Assembly (NCBI GenBank): GCA_035501235.1 | Contig: DATJWN010000361.1 | Span: 11,948-75,947 of the forward strand | Source: Reyranella sp. | GTDB taxonomy: Bacteria; Pseudomonadota; Alphaproteobacteria; Reyranellales; Reyranellaceae | DNA length: 64,000 nt | Reading direction: 5' to 3' | Shown here: positions 1 to 64,000 of the stretch, in pieces | Layout: each line of letters starts with the position of its first letter | How positions within the stretch are numbered: position 1 is the first letter of the stretch | Made by a program: the position numbers and the translations under genes | The notes under the pieces: model-generated | Databases searched by the model: none | Told to the model about the DNA's origin: nothing | Seen by the model: the letters and a program-made list of their open reading frames with translations, nothing else

Positions 1-1008
1 CTGCCACGGGAAGGCGTAGGTCGACTCGACCTTCTTGGCCGCGCCATCGATCGCGGCCTGGGCATCGCCCACCTGGTTGCCGACGAAGGCCTCGGTCGCG
101 CCCAGCCCTTCCTTCAGCATCGCCGTGATGTCGCTCTGCTGGACGTCGCCGAGCTTGCCCACATCCCATTCTACGGGCAGCGAGGCGAGGGCCGTGCGCG
201 CACTCCAGTAGGTGTCGGCGATGACGACCACGGCGTTGTTGTCGATCGACACGACCTTCTTGACGCCGGGCATCTTCTCGACCTTGGCGGCATCGAAGCT
301 CTTGAGCTTGCCGCCGATCACCGGGCAGGCCTTGACGGCCGCCGTCAGCATGCCCGGCAGCTTCATGTCGATGCCGTAGATCTCCTTGCCGGTGATCTTG
401 GGCATGGTGTCGAGACGATGGATCGGCTTGCCGACGAGCTTCCAGTCCTTGGGGTCCTTGAGCTTCACTTCCTTGGGCGGGTCGATCTTCGCGGCCGCCG
501 CCGCGAGATGGCCGTAGCCGAGCTTCTTGCCCGACTTGTGCGTCACGAAGCTGTTGGCCGCCGTGCATTCCGCCGCCGGGACCTTCCACTCCGCCGCCGC
601 CGCCGCGATCAGCATCTCGCGCGCCATCGCGCCGCCCTCTCGGACATATTGATGGCTCGTGCGGATGCCGCGGCTGCCGCCGGTCGAGAAGTCCTTCCAT
701 ACCCGGCCACGCCGCAGGTTCTCGCCGGGCGTCGGATATTCCGTTGTGACCTTGCTCCAGTCGCACTCGAGTTCCTCGGCGACGAGCTGCGCCAGACCGG
801 TGAGCGTGCCCTGCCCCATCTCGGAGCGCGCGATGCGGATCACTACCTTGTCGTCGGGATGGATCACCACCCAGGCGTTGATCTCCTCGACCTCAGCGGC
901 CTGCGCTTCGCCGAGAGGAAGGCGCATGCCGAGCGAGAAGCCGCCAGCGACAGCAGCACCGCTGACCAGAAAGTTGCGGCGACGAAGAGAGCGTTGATGG
1001 ATCGTCAT
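1..1008 (-). CDS. iorB: Xanthine dehydrogenase-family molybdopterin-binding subunit (isoquinoline 1-oxidoreductase beta-like), runs off the window edge
   Basis: Manual translation from ATG at 1008: MTIHQRSLRRRNFLVSGAAVAGGFSLG (Tat-like), then NAWVVIHPDDKVVIRIARSEMGQGTLTGLAQLVAEELECDW and STGGSRGIR; frame open to base 1; follows the 2Fe-2S subunit. Confidence 0.9.
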   Translation of the reverse strand, partial: MTIHQRSLRRRNFLVSGAAVAGGFSLGMRLPLGEAQAAEVEEINAWVVIHPDDKVVIRIARSEMGQGTLTGLAQLVAEELECDWSKVTTEYPTPGENLRRGRVWKDFSTGGSRGIRTSHQYVREGGAMAREMLIAAAAAEWKVPAAECTAANSFVTHKSGKKLGYGHLAAAAAKIDPPKEVKLKDPKDWKLVGKPIHRLDTMPKITGKEIYGIDMKLPGMLTAAVKACPVIGGKLKSFDAAKVEKMPGVKKVVSIDNNAVVVIADTYWSARTALASLPVEWDVGKLGDVQQSDITAMLKEGLGATEAFVGNQVGDAQAAIDGAAKKVESTYAFPWQ

Positions 1009-1019
1009 CTTGCCCTCCC

Positions 1020-1472
1020 TCACGCCTTGGCCGCGGCGTTGTGGATCGCCTCGCGCACCTGCTTGTAGGTGCCGCAGCGGCAGATGTTGGTCATCGCCGC
1101 GTCGATCTCGGCATCGGTCGGCTTGGGCTTGGCGGCAAGCAGCGCCGTCGCCGCCATGATCATGCCGCTCTGGCAATAGCCGCACTGGGGCACGTCGATA
1201 TCGAGCCACGCCTGCTGGACCTTGTTCAGCTTGCCGTCCTGGGCGAGGCCTTCGATGGTCGTGATCTTCTTGCCGCTCGCCTGCGAGAGCGGCACCTGGC
1301 AGGAGCGCGTCGCCACGCCGTCGATGTGGACGGTGCACGCCCCACATTGGGCGATGCCGCAGCCATACTTGGTGCCGGTGAGCCCCAGCGTGTCGCGCAG
1401 CACCCAGAGCAGCGGCGTGCGCGGATCGGCGTTCGCCTGCAGCGACTTTCCGTTGACGTTGAGCACGGCCAT
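1020..1472 (-). CDS. iorA: (2Fe-2S)-binding small subunit of aldehyde/isoquinoline oxidoreductase
   Basis: [17 protein letters not shown] and QCGYCQSG...NICRCGTY iron-sulfur motifs. Confidence 0.93.
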
Positions 1473-1575
1473 GACGAACTCCCAAGGAGAGCGTTATCCG
1501 GAAACGGGATAACCGTACCTCGCCGGGTCGCCTGCGTCTTGGGGCCGCCTCGTCACGGCTGCGTGAGGGAGCCCC

Positions 1576-2904
1576 TCACGCGATGCATGCCTCGAATACG
1601 CGGCGGTAATTGCCGCCCAGAAGCTTGGAGATTTCAGCGGGCTTGAAGCGCGAGGACAGGGCGGCAGCGAGTTGCGGCAGATCGGCATAGCTCGGCAAGC
1701 AGCTTGGGCCCAGGAGGCCCAACTGATCGGTGCCCATGCCGACGTGATCGATGCCAACGGCGTCGACCATGCGGGAGATGTGGTCAGCATAGGAACTGAC
1801 ATTGGCCACCTCGGCCACGGGCCAGATGCCAATGACGCCGCCGGTCGAGGCGATGGCGCGGGCGTGGTCCGTCGTGATCAGCCGCGTCCAGGGATAGGGC
1901 CGGTTGCTGAGCGCGGTGTGCGACAGGACCAGCGGCTTGGCCGTCGTGGCGACGGCGCGCTTCACCAGATCGAAGGTGCCGTGCGCCACGTCGACCACGA
2001 TGCCGAGCGTATTGCAGCGGCGGATCACTTCGGCGCCGAAATCGGTCAAGCCACCGTGCACGGCGGGCTCGGTCTGGATGTCGCCGAGCTCGTTGGGGTG
2101 ATAGTGCGTCAGTTGCAACTGGCGAAGCTGCCAGCGCTGATAGGCCTCGTCGAGGCGTTCGATCTTGCCCTCGAGCCAGTCACCGCCTTCGGAAGTCACG
2201 ATCACCGACGGCTGGCTCGACCGCGCCACGCGCAGATCGGCCGCCGTCTTCACGATCGGCATCGACTGGCTGCGGGCAAGCTCGTGCAGCTTGGCGAACT
2301 GGACCTTGCTGAAATCGTAGAGCTCACCCGGGTGGGGCTCGCGGACAGGCCGAATACGTCCGCTCTTGGAGCTGATGATCGGCGAGTCGCCCACGATCGC
2401 CAGGCAAATCGCCGACAGGCCGCCTTGGCGCATTGGAGTCGCCACATCGAGCAGGGGAATCTTGCTGCTGTAGCTGGCGCGGATCAGGTTGCCGGCATGG
2501 CTGTGGATGTCGGCGGCCATGCCGTCGGTCGCTTGCGCGAGCGCCGGCACGGGCAGGCAGAGGAGCGGGCTGGCCGCCAGCACGGCGCGGCGCGAGAGGC
2601 CAGGCAGCAGCTCGGCGGCGAGGAGCTGGTAGCGCCAGCCCTCCGGATCGGTCGCGACATGCCATCTGCCCTTGAGGCGCACCCGGCCGTCGCCGAGCTT
2701 GATCGGCCGGCCGGCCACGATCTCGACGACGGCGAGCGGATTGTTCGGCACGCAGCCCGCGCAGCAGCCGGGCTCGGCCATCAGCAGGAAATGGTCAGCC
2801 GCCGGCGTGGGCAGGACCGTGACCGGCCAACCCGAGATCTCGACTGTCCTGCCCTCGACCCTGTCGGCCTTCGACGTTCCAAGGTCATGCCACGACAGGC
2901 GCAT
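1576..2904 (-). CDS. Membrane dipeptidase (peptidase M19) with an extra N-terminal Cys-rich DUF3299-like domain and an internal Tat-like segment
   Basis: M19 motifs DIHSH, SEGGD, LTHYHPNELGD, VDVAH, SHTA, DHVGMGTD, KLLGGNYRRVF; N-terminal 100 aa with FLLMAEPGCCAGCVP, then LSRRAVLAASPLLCLPVPALAQ. Confidence 0.85.
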   Translation of the reverse strand: MRLSWHDLGTSKADRVEGRTVEISGWPVTVLPTPAADHFLLMAEPGCCAGCVPNNPLAVVEIVAGRPIKLGDGRVRLKGRWHVATDPEGWRYQLLAAELLPGLSRRAVLAASPLLCLPVPALAQATDGMAADIHSHAGNLIRASYSSKIPLLDVATPMRQGGLSAICLAIVGDSPIISSKSGRIRPVREPHPGELYDFSKVQFAKLHELARSQSMPIVKTAADLRVARSSQPSVIVTSEGGDWLEGKIERLDEAYQRWQLRQLQLTHYHPNELGDIQTEPAVHGGLTDFGAEVIRRCNTLGIVVDVAHGTFDLVKRAVATTAKPLVLSHTALSNRPYPWTRLITTDHARAIASTGGVIGIWPVAEVANVSSYADHISRMVDAVGIDHVGMGTDQLGLLGPSCLPSYADLPQLAAALSSRFKPAEISKLLGGNYRRVFEACIA

Positions 2905-2913
2905 CGGCTCCCC

Positions 2914-3975
2914 CTAAAGCTTGGGGGGCGGATAGTACGGCTTTTCCCCCAGGGCTTGCACGCGCTGCCAGAAGCCGGGCCCGCTTGCCTTGCCGACCTC
3001 GTCGAGATCGGCGGCCTGCCGCCACATGCTCCACGATTCCGGATGAAGCGCACTCGCTTCATCCATCTGGCGATCGCCCTCGACCGTGTTGCCATGCAAG
3101 CGCAGCCAGACGCCCAGCCTGAACCGCGCCCGCGCCTCGGCGATCGCGGGCGTCACCTCGGGCAGACGCTCGCGCACCTCGCCTTCATCGAGTGCGTATT
3201 TGCCGGTCGTCACCCAGGCGCGCACGGCATTGAGATAGGCCTCGCGTGCCGCCTGACGCGCCGCCTGGTCCTCCGGCGACATGGTCCGCGTCTTGAGATC
3301 CATGCGGCGGAAGTGATCGGTCGAGCCCGCCGTCTCGGGCGGCCGCACGATCTTGCCGCCCTCGTCGATCCAGATCGCCTGCGGCACGTTCACGAGATTG
3401 TAGAGATCTTCCAGCCGGTGCTCGACGTCGATCAGCTGCCAGTACTCGGACTTGGCGGCATCGATCCATTGCCGCGCATGGTCCGCGCCGCGGCTTTCCT
3501 CCGCGACGGCCACCACCATGAAGTTCTTGTCCTTGAGCTCGCCGTAGAGTTGCTGCCACACGGGCAAGTCAAACCGGCAGCCTCACCAACTGGCCCAGGT
3601 GGCGACGAAGACCTTCTTGCCCCTGAGCTGCGACAGCGTGCGCGGCACGCCGTCGATGTCGGGCAAGGTGAAGTCAGGTGCCTCGCGATCCTTCAGCGCC
3701 GCATTGCGCTCGTCGGGCGGCGCGCCCAGAGCCCACACGTCGCGATCCTGATTGGAGACGGCGGGTCCGCCGAGCTTGTGCCAGAAGGCCGCGACATCGA
3801 CCTCGTCACCCGCCACCGCCGATGGTGGCAGCGGCACGCAGAGCTCGTCGCGGCACATGCCTTCGGGCTTGAGCGTCCAGCCGGTCACCTTCTCCGCATC
3901 GGCCGCCTTCATCCAGAGGCCGTGGCGCGTGGCGACCGTGAACTCTTCGGTCGGGGTGAGAATTGTCGTCGTCAT
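2914..3975 (-). CDS. TlpA/AhpC-TSA-like redoxin, probable selenoprotein (in-frame TGA at 3585-3583 read as Sec), 353 aa
   Basis: ORFs 3583..3975 and 2914..3567 are in the same frame: APDFTLPDIDG...LRGKKVFVATWASW-TGA-GCRFDLPVWQQLY...FMVVAVA. The TGA occupies the first Cys position of the thioredoxin-fold active site. Confidence 0.78.
3537..3582 (-). promoter_or_regulatory. Candidate bacterial SECIS hairpin immediately 3' of the in-frame UGA
   Basis: Hand-folded: UUGCC/GGCAG upper stem closing a CGUGU loop that starts 21 nt after UGA with G at loop position 2; lower pairing UUG/CAA and UGCC/GGCG. An alternative GCUGCC/GGCAGC stem also exists. Confidence 0.5.
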
Positions 3976-4248
3976 GCAGCGACCCTAGCTGAAGCCGGCG
4001 GCGATTGTCATGTCGGGGCCGGCCCCGTTAAAAAAACGGAAAAATATTCAAACGACCCCAGCGCACTAGCGCTAACTGCGCTAACCGCCCCGTCGCCGCA
4101 GTCGATCTGCCCGTCATTGAACCGCCATCGGTAGCGCCTCCAGCGGCCCCGGCATCATCGCCGGACCCGCTTCGTCTTCCGAGAAAGTACATTTACAATA
4201 AACCAACGGTCGACGCAAGCGCCCTCCCGAGCGCCTGCCCGACGACCG

Positions 4249-5880
4249 CTATTTGGGAACGGAGATCGTCACTTCCTTGGAGGTGATGAACTCCAGCAGC
4301 ACGGGCACGCCCTTCCTGGTCTGCTCAATGCCGCGCTTGATCGCCGGAACGATGTCCTCGGGCTTGGTCACCCGCTCGCCATAGCCGCCGAAGGCGCGCG
4401 CCATGGCGGCATAGTCGCCGGAGATATCGGTGCTGCGATACTTCTCGGTCGACACCTTCATGATGTGAAGCTCGATCGCCATCGAGAAGTTGTTGAGCAG
4501 GATCGACATGATCGGGATGCGCTCGCGCACCGCGGTCTCGAAATCCATGCCGGTGAAGCCGATGGCGGCGTCACCCCACACGTTGATGCAGAGCTTGTCG
4601 GGCATGGCGAGCTTGGCGCCCATGGCGAGGCCGAGGCCGTAGCCCAGTTGCGTGGTCTTGCCCCAGCCGATGTAGGTGTGCGGCTGCGTCGTCTTCCAGA
4701 ATGGCGAGAGCTGATCGCGCGGAGAGCCGGCATCGTGGGTGATGATCGTATTCGCGACATCGACCGTGTGCTGCAGGTCCCACAGGACGCGATAGGGATT
4801 GAGCGGCGCCTCGTTGTTGGTGAGCTTGGGCATCCACTCCTTCAGCCACTCGTCCGCGATCTGCTTGATCTCGGCCGCAACGGGAGCCGCGTCGCGCTTC
4901 TTGGCACCTGCCGCCTTGCACGCCTCCACCAGCGCCGCGAGCGTCAGCTTGGCGTCGCCCACCAGCCCGTACTTGATCTTCACGTCCTTGTTGAGATGCG
5001 CGGGATCGAGCGTGGCATGGATGATCGTCTTACCCGCCGGCATGGAGATGCCGAAGTTGGTCTCGGTGAAGGAGCAGCCGATGCCCAGGATCACGTCAGA
5101 CCGGTCGAGGAAGGAACGCACCGCCTTCGGATAGGCGCGGCCGCCCGATCCGAGCGACAGGGGATGGGTCTCGTCGAAGCAGCTCTTGCCCTCGAGGCTG
5201 GTGCAGACCGGAATGGCCAGCATCTCGGCGAGCTCCTTCAGCTCGGCATAGGCCTCGGCCCAGTGCACGCCCTGGCCCGCATAGATGACCGGCCGCTTGG
5301 CCTCCATCAGCACCTTGGCCGCTTCCTTCACCGCCGCCGGATCGGGCCCGTACTTGGTGACGACCACAGGCTCGTAGTTCAACGGATCGGGCGCGTCCTC
5401 GGCATAGGCGTCGTTGGGCAGCTCGATGATCACCGGCGAGCCGCGGCCGTTGCGCAGCAGGCTGAACGCCCGGCGCATGATGTTGGCGATTTCCTTGCCG
5501 TTCGTGATCGGCTCCGCATGCTTGGCGACATGCGCCATGGCGAGCGTCGAGTTGAAATTGGGCGGCACGTGCGCGATGCGGCGCGGATAGCCTTGCGGGA
5601 TCACCAGCAGCGGGATCGATTCGCCATAGGCCTGGGCGATACCGCCATAGGCGTTCTCCGAACCCGGGCCGCTCTGCATGCAGAACACGCCCATCTTGCG
5701 GCCCTTGGTGAGGCGCGACATGGCATCGGCCATGTGCAGGCCGATGCGCTCCTGGCGCACGATGATCGGCCGGATGTCGACGGCCGCGCAGGCCTCGATC
5801 AGATGGTTGACCGGATAGGCGAAGAGATATTCGACGCCTTCCTTCTTGAGAATGTCGGCGATCGCCGGTCCGGTTTTCAT
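4249..5880 (-). CDS. Thiamine pyrophosphate-dependent enzyme (acetolactate synthase-like family)
   Basis: RQERIGLHMAD, QSGPG and the TPP-binding WGDAAIGF...LLNN motif; 543 aa. Confidence 0.92.
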   Translation of the reverse strand: MKTGPAIADILKKEGVEYLFAYPVNHLIEACAAVDIRPIIVRQERIGLHMADAMSRLTKGRKMGVFCMQSGPGSENAYGGIAQAYGESIPLLVIPQGYPRRIAHVPPNFNSTLAMAHVAKHAEPITNGKEIANIMRRAFSLLRNGRGSPVIIELPNDAYAEDAPDPLNYEPVVVTKYGPDPAAVKEAAKVLMEAKRPVIYAGQGVHWAEAYAELKELAEMLAIPVCTSLEGKSCFDETHPLSLGSGGRAYPKAVRSFLDRSDVILGIGCSFTETNFGISMPAGKTIIHATLDPAHLNKDVKIKYGLVGDAKLTLAALVEACKAAGAKKRDAAPVAAEIKQIADEWLKEWMPKLTNNEAPLNPYRVLWDLQHTVDVANTIITHDAGSPRDQLSPFWKTTQPHTYIGWGKTTQLGYGLGLAMGAKLAMPDKLCINVWGDAAIGFTGMDFETAVRERIPIMSILLNNFSMAIELHIMKVSTEKYRSTDISGDYAAMARAFGGYGERVTKPEDIVPAIKRGIEQTRKGVPVLLEFITSKEVTISVPK

Positions 5881-5916
5881 TTTGCTTCCTCCTTTGCGCG
5901 GTTATCGCCGCTATTC

Positions 5917-6213
5917 TTAGTTCGAGCGCGATATGTCGGGACGACCTGAAATAAGATCGGCGTCAGCAATCATCGCTTCGCGCACTCCTGTCACTACTCG
6001 ATGCACCTTAGTCGTTTCAATGAAGAGTGCGTACCCGTCCGGCCCTTCGCCTTCGTCGGTGTAGATTGCTTGAGATATGGCGGGCTGAAAGCCTTCCGCT
6101 TGAAACCTCAAGAGATAAAACGGCGGCTTGCTAAACCCCGAATCCGATACTCGAACACCGCGCCGATTCAACTCTTGTTTGAGGTAGTGGAAGTAAGAGG
6201 TATCCGGCAACAT
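5917..6213 (-). CDS. Hypothetical protein, about 98 aa, lower GC
   Basis: Open frame with GAAAGGAA ribosome-binding site before ATG 6213 (MLPDTSYFHYLKQ...); AT-richer codons than the flanks; no recognised domain. Confidence 0.45.
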   Translation of the reverse strand: MLPDTSYFHYLKQELNRRGVRVSDSGFSKPPFYLLRFQAEGFQPAISQAIYTDEGEGPDGYALFIETTKVHRVVTGVREAMIADADLISGRPDISRSN

Positions 6214-6283
6214 TCGGCAGTTCCTTTCGGTGCTGCGCACTTTTTCGGAATGCGCCAATCAACGAGCCTTTGGCATGAGCCAC

Positions 6284-7465
6284 TTACTTGTTGAGTTCCT
6301 TCATCGCGCTGTCTAGGCCACCCAGAGTGAGCGGGAACATGCGGTTGGATGAAAGCTGCTGCAGCAGCTGGATCGACGGCGTGTAGCTCCAGTGCCGCTC
6401 CGGCACCGGGTTGAGCCACACCATCGACCGGTAGGTATCCGCCATGCGCTGGACCCAGACCTGGCCCGCCTCCTCGTTCCAGTGCTCCACCGAGCCGCCG
6501 GGATAGGCGATCTCGTAGGGAGACATCGAGGCGTCGCCGACGAAGATGATCTTGTAGTCGGGCGGAAAGGTGTTCATCAGCTGCGCCGTCGGATAGGTGT
6601 CGACGTGGCGCCGGCGATTGTCCTTCCACAGCTTCTCGTAGAGACAATTGTGGAAGTAGAAGAACTCGAGGTGCTTGAACTCGGTGCGCGCCGCCGAGAA
6701 CAGTTCCTCGCAGACGCGGATATGCGCGTCCATCGAGCCGCCTATATCGAACAGCAGCAAAAGCTTCACCTTGTTGCGCCGCTCGGGGATCATCTTGATG
6801 TCGAGATAGCCCGCGTTGCGCGCCGTCGCGCGGATCGTGTCGGGCATGTCGAGCTCGACCTCGGCGCCCTCGCGCGCGAACTTGCGCAGCCGGCGCAGCG
6901 CGATCTTGATGTTGCGCGTGCCGATCTCGACCGTGTCGTCGAGGTTCTTGTACTCGCGCTTGTCCCACACCTTCACGGCGCGGCCTTCGCGATTCTTGTC
7001 CTGACCGATGCGCACGCCTTCGGGATTGAAGCCATAGGCGCCGAACGGCGAGGTGCCGGCCGTGCCGATCCACTTCGAGCCACCCTGGTGGCGCTTCTGC
7101 TGTTCCTCGAGACGCTTCTTCAGCGTCTCCATGATCTTCTCCCAGCCGCCCAGCGCCTCGATCTGCGCCTTCTCCTCGTCGGTCAGCAGCTTCTCGGCGA
7201 GCTTGCGCAGCCACTCCTCGGGAATCTCGGCCGTGGTGCCCTCGCCCGCCGGCGCTTCGAGGCCCTTGAAGACGTGGCCGAACACCTTGTCGAACTTGTC
7301 GAGGTTGCGTTCGTCCTTCACCAGGATGGAGCGCGACAGATAGTAGAAGTCGTCGATCGAATAGTCGGCGACGTGGCGGTCCATCGCCTCCATCAGCGCC
7401 AGGTACTCCTTGATGGAGACCGGCACCTTGGCCGAACGCAGCTCGAGGAAGAAGTTGGTGAACAT
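6284..7465 (-). CDS. VWA domain-containing protein (CoxE-like partner of MoxR ATPase)
   Basis: MIDAS-like LFDIGGSMD, YFHNC, IFVGDASMSPYEI; directly after the MoxR ATPase. Confidence 0.9.
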   Translation of the reverse strand: MFTNFFLELRSAKVPVSIKEYLALMEAMDRHVADYSIDDFYYLSRSILVKDERNLDKFDKVFGHVFKGLEAPAGEGTTAEIPEEWLRKLAEKLLTDEEKAQIEALGGWEKIMETLKKRLEEQQKRHQGGSKWIGTAGTSPFGAYGFNPEGVRIGQDKNREGRAVKVWDKREYKNLDDTVEIGTRNIKIALRRLRKFAREGAEVELDMPDTIRATARNAGYLDIKMIPERRNKVKLLLLFDIGGSMDAHIRVCEELFSAARTEFKHLEFFYFHNCLYEKLWKDNRRRHVDTYPTAQLMNTFPPDYKIIFVGDASMSPYEIAYPGGSVEHWNEEAGQVWVQRMADTYRSMVWLNPVPERHWSYTPSIQLLQQLSSNRMFPLTLGGLDSAMKELNK

Positions 7466-7490
7466 GGGGCGTTCCCCTTGACCTAGGGTC

Positions 7491-8339
<849 letters not shown>

Positions 8340-8416
8340 GGTGCAAAATCCAGGTTCACGTGGGTGTCACCCAACCCTAGAGGCGCCCCACCCGGCCCAC
8401 AAGGCCGGTCACCCGC

Positions 8417-9118
8417 TCACCCGCCCAGGTGCACGATGCCGTAAACAGCAGCGGCCGAGACCGCTAGCAGCACCAACGCGAGCCAGCCGGAAGCAAACGC
8501 CAAGGTCGGCGCGGCCTCGCCGGAGGGCACGACATGATCGTGTGGCTTGCGGCCGGTGATCATGGCGCCGATCAGGTTCTGGCGCTTCCACACGAGATAG
8601 ACGAGCGCCGCCAGGACGTGCAGCGCGACCAGCACGAGCAGCAGGTTGATCCAGAGATGATGGATCTTCGTCGCCTGGTCGATGAACTTGTCCGAGGCCA
8701 GCCGTGTGAGGGGGCCGCTGACCGTGCCTTCGTCCGTATCGGCGGAGAAGAAGCCGGTGAGGACCTGAAGCAGGGTGGCGAAGATCAGCACCAGCACCAT
8801 CGCCGCGCCCGCCGGATTGTGGCCCGCGTCATGCGGTCCGTCCTTGCCGAGAAGCTCGCGCAGATGGGCGATCGCCGCCGCCGGCCCCCTGACGAAATGC
8901 GTGAAGCGCGCCGTCGTGCTGCCGACGAAGCCCCACAGGATGCGAAAAATCAGCAAGGTGAGGATTCCGTAACCGGACCAGAAGTGAAACTTCATCCAGT
9001 CCCCGCCGGCCCGGCCGGTGACGTAGGACACCACCATCAGCGTCACGAGGGTCCAATGGAACAAGCGTACGGGTAGGTCCCATACCCGGATCGTCCCACC
9101 TTGGCTGTCTCGCTGCAT
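8417..9118 (-). CDS. Cytochrome b/b6 domain membrane protein (hydrogenase cytochrome b-like)
   Basis: VWDLPVRLFHW, GHNPAG, four transmembrane helices with heme-ligand His; divergent from cytochrome c'. Confidence 0.88.
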   Translation of the reverse strand: MQRDSQGGTIRVWDLPVRLFHWTLVTLMVVSYVTGRAGGDWMKFHFWSGYGILTLLIFRILWGFVGSTTARFTHFVRGPAAAIAHLRELLGKDGPHDAGHNPAGAAMVLVLIFATLLQVLTGFFSADTDEGTVSGPLTRLASDKFIDQATKIHHLWINLLLVLVALHVLAALVYLVWKRQNLIGAMITGRKPHDHVVPSGEAAPTLAFASGWLALVLLAVSAAAVYGIVHLGG

Positions 9119-9260
9119 GTGCCGGGTCCTCGTTGTTCAAACGTCTCTACACGCAGACGTGAGGAATTATTCCTTCGGCCGCCGCACGTTCTCTGCGACA
9201 AATACCGGGCCGGCGCCGCGGAAGCCATCGCCGGGGAGACCAAAAACCAAGGGATGGTAC

Positions 9261-9719
9261 ATGAGGAAGAAAGCACTCGTTGCGGCGGTGATTGGCGCTC
9301 TGACTGCCGGTGCCCTGGTGGGCGGCACGACGATCGCGCTGGCGCAGGCCGATATCATCAAGACCCGTATCGACAACCGCAAGGCCACCGGTCCGCTGAT
9401 GCGCGAGATCAAGGCCACGGTCGATGCCAAGGGCGATGCCAAGAAGATCGTCGAGAACGCGGCGAAGCTGAAGACCCTCGAAGAGGCCTTCGACAAGATG
9501 TTCCCCGCGGGATCCGACAAGGGCGAGACGCATGCGCTGCCGGCCATCTGGACGGACACCGCGGGCTGGGCCGCCGCGACCAAGGCCGCGAACGACGCCT
9601 ATGATGCACTCGCCGTCGCCGCGGGTTCGGGCGACTACGACAAGATCGGCCCGGCCTTCGCCAATGTCGGCAAGGCATGCGGCGGCTGCCACACCAAGTT
9701 CCGCGCCAAGCTCAACTAG
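9261..9719 (+). CDS. Cytochrome c' / c556 (class II cytochrome c)
   Basis: Signal peptide MRKKALVAAVIGALT...ALAQ, ALPAIW, C-terminal CGGCHTKFR heme motif. Confidence 0.92.
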   Translation: MRKKALVAAVIGALTAGALVGGTTIALAQADIIKTRIDNRKATGPLMREIKATVDAKGDAKKIVENAAKLKTLEEAFDKMFPAGSDKGETHALPAIWTDTAGWAAATKAANDAYDALAVAAGSGDYDKIGPAFANVGKACGGCHTKFRAKLN

Positions 9720-9738
9720 GCGACGCTTCGGCAAAGAC

Positions 9739-9768
9739 AAAAGGCGACGGGTTTCCGTCGCCTTTTTT
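9739..9768. terminator. Bidirectional intrinsic terminator
   Basis: AAAAGGCGACGG-GTTT-CCGTCGCCTTTTTTT with A/T tracts on both sides, between convergent units. Confidence 0.85.
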
Positions 9769-9790
9769 TGTTGGCCCAAATTCGAACCCC

Positions 9791-9896
9791 AAAAGGGAAA
9801 GGCCGGTCGCTTGGGGAACGACCGGCCTTCCTGGGTGAGCCCGTGGCTGGGGTGGGTGGGTGAACGGCGACGGGGTGGGAAGGGAGTGTCGCCGTG
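9791..9896 (-). ncRNA. Candidate C-rich-loop small RNA, copy A (in the 3' UTR of tetR)
   Basis: Minus strand: ACGGCGAC[ACUCCCUUCCCACCCC]GUCGCCGU hairpin, C-rich linker, then GGAAGGCCGGUCG[UUCCCCAAG]CGACCGGCCUUUCC plus CUUUU. Confidence 0.5.
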
Positions 9897-9910
9897 GTGA
9901 CCTAAGTGAG

Positions 9911-10561
9911 CTAGGCCACCGCCACGGGCTGTGTGGGAACTGTGAGCGCCTGAAGCACGATCGCCTCGGCGGTGAAGCGCCAGGTGCGCGAGGCGTGGAC
10001 CGGCGACAGCCGAAGCTGCTCGCGCATGTTCATCCAGCTGTCGAGACCGAAGGCGACATCGAGAGAGTCGAGCACGAGATCGTGCGAGGCGGGATCGAGA
10101 TTGCCGAGCTCGGTGGCAAACCATGCGGCGAGACGCTCGCGCAGAAGGCGGCGCAACTGGGCGACACCGAGGCCAACAGCGGGCGCCACGCTGCGCACGC
10201 GCTCGGCGAAGTGCCACACCGGCAGCCACTCCTCGAACAGCTCGGAACGATCCGACACCAGGAGCTCGATGCGGTTGGAGAGCGGCGCCGCCATGTCGAC
10301 CGGACGATGGCCCTCGAAGGCACGGCTGACGGCGAGGTCGAAGGCCGCGGCATAGAGGTCGGCGAGGCTGGTGAAATGCTGGAAGAGCGCCCGGCTGGAA
10401 ACGCCGGCGATGGTGGCGATGGCGGCCGAGGTCGGCTCGACGTCGCCGGCCTGGATCAGGTCGAGCGTGGCCTGCACGAGGGCCTGGCGCGTGCGGAGAC
10501 CGCGTACGATGCGGCCGTCTTGCGACCGCGACACGTCGACCGGGAATCCGACAATTTTCAT
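9911..10561 (-). CDS. TetR/AcrR family transcriptional regulator
   Basis: RTRQALVQATLDLI...PTSAAIATIAGVSSRALFQHF helix-turn-helix. Confidence 0.9.
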   Translation of the reverse strand: MKIVGFPVDVSRSQDGRIVRGLRTRQALVQATLDLIQAGDVEPTSAAIATIAGVSSRALFQHFTSLADLYAAAFDLAVSRAFEGHRPVDMAAPLSNRIELLVSDRSELFEEWLPVWHFAERVRSVAPAVGLGVAQLRRLLRERLAAWFATELGNLDPASHDLVLDSLDVAFGLDSWMNMREQLRLSPVHASRTWRFTAEAIVLQALTVPTQPVAVA

Positions 10562-10626
10562 ATTAAAACCAATAGAATATGAATTGCTTTAATGACCGCA
10601 CTTTAACATGAGGCTCAGACCTCGTA

Positions 10627-10646
10627 ACTTGCAAAAATGCATATCT
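10627..10646. promoter_or_regulatory. Repeated upstream box ACTTGCAAAAATGCATATCT, copy 1
   Basis: Identical 20-mer at 11098-11117; 17-nt core again at 15646-15662; about 65 nt upstream of the tetR start. Confidence 0.6.
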
Positions 10647-10825
10647 CGAAGATTTCATGCTCTGATTTTGCTGCATTTTTTTTTTGAGATAGACAGTTTT
10701 GGGGGATCTGATGCTTCAGGCAAACAGCAAAAAGCCGCACCCCGAAGCGCCTAGTCGATTGCTTTTCCTAATTTTTCCGAGGCCGTCAACCGACCGGCTG
10801 TGGATGACGAGTGGAAGATTGGGCC

Positions 10826-10985
10826 CAGAAATGGAAAGGCCGGTCGCTTGGGGAACGACCGGCCTTCCTTGGGAGTCCGCCTGGGTGTGGGGTTATCGAA
10901 GCCTTGGGGTGTGTGGGAAGGGAGGCTTCGATGAGCGGCTTGGGGAGCCGCCGGCGGACTATGGGAAACTTTGGGTGGGCGGCGC
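10826..10985 (-). ncRNA. Candidate C-rich-loop small RNA, copy B (stand-alone; 5' end uncertain)
   Basis: Minus strand: AGUCCGCC/GGCGGACU closing stem enclosing GCGGC[UCCCCAA]GCCGC and UCGAAGCC[UCCCUUCCCACACACCCCAA]GGCUUCGA, then the same 37-nt terminal hairpin as copy A followed by AUUUCU; no credible ORF. Confidence 0.55.
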
Positions 10986-11097
10986 CTCTTGGAAAGCGCG
11001 GCCAATTCTGTGTGAAAAAAGCCTTTCAGATATGAATTACAACTAGCTACGAACGTCTCTAATGGAGAGAACTTAACAAATCAGGTGGCCGACTGTC

Positions 11098-11117
11098 ACT
11101 TGCAAAAATGCATATCT
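11098..11117. promoter_or_regulatory. Repeated upstream box ACTTGCAAAAATGCATATCT, copy 2
   Basis: Exact match to 10627-10646, in the AT-rich intergenic region upstream of sRNA candidate B. Confidence 0.6.
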
Positions 11118-11405
11118 GATTTTTGACAAATCCCTTATTTCCTAAGTATTCGCAGGCGTTTGTGACACTAGATAGTCAAAAAAGGGTAGACAGACTCCTC
11201 GAGAATTATCTCTATTTCCCCTCTTTCCAATTTAAAATCATATAGTTAGCCAATTTTTGGCGGCGCAATATCGCCGACGTCAGTGCAATTACTCTAGAAA
11301 CCAGGTTTGGGCAACAAAGGGTCGCGCTCGGGCCTGTGGGTTCGTGCCGGCTTTCCATGCTAGACGAACGCGCCCTCATTGCCTTCGCGGGGTTCGATCG
11401 TGCGC

Positions 11406-11897
11406 ATGCTTCGTTGTCGTCGTGGTGCCGTCGCCTTGTGCGTCTCGATTGCTCTCACCGGTCTCGCGCGCACCGGGCTTGCTTCGGGCATCGAGGACGG
11501 GATGAAGTCGATGCAGGCCGGCGATCTCGCGAAAGCGGAGAAGGATCTGCAGGTGCTGGCGAAGGAGCGCGATCCGCGCGCGCAGTTCCTGCTCGGCCTC
11601 TATGTCTACGGCAATCCCGATTCCAAGTTGTTCGACATGAGCAAGGCGGTGCCTCTGCTGCTCGATGCCGCCGAACGCGGCTACACGCCCGCCATGATCC
11701 CGCTCGCCGGCGCCTATGCCGACGGCAAGGGCGTGCCCAAGAGCATGAGCGAAGCCTACAAGTGGCTGGTGATCGCGCAGCGCTGGCACGTGCCGAATGC
11801 CGATCAACTCATCGGCCAGATATCGAGTTCGCTCAGACCCGACGAGATCGAACAGGCGAAGACCGCGGGCGCCGCCTTCACCTTCAAGACGAAATGA
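11406..11897 (+). CDS. Secreted Sel1-like repeat protein
   Basis: Signal peptide then AQFLLGLY, AAERGYTPAMIPLAGAYADGKGVPKS..EAYKW repeats. Confidence 0.85.
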   Translation: MLRCRRGAVALCVSIALTGLARTGLASGIEDGMKSMQAGDLAKAEKDLQVLAKERDPRAQFLLGLYVYGNPDSKLFDMSKAVPLLLDAAERGYTPAMIPLAGAYADGKGVPKSMSEAYKWLVIAQRWHVPNADQLIGQISSSLRPDEIEQAKTAGAAFTFKTK

Positions 11898-13120
11898 TCG
11901 CGGCGCGGGTGGCGCTGCACGTAGCGCTGTCCCTTGTCCTCGCCGGCGCGTTGCTGTTCGCGCACGGCAATGCGCGCGCGCAACCGGCCGATGCCTCGGA
12001 TGTGGCCCCGCCGCTGCGCCCCGCCGTCACCGCCTACCGCGCCGGCGACCTGCCGACCGCCGAGCAGGCCTTGCGCAAGCTGGTCGCGGAAGACGCCGAC
12101 GCTGAAGCCTGGCTTGGCGCGGTGCTGCTCGACCGCGGCAACAATCGCGAGGGCCTGCAGGCCTTGCAGCACGCCGTCGATCGCGGCTCGTCGGAAGGCG
12201 CGCAGCGGCTCGCACTGGTTTTCGCCGAAGGTCTTGCCGGCACGCCGCGCAACGATGCCAAGGCCGTCGCGCTCTTCCAGAAGGCCGCGGAGGCCGGCAA
12301 CCGGCGCGCCCAGCTCGATCTCGGCGTCCTCTACCTGCGCGGCCAGGGCGTCACGCGCGATCTCCTGCAGGCCCGCGCCTGGCTCGAGAAGGCCGCGAGC
12401 GACGACAATCCCTACGCGCTCTATACGCTGGGGCGCGCGCTCGAGGAGACCGAAGGCGCGGCGGCGGCCGATCCGACTCGTGCCGCCGACCTCTATCGAC
12501 GCGCCGCGGAAAAGGGCCATCCGCTCGCCGCGCTGCGCTATGGCCTCGCCCTCACCGAAGGCACCGGCATCAAGCGCGACGATGATACCGCGCAGCGTTG
12601 GCTGATCGCCGCGCAGCAAGCCGGCGTTCCGGAAGCGGCCCTCGCCATGGGCGACATGGCCGCCCGTCGCGCCGTGCGCGACAGGGCGGGGCGCGAGAAG
12701 CTGGTGCAGACCGCCGCCACCTGGTACCGCACGGCGGCCGATGCAGGCGTCGCTTCGGCACAGTACAAGCTCGCCAGCGCCTACTTCGCGGGCGCCGGCG
12801 TCGATCGCGACATGGTGCAGGCGCAGATCTGGTACAGCCGCGCCGCCCAGCAGGGACTGCCCGACGCGCAGCAGGCGCTCGGGCTTCTGCTGATCGGCGG
12901 CAAGGCCGGCGCCGCCGATCCGGTCGAAGGCTACAAGTGGCTGCTGCTGGCCGAGCGCGGCGGCTTTCCCGACGCCAAGGAAATTCGCGAGAAGATGGCG
13001 AAGCAGGTGAGCGACGCCGATCGCAAGAAGGGCGAAGCGCTGGCCAAGGCCTTCGCGCCCGTCGTGGAGCGTCCTATGGATACCGCGCCGCCGCCGCTCA
13101 AGCCGATGCCACGTCCCTGA
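11894..13120 (+). CDS. Secreted Sel1-like repeat protein (about 7 repeats)
   Basis: ATGA overlap with the previous gene; signal peptide; repeated AQLDLGVLYLRGQGV, AQYKLASAYFAGAGVDRD units. Confidence 0.9.
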   Translation: MIAARVALHVALSLVLAGALLFAHGNARAQPADASDVAPPLRPAVTAYRAGDLPTAEQALRKLVAEDADAEAWLGAVLLDRGNNREGLQALQHAVDRGSSEGAQRLALVFAEGLAGTPRNDAKAVALFQKAAEAGNRRAQLDLGVLYLRGQGVTRDLLQARAWLEKAASDDNPYALYTLGRALEETEGAAAADPTRAADLYRRAAEKGHPLAALRYGLALTEGTGIKRDDDTAQRWLIAAQQAGVPEAALAMGDMAARRAVRDRAGREKLVQTAATWYRTAADAGVASAQYKLASAYFAGAGVDRDMVQAQIWYSRAAQQGLPDAQQALGLLLIGGKAGAADPVEGYKWLLLAERGGFPDAKEIREKMAKQVSDADRKKGEALAKAFAPVVERPMDTAPPPLKPMPRP

Positions 13121-13133
13121 GCGGCCAACGCTC

Positions 13134-13598
13134 ATGACCACGCCGCCGCTTCCCCGCCAGGCGCGTCCCGACATCACGCTTGCCGTGTGCCGCGGCGCCT
13201 GCCGGCTGATGCGCCAGTCGGGCCGCTCGGTGCTGCTGGAGATGCCGCTGCCCGATGGGCGCCGCGCCGACATCTTCTGCGTCGGGCCTGCGGGCGAGCT
13301 CGTGATCGTCGAGACCAAATCCTCGATCGAGGATTGGAAGGTCGACAGCAAGTGGCCGGACTATCTCGACTGGTGCGACCTGCTCTATGTCGCGGTCCCC
13401 GTCGATTTCCCGCAGGCGCTCATCCCCCAGGAAGTCGGATTGATCGTGGCCGACGCCTATGGCGGCGAAGTCCTGCGCCACCCGCCGCGCCGGCCCGTGG
13501 CGGCCGCGCGGCGCAAGTCGTTGCTGGTCGATTGCGCGCGGCTCGCCTCGGAGCGACTCGCGCGGCTTGAAGACCCGGACTTCGTTCAGGGCCTTTAG
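13134..13598 (+). CDS. mmcB: MmcB family DNA repair protein
   Basis: [48 protein letters not shown]; PD-(D/E)XK-like family typical of Alphaproteobacteria. Confidence 0.85.
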
Positions 13599-14881
13599 CG
13601 GGCGCCGAAGGCGCGCTTCAGCTCCGGCACGAGGTCGGTCTTCTCCCACGAGAAGCTGCCGTCCTTCTCGGGCTTGCGGCCGAAATGGCCGTAGGCTGCG
13701 GTCTTCTTGTAGATCGGCTTGTTGAGCGCGAGGCCGCGGCGGATGTTGGTCGGACGCAGCGGGAAGATGTCTGCCAGCGCCTTCTCGAGCTTGCGCTCGT
13801 CGACCTTGCCGGTGCCCTGCGTGTCGACATAGAGCGACATCGGATCGGCGACGCCGATCGCGTAGGCGACCTGGATCAGGCAGCGATCGGCGAGGCCCGA
13901 GGCCACGACATTCTTGGCGAGATAGCGCGCGGCGTAGGCGGCCGAGCGGTCGACCTTGGTCGGGTCCTTGCCGGAGAAAGCGCCGCCGCCGTGCGGAGCG
14001 TAGCCGCCGTAGGTGTCGACGATGATCTTGCGGCCCGTCAGGCCGCAATCGCCGTCGGGACCGCCGACCACGAAGTTGCCGGTCGGGTTGACGAAGAAGT
14101 CCGACGCCTTCTTGGGCATCCAGCCCTCCGGCAGGGACTTCGCGACATGGTCCGCGATCATCTCCTTGATCATGGCGGAGTTGTACTTCTTGCCCTTGGC
14201 ATTGGCCTCGCGGTGCTGCGTGGAGACGACGACCTTGGTCGCGCCGACGGCCTTGCCATTGACGTAGCGCACCGTCACCTGGCTCTTGGCGTCGGGCTGA
14301 AGGTCGCCGAGCTCGCCCGAGCGGCGGGCCTTGCTCAGCACTTCCAGGATCTTGTGGCTGAAGTAGATCGGGGCCGGCATGAACGAGCCCTTCTCGTATT
14401 CCTCCGAATCGCGGCAGGCGAAGCCGAACATCAGGCCCTGGTCGCCGGCGCCTTCCTGCTCGCCGAGATTGCCGCCGTGCTTCTTGGCATTCACGCCCAT
14501 GGCGATGTCGGGCGACTGGCCGTGCAGCAGCACCTCGACGTCGGCGCCGTGGAAGGAGAAGCCATCCTGGTCGTAGCCGATGTCTTCCACGACCTCGCGC
14601 GCGATCTCGGTCAGCGCCTCGCGGTTGACGACCGCATGCTTGCCGAACTTCTTCATGTAGGGCGCAGAAGCGCGGCCTTCGCCCGCGATCACGATCTTGT
14701 TCGTGGTCACCAGCGTCTCGCAGCCCAGCCGCGTGTTGGCGTGGCTGTCGTCGGCGATGCCGAGCTTCACGTCGTTGGCGATGAACGCGTCGAGGATCGC
14801 ATCCGAGATCTGGTCGCTGACCTTGTCCGGATGGCCTTCGGAAACGGATTCAGAGGTGAAGAGATAGTCCTTGAGCGCCAC
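13595..14881 (-). CDS. metK: S-adenosylmethionine synthetase
   Basis: [42 protein letters not shown]; GTG start. Confidence 0.98.
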
Positions 14882-14933
14882 AGCACCCTCCCAAGTGTCA
14901 CTGGACTCCGGGCAGGGCGGGTGAGCCGCACGT

Positions 14934-14986
14934 CCGGCTTAGCCTTTGTTATCGCGGTGGCAAGTCGTCCAAATCCGTCCGCGGCG
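14934..14986 (-). promoter_or_regulatory. SAM-II (SAM-alpha) riboswitch upstream of metK
   Basis: Minus strand CGCGG-ACGGATTTGGACGACTTGCCA-CCGCG-ATAACAAAG-GCTAAGCCGG: P1 stem with the GAUUUG, UUGC and GCUAA hallmarks. Confidence 0.7.
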
Positions 14987-15085
14987 ACGTCCCTCCGGAC
15001 CAAGCCGGGCGACGCCGCGCCGTTAAAAACTCTAAATGTCGGGGGAAATCAAGACCCCTCCCTCTCGGGAGAGGCGCGAGGCCCT

Positions 15086-15544
15086 TCAGCGGCCTTTGCG
15101 GCCGCCCAGGACCTCGGCATGGCTGGCCGCACCCACGGCCTTCACCATCTCGAAGATGCGCTTGCGCACGCGGCCTTCGCGGATCTTGTAGTAGGCGCGC
15201 ACCAGCTCCAGCGTCTCGCGCTTGATGAGCGGATCCTTCTCCTGCTCGAAGGGCGTCGCCGCCTCACCGAAGCCGCCTTTGCGGCCGCGGCCCGACATCG
15301 GGCGGCCGGCCAGCGCATTCGACGGCATCTCGTCGAAGAAATAGGAAACAGGAACGTCGAGCACCTTGGCGAACTCGAAGAGGCGGCTCGAACCGATGCG
15401 GTTGGAGCCACGCTCGTACTTCTGGATCTGCTGGAAGGTCAGTCCGACAGCCGTGCCGAGCTTCTCCTGGCTCATGCCAAGAAGCGTGCGCCGTTGGCGC
15501 ATTCTGGCTCCGACGTGAACGTCAACCGGATGCGATCTTGCCAT
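15086..15544 (-). CDS. phrR: XRE/Cro-cI family HTH regulator (PhrR/PraR-like)
   Basis: HPVDVHVGARMRQRRTLLGMSQEKLGTAVGLTFQQIQKYERGSNRIGSSRL; conserved position between lnt and metK. Confidence 0.8.
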   Translation of the reverse strand: MARSHPVDVHVGARMRQRRTLLGMSQEKLGTAVGLTFQQIQKYERGSNRIGSSRLFEFAKVLDVPVSYFFDEMPSNALAGRPMSGRGRKGGFGEAATPFEQEKDPLIKRETLELVRAYYKIREGRVRKRIFEMVKAVGAASHAEVLGGRKGR

Positions 15545-15645
15545 GGGTCTTGATCCCTCTTGGTCTTGGTTCGGCTAGCAGCATGCCGTTGTAAAAACCA
15601 ACGCGCCAGATACCATGGATTGCATCTGGTTCGCGCCGCCTTGTG

Positions 15646-15662
15646 TGCAAAAATGCATATCT
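15646..15662. promoter_or_regulatory. Repeated upstream box TGCAAAAATGCATATCT, copy 3
   Basis: Exact 17-nt match to the two boxes near 10630 and 11101; about 100 nt upstream of the XRE start, same orientation relative to the gene. Confidence 0.6.
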
Positions 15663-15719
15663 ACACGTCAAGGCTGCATATGACATATGACGGCCTTGCC
15701 AAGATTGCAAGCTCAACCT

Positions 15720-17252
15720 CTACAACTTGGTCGAGCGAATCGCTTCACTTCCAAAACGCATCTCGCACCAACTTGTGACGACAATCGCAACGGCGAACGC
15801 TGCAATTAGAGCGAGCAGAGTCAGGTCGTGCCACTCAGCGTACGGCGTCGCCGAACGCCGCGGTGGCAGGGTATGGTCGATGATTCCCTGCTGCTCCATG
15901 TCGAGCGATGCCAGCACGCGGCCATAGGCATCGATGACCGCCGACACGCCGGTGTTGGCGGCGCGGATCATGGGCAGGCCTTCCTCGATGGTACGCAACC
16001 GCGCGCTCGTAAAGTGCTGATAGGGGCCCGTGGAAACCCCGAACCAGGCATCGTTGGTCACGTTGAGCAGCCAGCTCGGACGCGGCCCCGGTCCGGTGAC
16101 GGCACCGGGAAAAACCGCCTCGAAGCAGATCACCGGCGAGAAGGCCGGCAGGCCCGGTGGCGCGAGCGTGACCTGACCATCGCCCATCTCGAACGAGCCG
16201 CGACCCGTCAATCCGGCGAGCGGCGCGATCTCCTTGTGGAAGGGAATGTACTCGCCGAACGGCACGAGGTGGACCTTGTCGTAGTAGGCCGCGATCGCGC
16301 CGCCCGAATCGATGACAAGCAGCGAATTCCACAGCCCATCGGCGCGGCGTCTGGTTGCGCGAATCGCACCGGTCAGCAGGTACCCGCCCGGCGGGGCCGC
16401 CAAGGCGAGAGTGGGCAGCGCGGGCGAATTGGGCGTGACCACGAAGGGCACGGCCGTCTCCGGCCAGATGACGGCCGCGAGCTTCTCGAACCCCGGCTTG
16501 CGACTGAGCGCCAGGAGCTTGTGCACTTCCGGGGCTTCGCTGCCCTCGCGCCATTTGTCCGCTTGCGGCGTATTGGGCTGCACGATGCGCACGATCGGTC
16601 CCTCGGCCGCTTCATCGATCGGCGGCATGATGCGCATGCCGAGCCCGCCTGCGACGCCGACGACGGCGAGCGCGGCGACGGCTGCGCGCCAGCCCGCGGC
16701 GGGCGCGGCAAGCACGACGAAGCTGAGCATGCCGAGACCGTAGACGCCGAACAGCCCCGCGCTCTGCAACAGGGCTGGCGAGAAAGCCCAGACATGGCCA
16801 AGCGGATTCCACGGATCGCCGGTGAAGATGTGGCCGCGCAGCCATTCCAGCGCCGTCCAGGCGATCGCCAGCATCAGCAGGCGCGTCCAGCGGCCAGCAA
16901 GGACCGGCCAGCGCAACGCGAGCCAACGCGTGCCGCCAGCGGCGAGTCCCGGAAAGAGGCCGAGGACGACGGCAAGCCCCAGTACCGCCGGCGGGCCGAG
17001 CCAGGCGAAATCGGCGGGCGGCACGAAGAAGGCCTCGATCATCCAGTAGGAACCGACGGCGAAGTGGCCGAGACCCCAGGCCCAGCCGCGCAACAGCGCG
17101 ATCCGCGCCGTGGGCGAGGCGTCCCACTGCCAGACGAAGACAACGATGCCCAGGATGGCGAGCGGCAGCCAATGAAGCGGCGGCATGGCGAGCGCGGCGA
17201 GCGCACCGGCCAGCAGGCCCACCGCCAAGGCGCGTCTTCCCTGGAACATCAT
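15720..17252 (-). CDS. lnt: Apolipoprotein N-acyltransferase
   Basis: Multiple transmembrane helices, VQPN, WPETA, YDKVHLVPFGEYIP, ICFE, TNDAWFG, RAANTGVS; start placed at MMFQGRR after the corC stop. Confidence 0.95.
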   Translation of the reverse strand: MMFQGRRALAVGLLAGALAALAMPPLHWLPLAILGIVVFVWQWDASPTARIALLRGWAWGLGHFAVGSYWMIEAFFVPPADFAWLGPPAVLGLAVVLGLFPGLAAGGTRWLALRWPVLAGRWTRLLMLAIAWTALEWLRGHIFTGDPWNPLGHVWAFSPALLQSAGLFGVYGLGMLSFVVLAAPAAGWRAAVAALAVVGVAGGLGMRIMPPIDEAAEGPIVRIVQPNTPQADKWREGSEAPEVHKLLALSRKPGFEKLAAVIWPETAVPFVVTPNSPALPTLALAAPPGGYLLTGAIRATRRRADGLWNSLLVIDSGGAIAAYYDKVHLVPFGEYIPFHKEIAPLAGLTGRGSFEMGDGQVTLAPPGLPAFSPVICFEAVFPGAVTGPGPRPSWLLNVTNDAWFGVSTGPYQHFTSARLRTIEEGLPMIRAANTGVSAVIDAYGRVLASLDMEQQGIIDHTLPPRRSATPYAEWHDLTLLALIAAFAVAIVVTSWCEMRFGSEAIRSTKL

Positions 17253-17268
17253 CTGCAGGATGGGTCGA

Positions 17269-18213
17269 TCAGGTCGCGGCGGGCGGCGATTGCGGCGGGC
17301 GCACGCGCAGCCGACGGATGCGGCGCGGATCGACATCGAGGATCTCGAACTCGACGCCGGACGGATGGCGCACCACCTCGCCGCGCTCGGGAATGCGCCC
17401 CAGCAGGGAGAAGATCAGCCCGCCCACCGTGTCGATCTCCTCGCGCTCGTCCTCCGACAGCACGTTGCCGATCTCCTGCTCGAGCATCTCGACCGGCGTG
17501 CGGCCGTTGACGTCGATCGTGCCGTCGGCGCGGCGCGACAGGGTCGGTGCCTGAGCCACGTCATGCTCGTCCTCGATCTCGCCCACGATCTCCTCGACGA
17601 GATCCTCGATGGTGAGCAGACCGTCGGTGCCGCCGAACTCGTCGACAACCAGCGCCATGTGCGTGCGCGAGCGGCGCATGTCGAGCAGCATGTCGAGCAC
17701 GGGAAGTGTCGGCGCCACGAACACCACGCGCCGCAATATATCGCGCAGGTTGAATTTCTTCGACGTGCCCCAGTAGGCGAGCACGTCCTTGATGTGGACC
17801 ATGCCGATCACATCGTCGAGCGTCTCGCGATGGACCGGATAGCGCGAATGCGCCTCGGTCTGGATCAGGCGCACGACGTCGTCGAGCGGCGTGTCGGCGG
17901 CGATGGCGACGATGTCGACCCGGGGCACCATCACGTCGGCGACGGTCTTGTCGCGCAGCTTCAGGATGTTGGCGAGGAGATGGCGCTGGTCGTCGCTGAT
18001 CGGCGTGTCGCTCTCGGGCGTCTCCTCGATCAGCTCCTCGATCGCCTCGCGCACGGCTTCGTTCTTCTCGCGCCGGCGGAGCCGACGCAGGAAGGCACGC
18101 AGAAGCCCGCCATTGGAAGGAACATCGGGCGCCAGCGCGGGCGCAGTGAGGTCGGGCCCATCCGACACCGGAGAGGAGCCCGGCTGCGGTCCGCGCGCTG
18201 TGGAGTCCGGCAT
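17269..18213 (-). CDS. corC: CBS/transporter-associated domain protein (Mg/Co efflux, hemolysin-like)
   Basis: VADVMVPRVDI, HSRYPV, ALVVDEFGGTDGLLTIEDLVEEIVGEIEDEHD, CorC_HlyC-type tail. Confidence 0.92.
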   Translation of the reverse strand: MPDSTARGPQPGSSPVSDGPDLTAPALAPDVPSNGGLLRAFLRRLRRREKNEAVREAIEELIEETPESDTPISDDQRHLLANILKLRDKTVADVMVPRVDIVAIAADTPLDDVVRLIQTEAHSRYPVHRETLDDVIGMVHIKDVLAYWGTSKKFNLRDILRRVVFVAPTLPVLDMLLDMRRSRTHMALVVDEFGGTDGLLTIEDLVEEIVGEIEDEHDVAQAPTLSRRADGTIDVNGRTPVEMLEQEIGNVLSEDEREEIDTVGGLIFSLLGRIPERGEVVRHPSGVEFEILDVDPRRIRRLRVRPPQSPPAAT

Positions 18214-18263
18214 GGCTGCTAAGATAGGCTAACGATCTTGCGTTTCAATTGCGAAGGTTCCTG

Positions 18264-19094
18264 ATGCGTTCCTGCAAGCTCCCGTCCGGCGCGGAAATGC
18301 CGGTGTTCGGCATCGGCACCTGGCGGATGGGCGAAGACGGCCGTCGCCGGGCACAGGAACTCGAGGCGGTGAAATACGCACTCGAGCTCGACTATCCCAT
18401 GATCGACACCGCCGAGATGTACGGCGACGGCGGCGCCGAGGAGATCGTGGGCGCGGCCCTCGCGCGGCGCAAGAAGCGGCCCTTCATCGTGAGCAAGGTC
18501 TATCCGCACAATGCCACGCGGGTCGGCACGGTGGCCGCCTGCGAGCGCAGCCTCAAGCGCCTGCGCATCGAGCGCATCGATCTCTATCTTCTGCACTGGC
18601 GCAGCGGCACCCGTCTGGAGGAGACCTACGACGCCTTCCACCGCCTGCGTACGGCGGGAAAGATCGCCGACTTCGGCGTCAGCAACTTCGACACCACCGA
18701 CATGGAAGAGGCCGCCCGCATCGACAAGGGCCTCACCGCCACCAACCAGGTGCTCTACTGCCTGTCGCGCCGCGGGCCCGAGTACGACCTGCTGCCCTGG
18801 ATGCGCAAGCGCTCGATCCCGCTCATGTCCTACTCGCCGCTCGACCAGGGCCGGCTGCTCGGCAGCGCTGCGCTCAAGAAGCTCGCGGGCGCGGCCGGCT
18901 GCACGGCGGCCCAGCTCGCCATCGCCTGGGTGCTGGCGCAGGACGGCGTCGTCACGATTCCCAAGTCGTCGACCCGCGAGCGGGTGAAGGAAAATCTGGG
19001 CGCCGTCGACGTGAAGCTCTCGCCGCAGATCCTCGCCGAGCTCGACAAAATTTTTCCGCCCCCCAAGCGCAAGCAGTCGCTCGAGATGCTCTGA
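18264..19094 (+). CDS. Aldo/keto reductase
   Basis: FGIGTWRMG, IDTAEMYG, FIVSKV, IDLYLLHW, GVSNF, NQVLY, IPKS. Confidence 0.93.
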   Translation: MRSCKLPSGAEMPVFGIGTWRMGEDGRRRAQELEAVKYALELDYPMIDTAEMYGDGGAEEIVGAALARRKKRPFIVSKVYPHNATRVGTVAACERSLKRLRIERIDLYLLHWRSGTRLEETYDAFHRLRTAGKIADFGVSNFDTTDMEEAARIDKGLTATNQVLYCLSRRGPEYDLLPWMRKRSIPLMSYSPLDQGRLLGSAALKKLAGAAGCTAAQLAIAWVLAQDGVVTIPKSSTRERVKENLGAVDVKLSPQILAELDKIFPPPKRKQSLEML

Positions 19095-19213
19095 AAAAGA
19101 GCAGCTCTCGTTAAAAAATCGGAAATTTAACGGGGTGGCCGACCATACCCGGTCCGAGCGCACGCAAAAGATACACGCTTTCGGTCCGCTCCGCCATTCT
19201 GATCAATGCATCC

Positions 19214-19261
19214 TGTCATCCTGAGCGGAGCGAAGGATCCTTCGCTTCGCTCAGGATGACA
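19214..19261. repeat. REP-like 48-nt near-perfect palindrome
   Basis: TGTCATCCTGAGCG-G-AGCGAAG-GATC-CTTCGCT-T-CGCTCAGGATGACA; overlaps the ybeY stop codon. Confidence 0.85.
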
Positions 19262-19715
19262 GAAGGTAGGGGTCCCCAATCCCGAGCTTCTTCAGGATGC
19301 GCAGCTCCAACGCTTCCATGCGTTCGGCATCAGCCGCGCTCGTCTCGTGGTCGTGGCCCAGGAGATGCAACGTGCCGTGCACGATCAGATGCGTGAGATG
19401 GTCGGCGGGGGTCTTCTTCTGCTCCCGCGCCTCGCGCCACACGGTCTGGCGGGCCAGCACGATGTCGCCGAGGAAGGCTTTCTCGCCCGAGGGATAGGAC
19501 AGCACGTTCGTCGGCTTGTCCTTGCGGCGGTCGCGCTTGTTGAGAGCCCTCACCTGCCGGTCGTCGGCAAGCGCCACGGTCAGTGACGCGATGCGCCGGC
19601 CCAGCGCCGCGCGGGCCGCGCGCCGGACCAGCCGCTCGACGCCGGGCAGGGCTATCGCCCAGGCCGCGTCGAGCAGGACGACGTCAGCCTTTGCTCTTCT
19701 TGTCGCGCGCGTCAT
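19251..19715 (-). CDS. ybeY: rRNA maturation endoribonuclease YbeY
   Basis: [29 protein letters not shown] metal-binding motif. Confidence 0.95.
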
Positions 19716-20631
19716 AGGCCTCGACGATGCGGGTCACCAGGTCGTGGCGCACGACGTCCCTGGCCGTGAGCCGCACGAAGCGGATGCCTTCGACCGCTTC
19801 GAGCGTGTCGACCGCGTCGGTGAGGCCCGAGCGCTGGTTGTTCGGCAAATCGGTCTGGCTGGGATCGCCCGTCACCACCATGCGCGAGCCCTCGCCGAGA
19901 CGGGTCAGGAACATGCGCATCTGCATGGGCGTCGTGTTCTGCGCCTCGTCGAGGATGACGTAGCAATGGGCGAGCGTGCGGCCGCGCATGAAGGCGAGCG
20001 GCGCGATCTCGATCTCGCCTTCCTCCATGCGCTTGGCGATCTGCTCGGCGGGAATCATGTCATGCAGCGCGTCGTAGAGCGGCCGCAGATAGGGGTCGAT
20101 CTTGTCCTTCATGTCGCCGGGCAGGAAACCCAGCTTCTCGCCCGCCTCGACCGCGGGCCGCGACAGGACGATGCGCTCGACCTTGCCGGCGAGCAGCAGC
20201 GACACGCCCATGGCGACGGCGAGATAGGTCTTGCCGCTGCCCGCCGGCCCCAGGGCAAAGACCATGTCCCGCTCGCGCAAGGCCTGCAGGTAGGCGCGCT
20301 GGCCGGGCGAGCGCGCATCGACCGTGCGGCGGCGGGTGCGGATGCCCTCGCCGTCGGCATTGTCGCCGCCGCTCCTGGCGAAGCGGACGGCGGCGTCGAC
20401 ATCGGCCATCTCGACCGAGAGGCCGCGCTTCAGCCGCTCGTAGAGGCCCGTCAGCGTCTTGTGGGCGACGGCGACATTGTCGTTGTCGCCGGCGATGTCG
20501 ACCTGGTTGCCGCGCGCGTTCAGCTGCACGCCCGCCAGCTGCTCGATCCTCACGAGATTGCTGTCGTGGTTGCCGTAGAGCTGGGCGATCATCGCATTGT
20601 CGTCGAACGACATCCGCCTGGTGACGCTCAC
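19684..20631 (-). CDS. phoH: PhoH family ATPase
   Basis: [43 protein letters not shown]; GTG start overlapping the miaB stop. Confidence 0.95.
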
Positions 20632-22037
20632 GCGGCAACCTCGAGTGTCGAGACGATCTCGCCGCCGAGGCTGACCGTATGCGCCGAGACAATGCGCACA
20701 TCGGCGATCCGGCCGATCAGCGACGGCGGCGCCTCGACATGGACCGACTGCAGCCACGGCGTCTTGCCCAGCACCTGGCCCGGCTTGCGGCCCGCTTCGG
20801 CAAACAGCACGGGCACCGTGGCGCCGACCTTGGTCTCATTGAAGGCGTGCTGCTGTTGGCCGATCAGCGCCTGAAGCGCGGCCAGGCGCGCGGCCTTCAC
20901 AGCCTCCGGCACCTGATCGGCGAGGGCCGCGCCTGGCGTGCCGGGACGGCGGCTGTACTTGAAGGAGAAGGCCGCCGCGAAGCCCACCTCGTCGATGAGC
21001 TTCATCGTGTCGTCGAAATCCGCGTCGCTCTCGCCCGGAAAACCGACGATGAAATCGGACGACAAAGCGAGATCGGGCCGCACCTCGCGCAGGCGATCGG
21101 CGATCGAGCGGAACCGGTCGCGACCATGGCCGCGGTTCATCGCTTCGAGGATGCGATCCGAACCCGACTGCACCGGCAGATGCAGGTACGGCATGAGCTG
21201 CGGCACCTCGCCGTGCGCGGCGATCAGATCGTCGTCCATGTCGCGCGGGTGCGAGGTCGTGTAGCGGATGCGCTGCAGGCCCTCGAGCTCGGCAAGCGCC
21301 CGGATGAGTCGCGCGAGCGACCAAGTCGAACCGTTCGCCGCTTCGCCGTGATAGGCGTTTACGTTCTGGCCCAGCAGCGTGAGCTCGATCGCGCCCGCGG
21401 CGATCAGCTGGCGCGCCTCGGCCAGCACGGCCGCCACCGGCCGCGAATACTCCGCGCCGCGCGTATAGGGCACGACGCAGAAGGTGCAGAACTTGTCGCA
21501 GCCTTCCTGAATCGACAGGAATGCCGAGCCGGCACGGATGCCCTGCGGCGCCGGCAGATGGTCGAACTTGCTCTCAGGCGGAAACTCCGTGTCGAGCACG
21601 CCCGCGCCCGGCAGGCGCTTGCCGGCCTTCAGGATCGCGGCCTTGCGTTCGGCCTCGGCGAGGAGCTGCGGCAGGCGATGGTAGGCCTGCGGGCCGACCA
21701 CGATATCGACGGCGGGCTGCCGGCGCGCGATCTCCCCGCCCTCGGCCTGGGCGACGCAGCCCGCGACGGCGATGGTGAGGTCACGTCCTGCGGCACGGCG
21801 CTCGTGCTTGAGGTCGCGGAGCCGGCCGAGCTCGGAATAGACCTTCTCCGAGGCATGCTCGCGGATATGGCAGGTGTTCAGCACGACCAGGTCCGCCTGG
21901 TCTGGAGCCTCCGACAGCGCATAGCCCAGCGGCCGCAGGACATCGGCCATGCGGTCCGAGTCATAGACGTTCATCTGGCACCCGTAGGTGCGGATGAACA
22001 CGCGCTTACGCTGCCCTGGTGTAGGGGCGAGGGTCAT
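20628..22037 (-). CDS. miaB: tRNA-2-methylthio-N6-dimethylallyladenosine synthase
   Basis: [18 protein letters not shown], radical [18 protein letters not shown]-terminal TRAM domain. Confidence 0.97.
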
Positions 22038-22076
22038 CGGATTCCGTTGCTGGAACGGCGGCGTTCTATCACCCTC

Positions 22077-22853
22077 TCACTCGCGGCGCCAGACCGGCGG
22101 CCGCTTGGCCAGAAAGGCCTCGACACCCTCGGCGAAGTCGGCGGTCTCGGCGAGCTCGACCACGGTTTCGAGCTCGAATTCCATGCCCTCTTCGAAGCTC
22201 ATGCCGCCCCCCAGGGTCACTGTGCGGCGGATGGCGGACAATGCCGCCGGCGACTTGGCCGCCAGCTCCTCGCCATAGGCCTGCACGCGGGCCCGGAGCG
22301 CTTGCGGCTCGACCAGCTCATCGACCAGACCCCAGGCATGCGCCTCGGCCGCCGATATCAGTTTGCCGTCATAGAGGTAGCGCAGGGCGCGCGGCCGTCC
22401 GATCAGCCGCGCCAGCGCCTGCGTCGTGGCGATGGGCGGAATGAAGCCGATCTTCACCTCGGGCTGACCGAACCGTGCGTCGGTCGCGGCGAAGCGCACG
22501 TCGCAATGGAGCACGATCTCGAGGCCACCGCCCACGGCCGTTCCGTGGATGGCGGCGAGCAGCGGCTTCTGCGACTGGCGCAGCAGGCGAACGATGTCGT
22601 GGCAGCGACTCGTCCAGGCGCGCGCTCCCGGCCCCTTCATGCCCTTGAAGGCGTTGAGGTCGGCGCCGGCACTGAAATAACCGGGCACGGCGCTGGCGAT
22701 CGCGAGCACGTGCACCTCGGGATCGGCGAGCGCGGCGGCGATGCCGTCGTGCGTCTCGTCGACCATCTGGCGCGTGAAGGCGTTGACCGGCGGGCGATCG
22801 TATTCGAGCCAGCCGACATGCCGCTCGACCGTGAAGCGGATGAAGTCAGCCAC
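22077..22853 (-). CDS. Enoyl-CoA hydratase/isomerase family protein
   Basis: FSAGADL, GTAVGGGLEI, FGQPEVKIG crotonase motifs. Confidence 0.92.
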   Translation of the reverse strand: MADFIRFTVERHVGWLEYDRPPVNAFTRQMVDETHDGIAAALADPEVHVLAIASAVPGYFSAGADLNAFKGMKGPGARAWTSRCHDIVRLLRQSQKPLLAAIHGTAVGGGLEIVLHCDVRFAATDARFGQPEVKIGFIPPIATTQALARLIGRPRALRYLYDGKLISAAEAHAWGLVDELVEPQALRARVQAYGEELAAKSPAALSAIRRTVTLGGGMSFEEGMEFELETVVELAETADFAEGVEAFLAKRPPVWRRE

Positions 22854-22860
22854 TACCGCC

Positions 22861-23676
22861 TCAAGCGGCCGCGGCGGGCGGCAGCAGCTCGTAGCGGCCG
22901 GTGTTGGCGGCCTGCACGCCGGTCGAGACCTGGCGGAAGCAGAACTCGGCGAGCTTCTTGCGGTCGCCCAGCTTGTCGATGTCGACCGGCGGGAAGAAGG
23001 TGACGACGGCTTCGGTCTCGCCCAGGCACACCATCTGCCAGAGGTGCGGCACGAGATCGAGATCGCCGAACCAGGCGAAGAGCGGCCGCCAATAGCGGCC
23101 GAGCGGGATGCCGTCGAGCTTGGTGTAGGCGATCGCCACGGGCTGCACGAGGATCGGCTTGTCGTTGCGGCGCAGCTGCGCCACGCCGAAGAGCGCGCTG
23201 CGGAAGGGCAGCACGCGCGTGCCGTCGCTCGACGTGCCTTCAGGGAAGAGCATCAGATTGTCGCCGGTATTGAGACGCCTCAGCATCTCGTCGCGGCTGG
23301 CGCTCGCCTTGCTCGAGGTGCGCTCGACGAAGATGGTGCGTTGCGCCTTGGCGAGCGTCTTGAAGAACGGCCAGGTCGCGACCTCGGCCTTCGCGACGAA
23401 GCTGCCGGGCACCTGGCTCCCCATCACCTCGATGTCGAGATAGGAGACGTGGTTGCAGACATAGAGGGTCGGCGTGACGTCGGAGCGCCGTCCATAGACC
23501 TTCACCTTGATGCCGAGGATGGCGCAGACCATGCGGTGATAGATCACCGGCAGGCCGTTCACGACGCCACGCAGGCCGAGCGCGCGCGCGAGCAGGTGGA
23601 ACGGCAGCAGGAACAGGGTGAGCGCGAGATAGCTCACGAGCCTGAAGATGCCGCGCAGAGGAGAGCCGATCCACAT
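22861..23676 (-). CDS. olsA: Lysophospholipid acyltransferase (OlsA/PlsC-like)
   Basis: NHVSYLD, FPEGTSSDG motifs; directly downstream of the olsB-like gene. Confidence 0.8.
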   Translation of the reverse strand: MWIGSPLRGIFRLVSYLALTLFLLPFHLLARALGLRGVVNGLPVIYHRMVCAILGIKVKVYGRRSDVTPTLYVCNHVSYLDIEVMGSQVPGSFVAKAEVATWPFFKTLAKAQRTIFVERTSSKASASRDEMLRRLNTGDNLMLFPEGTSSDGTRVLPFRSALFGVAQLRRNDKPILVQPVAIAYTKLDGIPLGRYWRPLFAWFGDLDLVPHLWQMVCLGETEAVVTFFPPVDIDKLGDRKKLAEFCFRQVSTGVQAANTGRYELLPPAAAA

Positions 23677-23690
23677 GGAGGTCGGCCGGG

Positions 23691-24539
23691 TCAGTCCTTG
23701 TCGATCGCGCCGCGCTCGTAGTGCCGCATGTACTTCTCGGTCACCAGCTCGGTCTTGACGATGATGAAGACGTCGGTCGAGCCAAACTCGTGGTCGATCA
23801 CCGCGCCGTCTCCGACGAAACCACCCAGCCTGAGATAGCCCTTGATGAGCGGCGCCACGCGGGCGAGCGCGCGGCGCGGCTCGTAGCTGCCGGGCGCCAT
23901 CGTGTTCATCTCGACATAGCGATGCGGCAGCGCCCGCGCGCGAATCTCCGGCGGCGCGAGATGGTTCTGATAGAGATAGGAGAGCGCCTGCGCATGCTGC
24001 ACCGGATCAGTGCCCGGCATGCTGGCGCAGCCGAACATGAGCTGGATGTTGTAGTGGTAGGCATAGAGCGCGATGCCGCGCCACAGCATCTGCATGGTCG
24101 CAGTGTTGCGCGCGTCCTTCGCGATGCAGGAGCGGCCGAGCTCGAGCACCTCGCCCGGATAGTCGATGACCTTCTGGATGTCGTACTCGGCCGACGAATA
24201 GAAGCGGCCGGCCTTCGCCGCCGCCGCGCGGCGCATCAGGCGATAGGTGCCGACGATTCCCTCCGGCCCCTCGCCGCGACGGCGATCGAGTACCAGCAGG
24301 TGATCGCAGACATCGTCGAACGGATCGAAGTCGCGCTTGGCCGCGGCCATCTCGGGCGTCGCCTGCGCCGACATCTCCTCGTAGAAGATGCGATAGCGCA
24401 ACGCCTGCGCAGCATCGATCTCGGCCGCGGTCTGCGCCAGCCGGACTTCGAAGTCGCCGGCGACCACCTTGACGATCTCGCGATTTGAAATCGGAGGGCC
24501 AAGGAGCTCGGCTTCGCCTTCAGCATGGTCAATGCGCAT
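23691..24539 (-). CDS. olsB: GNAT-fold L-ornithine N-acyltransferase (ornithine lipid synthesis)
   Basis: AQALRYRIFYEEM, DFDPFDDVCDHLLV, VGTYRL, ELGRSC, PLIKGYLRLG. Confidence 0.88.
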   Translation of the reverse strand: MRIDHAEGEAELLGPPISNREIVKVVAGDFEVRLAQTAAEIDAAQALRYRIFYEEMSAQATPEMAAAKRDFDPFDDVCDHLLVLDRRRGEGPEGIVGTYRLMRRAAAAKAGRFYSSAEYDIQKVIDYPGEVLELGRSCIAKDARNTATMQMLWRGIALYAYHYNIQLMFGCASMPGTDPVQHAQALSYLYQNHLAPPEIRARALPHRYVEMNTMAPGSYEPRRALARVAPLIKGYLRLGGFVGDGAVIDHEFGSTDVFIIVKTELVTEKYMRHYERGAIDKD

Positions 24540-24608
24540 GCTTCATCCGCAGGGAGACCGCCCCGGTCATCCCGCCATTATCGGGGCGGCGGAGGTTGCG
24601 TCTAGTGC

Positions 24609-25046
24609 TCATTTCTGCCGGTCTGACTTTCCATCCAGGGGCACGCCGTAAAGCTCAAGCCGGTGGCCGACAAGCCGATATCCGGCCTTTTCGGCGATGC
24701 GGCGCTGCAGTTCCTCGATCTCGTCGTTGTGGAATTCCACGACCCTTCCCGTCTGGATGTCGATCAGGTGGTCGTGGTGCTCCTCGGGCGTTTCCTCGTA
24801 GCGGGCTCGGCCATCGCCGAAATCGTGCTTGGCGAGGATGCCCGCCTCCTCGAACAGCCGCACGGTGCGATAGACAGTGGCGATCGAGATGTTGGGATCC
24901 ACGGCCGTCGCGCGCTTGTGCAGGGCCTCGACATCGGGATGGTCCGACGATTCGGAAAGGACGCGCGCAATCACGCGGCGCTGGTCGGTCATCTTGAGAC
25001 CGCGCTCGGCGCAGAGTGCCTCGAGCTTGGACTTGTGGTCGGCCAT
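24609..25046 (-). CDS. fur: Fur family metal-responsive regulator (Fur/Mur)
   Basis: MTDQRRVIARVL, HPDVE, SIATVYRTVRLFEEAG, HHDHLID. Confidence 0.93.
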   Translation of the reverse strand: MADHKSKLEALCAERGLKMTDQRRVIARVLSESSDHPDVEALHKRATAVDPNISIATVYRTVRLFEEAGILAKHDFGDGRARYEETPEEHHDHLIDIQTGRVVEFHNDEIEELQRRIAEKAGYRLVGHRLELYGVPLDGKSDRQK

Positions 25047-25092
25047 GTCAGGCCACCCTACACCGGCCGGTGGACGGGGTATAGTTGGCGCC

Positions 25093-25326
25093 ATGTCGGC
25101 AGCCCCTGACCAGTCGATCGATATCACGGGCGAGGTTTGTCCCATGACCTTCGTGCGCACCAAGCTCAGGCTGGAGCGGATGAGATCGGGCGACGTCTTG
25201 AGCGTGCGCTTGCGCGGCGAGGAGCCACTGCGCAACGTCCCCAAGGCTGCCCGAGACGAGGGCCACACCATCTTGGGGATTGTAGCCGACGGCAATGACC
25301 ATATCGTGACGATCCGCGTTAAGTGA
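25093..25326 (+). CDS. tusA: TusA/SirA-like sulfurtransferase
   Basis: IDITGEVCPMTFVRTKLRLE...SGDVLSV; 77 aa. Confidence 0.82.
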   Translation: MSAAPDQSIDITGEVCPMTFVRTKLRLERMRSGDVLSVRLRGEEPLRNVPKAARDEGHTILGIVADGNDHIVTIRVK

Positions 25327-25337
25327 GTCGTAAACGG

Positions 25338-25808
25338 TCATTTGAGAGCGAGTCGGAGAACCACGGCATCGACAGCGAGATATGCGCCGCGCATGTAGTA
25401 GCCGCGCCGTCTCCCGACCTCCTTGAAGCCGGCCTGTGCATAAAGCGCCTGGGCTGCCGGATTGTCGGCGGCCACTTCCAGGAAGAGCGTTGCCGCGCCC
25501 CGCGTGCACGACGCTGCGATGATCTCGCCCAACAGGGCCCGGCCTGCACCGCGCCGACGATGGTCCGCCGAGACGGCGATGGTCAGCAGCTCGGCCTCGT
25601 CGGCGGCGACGCGGCACAGGGCGAAGCCGATATCCATCCCGTCGCTCCGGAGGAACAGGCCGAAGACGCCGGGCGAGACCAGCAGTTCGGCCATGTCCTG
25701 CCGCGTCCAGGCGCGCTCGCCCATCACCGCGATACCCTCGCGATGGAAGCGTGCGGCGAGATCGAGATCGGGCGCGCCGAACGGACGAAAGGCGAAGAGC
25801 GCGCTCAC
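25338..25808 (-). CDS. rimI: Ribosomal-protein-alanine N-acetyltransferase
   Basis: ADEAELLTIAV, RRRGAG, LFLEVAADN, RRRGYY; follows tsaB. Confidence 0.9.
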   Translation of the reverse strand: MSALFAFRPFGAPDLDLAARFHREGIAVMGERAWTRQDMAELLVSPGVFGLFLRSDGMDIGFALCRVAADEAELLTIAVSADHRRRGAGRALLGEIIAASCTRGAATLFLEVAADNPAAQALYAQAGFKEVGRRRGYYMRGAYLAVDAVVLRLALK

Positions 25809-26474
25809 TCAATCGACCGTCAATCGCGTGCCGTCGGGCGCGGTGACGTTGACACCGCGCAGATAGACCGGTCGCGGCAGGCCTTCGGTGCGGTTGCGTT
25901 CGCGCCAGCGCTCGATGCCCTCCTTCAAGGCAAGCCGCGCCACGACGGACGCGTCGGGCCAGGCAACGTCGGCTTCGGCGCCCGGAAGCAACGGCGCCAG
26001 CGCCCCGGCTTGGGGCCCGATGATCAGGCTGGATCGTCCGGCCAGTCGTTCGGCGAGCGCCGCGGTCGAGGCGAGGAACGGACTTCGCGGCGCCTCCGCC
26101 GTGGCGCAGAACCAGTCGCCGAGATGGCTGTCGATGGCCGCGACCGCGAGACGGCCGCTCTCGGGCGCCTGCGCGAGCAGGGTCTCGGTGGTGGCGATGC
26201 CGGCGAGCGGGATGGCAAGAGCGACGCTCAACCCGCGCGCGGCGGCAAGGCCCACGCGCACGCCGGTGAAGCTGCCGGGCCCGATCGTGGTTGCGATCAT
26301 CGAGAGCGCGCGCTTGGGCACGCCGGCCTTGTCGAGCAGCTCGGCGATCGCAGGCAACAGGCGTGCAGCCTGCTCGCGGCCTTCCTCGCGATGGACGGCC
26401 AGCACCTCGCCGTCGCGCACCACGGCAAGCGTGAGGCCGCTCACGGCGCAATCGTAGGCAAGGACGAGGCTCAT
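25809..26474 (-). CDS. tsaB: t6A tRNA modification protein TsaB
   Basis: VLAYDCA, TIGPGSFTGVRVGLAAARGL, PRPVYLR. Confidence 0.92.
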   Translation of the reverse strand: MSLVLAYDCAVSGLTLAVVRDGEVLAVHREEGREQAARLLPAIAELLDKAGVPKRALSMIATTIGPGSFTGVRVGLAAARGLSVALAIPLAGIATTETLLAQAPESGRLAVAAIDSHLGDWFCATAEAPRSPFLASTAALAERLAGRSSLIIGPQAGALAPLLPGAEADVAWPDASVVARLALKEGIERWRERNRTEGLPRPVYLRGVNVTAPDGTRLTVD

Positions 26475-26489
26475 CGGTAAGGTGCGGTC

Positions 26490-27059
26490 ATGAAGCTCGA
26501 TCTGGTGGCGATTGATCCGGCCGACTTCGATGTCGACGTCGCTCTCGCCTATGCGACGGACGCCAATCTAACGGGCCGGCCGGTCTATCAAAACGCCGAA
26601 TGCTGGCTGCAGGCCGAGGCAGCGGACAAGCTCCGGGCTGCCGTGGCGATCGCCCGGCCGCTCGGCTATCGGCTCAGGATCTTCGACGCGCTGCGGCCGG
26701 TCGAGGCGCAGTGGGCGTTGTGGAACGTCAATCCCGATCCGGAATTCCTCGCCGATCCCCGGCGCGGCTCGCCGCATTCGCGCGGCGTCGCCGTCGACCT
26801 CACGCTGATCGATGCGCAAGGCCGCGAGCTCGACATGGGCACGGGCTTCGATGCCTTCACACCGCTCTCCCACCACGGCCGCACCGACATTTCGGCCGGA
26901 GCGCAGGCCAACCGGCTGACTCTGATGGGCCTCATGACCACGGCGGGCTGGGACTTCTATCGCAACGAATGGTGGCACTATCAGCTCTTCGACCCGCGGC
27001 GCTATCCGCTCGTGTCGGACAGCGACCTGCCGCGTTCGATGATGAAAGCGGCGGCCTAG
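26490..27059 (+). CDS. ddpX: D-alanyl-D-alanine dipeptidase (VanX family)
   Basis: YATDANLTG, IFDALRP, GSPHSRGVAVDLTL, DMGTGFD, EWWHY. Confidence 0.93.
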   Translation: MKLDLVAIDPADFDVDVALAYATDANLTGRPVYQNAECWLQAEAADKLRAAVAIARPLGYRLRIFDALRPVEAQWALWNVNPDPEFLADPRRGSPHSRGVAVDLTLIDAQGRELDMGTGFDAFTPLSHHGRTDISAGAQANRLTLMGLMTTAGWDFYRNEWWHYQLFDPRRYPLVSDSDLPRSMMKAAA

Positions 27060-28156
27060 AAGCTCGAGAGCTTCGCCTTGTCGAAATCCGTGAGCTTGTC
27101 GTCGCGGATCACCTGACGGATGAAGCCGACATATTGCTGGCCGAGCTCGGAGTAGCGCACGAGCTGGCCCACGAGCTTGTAGCCGTCGATGCTCTCGCCG
27201 CGCTCACGCATGGCCGCGCGCTCGGCGCGGAAGGCGGAATAGGCCGGATGGGTGTTGAGGTTGACGACATAGGCCTCGGCCGCCTCGCCGACATTGGCGA
27301 AGGGCTGCGGCATGCCCGCGCCCGGCCGCCACGGCACGGAGACGGCGTGATTGCCGGCCGACTGGATCTGGCCGAACAGGGCATTGCCGCTGCGCGCGGC
27401 GAAGGACGTGCCCCAGCCCGACTCGACGCCGCTCTGCGCGATCGCCATCGAGGGCGGGACGATGTCGACGCGGCGCACCAGCTCGTCGAGCTTGTCGGCG
27501 GGCGTGTCGTACTTGGTCGCGAGCTGCTCCAGCCAGAAGCGCTCGATCGAGGTGATGCCGGCAGTCGTCGCGAGCTTGCCCCGCAGATAGAGGAGCTGTT
27601 CGCGCTCGACGAGCACGCGCTGGTTCACCTCGAGGATCACCGGCAGCAGCGCGGTGATGAACAGCGACTTGCGGATGTTGCCATCCTTGTAGACGAGGTC
27701 ATCGGGCACGCGCTCGACGCGGATGGGCGGCACCGCCTCGCCCTGGCGCACATCGGTCAGCGTATAGGAGGCGTCGCGGAAGAAGCCGGCGAGCTCGTCC
27801 GACGTGCGCGGGTTGATCGGCCGGAGCTGCACCTGGCGGCGCACGGCATTGCCGGGCGCCGCGAAGCGGCCATGGCCGCCTTCGATGTCGCGCGAGAGCG
27901 AGGCGAAAGTGCCGGTGTCTTCCGCTTCGACGGCATCGTGGCGCACGAAGGTGAGCGCCGAGGTATAGCCATTGAGGGCTAGGAAGCTCGGGGGCTTCGG
28001 CGCCGCCGGACCCTCCTTGAACGACAGGAGCGCCTTGGCATCCATCGGCTGTTGGGGCTCGCGCAGGCCCACGCCCGCCGTCAGCACAGCCACCCAGACC
28101 ACCGGGAAGGCGTAGAAGCGCCCGCGGTCGAGAGCGGGAAGAATCGACGATGCCAT
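27056..28156 (-). CDS. Membrane-anchored glucosaminidase-domain protein (Bax-like peptidoglycan hydrolase)
   Basis: RKSLFITALLP, RVDIVPPSMAIAQSGVESGWGTS...GNALFGQ, YVVNLNTHPAYSAFR. Confidence 0.85.
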   Translation of the reverse strand: MASSILPALDRGRFYAFPVVWVAVLTAGVGLREPQQPMDAKALLSFKEGPAAPKPPSFLALNGYTSALTFVRHDAVEAEDTGTFASLSRDIEGGHGRFAAPGNAVRRQVQLRPINPRTSDELAGFFRDASYTLTDVRQGEAVPPIRVERVPDDLVYKDGNIRKSLFITALLPVILEVNQRVLVEREQLLYLRGKLATTAGITSIERFWLEQLATKYDTPADKLDELVRRVDIVPPSMAIAQSGVESGWGTSFAARSGNALFGQIQSAGNHAVSVPWRPGAGMPQPFANVGEAAEAYVVNLNTHPAYSAFRAERAAMRERGESIDGYKLVGQLVRYSELGQQYVGFIRQVIRDDKLTDFDKAKLSSF

Positions 28157-28268
28157 AATCTACTCACCAGTAGTTGTTCGAACGAACGAGCTACCGTTCG
28201 CGGTCCCGCCCTCGAAAGGAGGGACCGGCGACTCCGATCTAACGCTGTACGCTGAAGCGGCGCTGTGA

Positions 28269-28820
28269 CTACTGCGCCGCCTGCACTTCCAAGACTTCTG
28301 GCACGTAGTGCTTGAGAAGATTCTCGATGCCCATCTTCAACGTGGCCGTCGAGCTGGGGCAGCCCGAGCAGGAGCCCTGCATGTGCAGGTAGACCACGCC
28401 ATCACGGAAATCCTGGAAGATGATGTCGCCGCCGTCCTGGGCCACGGCCGGACGCACGCGTGTCTCGAGCAGATCCTTGATCTGGGCCACCACCTCATCG
28501 TCCTCGGCGGCGGCTTCGCCGGCCGGGCTGGTCTCGGCCGCGAGGACCGGTTCGCCGGAAGTGTAGTGCTCCATGATGCCGCCCAGGATGGAGGGCTTCA
28601 GGACCTGCCAGTCCTTGTCGGCCGCCTTGGTGACGGTGACGAAATCGGCGCCGAAGAAGACGCGCTCGACGCCTTCGACCGCGAACAGCCGCTTGGCCAG
28701 CGGCGAGGTGGAACCTGAATCGGCGGTCGCGAAATCCGCCGTGCCCTTCTCCATGACCACCCGGCCAGGGATGAACTTCAGGGTCGACGGGTTGGGCGTC
28801 TGCTCGGTCTGGATGAACAA
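28269..28820 (-). CDS. nfuA: NifU/NfuA Fe-S cluster carrier
   Basis: MFIQTEQTPNPSTLKFIPG, RVRPAVAQDGGDI, GSCSGCPSS; TTG start. Confidence 0.95.
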   Translation of the reverse strand: MFIQTEQTPNPSTLKFIPGRVVMEKGTADFATADSGSTSPLAKRLFAVEGVERVFFGADFVTVTKAADKDWQVLKPSILGGIMEHYTSGEPVLAAETSPAGEAAAEDDEVVAQIKDLLETRVRPAVAQDGGDIIFQDFRDGVVYLHMQGSCSGCPSSTATLKMGIENLLKHYVPEVLEVQAAQ

Positions 28821-29117
28821 ACTCGAACTCCTCGTTGGGGCGCGGGGGCCGCTCTTGGCCGGCGCCGCTCAGAGTGGGTGGGGACTGACGGGTTGTCGCA
28901 GGCCCCTGACTGGCACCGGAACTAGGAACCAACCGAGGCTCGATCAAGACGATTCTTTGGTCGCTCTGTATAAAGATTATGAAAAAATATATTATTATTA
29001 TTTTATATTAACGACTTAAGTAGATTTTCAGGCGAGACTCGCAAAGTTGCTATGCGTTCTACAAAGAGAGGTTGCCGGGATATCCCGCCAAAATGTCGCA
29101 GGAAATGGCGACAGTCT

Positions 29118-29603
29118 CTATGAAATTTCGTCGATCTCGGCCTCGGTCAGGACGCCCGGCACGATGGTGAGTGGGATGCGAAGCTGGTTCGCACCCTTGC
29201 CGGTGAAGGCCGTCACCAGAGGGCCTGGCCCCTCGCCGCTCGAAGCGCTGCCCAGCACCAGGACCGAGATCGAATGGTCCTGGGCGATCAGTTTCAGGAG
29301 TTCCTCCCGGGCGCTGCCCTCGCGGATATGGATCGACGGCGGCTGTCCGGTGAGCGAGGCGGCTGTCTCGGCATGGCGGGCGACCACCTGCTCGGCTTCC
29401 TGGCGGGCTTCCTGACGCATCAGGTCTGCGACCGTGCCCCATTGCTGGGCTTCCGGCGGCGCCATGACGTAGAGAAGCGCCACACGTCCGCCGGTCCGCT
29501 TGGCCCGACGGCAGGCATAATGGAGCGCCTTGCGCATTTCCGGGCTTTCGTCGACCACCACCAGGAAGACCCGTGCGGCTGGCTGGCTCGGCTGTATGGC
29601 CAT
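29118..29603 (-). CDS. Universal stress protein
   Basis: FLVVVDESPEMRKAL, LVLGS...GPGPLV, PLTIVPG. Confidence 0.9.
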   Translation of the reverse strand: MAIQPSQPAARVFLVVVDESPEMRKALHYACRRAKRTGGRVALLYVMAPPEAQQWGTVADLMRQEARQEAEQVVARHAETAASLTGQPPSIHIREGSAREELLKLIAQDHSISVLVLGSASSGEGPGPLVTAFTGKGANQLRIPLTIVPGVLTEAEIDEIS

Positions 29604-29627
29604 GGTTTCCCCCGTCCAATCGACCCG

Positions 29628-30461
29628 TCAGATCCGACGCATGACAGCGCCGCCCAGCCATCCGACCAGCAAGGCCATGGCGATGGCGCCCAAACCGTAG
29701 AACTCGCCCCAGCGGGTCGACCAGCCGGCCAGCCAGGCGCTGAACCCGACCTTGCTGACCGGCAACGGCCGCGACACCGCAGCGACGATCTTGCCGTCGC
29801 GCAGCAGATAGGCCCGGACGTCGTAGACGCCCTCCGGCAGCCGCGAGGGGAAGGGCAGTTCGGCCCGGAACAGCCGCCCGGCCTGCACCTGGACCTGGCC
29901 GATATCGGCCGGGTAGAGCCCCTGACGGCGCTTCACATCGACCAGCCCGACGCGGAAGCGGGTCAGTTCGGCATGGTCGCGCTCGCCGACCGATCGCACG
30001 CTCGCCAGCCGGTCCTCGAGCGACAGGATCTCGCCGCCCGTGCCCCGCGCCAGCAGGCGCTGGATGGGTTGGCTCGCCGCGATGAAGTAGTAGGCCGGCA
30101 CGTCCTCGAAAGCCTGCCGACCGGTATTGAGCCAGAGGCCGAGAAAACGCTCCTTGCGCAGCACGGTCTCGCGGGCCGGCGGCCCCGCCACCACGACAAC
30201 CACCTCGCCGGGCGGGTCGAACATGCCGAACAGCAACAGGCTCTCGCCCTGGAAGGCCGAGGTGATCGACACGCGGGCCTGCGCCAGATCCATGACAAGG
30301 TCGGGCGTCGCGGGCTCGGCCGGCACCGAGGGGGGCACCGTCGAATCGACCGGACCGCTGAAGTTCGGACCCGGCATCGCGCGCGGCGGCTCGGCGCGCT
30401 GGGCGAACGCCACGGAGGGCGCCAGCAGCAGCGCGAGCGCGAGCAGGAGCCCGCGCCTCAT
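29628..30461 (-). CDS. TIGR02186-like exported/membrane protein
   Basis: Signal peptide, VSITSAFQGESLLLFG, RKERFLGLWLN, LFRAELPFPSR..EGVY; coupled to the TauE gene. Confidence 0.8.
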   Translation of the reverse strand: MRRGLLLALALLLAPSVAFAQRAEPPRAMPGPNFSGPVDSTVPPSVPAEPATPDLVMDLAQARVSITSAFQGESLLLFGMFDPPGEVVVVVAGPPARETVLRKERFLGLWLNTGRQAFEDVPAYYFIAASQPIQRLLARGTGGEILSLEDRLASVRSVGERDHAELTRFRVGLVDVKRRQGLYPADIGQVQVQAGRLFRAELPFPSRLPEGVYDVRAYLLRDGKIVAAVSRPLPVSKVGFSAWLAGWSTRWGEFYGLGAIAMALLVGWLGGAVMRRI

Positions 30462-31384
30462 TGCGGCACCTCGCGCTGGCCGAGCGAATAGGGCGAGACG
30501 GGCGTGCGCAGGAGCTCGACCAACAGCTCGGTGGCCACGCCCAGCACCAGGACGGCCATCAGCCCGCGCAGCACCACACCCGGCAGCCGGGAAGCGATAC
30601 GGGCGCCGATGGGAGCACCGACCACGCCCCCCAGGATCAGCAGCAGCGCCAGCACGACATCGACCGTGCCGTTGGTCGTCGCCTGCAGGAAGGTGACATT
30701 GGCCGCCACGAACAGGATCTGGAAGTTGGACGTGCCGATCACGACGGTCGTCGGCATGCCGAGCAGGTAGATCATCGCCGGCACCAGCACGAAGCCGCCG
30801 CCCACGCCCAGGATCGCCGAGAGCACGCCGATCGAGAAGCCCAGCCCCAGCGGCAGCAGAGCGCTGATGTAGAGCTTGGACTTGTAGAACCGCATCTTGA
30901 GCGGCAGGCGATGCACCAGGTAGTGCGTGTGCAGTTTCCCGCGCGGCGCTTCGGGATGCCGGTGGGTCTTGAACCAGGTACGGAGACTCTCGGCCAGCAT
31001 CAGCGCGCCGATGCCGGACAGCATCACCACGTAGAGCACGGCGATCACGAAATCGATCTGGCCGATGCGCTTCAGGTAGGTGAACAGGGTGACGCCGGCC
31101 GACGAGCCGACCATGCCGCCCAGCAGCAGGATAAGTCCCATGCGCAGATCGACATTGCCGCGCCGCCACTGGACCTGCAGCGAGGAGATCGAGTTGGCCA
31201 CGACCTGGTTGGCCTGGCTCGCCACCGCGACGGCGGGCGGGATGCCGACGAAGATCAGGAGCGGCGTCGCGAGAAAGCCGCCGCCCACGCCGAACATGCC
31301 GGCCAACAGGCCCGCGGCGCCGCCCAGCGCGAGCAGGATGAACATGTTCATCGACTGCTCGGCGATGGGCAGATAGATCTCCAC
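30458..31384 (-). CDS. TauE/SafE family sulfite exporter-like membrane protein
   Basis: MEIYLPIAE, GMFGVGGGFLATPLL, AILGVGGGFVLVPAMIYLLG. Confidence 0.9.
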   Translation of the reverse strand: MEIYLPIAEQSMNMFILLALGGAAGLLAGMFGVGGGFLATPLLIFVGIPPAVAVASQANQVVANSISSLQVQWRRGNVDLRMGLILLLGGMVGSSAGVTLFTYLKRIGQIDFVIAVLYVVMLSGIGALMLAESLRTWFKTHRHPEAPRGKLHTHYLVHRLPLKMRFYKSKLYISALLPLGLGFSIGVLSAILGVGGGFVLVPAMIYLLGMPTTVVIGTSNFQILFVAANVTFLQATTNGTVDVVLALLLILGGVVGAPIGARIASRLPGVVLRGLMAVLVLGVATELLVELLRTPVSPYSLGQREVPQ

Positions 31385-31391
31385 GCCAGCC

Positions 31392-32420
31392 CTACTTCTG
31401 CAGGATGCCGCTGATTTCGCGCAGCTGGGTGCGCGCGCGCAGCAGGTAGAAGCCCTGCGCCGCGAGATGATTGGGGATCAGGAGCCCGTCGGGGTAGCCG
31501 TTCCACACGATCCAGGGATGCAGCTCGGCGGCGACCCGGAAGGTCTCGACCGTCTGGTTCCAGGCGTTGGCGAGGTCGCGTTCCTTGATGACGTTCTGGA
31601 AGTCCGCGCCCAACTCGCGCATCAGCAGGTAGTTGGCGTAGAGCCGGCCCTTGTTGAAGTAGAAGATGTCGTCGCAGTGCGTGTCGAAAATGTCGCCGCC
31701 CTTCTCGATGATCTGCCGGTCGCTCACCGCCGAATCGGAGCCGATGTCGTTGGCAATGCGATCGATCAGCGCCTGGAGATTGTCGGCCCGGCGCTCGAAC
31801 ACCGCCTGGCCCGCCGCCACGCGCTTGTTGTAGGCGATCAGCCGCTCGCGGCCGGCGCGGTATTTCTGCGCCGAGGTCGCCGACGGCAGGAACGAGACCG
31901 AGGGCTGCCACAGCCAGATGGTCGGCTGCTCATTGAGGAAGCCGCGCGCCTGCTCGAGGTCGCGATCGACCTGGCTCGAGCCGCGCGTGCGGCCGACCTG
32001 GTCCATCAGTTCGGTCGAGAAGCGTCCCAGCGCTGCGATGATGCCGCGCTGATAGTTCGGCATGTTGTCGAGGATGGCGGCCGGCATGAAGAAGGGCTGC
32101 ATCGGCGTCCACTGATGGACATCGACCTCGCGCCGCACCAGCTCGGCCGTGATGGCGACCGCGCGGCTCTCGCCGGGCGCCACATTCTGCGGCGCGAACT
32201 GCGGATCGTCGTCGATATCCTCGACGATCAGCGCGCCCAGCGGATAGTAAAGAACCAGCAATACGACGATCACGCGCAGTGTCCAGCCGAGAACCCGCCA
32301 GCGCCTGGCGGGCGCGCCGGCACCGGCCACTGCGGGGCGAAACCGCACGCGCTGTCCGAGACGACGCCACCATGACAATCGAGGGGGCGGCGTCGCGCCG
32401 TGATCGGGTTCGAAGGTCAT
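31392..32420 (-). CDS. DUF2333 family protein
   Basis: N-terminal anchor, LDNMPNYQRG, FERRADNL, HLAAQGFYLLRARTQL; usual neighbour of TauE/TIGR02186. Confidence 0.75.
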   Translation of the reverse strand: MTFEPDHGATPPPRLSWWRRLGQRVRFRPAVAGAGAPARRWRVLGWTLRVIVVLLVLYYPLGALIVEDIDDDPQFAPQNVAPGESRAVAITAELVRREVDVHQWTPMQPFFMPAAILDNMPNYQRGIIAALGRFSTELMDQVGRTRGSSQVDRDLEQARGFLNEQPTIWLWQPSVSFLPSATSAQKYRAGRERLIAYNKRVAAGQAVFERRADNLQALIDRIANDIGSDSAVSDRQIIEKGGDIFDTHCDDIFYFNKGRLYANYLLMRELGADFQNVIKERDLANAWNQTVETFRVAAELHPWIVWNGYPDGLLIPNHLAAQGFYLLRARTQLREISGILQK

Positions 32421-32481
32421 GCCGCACAGTACCTCAGCGCTCTTCTCGACCGAAGCACTACGAGCCCTTTAGAGTGCCGCC

Positions 32482-33432
32482 ATGGCACTCGATCCCGAAA
32501 CCCAGCGACTCCTCGATCTCATGGCCGCGGCCAACCGGCCGGCCTGGCACACGCTTTCCCCGCAGGCGGCGCGCGAGCTCTATCTTTCCCTGAGACCGCC
32601 CGCGCAGGGACCGCGGCCCGACGGTGTCGCCATCGGCAATCGCAGCATCCCGGGCCCCGGTGGCAACATCCCCGTCCGCTTCTATCGGCCGGAGACGGCG
32701 ACGAGCGACGCGCGCCTGCCGGGCCTCGTCTACGCCCATGGCGGCGGCTGGGTGTTCGGCAATCTCGAGAGCCACGACGTGCTCTGCGCCCAGCTCGCGC
32801 TCGAAGCGGGCATCGCCGTGGCCGCGGTCGACTATCGCCTTGCCCCCGAGACGCGCTTCCCCGGCGCCTTCGACGATGTAATCGCCGTCCTGAAGTGGGT
32901 GACGTCACACGGCGCCTCGGTCGGCATCGACGCCAATCGCCTCGCCGTCGGCGGCGACAGCGCCGGCGGCAACCTCGCCGCGGCGGCCGCCCTCTGGGCG
33001 CGCGACAACGGTGTGAAGCTCCGCATGCAGCTCCTGGCCTACCCCGTGCTCGACGCCGTGGGGCGCACGGAGTCCTATCGCCTCTTCTATGACGGCTACG
33101 GCCTGGGCGGCGAGACGATGGAATGGTTCTTCGACCACTACACGCCCGACAAGGCCACGCGCGGCGACTGGCGGATCTCGCCCCTGCGCGCGCAATCGGT
33201 CGCCAACCTCGCGCCAGCGCTGGTGGTCACCGCAGGCTACGACCCGCTGCGCGACGAAGGCCGCGCCTATGCCTGGCGCTTGCAGAAGGAAGGCACGGTC
33301 TGCGATCTCGTCGAGTTCGGCGGCATGCTGCACGGGTTCCTGAGCTCGCCCATGCTCCTGCACGGCGCCCGCCGCGGCACGGCACTCTGCGCGGCGGCAT
33401 TGCGGGAAGCGCTGGTGCTCAGAGGTCAGTGA
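32482..33432 (+). CDS. Alpha/beta hydrolase, hormone-sensitive-lipase-type esterase
   Basis: HGGGW, DYRLAPE, GDSAGG, DPLRDEG, HGF. Confidence 0.94.
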   Translation: MALDPETQRLLDLMAAANRPAWHTLSPQAARELYLSLRPPAQGPRPDGVAIGNRSIPGPGGNIPVRFYRPETATSDARLPGLVYAHGGGWVFGNLESHDVLCAQLALEAGIAVAAVDYRLAPETRFPGAFDDVIAVLKWVTSHGASVGIDANRLAVGGDSAGGNLAAAAALWARDNGVKLRMQLLAYPVLDAVGRTESYRLFYDGYGLGGETMEWFFDHYTPDKATRGDWRISPLRAQSVANLAPALVVTAGYDPLRDEGRAYAWRLQKEGTVCDLVEFGGMLHGFLSSPMLLHGARRGTALCAAALREALVLRGQ

Positions 33433-33446
33433 CGGAGGACAAAGCC

Positions 33447-33647
33447 TCAGTCGGGCTTGGCCTTCTTCACGCAGATCGGATCGCCCTTGCCGGGGTAGGT
33501 GCAGGTCCAGTCAGGGCCGAGCGTCGATTGCGTGCCGGTGAAACGCGAATAGCCCGGCCAGACGATATAGCCGACGATCAGGCCGGCCACGATGACCGCG
33601 GCCACCGCCGCACCGGCGATGTCCTTGCGCGAGATCAGCCGCCACAT
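33447..33647 (-). CDS. Small single-pass membrane protein, 66 aa
   Basis: MWRLISRKDIAGAAVAAVIVAGLIVGYIVW transmembrane helix, then GPDWTCTYPGKGDPICVKK; host-like codon usage; fills the gap after gloB. Confidence 0.6.
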   Translation of the reverse strand: MWRLISRKDIAGAAVAAVIVAGLIVGYIVWPGYSRFTGTQSTLGPDWTCTYPGKGDPICVKKAKPD

Positions 33648-33657
33648 CGTCGGAACC

Positions 33658-34434
33658 CTAGCGGAACACGTCCTTGCGGTGACGGACCTCGGCGAAGACC
33701 GAGGCCGGGTCCTTGCCGACCATGCCGACGGCCTTCTGGAGGCTGGCCAAGTCGGCGCGCAGGAAGGGGTTGGTCTGCTTCTCCTCGCCGAGCAGCGAGG
33801 GCACCGTCGCCTCGTTGCGGGCGCGGGCGGCGTCGACGCTCGCGCGGCGTGCCAGGAGCTGCTGGTTGTCGGTCTCGATGGTGACGGCGAACTTGGCGTT
33901 CGACTGCGTGTACTCGTGCGCGCAATAGACCCGCATATCGTCGGGCAGCGCGCGCAGGCGCTCGAGCGAGTGCCAGAATTGCTGCGGCGTGCCCTCGAAC
34001 ATCTTGCCGCAGCCCAGCGCGAAGATCGTGTCGCCGCAGAACAGCGCCCGCTGGTCGCGGAAGGCGTAGGCGATATGGCCGGAGGTGTGGCCCGGGATGA
34101 AGAACACCTCGGACTCGGCCTCGCCGAAGCGGAAGCGGTCGCCGTCCTCGACAGCAACATCGATGTCGGGGATGCGGGCCTTGTCGCGGCCATGCGCCAC
34201 GATCTTGCAGCCGGTCGCGTCCTTGATCTCGCGATTACCGCCGATGTGATCGCCGTGATGATGCGTGTTCAGGATATGGGTGATCTTCCAGTGCCGCTTG
34301 TCGGCCTCGGCCAGCACGGGGCCGGCCACGGCGGGATCGACGACGCCCACGCAACCACTCTGCGGCTCGCGCATTAGCCACACGTAGTTGTCGCTCAGGA
34401 CGGGGATTCGGACGATTTCGAGGGTTGTGCTCAT
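33658..34434 (-). CDS. gloB: Hydroxyacylglutathione hydrolase (glyoxalase II)
   Basis: DNYVW, THHHGDHIGG, PGHTSGH, FCGDT, CAHEYT, EKQTNPFLR. Confidence 0.96.
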   Translation of the reverse strand: MSTTLEIVRIPVLSDNYVWLMREPQSGCVGVVDPAVAGPVLAEADKRHWKITHILNTHHHGDHIGGNREIKDATGCKIVAHGRDKARIPDIDVAVEDGDRFRFGEAESEVFFIPGHTSGHIAYAFRDQRALFCGDTIFALGCGKMFEGTPQQFWHSLERLRALPDDMRVYCAHEYTQSNAKFAVTIETDNQQLLARRASVDAARARNEATVPSLLGEEKQTNPFLRADLASLQKAVGMVGKDPASVFAEVRHRKDVFR

Positions 34435-34506
34435 GAGGGGACCCTAACAAAGCAGCCTTGCACCCGCCAATGGCTGCAACGGCGCGATTTCTGCTAGGAT
34501 AGCGAT

Positions 34507-35280
34507 ATGTGGACGGACGTCCTCGATCTCAACGAATTTTACGGCACGACGCTGGGTCAAATGACCGTGCGCCTGCTCCGCGCGCGCCTGCGCGAGGTGT
34601 GGCCCAACGTGCGCGGCGAGACCGTCCTGGGCCTGGGCTACGCGACGCCTTTCCTGCGCCCCTTCCGTGAGGAAGCCCAACGCACCCTCGCCTTCATGCC
34701 GGCCCAGCAGGGCGTCACCCGCTGGCCGCGCGAGGGCAGCAACCTCACGACCCTGGTCGACGAACTGGACCTGCCGCTGCCCGACCGTTCGGTCGATAGA
34801 GTGTTGCTGGTCCATGCCGTCGAGTGCACCGAACAGCTCCGCCCCTTCCTGCGCGAGATCTGGCGGGTGATGGCCGATGGCGGCCGGCTGATCACGATTA
34901 TGCCGACCCGCGGCGGCCTGTGGTCCCAGCTCGATCGTTCTCCCTTCTACCAGGGCAATCCCTACTCGCCCGGCCAGATCAACGCGCTGCTCCGCGCCAA
35001 CATGTTCGCGCCCATGCGCCAGACGCGCGCGCTCTACATGCCGCCCACCCATTCGCGGCTGATGCTGCGCGCGGCGCCCACGATCGAGCGCTGGGGTCGT
35101 CGCTGGCTCGGCCGCTTCGCCGGCGTGAGCGTCACCGAGGCGGGCAAGCAGCTCTATGCCGGCATCGCCGAGCGTCATGCGCCTCCGGTGGCCGTGGCCC
35201 GGCCCAAGCTGCGCATCGCCGCGTCGCGCGACACGCAAGCGGCGCGAAACAGAGAGGATGGCGAAGCGCCCGCCTCCTGA
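34507..35280 (+). CDS. Class I SAM-dependent methyltransferase (YafS-like)
   Basis: MWTDVLDLNEFY, VLGLGYATP, LPLPDRSVDRVLLVH; divergent from gloB. Confidence 0.85.
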   Translation: MWTDVLDLNEFYGTTLGQMTVRLLRARLREVWPNVRGETVLGLGYATPFLRPFREEAQRTLAFMPAQQGVTRWPREGSNLTTLVDELDLPLPDRSVDRVLLVHAVECTEQLRPFLREIWRVMADGGRLITIMPTRGGLWSQLDRSPFYQGNPYSPGQINALLRANMFAPMRQTRALYMPPTHSRLMLRAAPTIERWGRRWLGRFAGVSVTEAGKQLYAGIAERHAPPVAVARPKLRIAASRDTQAARNREDGEAPAS

Positions 35281-35292
35281 TAGTTTCGGCGC

Positions 35293-36231
35293 ATGACAAT
35301 CGATCCCAAGGTCATCGCCCTGCTGGGCTTCGGCGAAGCAGGCTCCGCCATCGCGCGCGGCCTTGCGGCTGAAGGCGGCTGGCGCGGCCCCAGCAAGCCG
35401 GGCGACAACGCCCCGCGCCGCGTGATCGCCATCGACACCGCGCTCGACAAGGACGCGCGCGGCACCGCCCTCGGCAAGGAAGCGCGCCGGCTCGATGTCG
35501 CGATCGCCGACAGCTACACCGAGGCGCTCTCCGAGGCCGATCTCGTCATCTGCGCCGTGCAGGGTGAGCATGCGCTCGGCGCCGCCAGCTCTGCCGCGCC
35601 ACTGCTCAAGAAGGGCGCGCACTATCTCGACCTCTGCACTGTCACCGGCAAGATGTCGGACGAAGATCGCGCACCGATCGAAGCAGCCGGCGGCCGCTAC
35701 ATCGACATCGCGGTGATGGGCGGCTTCTTCGCCTCGGGCATCAAGGCGCCCATGCTGGTCGCCGGCGTCGATGCCGAGCCGACAGTCGCCTGGATGAACG
35801 CCAACGGCTTCAAGACGACCTATCTCGGACCGCGGCCGGGCTCGGCTTCGTCGGTCAAGATGCTGCGCTCGGTCATCATGAAGGGCATCGAGGCTCTGGC
35901 CGTGGAGTGTTTCGTCACCGCCGAACGTCAGGGGATCCTCAAGGAAGTGATGGATTGCCTGGGTGACGTCGACGCCAAGACCTTCTCCGGCACGCTTGCC
36001 ATGCTGACGCAGACCCACATCGTCCATGCCGAGCGGCGCTGGGAGGAGATGGGTCTCGTGGCGCAGACCTTGCGCGAGACCGGCGTCGATCCGTTGATGA
36101 CCACCGCCATCGAAAAGAGCCATCGCCGTACGGTGGAAGCCAAGGTCGCGCCGGCCGATGGCAAGGTGCCGCCGATAGACGAGGCGCTGAAGCTTCTGTC
36201 GGAGAAGGTCGTCCGTGGCCAATCAAGATGA
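35293..36231 (+). CDS. NAD(P)-dependent oxidoreductase (3-hydroxyisobutyrate/6-phosphogluconate dehydrogenase-like, DUF1932)
   Basis: IALLGFGEAG, YIDIAVMG, ASSVKMLRSVIMKG, HAERRWEEM. Confidence 0.85.
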   Translation: MTIDPKVIALLGFGEAGSAIARGLAAEGGWRGPSKPGDNAPRRVIAIDTALDKDARGTALGKEARRLDVAIADSYTEALSEADLVICAVQGEHALGAASSAAPLLKKGAHYLDLCTVTGKMSDEDRAPIEAAGGRYIDIAVMGGFFASGIKAPMLVAGVDAEPTVAWMNANGFKTTYLGPRPGSASSVKMLRSVIMKGIEALAVECFVTAERQGILKEVMDCLGDVDAKTFSGTLAMLTQTHIVHAERRWEEMGLVAQTLRETGVDPLMTTAIEKSHRRTVEAKVAPADGKVPPIDEALKLLSEKVVRGQSR

Positions 36232-36716
36232 CAGGTGAGGTCTTCGATCGGCTCGTCGAGTTGCTGAGCGACGCCAAGGCCAAGTTCCGTGTCATCGAGC
36301 ACGAGGCCGAGGGCCGCTCGGAGAAGATCAGCGTCATCCGCGGCAACAAACCCGACCAGGCCGCCAAGGCCATGGTCCTCGATGTGCGCGGCGGAGGCGG
36401 CGGCCGGCGCGCGGTGCTGGCCATCCTGCCGGGCAGCCGCAAGCTCGACTTCAATGCCGTGGCCGCTCTCTTCGAGGCGCGCAAGTGCGGCTTCGCCTCG
36501 CCCGAGACGGCGCAGCAGTTGACGGGCTGCGTGATGGGCGCCGTGCCGCCCTTCTCGCTCAATCCCGATCTCGCGATCGTGGTCGACGAGGACCTGCTGG
36601 CCAACGACACGCTGTTCTTCAATGCCGGCCGTCTCGACCGCTCCATGGAGCTCGACACCAAGGACTGGCTGGCCGTCGCCAAGCCGCGCGTGGGCAAGAT
36701 TGCCAGCCCTGCCTGA
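36228..36716 (+). CDS. YbaK/prolyl-tRNA editing domain protein
   Basis: AAKAMV, TGCVMGAVPPF, FNAGRLDRS. Confidence 0.9.
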   Translation: MTGEVFDRLVELLSDAKAKFRVIEHEAEGRSEKISVIRGNKPDQAAKAMVLDVRGGGGGRRAVLAILPGSRKLDFNAVAALFEARKCGFASPETAQQLTGCVMGAVPPFSLNPDLAIVVDEDLLANDTLFFNAGRLDRSMELDTKDWLAVAKPRVGKIASPA

Positions 36717-38511
36717 CTGGCGCTTCGGCAAGCCCCGCGAAGCGGACTTCGAGCCGCTCCTGGCGTTGCGCATCGAGGTGATGCGCGAGCATCTGGAACG
36801 CGTGGGCCGCTTCACGCCCGAGCGCAGCCGCCGCGTCTTTCGCGGCCACTTCGACGAGCCCGGCTTGCGCCTGATCCTGGTCGGTGCGGAGACCGCGGGC
36901 TGCGTCGGCTTTCGCGTGGGACCCGAGTTCGTGACGCTCGATTCGTTCTATCTCGCCACGCGCTTCCAGAACGCGGGCCTGGGCTCGGCAATTTTCAAGA
37001 CGCTGCTGGCCGAAGCCGACACGCTCAAAAAGCCAATGCGCCTCGAAGTGCTGAAGCTGAGCCCTGCCGACCGCTTCTATCTGCGCCACGGTTTCTCGCC
37101 GATCGGCGAAGGCGAGCACGACGTGATGTTCGAGCGGTTGCCTGGACAGTCGCACGCGTCACTGCAGGCCTTGCTACCGCGCGAGGGCGGACACCAGTTC
37201 GTCGTCTACGGCGATTCCTGTTCGGGAATCGCTGGTGCGCCGCACGAGCGTACATTCGCTGGCATCAACGCCACGCTTCAAAGACTGTCGCCGCCCCCCG
37301 AGTTCGTCGTGTTCCTGGGCGATGAGATTGCCGGCCTGACCGCCAATCCAGACGAGCTGCGGGCGCAGTGGCGCCACTGGCACGAAAGGGAAATGGGCTG
37401 GCTCGACACCCGGACGATCCCGCTATGGCAGACCACCAGCAACCACACGACCTACGACAGGATGAGCGAAGCGGTGTTCAGTGAGATGCACGTGCACCTG
37501 CCGCGCAACGGGCCGCCGGGCCAGGAAGGCCTGTCCTATTGGGTACGCCGTGGCGATCTTCTGCTGGTTTGCGTGCACACGCTTTGGACAGGATTGGGTG
37601 GCGAAGGTCACGTCGAGACCCAGTGGCTGAACCGTGTGCTGCGCCAAAACGCCGACGCCCGATACAAGCTGGTCGCCGGCCATCATCCCGCGCACACAGT
37701 CAACGGCTTCGCGGGAGCCTATCAACGCGACATCGCTCCCGAGCACGCCTCGGCTTTCTGGGACACACTCGTGGACAATGGCGTGCTGGCCTATCTGTGC
37801 AGCCACATCCTCGCATTCGACGCCCAGGTACATCGCGGCGTCCTGCAGCTCTGCACCGCGGGCGCCGGTACTGCCCATCGTATGCCCGACGGCATCGAGT
37901 ATCTGCACGGCGTGCAGGCCGCACTCGACAGCGACGGGTTGCGCTACCAGGTGTTCGACAGCGACGGCCGCATCCGCGAGCGGCTGTCGTGGCCGGTTGC
38001 GCTGCCCGCCGTCGATCGATGGAAGATTTTGCCGACTGGCGAAGGCGAGGCAGCGGTAACGGGTGCGGCCAGCAGTAATCGAATCGTGGCTCTGCGGTTC
38101 ACCGGCCGCACCGCCGGGAACATCGCGGAGGCCCAGACCCTGCTCGCGGCTTTCTCGCCCGGGACGACCGCACCCTTGTGGATCGGCCTGCAAGGACCGG
38201 AGCAGAAATTGACCGTCGTCATCGGTCCCGAGCCGCGCCGCAGCCCGCACTATTGGATTGGCCCATCGCTCGCGTCCGAAGCAACCTTCGACCTCCGGCT
38301 GCTGATCCATACCGGCATGGGTCCCGGCGGCATCCTATGCTCGATCGGCGAGAACGGCCCCTGGTCGTCACTTGTCGCGGCTTCGGCGTGGGGCGCCGAG
38401 CGCCTCGCCTGGCCGGGCCGCTGGAATGTCGGTCACGGAGCGGAAGGCACAGATGACCGCCCGTTCCGAGGCACGTCGCTCGTTGCGTCCGTAACACTGC
38501 GCACGGCATGA
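36700..38511 (+). CDS. GNAT acetyltransferase fused to a calcineurin-like metallophosphoesterase with a C-terminal beta-rich domain
   Basis: One uninterrupted frame: GNAT (FYLATRFQNAGLGS, LEVLKLSPADRFYLRHGF), then YGDSCSG, FLGDEIAG, TSNHTTYD, VAGHHP, CSHILAFD; TTG start inferred. Confidence 0.75.
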   Translation: MPALPDWRFGKPREADFEPLLALRIEVMREHLERVGRFTPERSRRVFRGHFDEPGLRLILVGAETAGCVGFRVGPEFVTLDSFYLATRFQNAGLGSAIFKTLLAEADTLKKPMRLEVLKLSPADRFYLRHGFSPIGEGEHDVMFERLPGQSHASLQALLPREGGHQFVVYGDSCSGIAGAPHERTFAGINATLQRLSPPPEFVVFLGDEIAGLTANPDELRAQWRHWHEREMGWLDTRTIPLWQTTSNHTTYDRMSEAVFSEMHVHLPRNGPPGQEGLSYWVRRGDLLLVCVHTLWTGLGGEGHVETQWLNRVLRQNADARYKLVAGHHPAHTVNGFAGAYQRDIAPEHASAFWDTLVDNGVLAYLCSHILAFDAQVHRGVLQLCTAGAGTAHRMPDGIEYLHGVQAALDSDGLRYQVFDSDGRIRERLSWPVALPAVDRWKILPTGEGEAAVTGAASSNRIVALRFTGRTAGNIAEAQTLLAAFSPGTTAPLWIGLQGPEQKLTVVIGPEPRRSPHYWIGPSLASEATFDLRLLIHTGMGPGGILCSIGENGPWSSLVAASAWGAERLAWPGRWNVGHGAEGTDDRPFRGTSLVASVTLRTA

Positions 38512-38596
38512 CGGGTGGAGGAGTGTGACTCTGAGACTTTGGAGGGGGACAAACTCGGATCTGGTCAAGCCCGTCGGCCGATTGCCCCAGGGGGCA

Positions 38597-39202
38597 TCAG
38601 TCCCTACGCAGCATGAACACCGCCTGCTCGCCGATCAGGTTGGAGAGCAGGGGCGGCAGGTGGATGCGGTTGCTGTTGCGGTCGAGCACGATGGCGCGCT
38701 CGATGCGCACGCCCATGTCGCGGCAGAGCGCGCGGAAATCGTCGATGCTGCAGAGATGGATGTTGGGCGTGTCGTACCATTTGTGCGGCAAGGACGGCGT
38801 CTCGGGCATGCGCCCGCCGAACACCAGCCTGAACCGCACCTGCCAGTGCGCGAAATTCGGAAAGGACACGATCGCGCGCTTGCCCACGCGCAGCATCTGC
38901 TCCAGCACCCTGCGCGGTTCGCGCGTGGCCTGCAGGGTCTGGCTCAGGATCACATAGTCGAAGGCATCGTCGGGATAGTCGCGCAGGTCGGTGTCGGCGT
39001 CGCCCTGGATCACCGAAAGCCCGTTGGCGACGCAGGCGTTCACGCCGGCCTGGCTGAGCTCCATGCCGCGGGCATCGACGCTCTTGGCGACCAGCGAGGC
39101 GAGCAGCGCGCCGTCGCCGCAGCCGACGTCGAGCGCGCGGCCGCTCTGCACCATGTCGGCGATGATCTGCAGGTCGACGCGAATGGGGGCGGCGAGGCTC
39201 AT
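38597..39202 (-). CDS. metW: Methionine biosynthesis protein MetW
   Basis: [33 protein letters not shown]; coupled to metX. Confidence 0.95.
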
Positions 39203-40371
39203 GCGAGACCTCGCACGGCAGCCGCGCCCTTCAGGAAGCCCGCGAGCGTGCGGAACATCTCCGGCTCGTCGAGCAGGAAGGCGTCATGGCCCTTGTCGGT
39301 CTCGACCTCGACGAAGGAAACGTTGGCCGCCGCAGCGTTCAGCGCGTGCACGATGGCGCGGTTCTCGCGCGTCGGGAACAGCCAGTCCGAGGTGAAGGAG
39401 ATCGAGCAGAAGCGCGTGGAGCTGCCCTTGAAGGCGTTGGCCAGCACGCCGCCATGCGCGCCCGCGAGATCGAAATAGTCCATGGCGCGCGTGATGTAGA
39501 GGTAGCTGTTGGCGTCGAAGCGGTCGACGAAGGTCGAGCCCTGATGGCGGAGATAGCTCTCGACCTGGAAGTCGGCGTCGAAGCCGAAGCCCAGCGCGTT
39601 GCGGTCCTGCAGGTTGCGGCCGAACTTGCGCTGCAGCGCCTGCTCCGAAAGGTAGGTGATGTGCGCGGTCATGCGCGCCACCGCGAGCCCGCGCTCGGGC
39701 GCCGTGCCATGCAGGCGATAGTCGCCGCCCTTCCACTCGGGATCGGCCATGATCGCCTGGCGACCGACCTCGTGGAACGCGATGTTCTGCGCCGAATGAC
39801 GCGCGGCGCAGGCGATCGGCACGGCGGCGAAGACACGCCTGGGATAGCTCGCCGCCCACTCCAGCACCTGCATGCCGCCCATCGAGCCGCCGATCACGCA
39901 GAAGAGCTGCTCGATGCCGAGATGATCGATCAGGGCTGCCTGCGCGCGCACCATGTCGGCGATGGTCACCACCGGGAAGCGAAGGTTCCAGGGCTGGCCC
40001 GACGACGGGTCGCGCGCCAACGGCCCCGTGGTGCCCATGCAGCCGCCCAGCACGTTGGAGCAGATGATGAAGTAGCGCGCGGGGTCGAGCACCTTGCCCG
40101 GCCCCACCAGGCTCTCCCACCAGCCGGGCTTGCCGGTCACGGGGCTGTCGTCGGCGACGAACTGATCGCCCGTCAGCGCGTGGCAGATCAGCACGGCATT
40201 CGACTTCGCGGCATTGAGCGCGCCGTAGGTCTGGTAGGCGACGCGAAACGGCCCGAGATCGACGCCGCAGTCGAGCCGCATCGGCCGCTCGGTGCCCAGG
40301 ACCGCGTGGCGGCACTGGGCCAGCGCCTTGCGCTCGGCCTCGGTCAGCTCGTCCTTCAGATCGTCCAGCAC
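39199..40371 (-). CDS. metX: Homoserine O-acyltransferase
   Basis: CHALTGD, SNVLGGC, GGSMGGM, YLSE, GHDAFL; GTG start after GGAG. Confidence 0.96.
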
Positions 40372-40385
40372 AGCGCTCTCCAAAC

Positions 40386-40419
40386 GAAAAGCCCCCGACC
40401 GACAGGACGGGGGCTTTTT
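40386..40419 (-). terminator. Intrinsic terminator (attenuator) in the metX leader
   Basis: AAAAGCCCCCG-loop-CGGGGGCUUUUCGUUU between the riboswitch and the ribosome-binding site. Confidence 0.8.
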
Positions 40420-40427
40420 CGAGCGCT

Positions 40428-40484
40428 CCGACCTTTTAGCGGGGATTAACGTGGCCGCAAGCCGGTCGGCTCAAATTCCACGGA
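40428..40484 (-). promoter_or_regulatory. SAM-II (SAM-alpha) riboswitch upstream of metXW
   Basis: CGUGG-AAUUUGAGCCGACCGGCUUGCGG-CCACG-UUAAUCCCC-GCUAAAA-GGUCGG; P1 stem plus CCGACC/GGUCGG pseudoknot pairing. Confidence 0.9.
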
Positions 40485-40585
40485 TGGGCCTCTATAAGGG
40501 CCGCACCCGCGCCTTGCAACGGCTTTCCTTTGCGCCCGCTCCCCGGACGTAGTATCGCCTCGCCCGCACAGGACTTTACCGATTT

Positions 40586-41437
40586 ATGGACGCGCCCGAC
40601 CTCGACAAGCTGCGGCAGGAAATCGACGCCATAGACGGCGATCTCCACGGCCTGATCCGCCGCCGCGCCTCCCTGGTGGGCCGCATCGCCGATGCCAAGC
40701 CGGCGGGCGGGCTTGCGCTCCGCCCCGGCCGCGAGGCGCAGATCATGCGCAAACGCCTCGCCACCCATGACGGCAGCTTTCCCGCCTCGGCGGTCTTTCG
40801 CATGTGGCGCGAGATGATGAGCTCCTTCGCGCTGATGCAGACGCCGGGCCTGCGCATCGCCGTCTGCCGGCCGGCCGACCAGCCGGGCTACTGGGACGTG
40901 GCGCGCGATCACTTCGGCTGCCAGATCCCGATGGTGGGTTTTGCCTCGCCGGCGCAAGTGCTGGCCGAGGTGCGCGCCCATCCGACGACCATCGGGGTCG
41001 TGCCGGCGCCGATCGAAGCCGATACCGCGCCGTGGTGGCCGCTGCTGGCGAGCGGCGAACCCACCTTGCCGAACGTCGTCGCCCGACTGCCGTTCCTCGC
41101 CATGCCCAACGCCCGCGCGCGCGACCTCTCCGCCGTCGTGCTGGCGCGGCTGGAACCCGAGGAAAGCGGCGACGATCGCAGCCTGATCGCGATCGAGGCC
41201 CCACAGTCGATCAGCCGCACGCGCATTTCCGGCGCGCTGGCGAAGGCAGGCCTGCCCGCCTTCATCTCGGCGCTGGACCAGCCCGCGGCCGGCATGCATC
41301 ACTATCTGCTCGAATTGCCGCAAGTCATCGCCGATCGCGATGACCGCCTGCGCGGCGTCGAGACGGCCCTGGGGCTGGACCGCGGCAGCGTCGCCGCGAT
41401 CGGCGCCTATGCCGTGCCTGCCACTCACCGACCCTAG
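40586..41437 (+). CDS. Chorismate mutase (alphaproteobacterial long form)
   Basis: LDKLRQEIDAIDGDLHGLIRRR, RPGREA, ARDHFG; head of the CM-hisC-tyrA operon. Confidence 0.88.
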   Translation: MDAPDLDKLRQEIDAIDGDLHGLIRRRASLVGRIADAKPAGGLALRPGREAQIMRKRLATHDGSFPASAVFRMWREMMSSFALMQTPGLRIAVCRPADQPGYWDVARDHFGCQIPMVGFASPAQVLAEVRAHPTTIGVVPAPIEADTAPWWPLLASGEPTLPNVVARLPFLAMPNARARDLSAVVLARLEPEESGDDRSLIAIEAPQSISRTRISGALAKAGLPAFISALDQPAAGMHHYLLELPQVIADRDDRLRGVETALGLDRGSVAAIGAYAVPATHRP

Positions 41438-41447
41438 GGAGATTGCC

Positions 41448-42539
41448 ATGAGCGCGCTCACCCCGCGTCCCGGCATCATGAAGATTGCGCCTTATGTTCC
41501 GGGCAAGGACTCGGTCGATGGCAAGGAGCCGATCGCCAAGCTCTCCTCGAACGAGAGCGCGATGGGCCCCTCGCCCAAGGCGATGGCCGCCTACACCAAG
41601 GTGGCGGCCGAACTGCATCGCTATCCCGACGGCGGCGCGGAGAAGCTGCGCGCGGCGATCGGCCGGCGCTACGGTCTCGATCCCGCGCGCATCGTCTGCG
41701 GCTGCGGCTCCGACGAGCTGCTCAATCTCCTGATCCGTGCCTATTGCGGACAGGGCGACGAGCTCATCTACAGCCAGTACGGCTTCCTGATGTATCCGAT
41801 CAACGCGCTGGGCGTGGGCGCCATGCCGGTCGCGGCGCCGGAGAAGGACTACCGTGTCGACGTCGATGCCATGCTCGCCAAGGTCACGGACCGGACCCGC
41901 ATCGTGGCGATCGTCAATCCGAACAATCCGACCGGCAGCTACCTCACCAAGGACGAGGTGCGGCGCCTGCACGCCGGCCTGCCCAAGAACGTGCTGCTGA
42001 TCATCGACGCGGCCTATGCCGAGTATGTGAGCCGCAACGACTACGAGTCGGGCATCTCGCTGATCGACCAGGCCGACAACATCGTGATGACGCGCACCTT
42101 CTCGAAGGTCTATGCGCTGGGCGCGCTGCGCGTGGGCTGGATGTACGGCCCGCCCGGCGTGGTCGACGTGATCGCCCGCCTGCGCCAGCCCTTCAACGTC
42201 AATGCCGCAGCGCAAGCCGCCGCCGTCGCGGCCCTGGACGACATTGCGCACACCGACGCCAGCCGCACCAACAACGACATCTGGCTGCCCTGGTTCGCCA
42301 ACGAATGCACCAAGCTCGGCCTCAAGCCGCTGCCGAGCGTCGCCAACTTCATTTCCGTGGGCTTCGGCTCGGGCGAACGCGCCGCCAAAGCCAATGACTG
42401 GCTGATGAAGGACGGGCTGATCCAGCGCATGATCGCCGGCTACGGCATGCCCGAGTATCTCCGCATCACCATCGGCACCGAGAAGGAAATGAAGCTGGTG
42501 CAGGAAAGCCTCGCCCGCTTCGTCGCCGCTCACAAATGA
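41448..42539 (+). CDS. hisC: Histidinol-phosphate/aromatic aminotransferase
   Basis: KLSSNES, YPD, GSDE, NPNNPTG, DAAYAEY, RTFSKVYALGALRVGW. Confidence 0.95.
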   Translation: MSALTPRPGIMKIAPYVPGKDSVDGKEPIAKLSSNESAMGPSPKAMAAYTKVAAELHRYPDGGAEKLRAAIGRRYGLDPARIVCGCGSDELLNLLIRAYCGQGDELIYSQYGFLMYPINALGVGAMPVAAPEKDYRVDVDAMLAKVTDRTRIVAIVNPNNPTGSYLTKDEVRRLHAGLPKNVLLIIDAAYAEYVSRNDYESGISLIDQADNIVMTRTFSKVYALGALRVGWMYGPPGVVDVIARLRQPFNVNAAAQAAAVAALDDIAHTDASRTNNDIWLPWFANECTKLGLKPLPSVANFISVGFGSGERAAKANDWLMKDGLIQRMIAGYGMPEYLRITIGTEKEMKLVQESLARFVAAHK

Positions 42540-43432
42540 GCGCGGCCCCAACTTGGCCGATGTTCGACAAGATCGCGCTGATCGGCATCGGCCTGATCGG
42601 CGGATCGATCGCGCTCGAAGCGAGGAAGCGCGGGCTCGCCCGGTCGATCGTCGCGGCGACGCGCAGTCCTGCGACAGCGGCCCGCGCCAACGAGCTCGGG
42701 CTCGCCGATCATTGCGGCACCGATCTCGCCGCCGCCGTCGAGGGCGCCGATCTGGTGATCGTCTGCACGCCGGTCGGCGCCTGCGGTCCGGCGACCCGGA
42801 CGATCGCGCCCAGGCTCAAGCCAGGCTGCATCGTGTCCGACGTGGGCTCGGTCAAGCAGACCGTGATCGCCGACATGGCGCCGCATATCCCGAAGGGCGT
42901 GCACTTCGTGCCGGCGCATCCCGTGGCGGGCACGGAGAATTCCGGCCCCGATGCCGCGCTGCTCGACCTCTTCCAGGGCCGCTGGTGCATCCTCACGCCG
43001 CTGCCCGACAGCGATCCCGCCGCCGTCGACAGGCTCCACGCCTTCTGGAAGGCGCTGGGCAGCGACGTGAACCGGCTCGATCCGGCCAACCACGATCGCG
43101 TGCTGGCCATCATCTCGCACCTGCCTCATCTCATTGCCTACACGATCGTCGGCACCGCGGACGATCTCGGCGGCCATCTCAACACCGAGGTGCTGAAGTA
43201 CGCCGCCGGCGGCTTCCGCGACTTCACGCGCATCGCGGCCTCCGATCCCACCATGTGGCGCGACATCTTCATGAGCAACAAGGAGGCGGTGCTCGAGGTG
43301 CTGCAGCGCTTCCAGGAAGACCTGTTCTACCTGCAGCGCGCCATCCGCTGGGGCGAAGCCGACAAGCTGTTCGACCTCTTCACCCGCACGCGCGAGATCC
43401 GCCGCGCGCTGATCCATCTCCATCAAGAGTGA
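42536..43432 (+). CDS. tyrA: Prephenate/cyclohexadienyl dehydrogenase
   Basis: IGIGLIGGS, SDVGSVK, HPVAGTE, SHLPHL, AGGFRDFTRIA. Confidence 0.94.
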   Translation: MSAAPTWPMFDKIALIGIGLIGGSIALEARKRGLARSIVAATRSPATAARANELGLADHCGTDLAAAVEGADLVIVCTPVGACGPATRTIAPRLKPGCIVSDVGSVKQTVIADMAPHIPKGVHFVPAHPVAGTENSGPDAALLDLFQGRWCILTPLPDSDPAAVDRLHAFWKALGSDVNRLDPANHDRVLAIISHLPHLIAYTIVGTADDLGGHLNTEVLKYAAGGFRDFTRIAASDPTMWRDIFMSNKEAVLEVLQRFQEDLFYLQRAIRWGEADKLFDLFTRTREIRRALIHLHQE

Positions 43433-43959
43433 GCGCGCGCAAGCCCCACTGGGTCTTCGCCTACGGCTCGCTGATGTGGAACCCGGGTTTCGCCGTCCGC
43501 GAGACTCAATCGGCGCGGCTACACGGCTTCCATCGCGCCTTCTGCATCTACTCCGAGCACTATCGCGGCACGCCCGCGAAGCCCGGCCTGATCCTCGGCC
43601 TGCTGGCGGGCGGCTCCTGCCGTGGCCTGGCACATCGCCTGCCTGCCGCTTCGTACGAAAAGGTACGACGCTATCTCTGGACGCGCGAGATCGAGAATGA
43701 CGGCGTCTATGTCGAGGAGACGCGGCCGATTCATCTCGCCGACGGCAGCACGGTGCAATCGCTGGTCTATCTTGCCGACCGCGCCCACCGCCAGTTCGCG
43801 GGCAAGCTGCCGCTCGCCAAGGCGCTGAAGCTCGTGCGGCAGGGCAAGGGCGCCACGGGCACCAATCTCGACTATGTCCGCAACACGCTCGCGCACCTGC
43901 GCGAGCTCAGGCTTCGCGACGCGCCCCTCGAAGAGATGGCGCGCCGGCTCGGCGTGTAG
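43429..43959 (+). CDS. chaC: Gamma-glutamylcyclotransferase (ChaC family)
   Basis: WVFAYGSLMWNPGF, YRGTPAKPGL.LGL, GTNLDY; GTG start overlapping the tyrA stop. Confidence 0.9.
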   Translation: MSARKPHWVFAYGSLMWNPGFAVRETQSARLHGFHRAFCIYSEHYRGTPAKPGLILGLLAGGSCRGLAHRLPAASYEKVRRYLWTREIENDGVYVEETRPIHLADGSTVQSLVYLADRAHRQFAGKLPLAKALKLVRQGKGATGTNLDYVRNTLAHLRELRLRDAPLEEMARRLGV

Positions 43960-44055
43960 GCGCGACAGTTCTTCGTTGAATTTGCCGTCGGCCCGCCTCT
44001 GGCGCCGCTTCGCTGCGGGAAGCGGGCCGACGGACAGAGCAAAAGCTGTCCCGCT

Positions 44056-44676
44056 TCAGTGGTTGCCGGCGAAGATCGCCTTGACGATGAAGCGCCATTC
44101 CTCGCGCGCCTGGTCGACGGTGAGGCCGAGCCGCTCGCGCAGCACGATCCAGCTCTCCGGCGTCAGCGACATGGCGAGCGCGTTGATCGCCCGCTCGCGC
44201 CGCTCGCCCGGAAGGGAGGCCAGCTCCTGGTCGAAGGACTTGCAGATTTCCTCGCGGTTCTCCGCGTAGATCTGGCGGGTCTTGTCGGCAGCCTCGGACG
44301 AGCGCTGGCGCAACGCCTCGACGAAAGTCCACATCGGCCGCAACTTTTCATAGCGCGCGGCGCGAATGGCGATGACGCCGGCAATACGCTCGTCGAGCGC
44401 CGACATCGCGCCGTCCTGCGCCGGCTCGTTCGCCATCGTACCGAGCACTCGGCTCAGCACCGCGACATAGAGCTCGGCGGTGTCGGCGAAATGCTGGAAA
44501 ACGGTGCGCGCCGAGACGCCGGCGAGTTTGGCGATGTCGCGCACGATCGGCGCCACCTCGCCTTCCATTGCCAGCGACAGGGTCGAGGAAACGATCGCTT
44601 CGCGTGTGCGGGCGACCCTGTCGCCACGACCGGCGGGCTGGGCTTGCGGCTGACGGCTCGTCAATTCGACTTCCAT
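44056..44676 (-). CDS. TetR/AcrR family regulator, paralog of 9911..10561
   Basis: RTREAIVSSTLSL...PIVRDIAKLAGVSARTVFQHF. Confidence 0.9.
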   Translation of the reverse strand: MEVELTSRQPQAQPAGRGDRVARTREAIVSSTLSLAMEGEVAPIVRDIAKLAGVSARTVFQHFADTAELYVAVLSRVLGTMANEPAQDGAMSALDERIAGVIAIRAARYEKLRPMWTFVEALRQRSSEAADKTRQIYAENREEICKSFDQELASLPGERRERAINALAMSLTPESWIVLRERLGLTVDQAREEWRFIVKAIFAGNH

Positions 44677-44821
44677 GCTTGGTTCCCCCGGCGCATGCCG
44701 AACTACGTGTCTGTTAGTCTAATAGGTGCAACTCGCCCCAATTGCCATCGCATACGAAGCAACTCGCGATATCATCCCCGAAGTTTTTCGCGTAAGCATT
44801 TCGTAAGGTGACGGTGCCAAC

Positions 44822-45976
44822 ATGACTGAGAAAGACTTCGCGCCAGCGTCTCTTGCAGCCCAAGCCATGGGCTGGATCGATCCGGTGACGAAGGCCGTCG
44901 TGCCGCCGATCCACATGGCGAGCACGTATCAGCGCGACGACGATAACGGCTATCGCTCCGGCCGGATTTATGCGCGCGCGGACAATCCGACATTCGATCA
45001 GGCGGAGGCGACCCTTGCGGCGCTCGAGCGCGGCGCGAAGGCCCTCGTCTTCTCGTCGGGCATGAGCGCGGCGACGACGTGTTTCCTGGCGCTCGCGCCC
45101 GGCGACCATGTCGTGGTGCCCAAGGTCATGTACTGGTCGCTGCGCAACTGGCTCAACACCTTCGCCACGCACTGGGGCCTCAAGATCGACTTCGTCGATG
45201 CCGACAGGACCGACGCCATCGCCGCGGCGGTGAGGCCGGGCGCCACCAAGCTCGTCTGGCTCGAGACGCCGGCCAACCCGACCTGGAGCGTCAGCGACAT
45301 CGCCGCGACGGCGGAGATCGCGCACAAGGCGGGGGCATGGCTCGCCGTCGATTCCACCGTCGCCACGCCCGTCCTCACGCGCCCGATCGAGCATGGCGCC
45401 GACATCGTCATGCATTCGGCGACCAAGTACCTGAACGGCCATTCCGACATCATCGCCGGTGCCCTGGTCGGTGCGCACGACGACGAGCATTGGGCGCGGC
45501 TGCGCCTGATCCGCGCCCAGCTCGGCACCATCCTCGGCCAGACCGAGGCCTGGCTGCTGATGCGCGGCATGCGCACGCTCTTCCCGAGAGTCGCCTGGGC
45601 CTGCCGCTCGGCGCAGATGCTCGCCGAGAAATTCGCCGCGCATCCGATGGTGGCCGAGGTGCTCTATCCCGGCCTGCCGTCGTTTGCAGGACATGCGGCC
45701 GCGAAGAAACAGATGAAGGGCGGCTTCAGCGGCATGCTCTCGATCCGCGTCAAGGGCGGCGAGCGCGGCGCCATTGCCACGGCGGCGCGCGTCGAGCTCT
45801 GGAAGCGCGCGACGTCGCTCGGCGGCGTCGAAAGCCTGATCGAGCATCGCGCCAGCATCGAAGGCGCCGGCACGCCCTGCCCGCCGGACTTGCTGCGGCT
45901 ATCGGTTGGCGTCGAGGAAGCGAGCGATCTCTACGACGATCTCGATAAGGCACTCAAACGGGCGCACAATTCATAG
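44822..45976 (+). CDS. PLP-dependent Cys/Met metabolism enzyme (cystathionine gamma-synthase/lyase family)
   Basis: PPIHMASTY, FSSGMSA, WLETPANP, SATKYLNGHSD, SLGGVESLIEH. Confidence 0.92.
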   Translation: MTEKDFAPASLAAQAMGWIDPVTKAVVPPIHMASTYQRDDDNGYRSGRIYARADNPTFDQAEATLAALERGAKALVFSSGMSAATTCFLALAPGDHVVVPKVMYWSLRNWLNTFATHWGLKIDFVDADRTDAIAAAVRPGATKLVWLETPANPTWSVSDIAATAEIAHKAGAWLAVDSTVATPVLTRPIEHGADIVMHSATKYLNGHSDIIAGALVGAHDDEHWARLRLIRAQLGTILGQTEAWLLMRGMRTLFPRVAWACRSAQMLAEKFAAHPMVAEVLYPGLPSFAGHAAAKKQMKGGFSGMLSIRVKGGERGAIATAARVELWKRATSLGGVESLIEHRASIEGAGTPCPPDLLRLSVGVEEASDLYDDLDKALKRAHNS

Positions 45977-45982
45977 TCTTCT

Positions 45983-46039
45983 GGACCGCGAGCCTCCGGC
46001 TCGCCTCATGAGCTTGAGCGAGCTGGAAGCTCGCGGTCC
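45983..46039. repeat. REP-like palindromic hairpin between convergent genes
   Basis: GGACCGCGAGC...GCTCGC-loop-GCGAGC...GCTCGCGGTCC. Confidence 0.75.
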
Positions 46040-47001
46040 TAGAGAGAAAAGCCGTCTTTCAGAGGATCATCGGCGTCGAAGCGGAACCGGCTCTCGCCCG
46101 TGTAGTGGGCGATGCCGCCCACCTCGACGATCACCGATTTGCGCGGACCGACCGCCGGTCCCTCGCGCAATGCCTTGCCGGTGAAGATCGAGCCGGTGCA
46201 ACTCTCAAAGCGCCTCTCCTCGCCGAGCTTCGCCTCGCGTCGAGCGACCTGCAGCGCCATGCGCGCACTGACGCCGCTGCCGGTCGGGCTGCGATCGACC
46301 TGGCGGCCGGCGAAGATGCAGACATTGCGGCTCGGCGAGATCTGGCCGTCCGTCAGGATGGTGCCGTAGAGGAACGCAAGGTCGGGCTCGGACGGGTGCT
46401 CGATCGGCATGGCCTTGGCGACCGCCTTCGCGATCTCCTCGCCTGCATCGGTGATTGTCCGCATGGGCGACGATTTGAGATCGAGGCCGATCGAATCGGC
46501 GGCGAGGAACGCGTAGAAGGCGCCGCCGTAAGCGACATCGACCGTCACCGGCCCCCAGGCCGCGGTCGGCGCCACGCGATCGAGCGCATAGGCGAAGGAC
46601 GGCACGCTCTCGAAGCGCACCCAACCATCCTTCTCGACCGTCGCGACCACGAGGCCGCAGGGACATTGCAGGCGGACCGTCGGACCCTTCACTCGCCCGC
46701 TGTCGACGGCCCAACGCGCCAAGGCGATGGTCGCGTGACCGCACATGGTCGAATAGCCCTCATTGTGCATGAACAGCACGGCGAAATCGGCCTCGGGATG
46801 GTCGGGCTCGACCAGCAGAGCGCCGTACATGCTGTCATGGCCGCGCGGCTCCAGCATCAGGCCGCGGCGCAGATGATCGTGCTTCTCCAGGCATTCGCGC
46901 CGCTTGCCGAGCAAGGTCGGCGCCGCGAGCTTCGGCCAGCCGTCGAGCACGATGCGCGTCGGCTCGCCGCCGGTGTGCATCTCCACCGTCGAGACGATCA
47001 T
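46039..47001 (-). CDS. Proline racemase family protein, Cys/Thr type (probable trans-3-hydroxy-L-proline dehydratase)
   Basis: MHTGGEPTRI, EPRGHDSMYG, STMCGHATI, DRSPTGSG. Confidence 0.85.
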   Translation of the reverse strand: MIVSTVEMHTGGEPTRIVLDGWPKLAAPTLLGKRRECLEKHDHLRRGLMLEPRGHDSMYGALLVEPDHPEADFAVLFMHNEGYSTMCGHATIALARWAVDSGRVKGPTVRLQCPCGLVVATVEKDGWVRFESVPSFAYALDRVAPTAAWGPVTVDVAYGGAFYAFLAADSIGLDLKSSPMRTITDAGEEIAKAVAKAMPIEHPSEPDLAFLYGTILTDGQISPSRNVCIFAGRQVDRSPTGSGVSARMALQVARREAKLGEERRFESCTGSIFTGKALREGPAVGPRKSVIVEVGGIAHYTGESRFRFDADDPLKDGFSL

Positions 47002-48146
47002 CCGAAGACCGAAGCGAGGCCCGCGCCGATGCGCTCGTTCATCATCTCGATCGAGCCGTCGGTGTAAGCCGCGATCTTGGCGCCGGCGAGGTGACGGGCC
47101 AGCGGATACTCGGCACGCAGGCCGTTGGCGCCCATCGCCTGGATGCAGTCTGCGATGCGTGTCAGCGTCCTCTCTGTCGCGAACTTCTTGGCGTAGGCCG
47201 CGGGCATCACCGCGTCGGCGCCTTCGTCGATCAGGCGCGCCGCGCGATATGTGAGGAGCCGCGCCGCCTCGAGATCGGTCGCCGCATCGACCAGCTTCCA
47301 GCGCACGCCCTGATGGTCGATCACCGGCCGGCCAAAGGTCTTGCGCTGCTGGGTGTAGCTCACCGCCGTGTCGAGGCTCGCCTCCAGCATGCCGCAGCAC
47401 ATGGCGGCCACGTAGGCGCGCGCGCCGTTGATGCCGGCCAGCGCCGCCTTGAAGGCCTGGCCGGGCGGATGCAGCACCGCCTCATCGGGTGCGATGTAGT
47501 CGGTGAGGCGAAAGCCGCCGACGCCGATGGCGTGCCCACCATGCAGCTCGAACGGCGGCTCGCGATGGAAGCCCGGCCGCTCCGCCTCGATCGCGAAGCA
47601 GGCGATGCCGCGATAACCCTGGCTTTTGTCGGTCTGGGCATAGACGACGGAAAGACCGGCGACGGCGGCATTGGTGATCCACGCCTTGGCGCCGTTCAGC
47701 TTCCAGCCGCCCGCGACCTTCACGGCCGACATCTCCAGCCCGCCGAAGTCGCTGCCCACGCCGGGTTCGCTCAACCCCGCGCAGCCGATGACATCGCCCG
47801 CGATCATGCGCGGCAGCAATCGCGCGACGTGCGAGGGTTGGCCGTCGCGGGCGAAGCGGGCGCAGGCGTTGTGGTGGTTGATCAGGGCGAAGGCGAAGGC
47901 GAAGTCCGCCTTGGCGATCTCCTCGAAGGCGCGCAGCTTGCAGGAGAAGGAAAGGCCCTGGCCGCCATGGTGCTTGGCGAGCTCGATCGTGTTCAGTCCG
48001 ACCGCGCAGGCCGCCTTGATGGTCTCCAGCGGATAGTGCCGTTCCCATTCCCAGCGCGCGGCGTTGGGCGCCACGTATTTCTCGGCGAAGGCCTGCGCCT
48101 TGGCGACGACGGCGCGTTCTTCGGCCGTAAGGACCTCGTCCAGCAT
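46998..48146 (-). CDS. Acyl-CoA dehydrogenase family protein
   Basis: GLSEPGVGSD, LNGAKAWITN, QRKTFGRP, QAMGANG; start at MLDEVLT. Confidence 0.92.
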   Translation of the reverse strand: MLDEVLTAEERAVVAKAQAFAEKYVAPNAARWEWERHYPLETIKAACAVGLNTIELAKHHGGQGLSFSCKLRAFEEIAKADFAFAFALINHHNACARFARDGQPSHVARLLPRMIAGDVIGCAGLSEPGVGSDFGGLEMSAVKVAGGWKLNGAKAWITNAAVAGLSVVYAQTDKSQGYRGIACFAIEAERPGFHREPPFELHGGHAIGVGGFRLTDYIAPDEAVLHPPGQAFKAALAGINGARAYVAAMCCGMLEASLDTAVSYTQQRKTFGRPVIDHQGVRWKLVDAATDLEAARLLTYRAARLIDEGADAVMPAAYAKKFATERTLTRIADCIQAMGANGLRAEYPLARHLAGAKIAAYTDGSIEMMNERIGAGLASVFG

Positions 48147-48203
48147 GCCTCTGAGATACACGATTGGACCTCGCGCGCGCCAGCGGGGTAGAATGACGCC
48201 AGC

Positions 48204-48278
<75 letters not shown>

Positions 48279-48306
48279 AAAATTTCAGGGAAGCGTCGTC
48301 GACATC

Positions 48307-49647
48307 ATGGATACGGTCGTTTCAATGCCGGTTCCGGCCGGCGGCGACTTCACGGCCGACACGGCCGCTTTCACGGCCTTCTGGCGCGAACAGGCCGGAC
48401 GGCTCGCGCGATTGCCGGCCAAGGACAAGCGCACCGCCGGCCAGCAGGCCGAGGCCGAAGCGCTGTTGAAAGCCGCCCGAGATTCGCGTTTCGCCTTCCT
48501 CCGCGTCCATGCCCGGACGCTCTACGACAGGCTGACCGACAACAAGCGGAAGTTTGTGCGGGTCGAGAAGCTCGTCTACGACGCCGCCGCGGCCGTGCCT
48601 GGCCTCGCGCCGACGCGGGCCGAGGTCGAGGCCGAAGCGGAGCTGCGCCAGTCGCAGAAGGATGGCTGCGAGATCGACCAGGGCATCCTCTGCAACCAGT
48701 TCCTGGCCGACAAGGACTGCGGCACGCATCTCTGCCACGCCATGCTGCTGCCGCGCGAGGAGTCGGCGGAGGCACTCGCCAAGTTCCGGCGCGACGGCCG
48801 CATCGATCTCGGCGGCGCACGGGTGGAACGCCAGGGCCATGCGGCCGTGCTCTATCTCGCCAATCCGCGCTTCCTCAATGCCGAGGACACGAACACCCAG
48901 GTCGCGACGGAGATCGGCGCCGACATCTGCATCCTCGATCCCGAAAGCAGGATCGCGGTGCTGCGCGGCGATGTGGTGCCGCACGGCAAATATGCCGGCC
49001 GTCGCGTGTTCAACGCCGGCATCAACCTCACGCACATCTACTACGGCAAGATCCCCTATCTCTGGTTCCTGATCCGCGACCTCGGCTTCGTGAACAAGAT
49101 GACTCGCGGGCTTGCCCGGCCCGACGTCACGCCCGAGGAGGCGAGCGGCGATTCCATCGAGAAGCTCTGGATCTCGGCCGTCGAAACCTTCGCGATCGGC
49201 GGCGGCTGCCAGATCCTGCTCGCGACCGACTTCAATATCGCCGCCAAGGACGCCTACCTCACCCTGCCCGCCCGCAAGGAAGGCATCATCCCGGGCATGG
49301 CGAATCTCCGGCTGGCGCGCTTCGTCGGCGACCGAATCGCGCGCCAGGCGATCATGTACGAGCGCCGCATCGACTGCGACTCCGACGTGGGCCGCATGAT
49401 CTGCGACGAGGTCGTCGATCCCGACAAGATCGACGAGACGATCGCCTATGTGGTCGACCGCATCACCACGTCAGGCGTGGTCGGCGCCATCGGCAACCGC
49501 CGCGCGCTGCGCATCGCCAACGAGCCGTTCGATTCCTTCCGCGCCTATGCGGCGGTCTACGCGCGCGAGCAGGCCTGGTGCCACTTCAGCCCGGCCCTGA
49601 TCGCCAATCTCGAACAGTACTGGAACGCACAAAACCGCAAGGCTTAG
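48307..49647 (+). CDS. dpgC: DpgC-like crotonase-fold protein ((3,5-dihydroxyphenyl)acetyl-CoA 1,2-dioxygenase family)
   Basis: KDGCEIDQGIL, LNAED, RRVFNAGINL, FAIGGGCQ, LPARKEGIIPG match the DpgC pattern, including the long N-terminal extension. Confidence 0.75.
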   Translation: MDTVVSMPVPAGGDFTADTAAFTAFWREQAGRLARLPAKDKRTAGQQAEAEALLKAARDSRFAFLRVHARTLYDRLTDNKRKFVRVEKLVYDAAAAVPGLAPTRAEVEAEAELRQSQKDGCEIDQGILCNQFLADKDCGTHLCHAMLLPREESAEALAKFRRDGRIDLGGARVERQGHAAVLYLANPRFLNAEDTNTQVATEIGADICILDPESRIAVLRGDVVPHGKYAGRRVFNAGINLTHIYYGKIPYLWFLIRDLGFVNKMTRGLARPDVTPEEASGDSIEKLWISAVETFAIGGGCQILLATDFNIAAKDAYLTLPARKEGIIPGMANLRLARFVGDRIARQAIMYERRIDCDSDVGRMICDEVVDPDKIDETIAYVVDRITTSGVVGAIGNRRALRIANEPFDSFRAYAAVYAREQAWCHFSPALIANLEQYWNAQNRKA

Positions 49648-49650
49648 CGG

Positions 49651-50241
49651 TCAGTGCTCCTTGGGTGCGTGCTTGCCGAGGATGCGCTGCAAGGTGCGCC
49701 GGTGCATGTTGAGCCGGCGTGCCGTCTCCGAGACGTTGCGGTCGCATTGCTCGAAGACACGCTGGATGTGCTCCCAGCGCACGCGGTCGGCCGACATCGG
49801 GTTCGAGGGCGGCGGCGGCAGCTTGCGGCCGTGCGCGGTCAGCGCCTGCTCGATGGCATCGGCATCGGCGGGCTTGGCGAGGTAGTCGACGGCGCCTTCC
49901 TTCACGGCGGCGACGGCCGTCGCGATGTTGCCGTAGCCGGTCAGCACGACGATGCGGATGTCGGGCCGCGCCTGGCGCAGCGGGCCCACGATCTCGAGGC
50001 CGTTGCCGTCGCCCAGGCGCAGGTCGAGCACCGCGAAGGCGGGCGGCCGGGCGGCCTGGGCCAGCGCCTCGGCCACCGAGCCGACGGCGGTCACCACGAA
50101 ACCACGCAATTCCAGGGCGCGCGCGACACGGTTGCGGAAGGCCGCGTCATCATCGGCGATCAGCAGCGTTCGGTCTTTGGTCGCCGTCGTCCCCTGCAGG
50201 ATCGGCGCGAGAGGGCGGCTGGCACCAGAATCCTGGTTCAT
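49651..50241 (-). CDS. regA: Redox-responsive response regulator (RegA/PrrA/ActR)
   Basis: Receiver domain plus MSADRVRWEHIQRVFEQCDRNVSETARRLNMHRRTLQRIL. Confidence 0.96.
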   Translation of the reverse strand: MNQDSGASRPLAPILQGTTATKDRTLLIADDDAAFRNRVARALELRGFVVTAVGSVAEALAQAARPPAFAVLDLRLGDGNGLEIVGPLRQARPDIRIVVLTGYGNIATAVAAVKEGAVDYLAKPADADAIEQALTAHGRKLPPPPSNPMSADRVRWEHIQRVFEQCDRNVSETARRLNMHRRTLQRILGKHAPKEH

Positions 50242-50264
50242 GGCTGCTCCTTGGACATGCGCTG

Positions 50265-51605
50265 TTATGTAGCCTTGAAGAATGGATTTGGCCAGCGGAC
50301 GACGACGGCCGCGCCGTCCTTGCCGCCGCCGCGATTGCCGAAGTTGACGGTGGCGCCAGTGCGTTCCAACAGCGTTTTGGCGATGAAAACGCCCAGGCCC
50401 ATGTGGCCCTCGACGCCCTGACGAGTCGAGATAAACGGCGTCCCGAGCTCGTCCAGCAGCGCTTCCGAGAAGCCCGGCCCGTCGTCGGAGACCTGCACTT
50501 CCGACCATTCCGTCGTCCAGCGGGTCGCGACATCGACCTCGCGCGTCGCGAAGGACACGGCATTTTGAACGATATTGCCAATTCCCTGCATGAACTCCGG
50601 GCTTCGGACCTGGATGGGCGCGGTCTTCGGCACGCCCTCGCCCAGCGGTCCCGCTTCGAACTTCACGGCGATGCCGTCACGGCGGTAGTTCTGCGCCGCG
50701 GCTTCAACGAGGCTCGGCAGCGGCACGAGCGTGTAGACGTCGGACATGTCGCCCGCCGGATCGACGGTGAGGCGCGCCAGGATCGACCGGCAGCGATCGG
50801 ACTCCGAGGCCAGCAGCTCGACATCCTCGCGCAGCGGATCGTCCGGCAGGACCTCGTTCATCATCTCCTTGGCGACCACGGTGATGGTCGCGAGCGGCGA
50901 GCCGAGCTCGTGCGCCGCGGCCGCCGCAAGGGCGCCCAGCGCGGAGAGGCGCTGCTCCTGGGCGAGCGAGTTCTGGGCGGCACCCAGCGCGTCGCTCATC
51001 TGGCGCGCTTCTTCGGCGAGCCGCCAGCCGTAGAGCGTGATCAGCAGCGTCGTGAGCGTGAGACCGACCCAGAAGCCCGCCTGGTAGATCTCCGGCAGTG
51101 CCGGCACCGAGCCCTGCCAGGGCAACGGCTGGTGCAGGATGCCGAGCAACGCAATGCTGCCGATGGTGAGCAGCGACAGCGCGATGTTGCTCGCCAGCGA
51201 AAGGATCGTGGCGCCGATCGCGACGGGCGCCAGCAGCAGCAGCGCGAAGGGATTGGTGAGGCCGCCGGTCAGATAGAGCAGGACGGCGAGCTGCACGATA
51301 TCGAAGGCCAGGAACACCGTGGCCTCGCGATCGTCGATACGCGTCGAGGCCGGACGGCCGAGGCTGACGGCAAGGTTGAGCAGCGCCGACAGGGCGATCG
51401 TGCCGCCGACCGCGAGCAGCGGCAGGCCGAAGCCCAGGCCCCAATGGACGACGCCCGCGGTGAAGATCTGGCCGGCGACGGCGGCCCAGCGGATCAGCAC
51501 CAGGGCGCGCAGGCGCACGCCGCCGCGCGGCGGCAGGCTGGAGGCGGCGGGCGTGAGCGCGGCCTGCTCGGATGGCAGCGGGGCGAAGCCGAGCGGCGCC
51601 GCCAC
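50265..51605 (-). CDS. regB: Redox sensor histidine kinase (RegB/PrrB/ActS)
   Basis: TGGLTNPF quinone-binding motif, AAAAAHELGSPL, DRCRSIL, GLGVF. Confidence 0.95.
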   Translation of the reverse strand: MAAPLGFAPLPSEQAALTPAASSLPPRGGVRLRALVLIRWAAVAGQIFTAGVVHWGLGFGLPLLAVGGTIALSALLNLAVSLGRPASTRIDDREATVFLAFDIVQLAVLLYLTGGLTNPFALLLLAPVAIGATILSLASNIALSLLTIGSIALLGILHQPLPWQGSVPALPEIYQAGFWVGLTLTTLLITLYGWRLAEEARQMSDALGAAQNSLAQEQRLSALGALAAAAAHELGSPLATITVVAKEMMNEVLPDDPLREDVELLASESDRCRSILARLTVDPAGDMSDVYTLVPLPSLVEAAAQNYRRDGIAVKFEAGPLGEGVPKTAPIQVRSPEFMQGIGNIVQNAVSFATREVDVATRWTTEWSEVQVSDDGPGFSEALLDELGTPFISTRQGVEGHMGLGVFIAKTLLERTGATVNFGNRGGGKDGAAVVVRWPNPFFKAT

Positions 51606-51610
51606 GCGCG

Positions 51611-52420
51611 CTATTCCTCGATCATCAGGTGCTTGCGATGCACCGTGATGAAAAGCGGGATCTTGCGCTGCTTCTTGCGGTCGGGCGGCTCTTTGATGAG
51701 CCGGCCGATCTCGCCCAGGATCAGACCCGTGATGGTCGGCAGCGGCAGCTCGCGCGCCTCGTCGAGCCTGACCCAGCGCACGTCGCCCATCTCGCTCGAA
51801 TGCCGGATCTGGCCGGTCGCGTCCTCCGCGCGCGCCATGAAGAAGCGCGCGTTGAAGCGGCGCGGCCGCCCGGGCGGCGTGATGGCGCGCGCGATCAGGT
51901 CGAGACTGTCGAGCGCCGGCGCCAGCCCCTTGTCCAAAAAGCCCTTCCAGTGGTCGCCGTAATCCTTCTTGGGCGTGCCGCCCTTCAGCGGCTTGCCGAG
52001 GATGAGGCCCGTCTCCTCGAAGGTCTCGCGCACGGCCGCGACGCCCAGCGCCTTGGCGCGTTGCTCGGTCGCCGCCTTGAGCAGGCGCGCCTTCACGTGG
52101 CGATCGAGCGGTGTCGCGATCGGGATGTGCGCATCGGCCTTGTCGACCCGGCCGCCGGGGAAGACGTAGCGGTTGGGCATGAAGGCCGACTTGGCGGCAC
52201 GGCAGCCCATCAGCACTTCCGGCGTCTTGCCCTTCATCCGCACCAGGATCAGCGTCGCGGCATCGCGCGGCCGCATGTACGGATAGGTCTGTTCGACCTG
52301 GTCGACCGGCCGCTCCTGCCCGGGCTTGAGGGCGCCCGGCTTGGCCGGAATATCGCCGTGGACATAGCCTTTGTCGGTGCCGCGCACGACAGCGCCGGCG
52401 GGAATACGCGATTTGCTCAT
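51611..52420 (-). CDS. NUDIX hydrolase
   Basis: RDAATLIL, VFPGGRVD, AAVRETFEETGL. Confidence 0.88.
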   Translation of the reverse strand: MSKSRIPAGAVVRGTDKGYVHGDIPAKPGALKPGQERPVDQVEQTYPYMRPRDAATLILVRMKGKTPEVLMGCRAAKSAFMPNRYVFPGGRVDKADAHIPIATPLDRHVKARLLKAATEQRAKALGVAAVRETFEETGLILGKPLKGGTPKKDYGDHWKGFLDKGLAPALDSLDLIARAITPPGRPRRFNARFFMARAEDATGQIRHSSEMGDVRWVRLDEARELPLPTITGLILGEIGRLIKEPPDRKKQRKIPLFITVHRKHLMIEE

Positions 52421-52442
52421 GCGCAACGATAAATCAGGGCGA

Positions 52443-53486
52443 TTAGAAACTCCAACCCACCGCCGTATCGGGCCGAAACACCACGATGCTCTTGTTGCCG
52501 CCCGGCACCTCGACCCGCTCCGGTGCCTCCATGGGCTTCGCCTGCAGCGTGATGCGCTCCTCGTTGGGCGGCAGACCGTAGAAGCGCGGGCCGTTCAGGG
52601 AGGCGAAGGCTTCGAGCCGGTCGAGCGCGTTCTCCTCCATGAAGACCTGGGCATAGACCTGCAGGGCGACCGGCGCATTGAAGATGCCGGCGCAGCCGCA
52701 GGCACATTCCTTGGTGTCGGCCGTATGAGGTGCGGTATCGGTGCCGAGGAAGAACTGCCCGCTGCCTGAGGTCGCGGCTCGACGTAGCGCCAGGCGATGC
52801 TCCTCGCGCTTGGCGATCGGCAGGCAATAGAAGTGCGGACGGATGCCGCCCTTGAAGAGGGCGTTGCGGTTGTAGCTCAAATGATGCGGCGTGATCGTGC
52901 CGCCCAGCCGTCCGGGATGCGCCTCGACGAAGGCCACGCCCTCCTTGGTCGTGATGTGCTCCAGCACGATCTTGAGGCCCGCGTGGCGCTTCAGGAGCGG
53001 CGCCAGCACCTTGTCGAGGAACACGGCTTCACGGTCGAAGATGTCGACATCGGCATCCGTCACCTCGCCATGGACGAGGAGCGGCATGCCGGCCTTCTCC
53101 ATCGCCTCCAGCCCGCGCGCGACCTTGTCCATGGAAGTGACGCCATGGGCGGAGTTGGTCGTGGCATGCGCCGGATAGAGCTTGGAGGCGACCCAGACGC
53201 CTTCCGCCTTGCCACGCGCCAGCTCGGCCGGATCGGCGCCGTCGGTCAGATAGCAGGTCATCAGCGGCTCGAACTTGAGCGCGGCCGGAACCGCTCTGCG
53301 GATTCGCTCGCGATAGGCCGCCGCCTCGGCGACCTTGGTCACCGGCGGCACGAGATTGGGCATGATGATGCCGCGGGCGAACTGGCGGGCGGTATGCACG
53401 GCGCAGGCTTCCAGCATCGCGCCGTCGCGAAGATGGACGTGCCAGTCGTCGGGACGGCGCAGCGACAGCGTTGTCGGTTGGGACAT
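52443..53486 (-). CDS. pyrC: Dihydroorotase (homodimeric type)
   Basis: PDDWHVHLRDG, MPNL, KLYP, HGEV, LEHITT, FLGTDTAPH. Confidence 0.97.
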   Translation of the reverse strand: MSQPTTLSLRRPDDWHVHLRDGAMLEACAVHTARQFARGIIMPNLVPPVTKVAEAAAYRERIRRAVPAALKFEPLMTCYLTDGADPAELARGKAEGVWVASKLYPAHATTNSAHGVTSMDKVARGLEAMEKAGMPLLVHGEVTDADVDIFDREAVFLDKVLAPLLKRHAGLKIVLEHITTKEGVAFVEAHPGRLGGTITPHHLSYNRNALFKGGIRPHFYCLPIAKREEHRLALRRAATSGSGQFFLGTDTAPHTADTKECACGCAGIFNAPVALQVYAQVFMEENALDRLEAFASLNGPRFYGLPPNEERITLQAKPMEAPERVEVPGGNKSIVVFRPDTAVGWSF

Positions 53487-53536
53487 GAGCGTTTTCTACG
53501 CTTGCTCCCGCACCGGCTCCAATGTTGATTGCGTGC

Positions 53537-54571
53537 ATGAATGCCCTGAAAGATGCGATCGCCTTCGCCCAATCCATCGAGTCCAAGTGGGCGGCCGACA
53601 TGAAGATGCCCGACGGGCAATTCGTGATGACCGCCGATTCAGGCGAAAGCTTCCCGGACAACGAGATCCTGGGGCCGGTGGCGCCGCGCGGCGGACATTC
53701 GGGCCTGGTCTATCGCGGCGGCACGCTGCTCGCCGAATGGGGCGACACGAACCGCGCCGACATGACCTTCAGCGTCGCCAAGAGCTTCCTGTCGTTGCTG
53801 GCGGGTCTCGCGCTGGGCGATGGGCTGATCAAGAGCCTCGACGACACAGTGGGCTTCGAAGAGGAGCAGAACCGCGCCATCACCTGGCGCCACCTGCTGA
53901 CCCAGACCAGCGAATGGTCGGGCACCCTGTTCGGCAAGGAAGACCGCATCGACCACAACCGCGTGGTCGGCCTGCAGGTCGCCGAGGCGCCCAAGGGCAC
54001 GCGTCGGGCGATGAAGAAGCCCGGCAGCTATTACGAATACAACGATGTGCGCGTGAACCGCCTGTCGCTGTCGCTGCTCGAGCGGTTCAAGGAGCCGCTG
54101 CCGTCGGTGCTGAAGCGGCGGATCATGGATCCCATCGGCGCGTCGACCGGCTGGCGCTGGGAGGGCTATCGCAACTCGACAGTCACGATCGACGGCAAGG
54201 CGATGGTTTCGGTGCCGGGCGGCGGCCACTGGGGCGGCGGCATCGTGATCTCGGCCCGCGACCTCGCCCTGATGGGCCGGCTGGTCGCGCAAGGCGGCGC
54301 GTGGAACGGAAGGCAGATCCTGCCCAAGGGCTGGACGGCCGAACTGGTGAAGCCCTGCCCGGTCGCGCCGTTCTACGGGCTGATGTGGTGGCTCAACACC
54401 GACCGGCGGCAGTTCGCGGCGGCGTCGGAGCGCAGCTACTTCGCGTTCGGTTGGGGCAGCCACATCGTCTGGATCGATCCGGACAACGATCTCGTGACGG
54501 TGCTGCGCTGGGTCGATCGCAAAAAGGCCGGCGGATTTGTCGAACGTCTTCTGGGGGCCATCAACACGTGA
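53537..54571 (+). CDS. Serine hydrolase, beta-lactamase class C-like family
   Basis: SxxK motif FSVAKS, YEYND, HWGGG, FYGLMWW. Confidence 0.88.
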   Translation: MNALKDAIAFAQSIESKWAADMKMPDGQFVMTADSGESFPDNEILGPVAPRGGHSGLVYRGGTLLAEWGDTNRADMTFSVAKSFLSLLAGLALGDGLIKSLDDTVGFEEEQNRAITWRHLLTQTSEWSGTLFGKEDRIDHNRVVGLQVAEAPKGTRRAMKKPGSYYEYNDVRVNRLSLSLLERFKEPLPSVLKRRIMDPIGASTGWRWEGYRNSTVTIDGKAMVSVPGGGHWGGGIVISARDLALMGRLVAQGGAWNGRQILPKGWTAELVKPCPVAPFYGLMWWLNTDRRQFAAASERSYFAFGWGSHIVWIDPDNDLVTVLRWVDRKKAGGFVERLLGAINT

Positions 54572-55455
54572 GTCTCGATTTCTCCGCCGTCCCGCGCATG
54601 CCGGACGGCCGTACCGCCCTCGAACATATCGAGTCCGTCGCCGCCACCTCCAAGGCCATTCGCGTGCCGATGGGAAACGGCGGCCAGATGCAATGGCACG
54701 TCTGGGGTGAAGGCTCCGGCAAGCCCGCACTGCTGCTGTTCCACGGCGGCTCGGGTTCGTGGATCCATTGGATCCGCAACGTCTGGGCACTCTCGCACCA
54801 CTTTACGGTCTATGCCGCCGACCTGCCCGGCCTGGGCGACAGCGATCCGCCCGACGATGTGCGCGACGTCTGGTCGGTGACGCATTGCGTCAATCACGCG
54901 GTCAATGCGCTCTTGCCCAAGGACGAGCGCTTCTTCCTGACGGGCTTCTCCTTCGGCGGCATGGTGTCGGGCCATCTCTCGACGCTCATGCCTGAGCGCA
55001 TCAAGCGGATCGTGTTCGTGGGCGCGGGCGGGCTCAAAGCCACGCGCAAGCCGACGGAGAAGCTGCACAAGCTCCTGGAGACGATGCCGCCGCAGGTGCT
55101 GGCCGACGAGGCGCGGCGCAACCTCGAGCTGCTGATGCTGCACGATCCGAAGAATGTCGACGGCGTGGCCATCCACATGCAGATCATGAACACCACGCGC
55201 GCCAAGACGCGCAGCCGCGACATGGGCATAGCGGGTGCGCTCTCGAAGGTGCTGCCGCAGGTGAAGACGCCGTTCACCGGCATCTGGGGCGAGTTCGATT
55301 CGACGACTTACCCTTACATCCAGGAGCGCATCGACCTCTTCCGCGCCCTGCAGCCGGACTTCCAGATGCACCAGATCCCCGGCGCCGGACATTGGGTTGC
55401 CTACGAGGCCGCCGACGCGTTCAATATCCGTCTGCTGGAGGTGCTCACCGCATGA
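54568..55455 (+). CDS. Alpha/beta fold hydrolase
   Basis: LFHGGSG, DLPGLGDS, GFSFGG nucleophile elbow, AGHW; GTG start overlapping the upstream stop. Confidence 0.88.
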   Translation: MSLDFSAVPRMPDGRTALEHIESVAATSKAIRVPMGNGGQMQWHVWGEGSGKPALLLFHGGSGSWIHWIRNVWALSHHFTVYAADLPGLGDSDPPDDVRDVWSVTHCVNHAVNALLPKDERFFLTGFSFGGMVSGHLSTLMPERIKRIVFVGAGGLKATRKPTEKLHKLLETMPPQVLADEARRNLELLMLHDPKNVDGVAIHMQIMNTTRAKTRSRDMGIAGALSKVLPQVKTPFTGIWGEFDSTTYPYIQERIDLFRALQPDFQMHQIPGAGHWVAYEAADAFNIRLLEVLTA

Positions 55456-56165
55456 AAACGGAAGTCACCGAGATCGCCGACAGGATCTATCGTCTCTCGA
55501 CCTTCGTGCCCCAGGTCGGACCGAGCGGCTTCACGTTCAACCAGTTCTTGATCGACGCCGAGCAGCCGCTGCTGTTCCACTACGGCCATCGCGCGATGTT
55601 CCCGCTGATCTCCGAGGCGGTGAAGAGCGTGATCGCGCTCGACAAGCTCGCCTGGACGACCTGCAGCCATGTCGAGGCCGACGAATCGGGCGCGCTCAAC
55701 CAGTGGCTCGCCGCTGCGCCCAACGCCACGCCGGCGCACGGCCAGATCGGCTGCAACATCTGGCTGACCGACATGGCTGACCGCAAGCCGCGCCCGCTCA
55801 AGAACGACGAGGTGCTCGACCTCGGCGGCAAGAAGGTGCGCTGGCTCGACACGCCTCATGTGCCGCACAACTGGGATGCCGGCCTGATCTACGAGGAGAC
55901 GACGAGCACGCTGTTCAGCAGCGACCTCTTCACCCAGTTCGGCACCTGCCCCGCCACGACGACGGGCGACATCGTCGATGCCGCCATCGCCACCGAGAAA
56001 GCCGTGCCCTTCATGCCGAGCACCCCGCAGGCCGAACCGACCCTGCGCCGGCTGGCGGCGCTCGCGCCCAAGACGATCGCGTTGATGCACGGGCCGAGCT
56101 TCATCGGCGATGGCTCGGCGGCATTGACCGCACTGGCAGACTACTACGCGGCGCGAACTGCCTAG
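55452..56165 (+). CDS. Metallo-beta-lactamase fold protein (FprA/flavodiiron N-terminal-like)
   Basis: FNQFLI, SHVEADESG (HxExD), TPHVPHNW, SSDLF, MHG. Confidence 0.85.
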   Translation: MKTEVTEIADRIYRLSTFVPQVGPSGFTFNQFLIDAEQPLLFHYGHRAMFPLISEAVKSVIALDKLAWTTCSHVEADESGALNQWLAAAPNATPAHGQIGCNIWLTDMADRKPRPLKNDEVLDLGGKKVRWLDTPHVPHNWDAGLIYEETTSTLFSSDLFTQFGTCPATTTGDIVDAAIATEKAVPFMPSTPQAEPTLRRLAALAPKTIALMHGPSFIGDGSAALTALADYYAARTA

Positions 56166-56566
56166 AGTGTCGCCCACGTTATGGAAAAGTTGATTTTTTC
56201 GACGCCGCCGTTCGCATCGAAATAAATCGAGATATAGACGCTGTTATTCCACCAATCCGCCGGGAAGCGTTGCGTGACCTCGATGGGCTTCTTGAACGAT
56301 GGGTAGCTCGTGAAGCCGAACTGATAGGGAATCTCCAAGCGCTGGAGATAGGCTTCGACCGCCGGCTGCGGCGTGCCGATCGGCAGGTGATCGCGTAGCT
56401 GCTTCTCGAGTCGACCAGCCGTGTTCGGGGATGCGCACCGCCAGGGCATCGGATCCACGTCGCACGGATCAGGTGCCGTCTCGCTAGTGAAGACGGCCGC
56501 GCTGCCCGCAAGGGCCAGCGCGCCGAGAGATGCCCAGAGCAATCGACGATTGCGGCTCGCTTTCAT
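56162..56566 (-). CDS. Hypothetical exported/membrane-anchored protein (candidate immunity protein)
   Basis: Basic N-terminus plus hydrophobic helix; ATGA overlap with the upstream ORF; LPIGTPQPAVEAYL and IYFDANGGVEKI segments. Confidence 0.6.
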   Translation of the reverse strand: MKASRNRRLLWASLGALALAGSAAVFTSETAPDPCDVDPMPWRCASPNTAGRLEKQLRDHLPIGTPQPAVEAYLQRLEIPYQFGFTSYPSFKKPIEVTQRFPADWWNNSVYISIYFDANGGVEKINFSITWATL

Positions 56567-57192
56567 GGAGGGGAATCCGTGTCAAACTTATGTTCGCCCC
56601 ACCCGGGCGCGAAGACTCCACTGGGCAGACGAGGCAGCGAACCAGTCAGATGCTCCCAGGCGGCCCCGGCGTAGTAATTGCTAGTGGTTGTCGATGGCGG
56701 CGGGTCCCGAAGGTATGATTCCGGTACACCGGGCAGCAGATAGTCCGGCAGCCGATACGGCACCTTTCGCTGGGAAAACGCGTCACTGAATTTGGTCAGC
56801 CTGGCAGCGACTTCTTCAGCCGGAACATCCGTCGTGAAAGTCGCCGCCTGTGTGGGATCTTTCACGGTATCGCCTTTTTCTCTGGTGTGCGCTTCGAGGA
56901 AACCAGAGGGAAGCAGACCCCGAACTCGCTGACCCGTTGGACCAGCTTCGCTTTTCCATTGCTTCCCACTGATATTGTCCGTCACGACAATATACCCGTG
57001 ATGGCCCACTGTCGTCTGATCTGTCCCGGTTTGAACTGGCGAGAAGCGCAACTCGATAGTTGTCGCGGGCGACCTGTTGAGATCGTCGTATTGGCCCGCT
57101 TCCGGCTGTGCGCTGCTATTCAACAAGGTTGGGCCGACGCCATTCCGCGGCGGCACGTAGGTAGAGGGTTTGCTTGCCGGTGGAATACCCAT
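56563..57192 (-). CDS. Hypothetical protein (candidate polymorphic-toxin-like domain)
   Basis: AAAAGGAG ribosome-binding site before ATG 57192; GHHGYIVV, EAGP, VPY...TSNYYA; lower GC than the flanks. Confidence 0.6.
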   Translation of the reverse strand: MGIPPASKPSTYVPPRNGVGPTLLNSSAQPEAGQYDDLNRSPATTIELRFSPVQTGTDQTTVGHHGYIVVTDNISGKQWKSEAGPTGQRVRGLLPSGFLEAHTREKGDTVKDPTQAATFTTDVPAEEVAARLTKFSDAFSQRKVPYRLPDYLLPGVPESYLRDPPPSTTTSNYYAGAAWEHLTGSLPRLPSGVFAPGWGEHKFDTDSPP

Positions 57193-57255
57193 GGTGTGCT
57201 CCTTTTGGAGCATCCCAAAGTCGGGTCCCTTGCCGCCTCGATTCTGATCAATGGA

Positions 57256-58467
57256 CTACGGTGAAGCCTTCAGTCCCAACGACGCCAGATAGCCTTGGCG
57301 AATTTCTGCGAATGGAAGCCCGGCGCCGCGCAGATATTCGCGGATCGCGAAATCGACCAGCACGGCATCGGGCCGCTGCGCACGTCGGCCGTCGGCGAAG
57401 GCGGCGATTTCGTCCCAGCCTTCGGGCTTGTTGATCGACACCACGGTCGAGGTCGAGTCGAGGTTCTTGTAGGTCCAGAACGACCAGCCGATGCCGTGCG
57501 CCTCGTGCAGCTTGCGGAACTCGGCGTTCCATTCGTCGGTCAGCTCGCCGGTCTCTCCCAGGAACAGCGGAACGTTGTAGCGCTCGGAAAAGTTCAGATG
57601 ACGCTGAATGGAATCGCGCCGCGTGCTCGCCCAGAACGAATGATAGGAATAGGCGAGGTTCTTGGCGAAAGGCGCGCCCAGCATCTCGAAGCTCGAGGCC
57701 CACTGACCGCCTTCGAGGATGACGATCCTGCCGGGATCGACGGCGCGGATGGCCTCGGTCAGGCGCTGGTAGAAGGGCTGCAGCCGGGGATTGAGCGTGT
57801 CGACCTCGTGATAGGGCGCGATCGGCTCGTTCAGCAGGTCGTAGCCCAATATCTCCGGCCGCCCGGCATAGCGCTTGGCGATCGCCTGCCACAGCTTCAC
57901 CGTGAGATCGCGGTCGCGCGGCACGTAGAACATCAGCGGATAGCCCGGCCCGTCGTCGTGATTGATGCCGGTCTGGCCGCCGGGCGCCGCATGCAGGTCG
58001 AGGATCACATAGAGATGGGCGTCGCGCGCCCAATCGAGCACGCGGTCGAGCAGCGCCCAGCCCTCGCCCTTGATCTCGCCGTCGTCGGTCATGAACAGCC
58101 CGTAGTGCAACGGGATGCGCACGGTGTTGAAGCCGACCGACTTGATGAAGTCGATGTCCCATTGGGCGATGTAGCGGTCGCGGAACGTCTTCCAGAACGC
58201 CGCTGCCTGCTCAGGGCCGAGAAGACGGTCGAAGGCGCCATAGATCTGGTGCGGCGATTTCGCGACCTCGAACTTGAACATATAGCCTTCGGGCATCAGC
58301 CAGTTGCCGAGGCTGATGCCCTTGATGAGCAGCGTGCTGCCATCGGGCGCGACGAAGGTCCGGCCTTGCGTCTGCACCAACCGCCCCTGCGCCCAAACGG
58401 GCGGGCAAAAGCCGAGCAGGACGATCCACACGAGCAGCAGCAGACGCATGACGCGACTGTAGAGCAT
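57256..58467 (-). CDS. Secreted glycoside hydrolase family 5
   Basis: Signal peptide, GISLGNWLMPEGYM, GFNTVRIP, LDLHAAPGGQ, YDLLNEP (acid/base), LGETG (nucleophile). Confidence 0.93.
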   Translation of the reverse strand: MLYSRVMRLLLLVWIVLLGFCPPVWAQGRLVQTQGRTFVAPDGSTLLIKGISLGNWLMPEGYMFKFEVAKSPHQIYGAFDRLLGPEQAAAFWKTFRDRYIAQWDIDFIKSVGFNTVRIPLHYGLFMTDDGEIKGEGWALLDRVLDWARDAHLYVILDLHAAPGGQTGINHDDGPGYPLMFYVPRDRDLTVKLWQAIAKRYAGRPEILGYDLLNEPIAPYHEVDTLNPRLQPFYQRLTEAIRAVDPGRIVILEGGQWASSFEMLGAPFAKNLAYSYHSFWASTRRDSIQRHLNFSERYNVPLFLGETGELTDEWNAEFRKLHEAHGIGWSFWTYKNLDSTSTVVSINKPEGWDEIAAFADGRRAQRPDAVLVDFAIREYLRGAGLPFAEIRQGYLASLGLKASP

Positions 58468-58607
58468 GATCCGTTCGGCAGGAATCAGCCGAGCGGATCA
58501 TGCCTGCGGTCGAGGCGCCTCGATCAACGCGTTTCCAGTCAGATGGAACCGCTGAGGCGGTTCCATCTGACTGGAAGCCGCACTAGCAGACGAATAAGGT
58601 CGGGCCG

Positions 58608-59792
58608 ATGCTTCTTGCCGCCCTGCTCCTGCCGGTCGCGGTCGCGGCCCTGGTGCTCGCGGTCCAGCGCTTCGGCATCCCCGTCTTCCTCGCGATCATG
58701 GCCGTGGTGATGGGCTACGGCGTCGCCGCCGACATGACCTGGCAATCGATCGGCAAGGCTTTCGGCCTGGGCTTCGTCGATGCGCTGGAGCAGACCGGTT
58801 TGCTGGTGATGGCCGGAAGTCTCGTGGGCGCGCTCTTGCTCAAGCGGCCGCTGACGAGCGCCGGCAGCCTTGTGGCCGGTATTGTCGCCGGCCTGGGCGG
58901 CACGGCGCCGGGGGGCCTCGCCCTGCTGCAGCCGGCAGCGGATGGCGTGCCAAGACGGGCGCTGCTTCTCGCGCTCGTCCTGCTCCTCGTGCACGCCCTG
59001 CTCGTGCCCTCGCCGCTTGCCGTCGCGTCGATGTCGGTGATGAAGGCCGATCTTCGCATGGCGCTCGCCGTCGGCCTGCCGGCCGCCGTCATCGGCGCGC
59101 TCGTGGCCTGGCTGCTGGCGCGACGCCTGCCCGACGGCGAAAGCGGCGCGCCGTCCGTCGGCTGGCTCGCCATCGCCCTGCCGCTCGCCCTGCTGCTCGT
59201 GCAGTCGATCGCCCAGATGCCGACCGAACCGCTCGGCAAGGGTGGCGCGCGCGAATTCTATACCGGCATCAGCCATCCGCTGGTGCTGGCGATGCTCGCG
59301 ATCGTGCTGGCGATGCTGCTCTCACGCCGCTGGCAACCGACGGTGCTGGCCGACACGGGCTGGGCGCCGCTGTTGCTTGCCGTCGGTGCCGCGGGCGGCT
59401 TCGCGCGTGTGCTCGACGAAACCGGTATGGCCGAGCTGTGGGCCGAGCGCTTCGCCGATCCACGCCTCGGCCTGCTCGCGCCCTTCCTCGCCGCCGCGAC
59501 GGTGAAGACCTTGCAGGGCAATTCGCTCAGCGCCGTGCTCACCGCCTCGGGCATGATCGAGCCGCTGCTACCCCGGCTCGGACTCGACAGTGCCACGGGG
59601 CGCGCGCTCGCCGCGGCCGCCGTCGGCGCGGGCTCGATCGCGATCTGCCACGTCAACGATCCCTTCTTCTGGATCGCCGCCGGCATGATGCGGCTGCCGC
59701 CCGGCCGCGCGCTGCTCGCGATCTCGCTCGGCAGCCTGCTCGTCTCCATCGCGGCGCTGGGTGTCCTCGCCACGCTCGGCGTGATCCTGTGA
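58608..59792 (+). CDS. GntP-like (gluconate/H+ symporter family) permease
   Basis: Highly hydrophobic; LLVPSP, GAAGGFARVL, KTLQGNS, CHVNDPFFW. Confidence 0.75.
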   Translation: MLLAALLLPVAVAALVLAVQRFGIPVFLAIMAVVMGYGVAADMTWQSIGKAFGLGFVDALEQTGLLVMAGSLVGALLLKRPLTSAGSLVAGIVAGLGGTAPGGLALLQPAADGVPRRALLLALVLLLVHALLVPSPLAVASMSVMKADLRMALAVGLPAAVIGALVAWLLARRLPDGESGAPSVGWLAIALPLALLLVQSIAQMPTEPLGKGGAREFYTGISHPLVLAMLAIVLAMLLSRRWQPTVLADTGWAPLLLAVGAAGGFARVLDETGMAELWAERFADPRLGLLAPFLAAATVKTLQGNSLSAVLTASGMIEPLLPRLGLDSATGRALAAAAVGAGSIAICHVNDPFFWIAAGMMRLPPGRALLAISLGSLLVSIAALGVLATLGVIL

Positions 59793-60232
59793 AGCGCCTT
59801 GCCCTGGCGCTGTTGCTGACGGTCGTCGCCGTCCCGGCTCTCGGACAATCCTTGACCTGCGGCACGCTGAAAGCCACGGCCTCGCAATCCGCCTCGCACT
59901 ACCGATGGACGGTCTCCGGCCCGTCGGGAAACACGACGGAGACCGGCAGCCTGCGCGGTGCCCCGCATTTCGAATGCGTCAACGGCGCCGTCCTGGTCGT
60001 CGAGGTCACCTCGACCGCGGGCTATTCCACCTTCGCCGCCTATTTCCCCGACGGCACCGACATCGACTATGGCGGCGCGCAGATCGTGCATCGCAACAAC
60101 CGCTATGTGTTGCCCATCCAGGCCAGGGCTCGCATCGCCGCGCAGTTCCGTGCCGCCTTCGACTATCACTGCCGCATGGAAATGCCGGCGGATCCCATCA
60201 CACCAGCCATGCGAGCGGATTGCGCCTTCTAA
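59789..60232 (+). CDS. Hypothetical secreted protein, 147 aa
   Basis: GTG start overlapping the permease stop; signal peptide MKRLALALLLTVVAVPALG; four Cys; host-like codons. Confidence 0.65.
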   Translation: MKRLALALLLTVVAVPALGQSLTCGTLKATASQSASHYRWTVSGPSGNTTETGSLRGAPHFECVNGAVLVVEVTSTAGYSTFAAYFPDGTDIDYGGAQIVHRNNRYVLPIQARARIAAQFRAAFDYHCRMEMPADPITPAMRADCAF

Positions 60233-60270
60233 GTTCCCTCCCGCGCGAAACCGCTTTAGCGTGATCTACA

Positions 60271-61587
60271 ATGAATTCGGAGGAAATTGGCGCGCCACGG
60301 CGATCCGTGGTGCGCGAGCTGCTGGCCACGCCCGACTTCCTGCGGCTCTGGCTGGTCGGCGCCATGGCCAATGCCGTACGCTGGCTGGAGCTGCTGGTGT
60401 CGGGCCTGTTCGCCTACCAGGCCACCGGCTCGCCCGTCGCGGTGACCATCGTCGTGGCCGTCCGCCAGTTGCCGCAGCTCTTCCTGGGCGCCTTCGCGGG
60501 CGCGGTGTCCGAGGCGGTGAATCGCAAGCTGATCGTGATGCTGGCGCTGCTGGGGCCGGCCAGCGTCTCGACCCTGCTCGCGACGCTCGCCACGACCGGC
60601 CATCTCCAGCTCTGGCACATCGCGGTCGCCAATCTGCTGTCCGGAATCATGTGGGCAACCGAGATGTCGACGCGCCGGCGCATGGTGGGCGAAGTCGCGG
60701 GCGCGCACCGCATCGTGCCGGCGATCGCGCTCGACTCGGTCACCTCCGCCGCCACGCGCGCCATCGGCCCGCTGCTGGGCGGGCTCGCCTTCCAGTGGCT
60801 GCATATGCGCGGCACCTACACGCTGACGGCGCTGGCGCAGTTCGGCGGCGCCTTCGTGCTGGCGGGTCTCACGCACACACAGGTGACGCGCCGGCTCGCC
60901 TTGCTGCGCATTCCGGCCGAGATCGTGGAAGGCCTCGCCTATGCGCGCACGCGGCCCGTGATCCTGCTGGTGTTCGGCGTCACCATCGTCACCAACAGCT
61001 TCGCCTTCGCCTATTCCGGGCTGGTGGCGCCGCTCGGCCTCGCCGAGTTCCGGGTCTCGCCCGGCCTGGTCGGCCTGCTGGCGGCGGGCGAGCCGCTGGG
61101 CGGGCTGCTTGGCGGCACGCTGATCGCCGCGGGCTTCCTGCGCATGGACCGCCGGATCGCCTTCGCCGGCGGTGCCGCGCTGTTCATGGTCACCTTGATC
61201 GCGATGGCGCTGTCGCCGGCCTATTGGCTGGCCCTGCTCCTGCTGATCGCCGGCGGCTTCGGCACGGCGGGCTTCAGCAACATGCAATCGACCCTGATGC
61301 TGACGGAGGCGCCCGCCGAGATGCGCTCGCGGCTGATGGGCATCGTCACGGTCTGCATCGGCACGGGGCCGCTCGGCGTGCTGGCGGCCGGCGCGCTCGC
61401 CGACAGGCTGGGCCCCCGGGGCGCGGTGATCGCGATGGCGGGGCTCGGTCTTGCCGCCACGGCCTTTCTCGTGGTCAGCCTGCGCCGGCGGCCAGCAGCA
61501 GCTTTCCCGCCACGTGACGGCCTTCCAGGCGGCGATGCATCTCCGCCGCCCCGGCCAGCGGGAAAACCCCTTCGATCGGAATCCTGA
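60271..61587 (+). CDS. MFS transporter (MFS_3/macrolide-efflux-like)
   Basis: About 12 transmembrane helices, GAVSEAVNRK, RSRLMGI. Confidence 0.9.
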   Translation: MNSEEIGAPRRSVVRELLATPDFLRLWLVGAMANAVRWLELLVSGLFAYQATGSPVAVTIVVAVRQLPQLFLGAFAGAVSEAVNRKLIVMLALLGPASVSTLLATLATTGHLQLWHIAVANLLSGIMWATEMSTRRRMVGEVAGAHRIVPAIALDSVTSAATRAIGPLLGGLAFQWLHMRGTYTLTALAQFGGAFVLAGLTHTQVTRRLALLRIPAEIVEGLAYARTRPVILLVFGVTIVTNSFAFAYSGLVAPLGLAEFRVSPGLVGLLAAGEPLGGLLGGTLIAAGFLRMDRRIAFAGGAALFMVTLIAMALSPAYWLALLLLIAGGFGTAGFSNMQSTLMLTEAPAEMRSRLMGIVTVCIGTGPLGVLAAGALADRLGPRGAVIAMAGLGLAATAFLVVSLRRRPAAAFPPRDGLPGGDASPPPRPAGKPLRSES

Positions 61588-62458
61588 GCCAGCCGGCGCC
61601 GATGCCGGCCAGCACATGGTCGACGCCGGCCTTCCATTCGGGCGAACTCTGGTCGACATGGCCGAGATGCAGGCGGGTGAAGGTCTGCGAACGCGGCAGG
61701 ATGCGCTCGCGGATGTTCTTGAAGGGCTGGCCCTCCGCCTCGCCGATGCTGATGACGTGGCCGAGCTTGCGCACGACGTTGAAGGTGCGGTCGAGCATGG
61801 TGGCGCCGTAGGAATCGATCGCGAGGTCGACGCCGCGCCCGCCGGTGAAGTCGAGCACAGCCGCTTCGAAATCCTCCTGCGAGGTGATCACGACACGCGA
61901 GGCGCCGTATTCCAGCGCCCGCTTCTCCTTGCCCGGCGTGCCGGTCGTGCCGATGACCCGGGCGCCGGCCTGCACGGCAAGCTGCGTGCAGCAGAGCCCG
62001 ACGCCACCGCCGACGGCGTTCACCAGCACCGTATCGCCGCGCTTCAGGCGATAGACGGTGAACAGCATGTGGTAGGCCGTCAGCGCCTGGATGGGAAAGG
62101 CCGCGCCCGTGTCGAGCGGCACATTGGCCGGAAGCTTGATCAGCCCGGCGGCCGAGGCGGCGCACTTCTGCGCATAGGCGCCGCCCTTGTCGGGAAACAC
62201 CGCGACGCGGTCGCCGACCGCAACGCCCGTCACGCCCGCGCCGAGCGCGGCGACCGTCCCGGACACCTCGAAGCCCAGCACCATCGGATAGGTCATGGGA
62301 TGCGGATAGATGCCCAGGCGCACCTGCGTGTCGGCCCAGTTGCAGCCGGCATAGGCGACATCGAGCAGGACCTCGCCCGGGCCTGGCACCGGGTCGGGCA
62401 GCTCGGCGACCACGAGTTGCTCGGGGCCACCCGTGGCGTGGATCACGACGGCTTTCAT
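61475..62458 (-). CDS. NADPH:quinone oxidoreductase (zeta-crystallin/MDR family)
   Basis: MKAVVIHATGGPEQL, GFEVSG, LTAY, AVGGGVG, GKLLL. Confidence 0.92.
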   Translation of the reverse strand: MKAVVIHATGGPEQLVVAELPDPVPGPGEVLLDVAYAGCNWADTQVRLGIYPHPMTYPMVLGFEVSGTVAALGAGVTGVAVGDRVAVFPDKGGAYAQKCAASAAGLIKLPANVPLDTGAAFPIQALTAYHMLFTVYRLKRGDTVLVNAVGGGVGLCCTQLAVQAGARVIGTTGTPGKEKRALEYGASRVVITSQEDFEAAVLDFTGGRGVDLAIDSYGATMLDRTFNVVRKLGHVISIGEAEGQPFKNIRERILPRSQTFTRLHLGHVDQSSPEWKAGVDHVLAGIGAGWLRIPIEGVFPLAGAAEMHRRLEGRHVAGKLLLAAGAG

Positions 62459-62560
62459 GCGCTCCTCCCTTTCACGTCCTCGAGCTGTGCAACTTCCGTG
62501 CAAGGACTCTGGCACACCGCTTGCTGCCTCGATCCGTCTGCATTCGCGTAGGAGGTTGTC

Positions 62561-63640
62561 ATGGATATCGGTGTGTTCATCCCGATCGGCAACAATGGCT
62601 GGCTGATCTCCAAGACCTCGCCGCAATACATGCCCACCTTCGATCTCAACCGGCGGATCGTGCAGCGCGCTGAGCATTACGGCCTCGATTTCGCGCTTTC
62701 CATGATCAAGCTGCGCGGCTTCGGCGGCGAGAGCGAGTTCTGGGACCACAATCTCGAATCCTTCACCCTGATGGCGGGCCTCGCCGCCGTCACCGAGCGC
62801 ATCCGCCTCTATGCCTCGGTGGCCGTGCTCACCATCCCGCCCGCCATCATCGCGCGCATGGCCTCGACCATCGATTCGATCTCCAACGGCCGCTTCGGCG
62901 TCAACATCGTCTCGGGCTGGGCCAAGGACGAGTACGAGCAGATGGGCCTGTGGCCGGGCGAGGCCTATTTCGGCTACCGCTACGACTACAGCACCGAGTT
63001 CGTGCAGGTGATGAAGGAACTCTGGTCGAAGGGCTCGTCCGACTTCAAGGGCAAGTTCTTCCAGATGACGGACTGCAAGCTCTCGCCGCGGCCGAAGGAG
63101 ATCAGGCTGGTCAGCGCGGGCCAAAGCCCGCGCGGCATGGAGTTCGGCGCGACCTATTGCAACTACAACTTCACGCTCGGCAAGGGCGTCAACACGCCGA
63201 CGGCGCACACGCCGACCAACGAGGCGATGGTGGCCGCCGCCGCCAAGACCGGCCGCGATGTCGGCAACTACGTGCTGATGATGGTGATCGCCGACGAGAC
63301 CGACGAGAAGGCGATGGCCAAGTGGAAGCTCTACAATGACGGCGCCGACATGGGCGCGCTCTCCTGGATGTTCGGCCAGGCCGACGCCGATCCCAACGCG
63401 GCCGAAGGCGGCACCGCCAAGGCGATCACGGCGCCCGAGGGCGCCATCAACTTCAACATGGGCACGATCGTCGGCTCCTACGCCTCGGTGGCCAGGATGC
63501 TCGACGAATGCGCCACCGTGCCCGGCACCAAGGGCATCATGCTGACCTTCGACGACTTCCTGGTCGGCATGGAGCAATTCGGCCAGCGCATCCAGCCGCT
63601 GATGAACTGCCGGCAGGAGAAGCTGAAGGCCGTGGCTTAG
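62561..63640 (+). CDS. rutA: Pyrimidine monooxygenase RutA
   Basis: [54 protein letters not shown]. Confidence 0.93.
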
Positions 63641-63919
63641 GCGCGTTCATACGCGCCGGCCGGCAGCAGCGCCTTCTGAGGCGCGAGAGCCCGCGCAGTT
63701 CGGAAAGAAGCGAGGCGCTGATACGCCTCTCGAATCCATTGATCAGAATCCCGACGGCCGGCGTCTCCGCGTTAAGCTCCGCGCCTGGAGACCCGGATCC
63801 GAGGCTGTTTGGCCGAAGCGCGGCGGCAGGAATCGTCAGGCCATAGATTCTGGCTAAATTTGATATGTTTAACGGTAACCTTTAGTAACTACTACTAGAT
63901 ATAGTAGCCGCCGCTGCTT

Positions 63920-64000
63920 CTACGCCGCCAGGAACTCGTTCCACTTTTCGGTGTAGTACTCGAGGTTCTTGGGCCGCGTGTTCCACACGTAGACGCGCAT
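63920..64000 (-). CDS. C-terminal fragment of a protein entering from beyond the window (possibly an ABC substrate-binding protein)
   Basis: Open frame ...VYVWNTRPKNLEYYTEKWNEFLAA-TAG with coding-like codons. Confidence 0.5.
   Translation of the reverse strand: MRVYVWNTRPKNLEYYTEKWNEFLAA

Follow-up and report, generated by a model that had tools for sequence, protein, structure and literature searches.

Selenoproteins with a U-G-C motif are already catalogued in both sequence-model and survey form. The NCBIfam equivalog model NF041054 ('WAxxUGC_long', ResA-like WAxxUGC motif-containing protein; 354 positions, curated cut-off 300 bits) describes proteins with a W-A-x-x-U-G-C motif in which U is encoded by an in-frame TGA, and selenoproteome surveys list a 'Prx-like (UGC-containing)' family, assigned to pfam00578, with 46 Sec and 855 Cys forms in GOS and commoner in non-marine samples (PMC2398784). 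The nearest described folds are those of ResA, TlpA and DsbE (CcmG), thioredoxin-fold proteins in which a CxxC pair lies in a W-x-x-W-C active-site context. For the RNA signal, the reference is the E. coli fdhF-type SECIS and the consensus bSECIS (Zhang & Gladyshev 2005, as quoted in PMC13188914), an in-CDS stem-loop located just 3' of the UGA; as given there, the consensus comprises an apical loop of 3-9 nt, an upper stem of 4-16 bp, a G in the first two loop positions and a UGA-to-loop distance of 16-37 nt. Here we compare with these systems a locus of Reyranella sp. that is very probably a functional Reyranellaceae selenoprotein gene, in which UGA131 is predicted from sequence to be decoded as Sec.

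The window, that is, the whole 64,000-nt stretch of DNA that was analyzed, has a G+C content of 66.5%, and its minus strand contains, from 3975 to 2914, one frame of 353 sense codons (UGA counted as Sec) followed by a terminal TAG. The sole in-frame stop before that TAG is a TGA at codon 131, in the context ACC TGG GCC AGT TGG TGA GGC TGC CGG TTT GAC TTG CCC (T-W-A-S-W-*-G-C-R-F-D-L-P; more widely, VATWASW-TGA-GCRFDLP), and 222 sense codons lie downstream of it. In the two remaining frames of this interval, 8 and 5 stops are found. Re-reading the minus strand thus reproduced exactly the in-frame TGA within WASW-*-GC and the 222 codons beyond it that a first-pass annotation of this DNA had claimed, and the ORF list does cut the gene in two, as that annotation had also pointed out, into ORFs at 3583..3975 (130 aa) and 2914..3567 (217 aa, with a TTG start). 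The frame is closed by a TAG 12 nt before the ATG, which excludes a longer N-terminus and, therefore, a signal peptide in the window protein, the N-terminus of which (MTTTILTPTEEF) is not hydrophobic; signal-like N-termini were seen in two distant orthologues, L028 and L029. TGA terminates 29 of the 52 convincing ORFs in the window and is hence the usual stop, not a codon reassigned genome-wide. The whole window was also searched for high-GC3 coding segments that are linked pairwise, without a change of frame, through one TGA. Just two cases were returned, this gene and a frame at 25811, the latter being rejected as a selenoprotein candidate because it is an ordinary tsaB/rimI gene junction, and the locus is on this basis more than a chance configuration. 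The features of the locus are the following:

2914..3975, minus strand: predicted selenoprotein gene, complete (ATG at 3975..3973, stop TAG at 2916..2914; NF041054 match over residues 22-352)
3583..3585, minus strand: UGA, codon 131, predicted Sec (TGA in 27/28 genome loci and 21/80 metagenome loci; 3gl3 alignment)
3577..3579, minus strand: TGC, Cys133, presumed resolving Cys of U-G-C (TGC in 49/49 Sec forms; Cys invariant in all homologues)
3691..3975, minus strand: N-terminal domain, residues 1-95, beta-rich, no Pfam family (structure model, Pfam, alignment)
3340..3690, minus strand: thioredoxin-fold (ResA/TlpA/DsbE-like) domain, residues 96-212, containing the U-G-C centre (Pfam, Foldseek, PDB sequence matches)
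2917..3339, minus strand: C-terminal helical domain, residues 213-353 (structure model)
3553..3567, minus strand: SECIS-like hairpin UUGCC-CGUGU-GGCAG, codons L137-P-V-W-Q141 (RNAalifold consensus, conservation)
1576..2904, minus strand: M19 dipeptidase-like gene, downstream (Pfam Peptidase_M19, E 9e-47)
4249..5880, minus strand: thiamine-pyrophosphate-requiring enzyme gene, upstream (NF004807, 858 bits)

With Cys written for the TGA, the translated protein matches NF041054 in one stretch, from residue 22 to residue 352 and from model position 8 to 353, with a score of 289.3 bits, which is 10.7 bits short of the curated cut-off. The likeness extends to the length (353 residues), the end-to-end match, the three-domain layout and the defining motif, present as W-A-S-W-TGA-G-C at codons 127-133; the difference lies in the score, since the window protein and its alphaproteobacterial relatives stay under 300 bits. 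Homologues from Candidatus Cybelea (312.8 bits) and a Blastocatellia MAG (318.1 bits), both with TGA, exceed the cut-off, whereas two Reyranella orthologues reach 288.4 and 292.7 bits and Cys forms 293-295 bits, so that all alphaproteobacterial forms, whether Sec or Cys, fall within 288-295 bits. NF041054 would hence not name members of this clade automatically, and it misses the Reyranellaceae by ~10 bits. The family also appears to be the UGC family of the selenoproteome literature (example MDE0950781.1), an identification based on the motif and the Pfam/CDD assignment: both have the pfam00578/cd02966 thioredoxin fold, a UGC motif and many more Cys than Sec homologues. The first-pass annotation had presented an unusual UxC selenoprotein, and of this the UxC spacing holds, through a one-residue deletion relative to CxxC, but not the novelty, given NF041054 and the 'Prx-like (UGC-containing)' entry. 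Because the UGC family is already catalogued (NF041054; 'Prx-like' of Zhang & Gladyshev 2008), the result amounts to a correct re-annotation and not to a discovery: what is new is a clade of members that score below the threshold and have hitherto gone unannotated. The selenoprotein family to which they belong is known, the kind of protein is not new, and the general understanding of selenoproteins is unchanged by the result. The literature search returned no mention of 'WAxxUGC' and no link between Reyranella and selenoproteins.

The position of the TGA within the fold was assessed through sequence and structure comparisons. Pfam AhpC-TSA (PF00578) matches residues 97-210 (E 2e-15; 57.1 bits against a gathering score of 26), and Redoxin also matches. 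The peroxiredoxin motif PxxxTxxC is not present, the residues leading to the site being K-V-F-V-A-T-W-A-S-W-U, with no Pro and with the Thr 5 residues before U; the form that this peroxidatic motif takes in Sec proteins is quoted as PxxxTxxU in PMC13188914. In an AlphaFold2 model of P0001, a Cys homologue 64% identical to the window protein (mean pLDDT 82.7), a beta-rich N-terminal domain is followed by a thioredoxin fold of the ResA type and by a helical domain at the C-terminus, in agreement with the N-terminal extension and long helical C-terminal domain that had been proposed from the sequence. Foldseek searches of the PDB with the central domain placed ResA, DsbE and TlpA structures on top (E 1e-7 to 3e-10; rmsd 1.4-1.6 A over ~115 residues). 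A phmmer (HMMER) search of PDB sequences paired WASWCG-CRFDLP with WASWCGPCRQSFP of the DsbE structure 3gl3, with a one-residue deletion that yields UxC. According to this alignment, the TGA occupies the first, attacking Cys of the TlpA/ResA/DsbE CxxC (WxxWCxxC), which is where the first-pass annotation had located it by likeness to a TlpA-type WASWC, and full-length homologues have Cys there. The window protein shares the thioredoxin fold and the W-x-x-W-C context with ResA, TlpA and DsbE (CcmG), but it differs from them in having UxC for CxxC, additional N- and C-terminal domains and neither a signal peptide nor a membrane anchor; no link to cytochrome c maturation genes was seen in the neighbourhood of the gene. 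Within the N-terminal domain, Cys41 (3855..3853) and Cys46 (3840..3838) are invariant and form part of a KPEGxCxxxxCxPL motif. Searched individually against Pfam, the N- and C-terminal domains matched no family significantly, the best match for the C-terminal domain being TPR_14 with an E of 0.25.

Protein searches with the joined sequence returned two populations of homologues. The first consists of full-length proteins of ~360 aa, 57-64% identical to the window protein, with TWASWCGCRFDL at the motif where sequences were retrieved. The second comprises the closest relatives, at 80-94% identity, which had been called only as C-terminal fragments of 201-219 aa, the pattern expected from a common stop codon. 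In hundreds of contigs, gene callers give only a C-terminal piece of 215-217 aa that starts with TTG or ATG just past the TGA; these fragments are named 'hypothetical protein' in JGI/IMG and in one NCBI MAG record, and the Cys forms 'peroxiredoxin'. Such calls are also what would be obtained if the UGA were a true stop, leaving either a 130-residue protein and a separately initiated C-terminal protein of 215-217 residues or a decaying pseudogene. We consider this explanation highly improbable: a true stop would divide the thioredoxin fold at the active site, where strand beta-1 leads into helix alpha-1, and full-length Cys homologues with the same three domains exist.

The identity of the codon across homologues bears on the same question. 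DNA was recovered for 29 genome loci, mostly from Reyranella and Reyranellaceae MAGs (the best match to the window in the genome collection searched being 81%), and 28 of these span the motif. TGA occupies the column in 27 of the 28, including those of Candidatus Cybelea (54% identity) and the Blastocatellia MAG (41%); TGT was found in a Sumerlaeota homologue. Scanning metagenomes with divergent forms as seeds yielded 80 further loci (21 TGA, 53 TGC and 6 TGT), bringing the totals at this column to 49 TGA, namely the window and 48 others from at least three phyla, versus 63 TGC or TGT. All 49 Sec forms, which derive from soil, freshwater and wetland material, carry TGC at Cys133. Sec/Cys exchange at a catalytic Cys column is a classic selenoprotein signature. 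Against 13 Reyranellaceae orthologues, dN/dS ranges from 0.19 to 0.49 over codons 1-130 and from 0.15 to 0.27 over codons 132-353, and it is 0.40 on each side of the TGA against the distant Cybelea orthologue L024, indicating that both halves are coding and under purifying selection. A pseudogene would not be expected to preserve the TGA and its flanks in this manner across at least three phyla. The comparison of homologues proposed in the first-pass annotation therefore came out in favor of its 353-aa selenoprotein, with TGA in all of the closest relatives and in 48 further sequences overall, Cys in the full-length homologues and in 63 sequences overall, and selection acting on both halves. 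That the TGA is instead a missequenced or misassembled TGC or TGG is an a priori possibility, and a vanishingly improbable one, since the same codon recurs in 48 other independently assembled sequences and no alternative base at 3583-3585 was found in related public contigs. Plasmid sequences searched by tblastn contained nothing that matched the joined protein.

If UGA131 is decoded as Sec, a SECIS element would be expected within the coding sequence downstream of it, and a SECIS-like hairpin between 3582 and 3537 had indeed been proposed. An RNAalifold consensus of 20 Sec-form sequences selected UUGCC-CGUGU-GGCAG, a 5-bp stem closing a 5-nt loop, CGUGU, whose second position is G; the stem begins 15 nt and the loop 20 nt from the UGA. 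Its geometry fits the published bSECIS, with which it shares a small apical loop opening with G followed by U/G and an admissible UGA-to-loop distance; relative to the bSECIS model as presented in PMC13188914, the stem lies at the lower limit of length and lacks an evident bulged U. Pairing is maintained in 110 of 110 stem cells (100%) across 22 distinct Sec sequences, and three additional pair types occur, all of them one-sided (U.G to U-A, U.G to C-G and C-G to U.G). No compensatory double change was found in the stem among these 22 sequences, and its covariation score is no better than that of shuffles, 277 of 500 of which reach the observed value. The stem with an intact G at loop position 2 is present in 49 of 49 TGA forms versus 14 of 63 Cys forms (Fisher test, 3e-19, for sequences that are not independent). 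Among the Cys forms, this segment varies in its peptide (DVPAWE, DVKNWE, DLSGWR and others) as well as in its codons, Leu being encoded by CTC, CTT or CTA. The L-P-x-W-Q peptide partly dictates the stem, and some Cys forms retain it.

Codon usage around the hairpin is consistent with a constraint at the nucleotide level. Synonymous entropy per codon, computed over 26 orthologues, has its whole-gene minimum at codons 136-146, where GAC is used in 26/26, TTG in 24/26, CCC in 25/25, GTG in 26/26, CAG in 26/26, CTC in 24/26 and TAC in 24/24 sequences. TTG accounts for 5.3% of Leu codons in window genes, yet it is kept in 24 of 26 close orthologues, and the codon of Phe135 is variable (TTT 12, TTC 13); of the two downstream codons that had been singled out as atypical for this genome, TTG hence stands and TTT does not. 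Likewise, the proposed hairpin is present as the short element at 3567..3553, but its folding energy is not unusual: at -4.7 kcal/mol, with a z-score of -0.37 (and -0.16 for a 45-nt fold), it is thermodynamically unremarkable. What supports its interpretation as a SECIS is thus conservation and association with the TGA; neither folding energy nor compensatory covariation does so. The co-occurrence of a rare-codon hairpin with the TGA is a further point against the codon being a true stop. Two alternative pairings were rejected. The first is the longer minimum-free-energy hairpin between CUGCC (alignment columns 9-13) and GGCAG: 10 of its 110 cells are unpaired, every Sec form of the Blastocatellia type being affected, and its loop would come as close as 10 nt to the UGA. 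The second is a lower stem in which the region of the UGA pairs with CUCUAC; this stem fails to separate Sec forms from Cys forms. Rfam assigned no family, and a permissive threshold applied to 3450-3650 gave only chance miRNA matches.

Sec decoding also calls for dedicated machinery. None of selA, selB, selD and the tRNA-Sec gene was detected in the window (tblastn with E. coli SelA, SelB and SelD, ARAGORN, Rfam), the RNA genes of which are one tRNA (Gly-CCC) and a SAM-alpha riboswitch, and no selA, selB, selD or selC was found in the 29 related loci, with flanks of up to 10 kb. Among these results, that selA, selB and selC were not seen, either in the window or around the 29 loci, is a point in favor of a true stop. 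In the search for sel genes outlined in the first-pass annotation, it was selD that was found, and in related Reyranellaceae genomes only. A SelD scan located it in the complete Reyranella chromosome NZ_OZ257242.1 (L037) and in MAG DATEID01 (L045), the latter also encoding one of the TGA genes (L019), and, according to a protein search, SelD occurs widely among both Reyranella and Enhydrobacter. These Reyranellaceae selD genes are solitary, with no selA, selB or selU within 6-10 kb. Scans of the collection for SelA and for SelB C-terminal domains gave no Reyranellaceae among the matches listed. Phyllobacterium SelA was chosen as a further query because the N-terminal part of the Phyllobacterium SelD is 84-85% identical to that of Reyranella; the best 120 matches listed were all Hyphomicrobiales closer to the query.

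The presence of selD by itself does not prove Sec decoding, as SelD can be an orphan, and orphan SelD has been documented, some Alphaproteobacteria included (PMC5029168). It is therefore conceivable that the UGA is read through without Sec, by a near-cognate Trp or Cys tRNA or by leaky termination, with selD being kept for selenouridine or a Se cofactor, and the finding of selD alone, and solitary, in the Reyranellaceae agrees with such a scheme. We regard it as very unlikely, however, because the site is the catalytic Cys column, with Sec/Cys exchange, strict retention of the SECIS-like hairpin is confined to TGA forms, and both NCBI curation and selenoproteome surveys treat the TGA family as selenoproteins; the fact that no Reyranellaceae appear among the SelA and SelB matches listed is, for its part, no evidence of absence.

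The locus is one gene unit encoding a thioredoxin-like fold; its UGA is conserved and paired with Cys in homologues, and the hairpin tracks the UGA. In the preferred reading, decoding of UGA131 as Sec, the ribosome would read this codon as selenocysteine, with SelB and Sec-tRNA(Sec) being recruited by the UUGCC-CGUGU-GGCAG stem-loop within the coding sequence, 15 nt after the UGA. The product would be a 353-residue cytoplasmic protein of three domains, with a U-G-C redox centre in the central ResA/TlpA-like fold. Sec131, at the N-terminus of helix alpha-1, which is the usual site of the attacking Cys of CxxC, would act as the nucleophile, and Cys133 would resolve the intermediate as a selenenylsulfide within the UxC loop, roles that are suggested by the ResA/TlpA alignment. 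From the placement of a U-G-C centre in a ResA/TlpA-like fold, the protein is predicted to be a thiol/selenol oxidoreductase or a peroxidase-like reductase. We infer Sec insertion, the catalytic cycle and this biochemical function from sequence comparison.

For annotation, the value of the result is that a whole soil and freshwater clade of Reyranellaceae is predicted to have this selenoprotein, for which the retrieved gene calls consist of the C-terminal fragment only. With its 49 Sec forms and 63 Cys forms, this one protein also offers a clean natural data set that could help to examine how little sequence a bacterial SECIS requires and how Sec is switched to Cys.

The gene order, in which the thiamine-pyrophosphate-requiring enzyme gene is followed by the selenoprotein gene and the M19 gene, is kept in ~18 Reyranellaceae loci and is not found around Cys forms. 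The M19 protein has a conserved, Cys-rich N-terminal extension of 100 aa. A more far-reaching reading, which we deem unlikely, is that the Reyranellaceae form represents a functionally distinct cytoplasmic UGC branch, in which Sec-Gly-Cys, the CxxxxC pair and the helical C-terminal domain would act with the Cys-rich M19 protein in an undescribed selenium-dependent thiol/dipeptide (e.g. Cys-Gly-type) pathway, and that, separately, the 15-nt hairpin would constitute a distinct class of very short bacterial SECIS. The spacer between the thiamine-pyrophosphate-requiring enzyme gene and the selenoprotein gene spans 273 nt, and simple scans detected neither a promoter nor a terminator. The M19 gene starts 9 nt past the stop codon of the selenoprotein gene and is preceded by GGGGGAG, and the two genes probably form one operon and are co-expressed.

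The features of the window that bear on what follows are listed here, with coordinates in the window.

1576-2904, minus strand: M19 dipeptidase-like ORF, downstream of the selenoprotein gene
3589-3591, minus strand: AGT codon for Ser129, two codons before the UGA
3976-4248, minus strand: spacer of 273 nt from the TPP-enzyme gene to the selenoprotein gene
25338-26474, minus strand: tsaB/rimI-like junction
40416-40491, minus strand: SAM riboswitch of the alphaproteobacterial class, matching Rfam RF00521 at 45.8 bits (gathering score 36)

Codon choice around the UGA was compared between homologues carrying TGA at the codon-131 column (Sec forms) and those carrying TGC or TGT there (Cys forms). 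Although AGT accounts for only 2.3% of serine codons in the genes of the window, it is present at the Ser129 position in 41 of the 49 Sec forms, with TCG in its place in those of Blastocatellia type. All 11 sampled Cys forms lack AGT there. Similarly, Phe135 is encoded by TTT in approximately half of the Sec orthologues, versus a background of 6.4%. One possible cause of this bias towards AGT and TTT near the UGA is an influence of codon context on recoding; plain clade inheritance is the other. The complete SECIS-like hairpin (TTG CCN GNN TGG CAG) is retained in a few forms with TGC at the Sec position, found at metagenome loci L285, L325, L355 and L347. This pattern would fit a recent switch from Sec to Cys, or a hairpin that arises in part from the encoded peptide L-P-x-W-Q.

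Some members of the selenoprotein family appear to be exported and others cytoplasmic, since hydrophobic signal-like N-termini were identified in the Blastocatellia (Sec; L028:9860-11011) and Sumerlaeota (Cys; L029:912-1925) orthologues, whereas the alphaproteobacterial forms lack them. The M19 dipeptidase-like ORF bears a conserved N-terminal extension of 100 aa with a PGCCAGCVPNNP motif, and its identity of 56-73% among Reyranellaceae loci indicates that the extension is coding. A twin-arginine-like signal (LSRRAVLAASPLL...ALAQA) lies mid-ORF, after this extension and before the M19 domain, which gives an odd topology in which the Tat-like segment is internal.

Over its first 140-150 residues, SelD from a complete Reyranella chromosome (L037:6001-7041) shares 84-85% identity with Phyllobacterium SelD (Hyphomicrobiales; L218:4-465, L233:1-429). 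Because this exceeds the full-length SelD identity between two Reyranella genomes (79%), the comparison of protein sequences hints at horizontal transfer of selD. In several Hyphomicrobiales (selB 3' ends at L040, L041, L042, L044, L047 and L066), no stop separates the selB ORF from the adjoining tRNA-Sec gene, and the apparently "conserved" SelB C-terminal tail (SPVGRPDFKSGWG...GGFDSHS) is the translated tRNA-Sec gene. Protein alignments could be led astray by this artefact.

Elsewhere in the window, the tsaB/rimI-like acetyltransferase pair mimics a TGA-interrupted gene and was rejected as an ordinary junction, the tsaB TGA being followed at once by a GTG start in the same frame. Simple promoter and terminator scans called neither element in the spacer upstream of the selenoprotein gene, which presents a T-run and then the GC palindrome GGGGCCGGCCCC. 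The RF00521 SAM riboswitch supports the alphaproteobacterial origin of the window.

Follow-up and report, generated by a model that had tools for sequence, protein, structure and literature searches.

Two structured elements flank a tetR gene

The minus strand of the window, the 64 kb stretch of Reyranella sp. DNA analysed here, carries two strongly structured elements with C-rich loops, one on each side of a tetR-family repressor gene and hereafter referred to as A and B. The tetR gene (9911-10561, minus strand) encodes 216 amino acids and was assigned via Pfam TetR_N (PF00440; 24 bits at a cutoff of 24, residues 29-73). Relatives were considered as the best 80 of 98, sharing 66-94% identity. 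Besides TetR, the locus neighbours identified by Pfam are cytochrome c', cytochrome b561 and Sel1-repeat proteins. A and B share one four-helix architecture consisting of a closing stem (P1), two hairpins (P2 and P3), a G-free C-rich linker and a terminator hairpin (P4).

B is a free-standing element whose core (P1-P2-P3-linker-P1'-P4-U tract) spans 10824-10962 on the minus strand and scores 159.6 bits with the covariance model (CM) R1, which was built from B homologues only. The 5' strand of P1, AGUCCGCC (10953-10960), pairs with 10874-10881. P1 encloses the P2 hairpin (10934-10952; GGCGGC / GCCGCU), with the loop UCCCCAA at 10940-10946, as well as the P3 hairpin (10896-10931; UCGAAGCC / GGCUUCGA), both based on fold and alignments. 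The 20-nt G-free P3 loop UCCCUUCCCACACACCCCAA (10904-10923) is nearly invariant throughout Reyranellaceae. The single-stranded linker UAACCCCACACCCA (10882-10895) is conserved and unpaired in both the MFE and the consensus structure. P4 (10834-10868, loop UUCCCCAAG at 10847-10855) has the same sequence as its A counterpart and is followed by a U-rich tail at 10824-10833. The minimum free energy of B is -81.5 kcal/mol (z -8.5 against dinucleotide shuffles), and its unpaired regions, as read from the sequence, contain 0-1 G although the RNA is 65% GC. A preliminary description of this DNA, made from the letters alone, correctly treated B as free-standing, but B reaches further 5' than the limit given there: the core starts at 10962, and a predicted leader (10963-11054) with a hairpin P0 (10982-10999, loop UUUCCAAGAG) probably extends it to about 11054. 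This 5' end was placed by homology to an adapter-flanked RNA 5' end at L092:2015, located directly after a conserved CAnnAGAGAC block. One clade (L077-L083) lacks the leader, its promoter being located about 20 nt upstream of P1. A mechanically called 84-aa ORF at 10751-11005 (minus strand) was rejected as coding, given the scattered 1-nt indels among B homologues.

A (9787-9930, minus strand) overlaps the final ~20 nt of tetR and continues into the 3' UTR. It is not confined to the tetR 3' UTR, where it had been placed earlier: the 5' strand of P1 and the 5' arm of P2 lie within the last ~6 tetR codons (..CAG CCC GUG GCG GUG GCC UAG), and the stop codon is part of P2. A closing stem and an additional hairpin loop had been thought particular to B; both are present in B, but A likewise possesses P1 and P2. 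Specifically, the 5' strand of A P1, GCCCGUGGC (9921-9929), pairs with 9839-9847, as seen in the sequence and by RNAalifold, and the P2 hairpin (9896-9920; alignments and RNAalifold) has the tetR stop UAG (9911-9913) at the loop-proximal end of its 5' arm. The P2 loop of most homologues contains the stop codon, with UAG, UAA and UGA all seen there, and four species carry insertions of 25-40 nt in this loop. The P3 hairpin (9864-9895; ACGGCGAC / GUCGCCGU) with the loop ACUCCCUUCCCACCCC (9872-9887) was identified by fold and RNAalifold, and the C-rich linker UCACCCACCCACCCCA (9848-9863) by fold and alignment. Repeat search and fold place P4 at 9797-9831, followed by CUUUUGGGG (9787-9796). A has a minimum free energy of -54.5 kcal/mol (z -6.2 against dinucleotide shuffles). 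Judging by sequence, A shares the tetR mRNA terminator, and it has no separate promoter motif upstream. On its 3' side lies a convergent cytochrome c' gene and no downstream gene that it could control.

The terminator hairpin GGAAGGCCGGUCG-UUCCCCAAG-CGACCGGCCUUUCC is identical in the two elements (9796-9831 and 10833-10868, minus strand), confirming the reported minus-strand repeat while shortening it from 37 to 36 nt. Only these two copies exist in the window, even when 3 mismatches are allowed, and none occurred in 100 shuffles. The sequence CTCCCTTCCCAC is likewise found exactly twice in the window (9875-9886 and 10913-10924, minus strand), as had been noted, and it is indeed held by different P3 stems, ACGGCGAC/GUCGCCGU in A and UCGAAGCC/GGCUUCGA in B. 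In addition to the C-rich loop motif CCCUUCCCAC, the loops repeat YCCCAAG, which P2, P3 and P4 all contain and of which the leader hairpin has the shorter form CCAAG. CCCAAG, the invariant motif, is not a textbook anti-Shine-Dalgarno sequence.

A shared promoter/operator precedes B and tetR

Upstream of B, a promoter/operator region (11055-11119, minus strand) conserved in 76 B promoters contains three blocks: block 1 AGATATGCATTTTTGCAAGTGAC (11095-11117), block 2 TTGTTAAGTT (11070-11079) and block 3 CATTAGAGAC (11055-11064). The same three blocks precede tetR (10585-10646, minus strand; 10624-10646, 10600-10608 and 10585-10594) and are conserved in 81 loci, in 76 of which they lie 82-86 nt before the ATG. 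The tetR promoter is located 170-250 nt downstream of B P4. The two promoters have a 23-nt direct repeat in common that is 96% identical. A further site in inverted orientation, GAGATAGACAGTTTTGGGGGATCTG (10686-10710, plus strand), was read from the sequence upstream of the tetR promoter and is conserved in upstream alignments; it shares GAGATAnnCAnTTTTG with block 1, and several loci contain a weak third match. Both promoters have conserved the near-palindromic AGATATGCATtTtT, which is found at this locus only, and AGATATGCATTTTTGCAAG within the shared promoter motif represents a candidate TetR site. Within Reyranella genomes, an exact promoter 18-mer is found at the tetR locus only. A wider regulon could not be detected with this 18-mer, its non-Reyranella matches corresponding to the ~17 expected by chance. 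A sigma-70 promoter scan returned 0 sites in 9600-11400, and the conserved blocks do not convincingly fit sigma-70, sigma-54 or ECF/EcfG-type promoters (xTnAC-N16-17-GTTA).

Homology, conservation and copy number

When CM R1 was applied to the window, A was aligned over all 138 positions (62.9 bits, E 1e-12), and nothing else matched. A covariance model built from homologues, as had been proposed, thus recovers A at full length. CM R1 yielded 139 matches in 83 sources, all from Reyranellaceae and, with few exceptions, at the tetR locus. Pairing is kept in 98.3% of the pair cells of the resulting alignment, and compensatory change is seen at 23 of 34 pairs, including 8 of 8 in B P1; none of 500 shuffles reaches any of these measures, and slid controls are 29-50% paired. 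The idea that structure and C-rich loops are retained despite diverging stems is therefore borne out by the covarying pairs. For B by itself (42 distinct homologues), 98% are paired and 5 pairs are compensatory, compared with 1.2 in shuffles. Compensatory GC-to-AU changes in P2 were seen in L020, L028, L033, L056 and L087, while 11 of the 13 P4 pairs are invariant and the remainder vary by wobble only. For A, 56 homologues were found, and RNAalifold recovers P1-P4. Compensatory changes in A P1 include GUG to GUA with CAC to UAC (L018) and GUG to GCG with CAC to CGC (L073). The same nucleotides are here under coding and RNA-structure constraint, and the compensatory changes include both synonymous and non-synonymous tetR codon changes.

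B is more strongly conserved than the adjacent coding gene, with a mean nucleotide identity of 92.5% (74 loci) compared with 82.4% for tetR, and 92% compared with 73% at the most distant loci. The B alignment contains 64 invariant columns, many of them in loops, and alignments show the loops of A to drift within C/U-rich space. In L054, B persists at a distance of 1.5 kb from tetR, and copies lacking tetR are found in L094 and L098. The number of loci is 1-2 per complete chromosome; R. massiliensis 521 has a single locus carrying 2 copies. A and B are both found in R. massiliensis 521 (L071) and in 'Enhydrobacter aerosaccus' ATCC 27094 (L015). A high-copy REP element scattered through genomes had been raised as a competing explanation; a scan of 185,579 species genomes for the hairpin returned 86 stretches, all of them from Reyranella-type genomes and nearly all at the tetR locus.

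RNA from B in metatranscriptomes

Discrete transcripts, whose lack had been named at the outset as a refutation, are seen for B, with metatranscriptome contigs covering the element without its flanks and adapter-flanked ends in one run. In that soil metatranscriptome (X39), word depth is 57-106x at L092:2015-2182, Illumina adapter is found at both ends and the flanks are at zero. Two further runs listed at 11 and 8 million letters (X51 and X61) contain whole contigs (2028-2185 and 2030-2182), and four others (X27, X30, X34 and X54) have contigs including P4. The conserved promoter block, the P4 hairpin with its U-rich tail and RNA contigs confined to the unit together mark B as an independent transcription unit. 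Since Logan contigs carry no strand information and some metatranscriptome contigs extend 30-40 nt beyond P4, the minus strand and the exact ends of the RNA are predictions. A boundary directly after P1 and before P4 (L092:2182) recurs in three runs and may be due to 3' processing or a library artefact. One run of uncertain type (X26, 'RNA?') was set aside as uninformative, its even depth over tetR and B being probably DNA-like. RNA derived from A was observed in one low-depth contig that also covers flanking sequence, and a search of RNA runs for A without the shared hairpin returned no run containing A. A may arise as a separate RNA by release from the tetR transcript.

Proposed function and alternative readings

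We consider it reasonably likely that A and B constitute an undescribed Reyranellaceae family of trans-acting sRNAs with C-rich seeds under the control of a TetR switch. B would be the ancestral free-standing gene and A a later duplicate joined to the tetR 3' end, potentially offering a snapshot of a free-standing sRNA turning into a 3'-end-embedded one, with a stop codon inside a hairpin. The predicted B transcript is a minus-strand product of its own promoter that starts at about 11054 and stops at P4 at about 10826; it would fold into a P1-closed three-way junction followed by P4 and so display ~60 unpaired, almost G-free nucleotides. The P3 loop (CCCUUCCCACACACCCCAAG), the P2 and P4 loops (YCCCCAAG) and the linker (CCCCACACCC) are the putative seeds. 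CcsR/cuckoo, 6C and RsaE RNAs act by pairing with G-rich mRNA stretches. By analogy and based on loop composition, the putative seeds of B and A may pair in trans with G-rich segments of the mRNAs they target, usually at the ribosome-binding site, in an anti-Shine-Dalgarno role that would block translation or alter mRNA stability. A would be made within the tetR transcript using its terminator, and its folding would require either that no ribosome occupies the last tetR codons or that A has been released by a nuclease. TetR may bind AGATATGCATtTtT, such that a ligand would switch on tetR-A and B together, the sRNAs forming the post-transcriptional output arm of the switch. A tetR and an sRNA gene sharing a duplicated promoter/operator found nowhere else in the genome would predict a mixed circuit of TetR sensor and sRNA output.

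RNAduplex was used to look for potential targets, pairing the four unpaired regions with each of 88 putative start regions of the window; the distributions were no different from coding background. Among these 88 regions, metK was the one match in the 1% tail (-22 kcal/mol), equal to chance expectation. The CUU prefix of its Shine-Dalgarno sequence is not conserved in 11 other species, and its G-rich leader stays complementary to the P3 loop. metK is thus to be taken as a lead only.

Other readings can be weighed against a trans-acting sRNA family. B could be an abundant structured non-coding RNA that binds a protein, its YCCCAAG loops serving as three to four sites comparable to the GGA loops that CsrB/RsmY offer to CsrA, or could act as a scaffold or cofactor. 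One short motif shown in the loops of P0, P2, P3 and P4, loop and helix conservation unusually high for a base-pairing sRNA, a P1-closed three-way junction more elaborate than most Hfq-dependent sRNAs and the recovery of B from even the smallest metatranscriptomes, a hint of high abundance, all fit such a role. We nonetheless regard it as unlikely: the neighbouring genes (TetR, cytochrome c', cytochrome b561, Sel1-repeat) include no candidate C-rich-RNA-binding protein, and the replacement of the A P2 loop motif by a stop codon, the tolerated 25-40-nt insertions and the drifting loops are better explained by flexible seeds. A more specific and rather improbable version would have B as a very abundant, ultra-conserved decoy whose 3-4 CCCAAG loops titrate a C-rich-RNA-binding protein or play a structural role, with a ligand-sensing TetR gating the output and A coupling tetR translation termination to the folding of a second decoy. 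If true, this would represent a circuit leading from a small molecule via TetR to a decoy RNA.

A cis-regulatory role, in which P1-P2-P3 form a riboswitch-like aptamer controlling tetR read-through at a P4 terminator platform and A is a 3' stability or termination element, would account for the resemblance to transcriptional riboswitches, since a P1-closed junction and a terminator hairpin precede tetR in the same orientation, and for RNA contigs that pass P4. With the tetR stop codon inside A, a connection of A to tetR translation or termination is also plausible. This arrangement is nevertheless very unlikely. tetR has its own conserved promoter past P4 at a fixed distance from the ATG, the junctions and loops are G-free and C-rich as opposed to the purine-rich pocket of a ligand-binding RNA, no conserved antiterminator pairing was noticed in a non-exhaustive look, and no Rfam riboswitch matched. 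B having its own terminator followed by a separate tetR promoter, together with its displaced and tetR-less copies, argues for action in trans rather than in cis, as does the lack of a downstream gene for A. Finally, the shared hairpin might be a mere duplicated intrinsic terminator or REP-like repeat and the remainder chance structure, considering that the 36-nt identity is restricted to the terminator hairpin and that high GC content favours stable folds by chance. The copies number two in the 64 kb and 1-3 in each genome, always at a single locus; together with fold z-scores of about -6 and -8.5 and the conservation of B above the adjacent coding gene, this leaves the reading with almost no probability, and a REP/MITE-type repeat or chance structure is refuted by the genome scan, the full-length alignment of A to a B-only CM and the covariation. 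Returning to the trans-acting sRNA family, it is cleanly delimited, has strong comparative support and comes with an alignment and model suitable for Rfam.

Comparison with known RNA families

Soil, freshwater and engineered water systems commonly harbour Reyranella-type bacteria, in which RNA regulators are, to our knowledge, uncharted. Nothing relevant emerged from a literature search on small RNAs in Reyranella. Searching Rfam 15 returned no family at gathering scores over the whole window and noise only at E<=10 over 9650-11150; homologous, conserved and unmatched in Rfam 15, A and B agree with the initial suggestion of a possibly undescribed family of sibling sRNAs. Matches to ar15, STnc40 and CsrC all fall on the cytochrome c' terminator (9673-9773), outside A and B. 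AbcR/ar15 (RF02345) is an sRNA family of Alphaproteobacteria, the class to which the hosts of A and B also belong; its only match, at 28.5 bits against a gathering score of 40, covers 9673-9769 (plus strand) on this same terminator.

The 6C RNA of Actinobacteria and RsaE/RoxS of Firmicutes use C runs in loops or linkers to pair with G-rich ribosome-binding sites, with several seeds per RNA. They differ from A and B in phylum, fold and loop motif (CCCAAG / CCCUUCCCAC in A and B), and neither matches at E<=10 in Rfam. Similar to 3'-UTR-derived sRNAs such as SorX from ompR-1, CpxQ and CcsR, A uses the terminator of an mRNA, that of tetR. Unlike them, A starts within the coding sequence, encloses the stop codon in a hairpin and has a sibling, B, with its own promoter.

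The cuckoo/CcsR1-4/NfeR1 (ar14) RNAs of Rhodobacterales and Rhizobiales are sibling sRNAs with C/U-rich, G-free loops representing proposed or demonstrated anti-Shine-Dalgarno seeds, and their copies are tied to one small protein gene, either within the 3' UTR of that gene (R. sphaeroides ccaF1-CcsR1-4, where RNase E releases them), within the 5' UTR or flanking it on both sides (Sulfitobacter) (PMC8034643, PMC4615179). They are defined by 2-4 adjacent hairpins with the loop motif CCUCCUCCC in each (PMC4615179), and in the CIN1 context CcsR is adjacent to a DUF1127 gene (PMC8034643). In both cuckoo and A/B, stems change by compensation while loops are kept, and a few A copies have CUCCUCCC in the P3 loop (L040). 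The loops are distinct, as had been pointed out: CCUCCUCCC is absent from the window and CCTCCTCCC occurs 0 times on either strand, the loops of A and B being CCCUUCCCAC.. and YCCCCAAG instead. Further, the ar14 CM does not match A or B, which form a P1-closed three-way junction plus terminator as opposed to 2-4 adjacent hairpins. Their partner gene encodes a TetR rather than a DUF1127 protein, their promoter is not of the RpoHI/HII type described for CcsR and their range is restricted to Reyranellaceae. The A/B family is conserved, apparently expressed and contained in no RNA database, and its members are most likely base-pairing regulators.

Architecture of the two RNAs

The free-standing sRNA B (core 10824-10962 (-)) is built, in order, from the 5' strand of the stem that closes the fold (P1), hairpin P2 (loop UCCCCAA), hairpin P3 (20-nt loop UCCCUUCCCACACACCCCAA), the single-stranded linker UAACCCCACACCCA, the P1 3' strand, a short spacer containing AAGG, and the terminator hairpin P4, whose loop is UUCCCCAAG and which is followed by a U-rich tail. 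At most one G is found among its ca. 60 unpaired nucleotides, in an RNA that is 65% G+C overall. The paralogue A (9787-9930 (-)) overlaps the 3' end of tetR (9911-10561 (-)). A preliminary description held that A lacks P1 and P2, which is incorrect: GCCCGUGGC in the final tetR codons (9921-9929) pairs with GCCACGGGC (9839-9847) to give P1, P2 is formed by GGUGGCC, likewise tetR coding sequence, and the tetR stop codon lies inside or beside the P2 loop. Four species carry independent 25-40-nt palindromic hairpin insertions (e.g. CGACTTTCCGGTCGGAAAATCG) in this loop, directly 3' of the stop codon (L020:3131-3298, L028:3131-3300, L062:3131-3302, L063:3131-3313), indicating that the loop has no sequence function in A. 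The insertions may represent a small mobile hairpin element.

The same description proposed a repeated hairpin and loop motif around a TetR gene, and this is borne out. The 36-nt hairpin GGAAGGCCGGUCG-UUCCCCAAG-CGACCGGCCUUUCC occurs in identical form at 9796-9831 and 10833-10868 (-), within a direct repeat that reaches 49 nt at 92% identity; allowing up to 3 mismatches reveals no third copy in the 64-kb window, and 0 were seen in 100 shuffles. CTCCCTTCCCAC occurs exactly twice in the window, both times where originally placed. Predicted folds of A (-54.5 kcal/mol, z -6.2) and B (-81.5 kcal/mol, z -8.5) are far more stable than dinucleotide shuffles, and between the two the same strand carries a 216-aa ORF whose product has a TetR_N domain.

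A conserved RNA structure

A covariance model, R1, was trained on 42 distinct B sequences and no A sequence. It scores B of the window at 159.6 bits and A at 62.9 bits (E ~1e-12), aligning all 138 model positions; the only further match in the window is the palindromic hairpin read on the opposite strand. Across 83 sources R1 identified 139 copies, of which 83 belong to the B type and 56 to the A type. Standard pairs fill 98.3% of pair cells in the 139-copy alignment, compared with 88% in shuffled alignments and 29-50% with slid partners. Compensatory changes are seen in 23 of the 34 pairs (11.4 in shuffles), none of 500 shuffles reached any of these measures, and the proposed structure is thus upheld. 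Covariation between the two types extends to all eight P1 pairs, within B alone 5 compensatory pairs were counted where 1.2 are expected, and MAFFT/RNAalifold applied to 50 A copies, independently of the model, returned the same four helices. In A, some of the compensatory P1 changes alter tetR codons (GUG to GUA in L018, GUG to GCG in L073).

Mean nucleotide identity to the window copy is 92.5% for B versus 82.4% for tetR DNA, and 92% versus 73% in the eight most distant loci. Many invariant B columns are located in loops, which places the loop sequences themselves under selection. A coding reading of B was ruled out by single-nucleotide indels among homologues. For A, mean identity is 77%, below the 85% of tetR, with structure and C-rich loops retained.

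Distribution and origin

Relatives were sought in one genome per species, by loop motif and by TetR. Both scans returned only Reyranella-type Alphaproteobacteria, including 'Enhydrobacter aerosaccus' ATCC 27094; some contigs are misnamed MAGs. B is found 5' of tetR in essentially all loci, even where TetR identity is only 56-78%, and A is confined to the closer clade; B is accordingly the older copy, and A arose later as a duplicate joined to the 3' end of tetR. Distant loci carry a plain terminator directly after tetR, then the convergent cytochrome c' gene. In the window, this gene (+) and a cytochrome b561 gene (-) are divergent (8417-9719); the former is convergent with tetR/A and syntenic in all loci seen, even those without A.

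Scanning 185,579 species genomes for P4 yielded 86 stretches, all Reyranella-type, so that the hairpin is not a high-copy REP element. All adjoin tetR, apart from copies truncated where a stretch ends and two genuine additional ones, the latter both matching R1 at full length. One, L094 (3823-3952; 100.5 bits), maps to position ~7.71 Mb on the complete chromosome NZ_OZ257242.1, has neither tetR nor the shared promoter motif, and adjoins an ORF that by eye looks SRAP/YedK-like; in this genome A at tetR is degraded or lost. The other, L098 (114.2 bits), is a duplicate of B plus its promoter. Low copy number, near-confinement to the tetR locus, R1 homology and the covarying pairs together refute a mere terminator or REP repeat.

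A shared promoter and putative operator

A 23-nt sequence, 96% identical, is located upstream of both tetR (10624-10646) and B (11095-11117). Three blocks are conserved in 81 tetR and 76 B promoters: AGATATGCAnTTTTGCAAGTnAC, 15-16 nt, TTGTTAAGT, 5-6 nt, CATTAGAGA. No sigma-70-like promoter was found at the locus. Block 1 contains the near-palindrome AGATATGCATtTtT, and a partner site in inverted orientation is located 5' of the tetR promoter (10686-10710). Within Reyranella genomes the exact promoter 18-mer is restricted to this locus, remaining matches corresponding to chance expectation. It is natural to infer from these motifs that TetR would bind the putative block-1 site, co-regulating itself (with A) and B. 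Further AGATAG-type half-sites are seen at 11026-11038 and ~11170-11188. Both duplicated promoter regions are housed in markedly AT-rich intergenic islands (10562-10720 and 11000-11250) of a genome of ~65% GC. In the clade L077-L083 the shared promoter lies ~20 nt before P1, the core being essentially the whole B RNA; B of the window has a putative ~90-nt leader with an additional CCAAG-loop hairpin.

Evidence of transcription

Expression was assessed in Logan metatranscriptome contigs, which are strandless and may include DNA; support for B is indirect but consistent. In a soil run (X39), contigs cover 2015-2182 of the homologous locus L092 at 57-106x word depth with zero depth on both sides, and Illumina adapter sequence abuts both ends, indicating that a short insert with defined ends predominates. 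Two runs with listed sizes of 11 and 8 million letters, X51 and X61, gave complete contigs spanning L092 2028-2185 and 2030-2182. The 5' end at L092:2015 (window ~11054) lies directly 3' of a conserved CAnnAGAGAC block. The boundary at L092:2182 (window ~10875), after the P1 3' strand and before P4, is common to all three runs and could reflect either processing or a library-preparation effect of the very stable P4 hairpin; contigs including P4 are present in X27, X30, X34 and X54. The earlier proposal of discrete transcripts is supported for B; A is represented by one low-depth contig that extends into flanking DNA.

Possible function

The best-supported reading, which we hold with moderate confidence, is that A and B represent a new trans-acting sRNA family whose members carry several G-free C-rich seeds and are controlled by a TetR switch. 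Targets were scanned within the window, ~1% of the genome, where the metK leader came out best but no better than chance, with complementarity kept in 11 species. This leader is G-rich and conserved (GCCCUGCCCGGAGUCCAGUGAC..GUGGGAGGG) and, of all start regions in the window, forms the best duplex with the P3 loop. The metK gene (SAM synthetase; 13598-14881 (-)) lies ~3 kb from B, and at least 11 Reyranella genomes keep it in synteny with the locus. CCCAAG loops repeated three to four times, extreme conservation and apparent abundance would also suit a protein decoy or structural RNA, which we regard as rather unlikely. A riboswitch or attenuator is very improbable, given that tetR has a separate promoter, that displaced copies and copies without tetR exist, and that no gene is located downstream of A.

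Relation to known RNAs

As the initial view of a novel family implied, around the locus no match to an Rfam 15 family attains the gathering score, and E<=10 gives noise only. An ar15-like match proved to be the cytochrome c' terminator, not A or B. Elsewhere in the window, a SAM riboswitch of the alphaproteobacterial class (SAM_alpha; 40416-40491 (-), 45.8 bits) immediately precedes an alpha/beta-hydrolase ORF (Abhydrolase_1; 39202-40371 (-)), probably a metX-type homoserine acyltransferase, and a tRNA gene with anticodon loop CUUCCCAAG is found at 48204-48275 (+) (69 bits). A literature search on Reyranella sRNAs returned nothing. A and B constitute a real, conserved RNA family missing from Rfam and apparently expressed.

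Cuckoo RNAs are defined by 2-4 adjacent hairpins with loops bearing CCUCCUCCC (PMC4615179). On paper, A and B would resemble them in their working; however, CCUCCUCCC is absent from the entire window, the fold is different and no DUF1127 gene adjoins them, so that A and B are not members of the cuckoo family. They belong to a known kind, the alphaproteobacterial sibling sRNAs with C-rich loops, with two special twists: a promoter and putative operator that B has in common with the flanked TetR gene, and a paralogue that folds from the last tetR codons and stop codon.

Follow-up and report, generated by a model that had tools for sequence, protein, structure and literature searches.

A single XRE-family regulator, described as PraR, PhrR or CdxA, keeps its position between lnt and metK across the alphaproteobacteria; in model species it governs adhesion, biofilm formation and symbiosis. 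Its upstream control varies by lineage; the input is CinS in Rhizobium and RtrC in Caulobacter, the latter a lineage-restricted factor that switches on cdxA (PMC10688885). As for the sites bound by the regulator itself, SELEX on two PraR proteins gave CAAC-N5-GTTG (PMC5527310), and the position weight matrix from CdxA ChIP-seq reads wCAAC(C/T)... (PMC10688885). In Rhizobium leguminosarum, PraR binds its own promoter, and MEME analysis of PraR-bound promoters yielded TTGCAA (PMC4149787).

Two known dimeric regulators, TraR and AtsR, have sites with the same TGCA-N4-TGCA core as the element discussed below, a parallel that supports the reading given here. TraR recognises the tra box ATGTGCAGATCTGCACAT, which is centred near −42. 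The operator of AtsR, a TetR-type regulator from Corynebacterium, is TGCAA-N2-TTGCA (PMC9210681), and the box of the CRP/FNR-type regulator NnrR is ctTTGcgnnnncgCAAag (PMC1274295).

The window analysed here is a 64-kb stretch of DNA from Reyranella, a common soil genus. Its lnt-XRE-metK locus appears to receive a third, lineage-specific input, shared with two sibling sRNAs; this would constitute a compact, testable module of one 17-bp site, three promoters and one putative reader. In the preferred reading, given a probability of about 45%, the 17-bp box is a lineage-specific transcription factor binding site through which an unlinked, conserved factor would couple the sRNAs, a TetR-like gene and the PraR/CdxA ortholog. 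The case carries a caution: the motif should not be credited to the nearest regulator.

Occurrence and conservation of the box

The 17-mer TGCAAAAATGCATATCT occurs exactly three times in the window, at 10630–10646, 11101–11117 and 15646–15662, always on the + strand; in gene orientation the box, as a consensus, reads AGRTATGCRNWTTTGCA. The window holds no further match, even when three mismatches are allowed. By chance, 0.03 exact copies would be expected, and none of 100 shuffles produced three, which bears out the claim of an earlier sequence-only reading that such a recurrence is unlikely by chance. That reading also described all copies as intergenic, AT-rich and 5′ of minus-strand units, and the first two as identical over 20 nt. 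Both descriptions hold: the GC content is 35–51% versus about 67%, ACTTGCAAAAATGCATATCT is common to copies 1 and 2, and 22 of 23 nt agree in a longer comparison.

Copy 1 (10630–10646, −; gene orientation AGATATGCATTTTTGCA) lies 5′ of the TetR-like gene, 69 nt from its ATG at 10561. Copy 2 (11101–11117, −) lies 5′ of sRNA-B, about 38 nt from the predicted start (11063) and about 129 nt from the conserved sRNA core. Copy 3 (15646–15662, −) sits in the lnt-XRE spacer, 102 nt 5′ of the XRE ATG at 15544.

Phylogenetic footprinting, which had been proposed as a check, finds the box conserved at all three orthologous promoters while the flanks diverge to randomness; this holds for about 15 Reyranella-type relatives, in every case in which the region was available. 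All three places were covered in the window and in L001, L003, L004, L139, L142, L147 and L148, the tetR and sRNA-B promoters in L097, L227 and L228, and the XRE promoter in L005–L008, L084, L086, L100 and L136 (in L136 the box stands 5′ of XRE, but the gene order after metK differs). Over 37 distinct sites, the information content is 1.82 bits per position in the box versus 0.40 and 0.26 in the flanks, and 14 positions are invariant, among them four G/C pairs. The box is a 12-bp pseudo-palindrome, TGCRNW-TTTGCA, with an invariant 5-bp distal extension, AGRTA. The base following TTTGCA varies across genomes (C, G or A). The TGCA-N4-TGCA pattern pointed out earlier is present in the window, but its first TGCA reads TGCR in relatives; of the extra half-sites reported nearby, ATATGCA (15674–15680) is kept in most relatives, whereas TGCAT near 10675 is not kept as such. 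The box is unchanged across genomes whose lnt is only 67–71% identical and whose TetR-like protein is down to 59% identical, and this invariance calls for a reader with conserved specificity.

The distribution of the box is restricted. Neither the rest of the window nor about 232 kb of related DNA contains an additional site, the related DNA scanned in total amounting to only about 0.4 Mb, and the known sites all cluster within 5–9 kb of the tetR-like gene. None of 46 syntenic lnt-XRE-metK promoters from alphaproteobacteria outside the Reyranella group carries it, the best match there having at least three weighted mismatches. A scan of genome contigs with the pattern AGATATGCNNNTTTGCA returned, among the matches listed, mostly chance ones in unrelated AT-rich genomes, and at least four more orthologous loci. 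The box thus appears to be a lineage-specific site, confined to Reyranella-type genomes. The comparisons support it as a shared, selected cis-regulatory element that links the tetR, sRNA-B and XRE promoters. To this extent the earlier proposal of a shared operator or promoter stands; since no −35/−10 pair fits inside it, the box is not a promoter in its own right.

Promoter context

At tetR and sRNA-B, the box precedes a predicted extended −10 element of the form TGnTAnnnT. The tetR element, TGTTAAAGT (10600–10608, −), follows 21 nt after the end of the box and places the predicted +1 at the A at 10593, within the conserved CATTAAAG; at sRNA-B, TGTTAAGTT (11070–11078, −) follows after 22 nt, with a predicted +1 at the A at 11063, within the conserved CATTAGAG. 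The spacer measures 21–23 nt in 20 of 21 tetR/sRNA-B-type sites, its sequence not being conserved. At this distance the box would span about −37 to −54, next to the −35 region; its dyad centre would fall at −42.5 (tetR) and −43.5 (sRNA-B) if the TGnTAnnnT hexamer fills −12 to −7. The class-II position at both promoters depends on this predicted −10 element, and where an extended −10 is combined with a partial −35, an activator may not be needed. A consensus promoter scanner returned nothing in the tetR, sRNA-B and XRE promoter regions, the predicted XRE promoter scoring below its threshold; the promoters described here rest on conservation. The predicted length of the sRNA-B leader agrees with metatranscriptome contigs, those of sRNA-B homologs ending at most 85 nt 5′ of the core. 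In run X50, which is probably DNA, contigs cross the promoter.

Further 5′, both promoters carry an inverted, degenerate partner of the box: AGATAGACAGTTTTGGG (10687–10703, +), 40 nt from copy 1, and AGATAGTCAAAAAAGGG (11170–11186, +), 52 nt from copy 2. Both are kept in relatives, where the distance between partner and tetR box is 41–43 nt where measured (L001, L148). Within them, the stretches AGATAGACA (10687–10695) and AGATAGTCA (11170–11178), which the sequence-only reading had missed, are likewise conserved. In the 64 kb, AGATAKNCA occurs at only five places, namely the three boxes and the two partners, against 0.74 expected.

UP elements are A/T-rich tracts, loosely defined in sequence, that lie at −40 to −60. 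The box could be an intrinsic contact of this kind for the RNA polymerase alpha subunit, boosting the tetR and sRNA-B promoters with no dedicated factor; its predicted position and its central T-tract agree with where UP elements are found, and its fixed orientation and fixed spacing to the −10 would also suit them. Yet 14 invariant positions that include four G/C pairs represent far more constraint than is usual in UP elements, no promoter follows the XRE box at a matching distance, and the conserved inverted partners would be left unexplained. Such an element is quite unlikely.

The XRE gene presents a different arrangement. Conservation points to a sigma-70-like promoter at 15674–15712 (−), with the invariant GCTTGC within GCTTGCAAT (15704–15712) as its −35, a −10-like hexamer at 15682–15687, and the conserved ATATGCA surrounding the predicted start. 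The box sits 3′ of this promoter, at about +13 to +29, and no promoter is found 3′ of it at the distance seen in the other two regions. The box is all that XRE-type sites have in common with the tetR and sRNA-B classes; conservation there is therefore not that of a copied promoter.

The XRE-gene box is thus predicted to be transcribed, and all three units are preceded by the box in one and the same orientation. Both points, along with the −10-like hexamers found 18–21 nt 5′ of the box in many tetR-type regions, would be consistent with a box that acts as RNA, for example as a processing or protein-binding site in a common AU-rich leader motif of three transcripts. The conserved extended −10 promoters at tetR and sRNA-B lie 3′ of the box, however, and the contig ends of the sRNA-B homologs match a start 3′ of it. 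Furthermore, both sRNAs are C-rich and lack complementarity to the box, and the inverted partners point to recognition as DNA. A role as RNA is the least probable of the explanations weighed here.

Candidate readers of the box

The TetR-like protein (216 aa; 9911–10561, −) belongs to a lineage-restricted orthogroup with only 19 representatives at E ≤ 1e-30 among 1.84 billion proteins. If the box were its operator, the protein would autoregulate tetR-sRNA-A and control sRNA-B and the XRE gene. The box is found in the regulator's own and a neighbouring promoter, a local regulator would be the simpler explanation for its clustering near the tetR-like gene, and box and orthogroup are limited to the same lineage. 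The 12-bp dyad, found in every genome examined at 69 nt 5′ of the tetR ATG, has the core geometry of the proven AtsR operator; paired inverted sites would suit a pair of dimers, and the position 3′ of the predicted XRE start would suit a repressor. The co-variation expected of a TetR-family operator is, however, absent. The recognition helix (helix 3) reads GVSSRALFQHF in the window group, GVPGPVLFQHF in L148 and GIAREEILRAF in L228/P0241, having been rewritten in orthologs at 69% and 59% identity, yet all L148 and L228 boxes equal the consensus. In addition, the site in the protein's own promoter would lie 5′ of the −35 rather than over the −35, −10 or +1, and it lacks symmetry, the invariant AGRTA being present on just one side. 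TetR_N gives a weak match of 24 bits, Pfam finds nothing in many orthologs, and the Arg-rich N-terminal arm is better conserved than the helix-turn-helix. The earlier suggestion that the TetR reads the box is weakened by these findings and must be called doubtful.

The AtsR operator was the sole match in a literature search with the core 12-mers. The two sites are alike in length (12-bp dyads), in composition and in lying in a tetR-type promoter region, and an exact match to the AtsR operator, TGCAATTTTGCA, occurs in the sRNA-B boxes of L097, L142, L147, L148 and L228. The regulators are nonetheless unrelated, the left half is degenerate here (TGCRNW), the site would lie 5′ of the −35, and changes in the recognition helix of the local TetR-like protein leave the box unaltered.

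The XRE-family regulator (15086–15544, −) is the syntenic (lnt-XRE-metK) ortholog of PraR/PhrR/CdxA, and one target of the box is therefore this praR/cdxA ortholog. Binding by the protein or a near-identical paralog, as the sequence-only reading had suggested, would amount to autoregulation combined with control of the sRNAs and tetR. It would accord with the autobinding of PraR and the TTGCAA motif in R. leguminosarum (PMC4149787), this hexamer being present in two of the three window copies, and an invariant helix-turn-helix would suit an invariant site. TTGCAA is not conserved, though, given the variable base after TTTGCA, and the SELEX (PMC5527310) and CdxA matrix sites lack a counterpart: the box contains neither CAAC nor GTTG, and has A at matrix positions 5–6, where P(A) = 0. 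The recognition helix is invariant across the whole class, yet the 46 syntenic orthologous promoters outside the lineage lack the box, as do the XRE paralog promoters checked. A separate CAAC-type site is also present, the candidate autoregulatory operator CAACGGCATGCTG (15579–15591, −), which has one mismatch to the published CAAC-N5-GTTG site and of which only the CAAC half is kept in relatives. Against this evidence, recognition by the XRE protein is very unlikely. P0014, P0092, P0024, P0049, P0063 and P0010, considered as syntenic XRE homologs, proved to be paralogs in unrelated contexts and are box-free where checked.

The box is mismatched with both neighbouring regulators. It differs from the PraR/CdxA regulon in being neither CAAC-N5-GTTG nor the RtrC site ACCC-N5-GGGT, a ChIP-seq motif of which it contains no trace, and in its confinement to Reyranella-type genomes. 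The tra box has the same TGCA-N4-TGCA core, the two sites would both have a dyad centre near −42.5, at or over the −35, and in the L100 copy ATGTGCAAATTTGCATAT 15 of 18 positions agree with the tra box. Unlike tra and lux boxes, the Reyranella site has asymmetric outer arms (AGRTA on one side), and the XRE-gene site is not class-II. Domain screening of part of the window showed no LuxR-type gene, and no cognate class-II activator (LuxR/TraR or CRP/FNR type) was found among the window proteins screened.

With the NnrR box, the Reyranella site has in common a 5-4-5 layout with TGC...GCA (nTGCA-N4-YGCAT) and a class-II-like distance to the predicted −10, but conservation does not extend to the outer T and A of the TTG/CAA arms. 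Genes for cytochrome b561 and cytochrome c′ are among the neighbours; no NnrR-type site lies between the two, and TTG-N8-CAA is not enriched in the window. An NnrR/FNR identity was rejected, the resemblance being partial. The NsrR (Rrf2) site gATGyAT-N5-ATrCATc would account for one ATGCAT half only, which is ATGCGT in many relatives, and leaves the invariant TTTGCA unexplained. A sigma-54 promoter (GG/GC 10 bp apart, TGGCAC-N5-TTGCA) does not fit either, as the box has no GG and its two GC dinucleotides are 8 bp apart. Compared by eye with consensus sequences, none of EcfG, CtrA, LexA, IHF, Fis, Lrp, LacI/PurR-type, marbox and Fur/Mur sites fits.

A proposed regulon with an unlinked reader

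In the preferred reading, one conserved trans-acting protein, which we infer to be encoded elsewhere in the genome, would read the box at all three promoters. With a common site and a common reader, these would form one small regulon, composed of the TetR-like gene with sRNA-A in its 3′ UTR, the sibling sRNA-B, and the PraR/CdxA-type XRE regulator. At the paralogous tetR and sRNA-B promoters, the site would adjoin the −35 with its dyad centre in the classical class-II position, and the inverted auxiliary copy would lie 40–52 bp further 5′. Here the factor would most likely contact RNA polymerase and tune initiation, activation being the likelier direction. At the XRE gene, a protein bound about 13–29 bp 3′ of the predicted start would hinder transcription. 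A site 5′ of the −35 at two promoters and 3′ of the predicted +1 at the third requires either a dual-function factor or a pure repressor.

In a more specific version, which is unlikely, one factor would be put to opposite uses, activating the sRNAs and the TetR-like gene from the class-II position and blocking the ancient PraR/CdxA regulator from just 3′ of its promoter, with the 'TetR' as a signal-sensing partner or modulator. This 'TetR' may have lost sequence-specific DNA binding, because its helix-turn-helix drifts while the Arg-rich arm and the C-terminal domain are fixed.

The sibling sRNAs

The two sRNAs are real, structured and related, as first proposed. sRNA-B (10826–11063, −) consists of a conserved core (about 10826–10972) with an intrinsic terminator and a variable 5′ leader of about 90 nt; the loops of the core are C-rich (CCCUUCCCACACACCCC and UCCCCAA). 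Its sibling sRNA-A (9790–9905, −) lies directly 3′ of the tetR stop codon and has no box of its own; it is therefore probably derived from the tetR 3′ UTR. Rfam covariance models run over 9790–11063 gave no hit at the gathering threshold or E ≤ 5, except weak noise; a weak ar15 hit falls on a neighbouring terminator only. The pair resembles tandem or sibling trans-acting sRNAs with C-rich anti-Shine-Dalgarno loops, such as AbcR1/2 and the CcsR 'cuckoo' RNAs, in that two sRNAs of related structure have C-rich loops and are controlled from upstream in common, one of them riding on an mRNA 3′ end, but differs from them in sequence and promoter motif. The C-rich loops suggest that sRNA-A and sRNA-B may bind ribosome-binding sites.

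Occurrence and conservation of the box

The sequence TGCAAAAATGCATATCT occurs in three exact copies in the 64-kb window, starting at 10630, 11101 and 15646, all on the + strand; even allowing three mismatches, the window holds no further copy. The mean in shuffles that keep dinucleotide frequencies is 0.03 matches, in line with the sequence-only reading, which had judged an exact 17-mer at three places improbable by chance; the 20-nt identity that it noted between the first two copies is also seen. Each spacer that contains a box is AT-rich, in a genome whose GC content is about 67%, and each box is upstream of a unit on the minus strand: a TetR-like gene (9911–10561, −), the structured small RNA sRNA-B and an XRE-family gene. 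Read 5' to 3' along these units, the box is AGATATGCATTTTTGCA.

Wherever the region of a related genome was available, the box was found at the orthologous position. The copy upstream of the XRE gene is kept in the window and in loci L001–L008, L084, L086, L100, L136, L139, L142, L147 and L148; those upstream of sRNA-B and tetR are kept in the window and in L001, L003, L004, L097, L139, L142, L147, L148, L227 and L228. The related genomes represent different species from the window, since their lnt genes are only 67–71% identical to its own. An identical XRE protein is encoded by loci from metagenomes and metagenome-assembled genomes of soil and water origin, and TetR homologues are assigned to Reyranella or Enhydrobacter in their sources.

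The consensus is AG[A/g]TATGC[A/G]N[T/A]TTTGCA. Over 37 distinct sites, it carries 1.82 bits per position vs 0.40 and 0.26 in the flanks, a figure that is partly circular because the sites were picked by pattern; in alignments of whole syntenic spacers, the box again forms an isolated conserved block. No additional copies occur across approximately 232 kb of related DNA. The conserved core is a pseudo-palindrome, TGCRNW followed directly by TTTGCA, with an invariant distal AGRTA; in locus L100, the core is a perfect TGCAAATTTGCA. The previously described TGCA-N4-TGCA pattern holds for the window, but not as a general form, one TGCA being TGCR across relatives.

Phylogenetic footprinting, the check proposed with the sequence-only reading, finds the box at all three orthologous positions in related genomes, wherever the region in question was available. 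As judged from this conservation, it is a genuine lineage-specific cis-regulatory element common to the tetR, sRNA-B and XRE promoters, as had been suggested, and belongs with regulon-defining operator or activator sites. Our preferred reading, with a probability of roughly 0.45, is that the box is bound by one conserved transcription factor whose gene is not adjacent to the sites.

Position of the box in the three promoters

Paralogy between the tetR and sRNA-B promoters extends from the box to the start site. Their common order is the box, 2 nt, a −35-like T.AC motif, TGnTAnnnT and a conserved CATTA[A/G]AG. TGnTAnnnT, an extended −10 element, lies 21–23 nt past the box in 20 of 21 tetR and sRNA-B sites; the length of this spacer is kept, its sequence is not. 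By conservation, the element is located at 10600–10608 (−) for tetR and at 11070–11078 (−) for sRNA-B, with starts predicted from it at 10593 (−) and 11063 (−), respectively. These elements and predicted starts place the box at about −37 to −54, with a dyad centre near −42.5 or −43.5. At both promoters, the proposed factor would act from a class-II-like position; that the box is instead an UP-like element intrinsic to the promoter is improbable. In metatranscriptome contigs, sRNA-B homologues extend past the conserved core by at most 85 nt, which fits a transcript that begins about 91 nt upstream of it and gives no sign of transcription through the box. This argues against a motif acting at the RNA level, which is highly improbable.

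Beyond the box, both regions contain a conserved, degenerate inverted partner, AGATAGACA... at 10687 (+) for tetR and AGATAGTCA... at 11170 (+) for sRNA-B. AGATAKNCA is confined to five places in the window, namely the three boxes and the two partners (0.74 expected). A conserved block, [T/C]AAAATCAG, lies between the tetR box and its partner (10647–10686), about 18 nt upstream of the box; between the sRNA-B box and its partner (11118–11169), a conserved TTAGGA[A/T] lies about 21 nt upstream of the box. These blocks could be extra promoters or binding sites.

The XRE-family gene (15086–15544, −) lies between lnt and metK. In aligned related species, no conserved −10 element was found downstream of its box, and a consensus promoter scanner remained below threshold at this promoter. 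Just past the lnt stop codon there is an invariant GCTTGC; in 7 of 10 species, TA[A/G][A/G]GT follows at a distance of 16–17 nt, and a conserved ATATGCA comes next. We infer a sigma-70-type promoter with a predicted start near 15675, which would put the box at about +13 to +29; here, the factor would act from just downstream of the predicted start.

The XRE protein as a candidate reader

By lnt–XRE–metK synteny, the XRE protein is the orthologue of PraR/PhrR/CdxA (PMC10688885). SELEX with two PraR proteins gave CAAC-N5-GTTG (PMC5527310), and the CdxA ChIP-seq matrix is wCAAC(C/T)... (PMC10688885); no such CAAC element occurs within the box. A TTGCAA hexamer reported for PraR-bound promoters (PMC4149787) overlaps two box copies in the window, which favours the XRE protein as reader, but the overlap is not conserved across genomes. 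The helix-turn-helix (SQEKLG..G.TFQQIQKYE.G.NR) is at least 90% conserved over 49 orthologues of the class, yet the box is missing from 46 of 46 syntenic orthologous XRE promoters outside the Reyranella group, and from the promoters of those XRE paralogues that were checked. Given the lack of a CAAC element, the absence of the box elsewhere and the non-conserved TTGCAA, the earlier proposal that this PhrR/PraR-like protein reads the box is very unlikely to be correct.

A one-mismatch CAAC-type site is located at 15579–15591, separate from the box, and such sites are about three-fold enriched in orthologous XRE promoters (9/49 vs 3.1 expected). With up to one mismatch, CAACNNNNNGTTG occurs 35 times in the whole window vs 13.9 expected (largest shuffle 23); this excess may be an effect of codon usage, a property lost in the shuffles, or may stem from many weak sites of the PraR/CdxA type. 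XRE paralogues in L129–L135, L137, L138, L145 and L146 are 88–93% identical to the syntenic protein and lie in unrelated gene contexts, that in L145 consisting mainly of small genes without domain hits. The presence of several paralogues in Reyranella-type genomes resembles the XRE radiation described for Caulobacter.

The TetR-like protein as a candidate reader

The TetR-like protein, also proposed earlier, is a local regulator, and its orthogroup is lineage-restricted to the same degree as the box: only 19 representatives, mostly fragments of one cluster, were found at E ≤ 1e-30 among 1.84 billion proteins, with the next matches down to 34–39% identity. AtsR, a TetR-type regulator, has a proven operator, TGCAA-N2-TTGCA (PMC9210681), which also speaks for this candidate.

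Co-variation points the other way. The main group has GVSSRALFQHF as its recognition helix, the L148 orthologue (69% identity) has GVPGPVLFQHF, and that from L228 (P0241; 59% identity), which keeps the Sel1–tetR–cytochrome c'–b561 synteny, has GIAREEILRAF. Despite these changes, the three boxes in L148 and the two in L228 all match the consensus, with the same TGnTAnnnT spacing. The changed residues align with Q38-P39-T40 of TetR, which contact bases in the TetR–tetO structure; this further weakens the proposal. The protein is disfavoured as the specific reader, a role we consider unlikely, and may not be a conventional sequence-specific repressor. Some DNA contact is possible, since conservation is higher in the Arg-rich N-terminal arm (MKIVGFPVDVSRSQDGRIVRGLRTRQ) than in the helix-turn-helix. 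The C-terminal domain likewise exceeds the helix-turn-helix in conservation (window 9911–10561, −; L148; L228), and the recognition helix of the most distant orthologue is acidic (AREEILRAF).

Other known motifs and regulators

RtrC, the cdxA activator in Caulobacter (PMC10688885), binds ACCC-N5-GGGT, which differs from the box. The NsrR (gATGyAT-N5-ATrCATc) and NnrR (ctTTGcgnnnncgCAAag) motifs have only partial likeness to it, sigma-54 and ECF-type promoters do not fit, and the DNA separating the neighbouring genes for cytochrome b561 and cytochrome c' contains no FNR-type site. Two further regulator genes from the domain screen, of the Fur family (24609–25295, −) and the TetR family (44056–44676, −), have no box nearby. 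LuxR/TraR-type boxes are similar in core and position; the L100 box is identical to the tra box at 15 of 18 positions, a likeness best treated as a lead.

Small RNAs and other features of the window

sRNA-A (9790–9905, −) and sRNA-B (10826–11063, −) have a common terminator stem-loop and C-rich loops (CCCUUCCCACACACCCC, UCCCCAA). Their folds are consistent across species, with three covarying base pairs in sRNA-B and six in sRNA-A (both sides changed, pairing kept), which upholds their description as siblings; neither matches an Rfam family. sRNA-A begins right past the tetR stop codon without a box of its own; its probable source is, therefore, the tetR transcript, in which case both siblings would be under box-containing promoters. 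The box is chiefly of note for wiring the conserved PraR/CdxA regulator to lineage-specific sRNAs. In L228 (1940–2010), no sRNA-A follows the tetR stop codon; in L003 (12450–12490), a deletion removes the variable leader (about 90 nt) from the 5' end of sRNA-B, and the conserved core directly follows the promoter.

A second terminator-like hairpin, GCGCTTCGGGGTGC then GGCTTTTTGC (10737–10750, within 10721–10825, −), lies close to the inverted partner site, which it immediately precedes, and about 75 nt past the sRNA-B terminator; the DNA between the two could be a further short transcript or a back-up terminator. At 9673–9769 (+), a sub-threshold match to ar15 of the AbcR family (28.5 bits vs a gathering score of 40) spans the 3' end and terminator of the cytochrome c' gene and is probably driven by the terminator. 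No riboswitch match was found at metK (13595–14881). A SAM-II (SAM_alpha) riboswitch (45.8 bits) is located at 40416–40491 (−), just upstream of an ORF at 39199–40383; the next gene encodes a MetW domain (38597–39202), and the two genes probably form a metX–metW operon.
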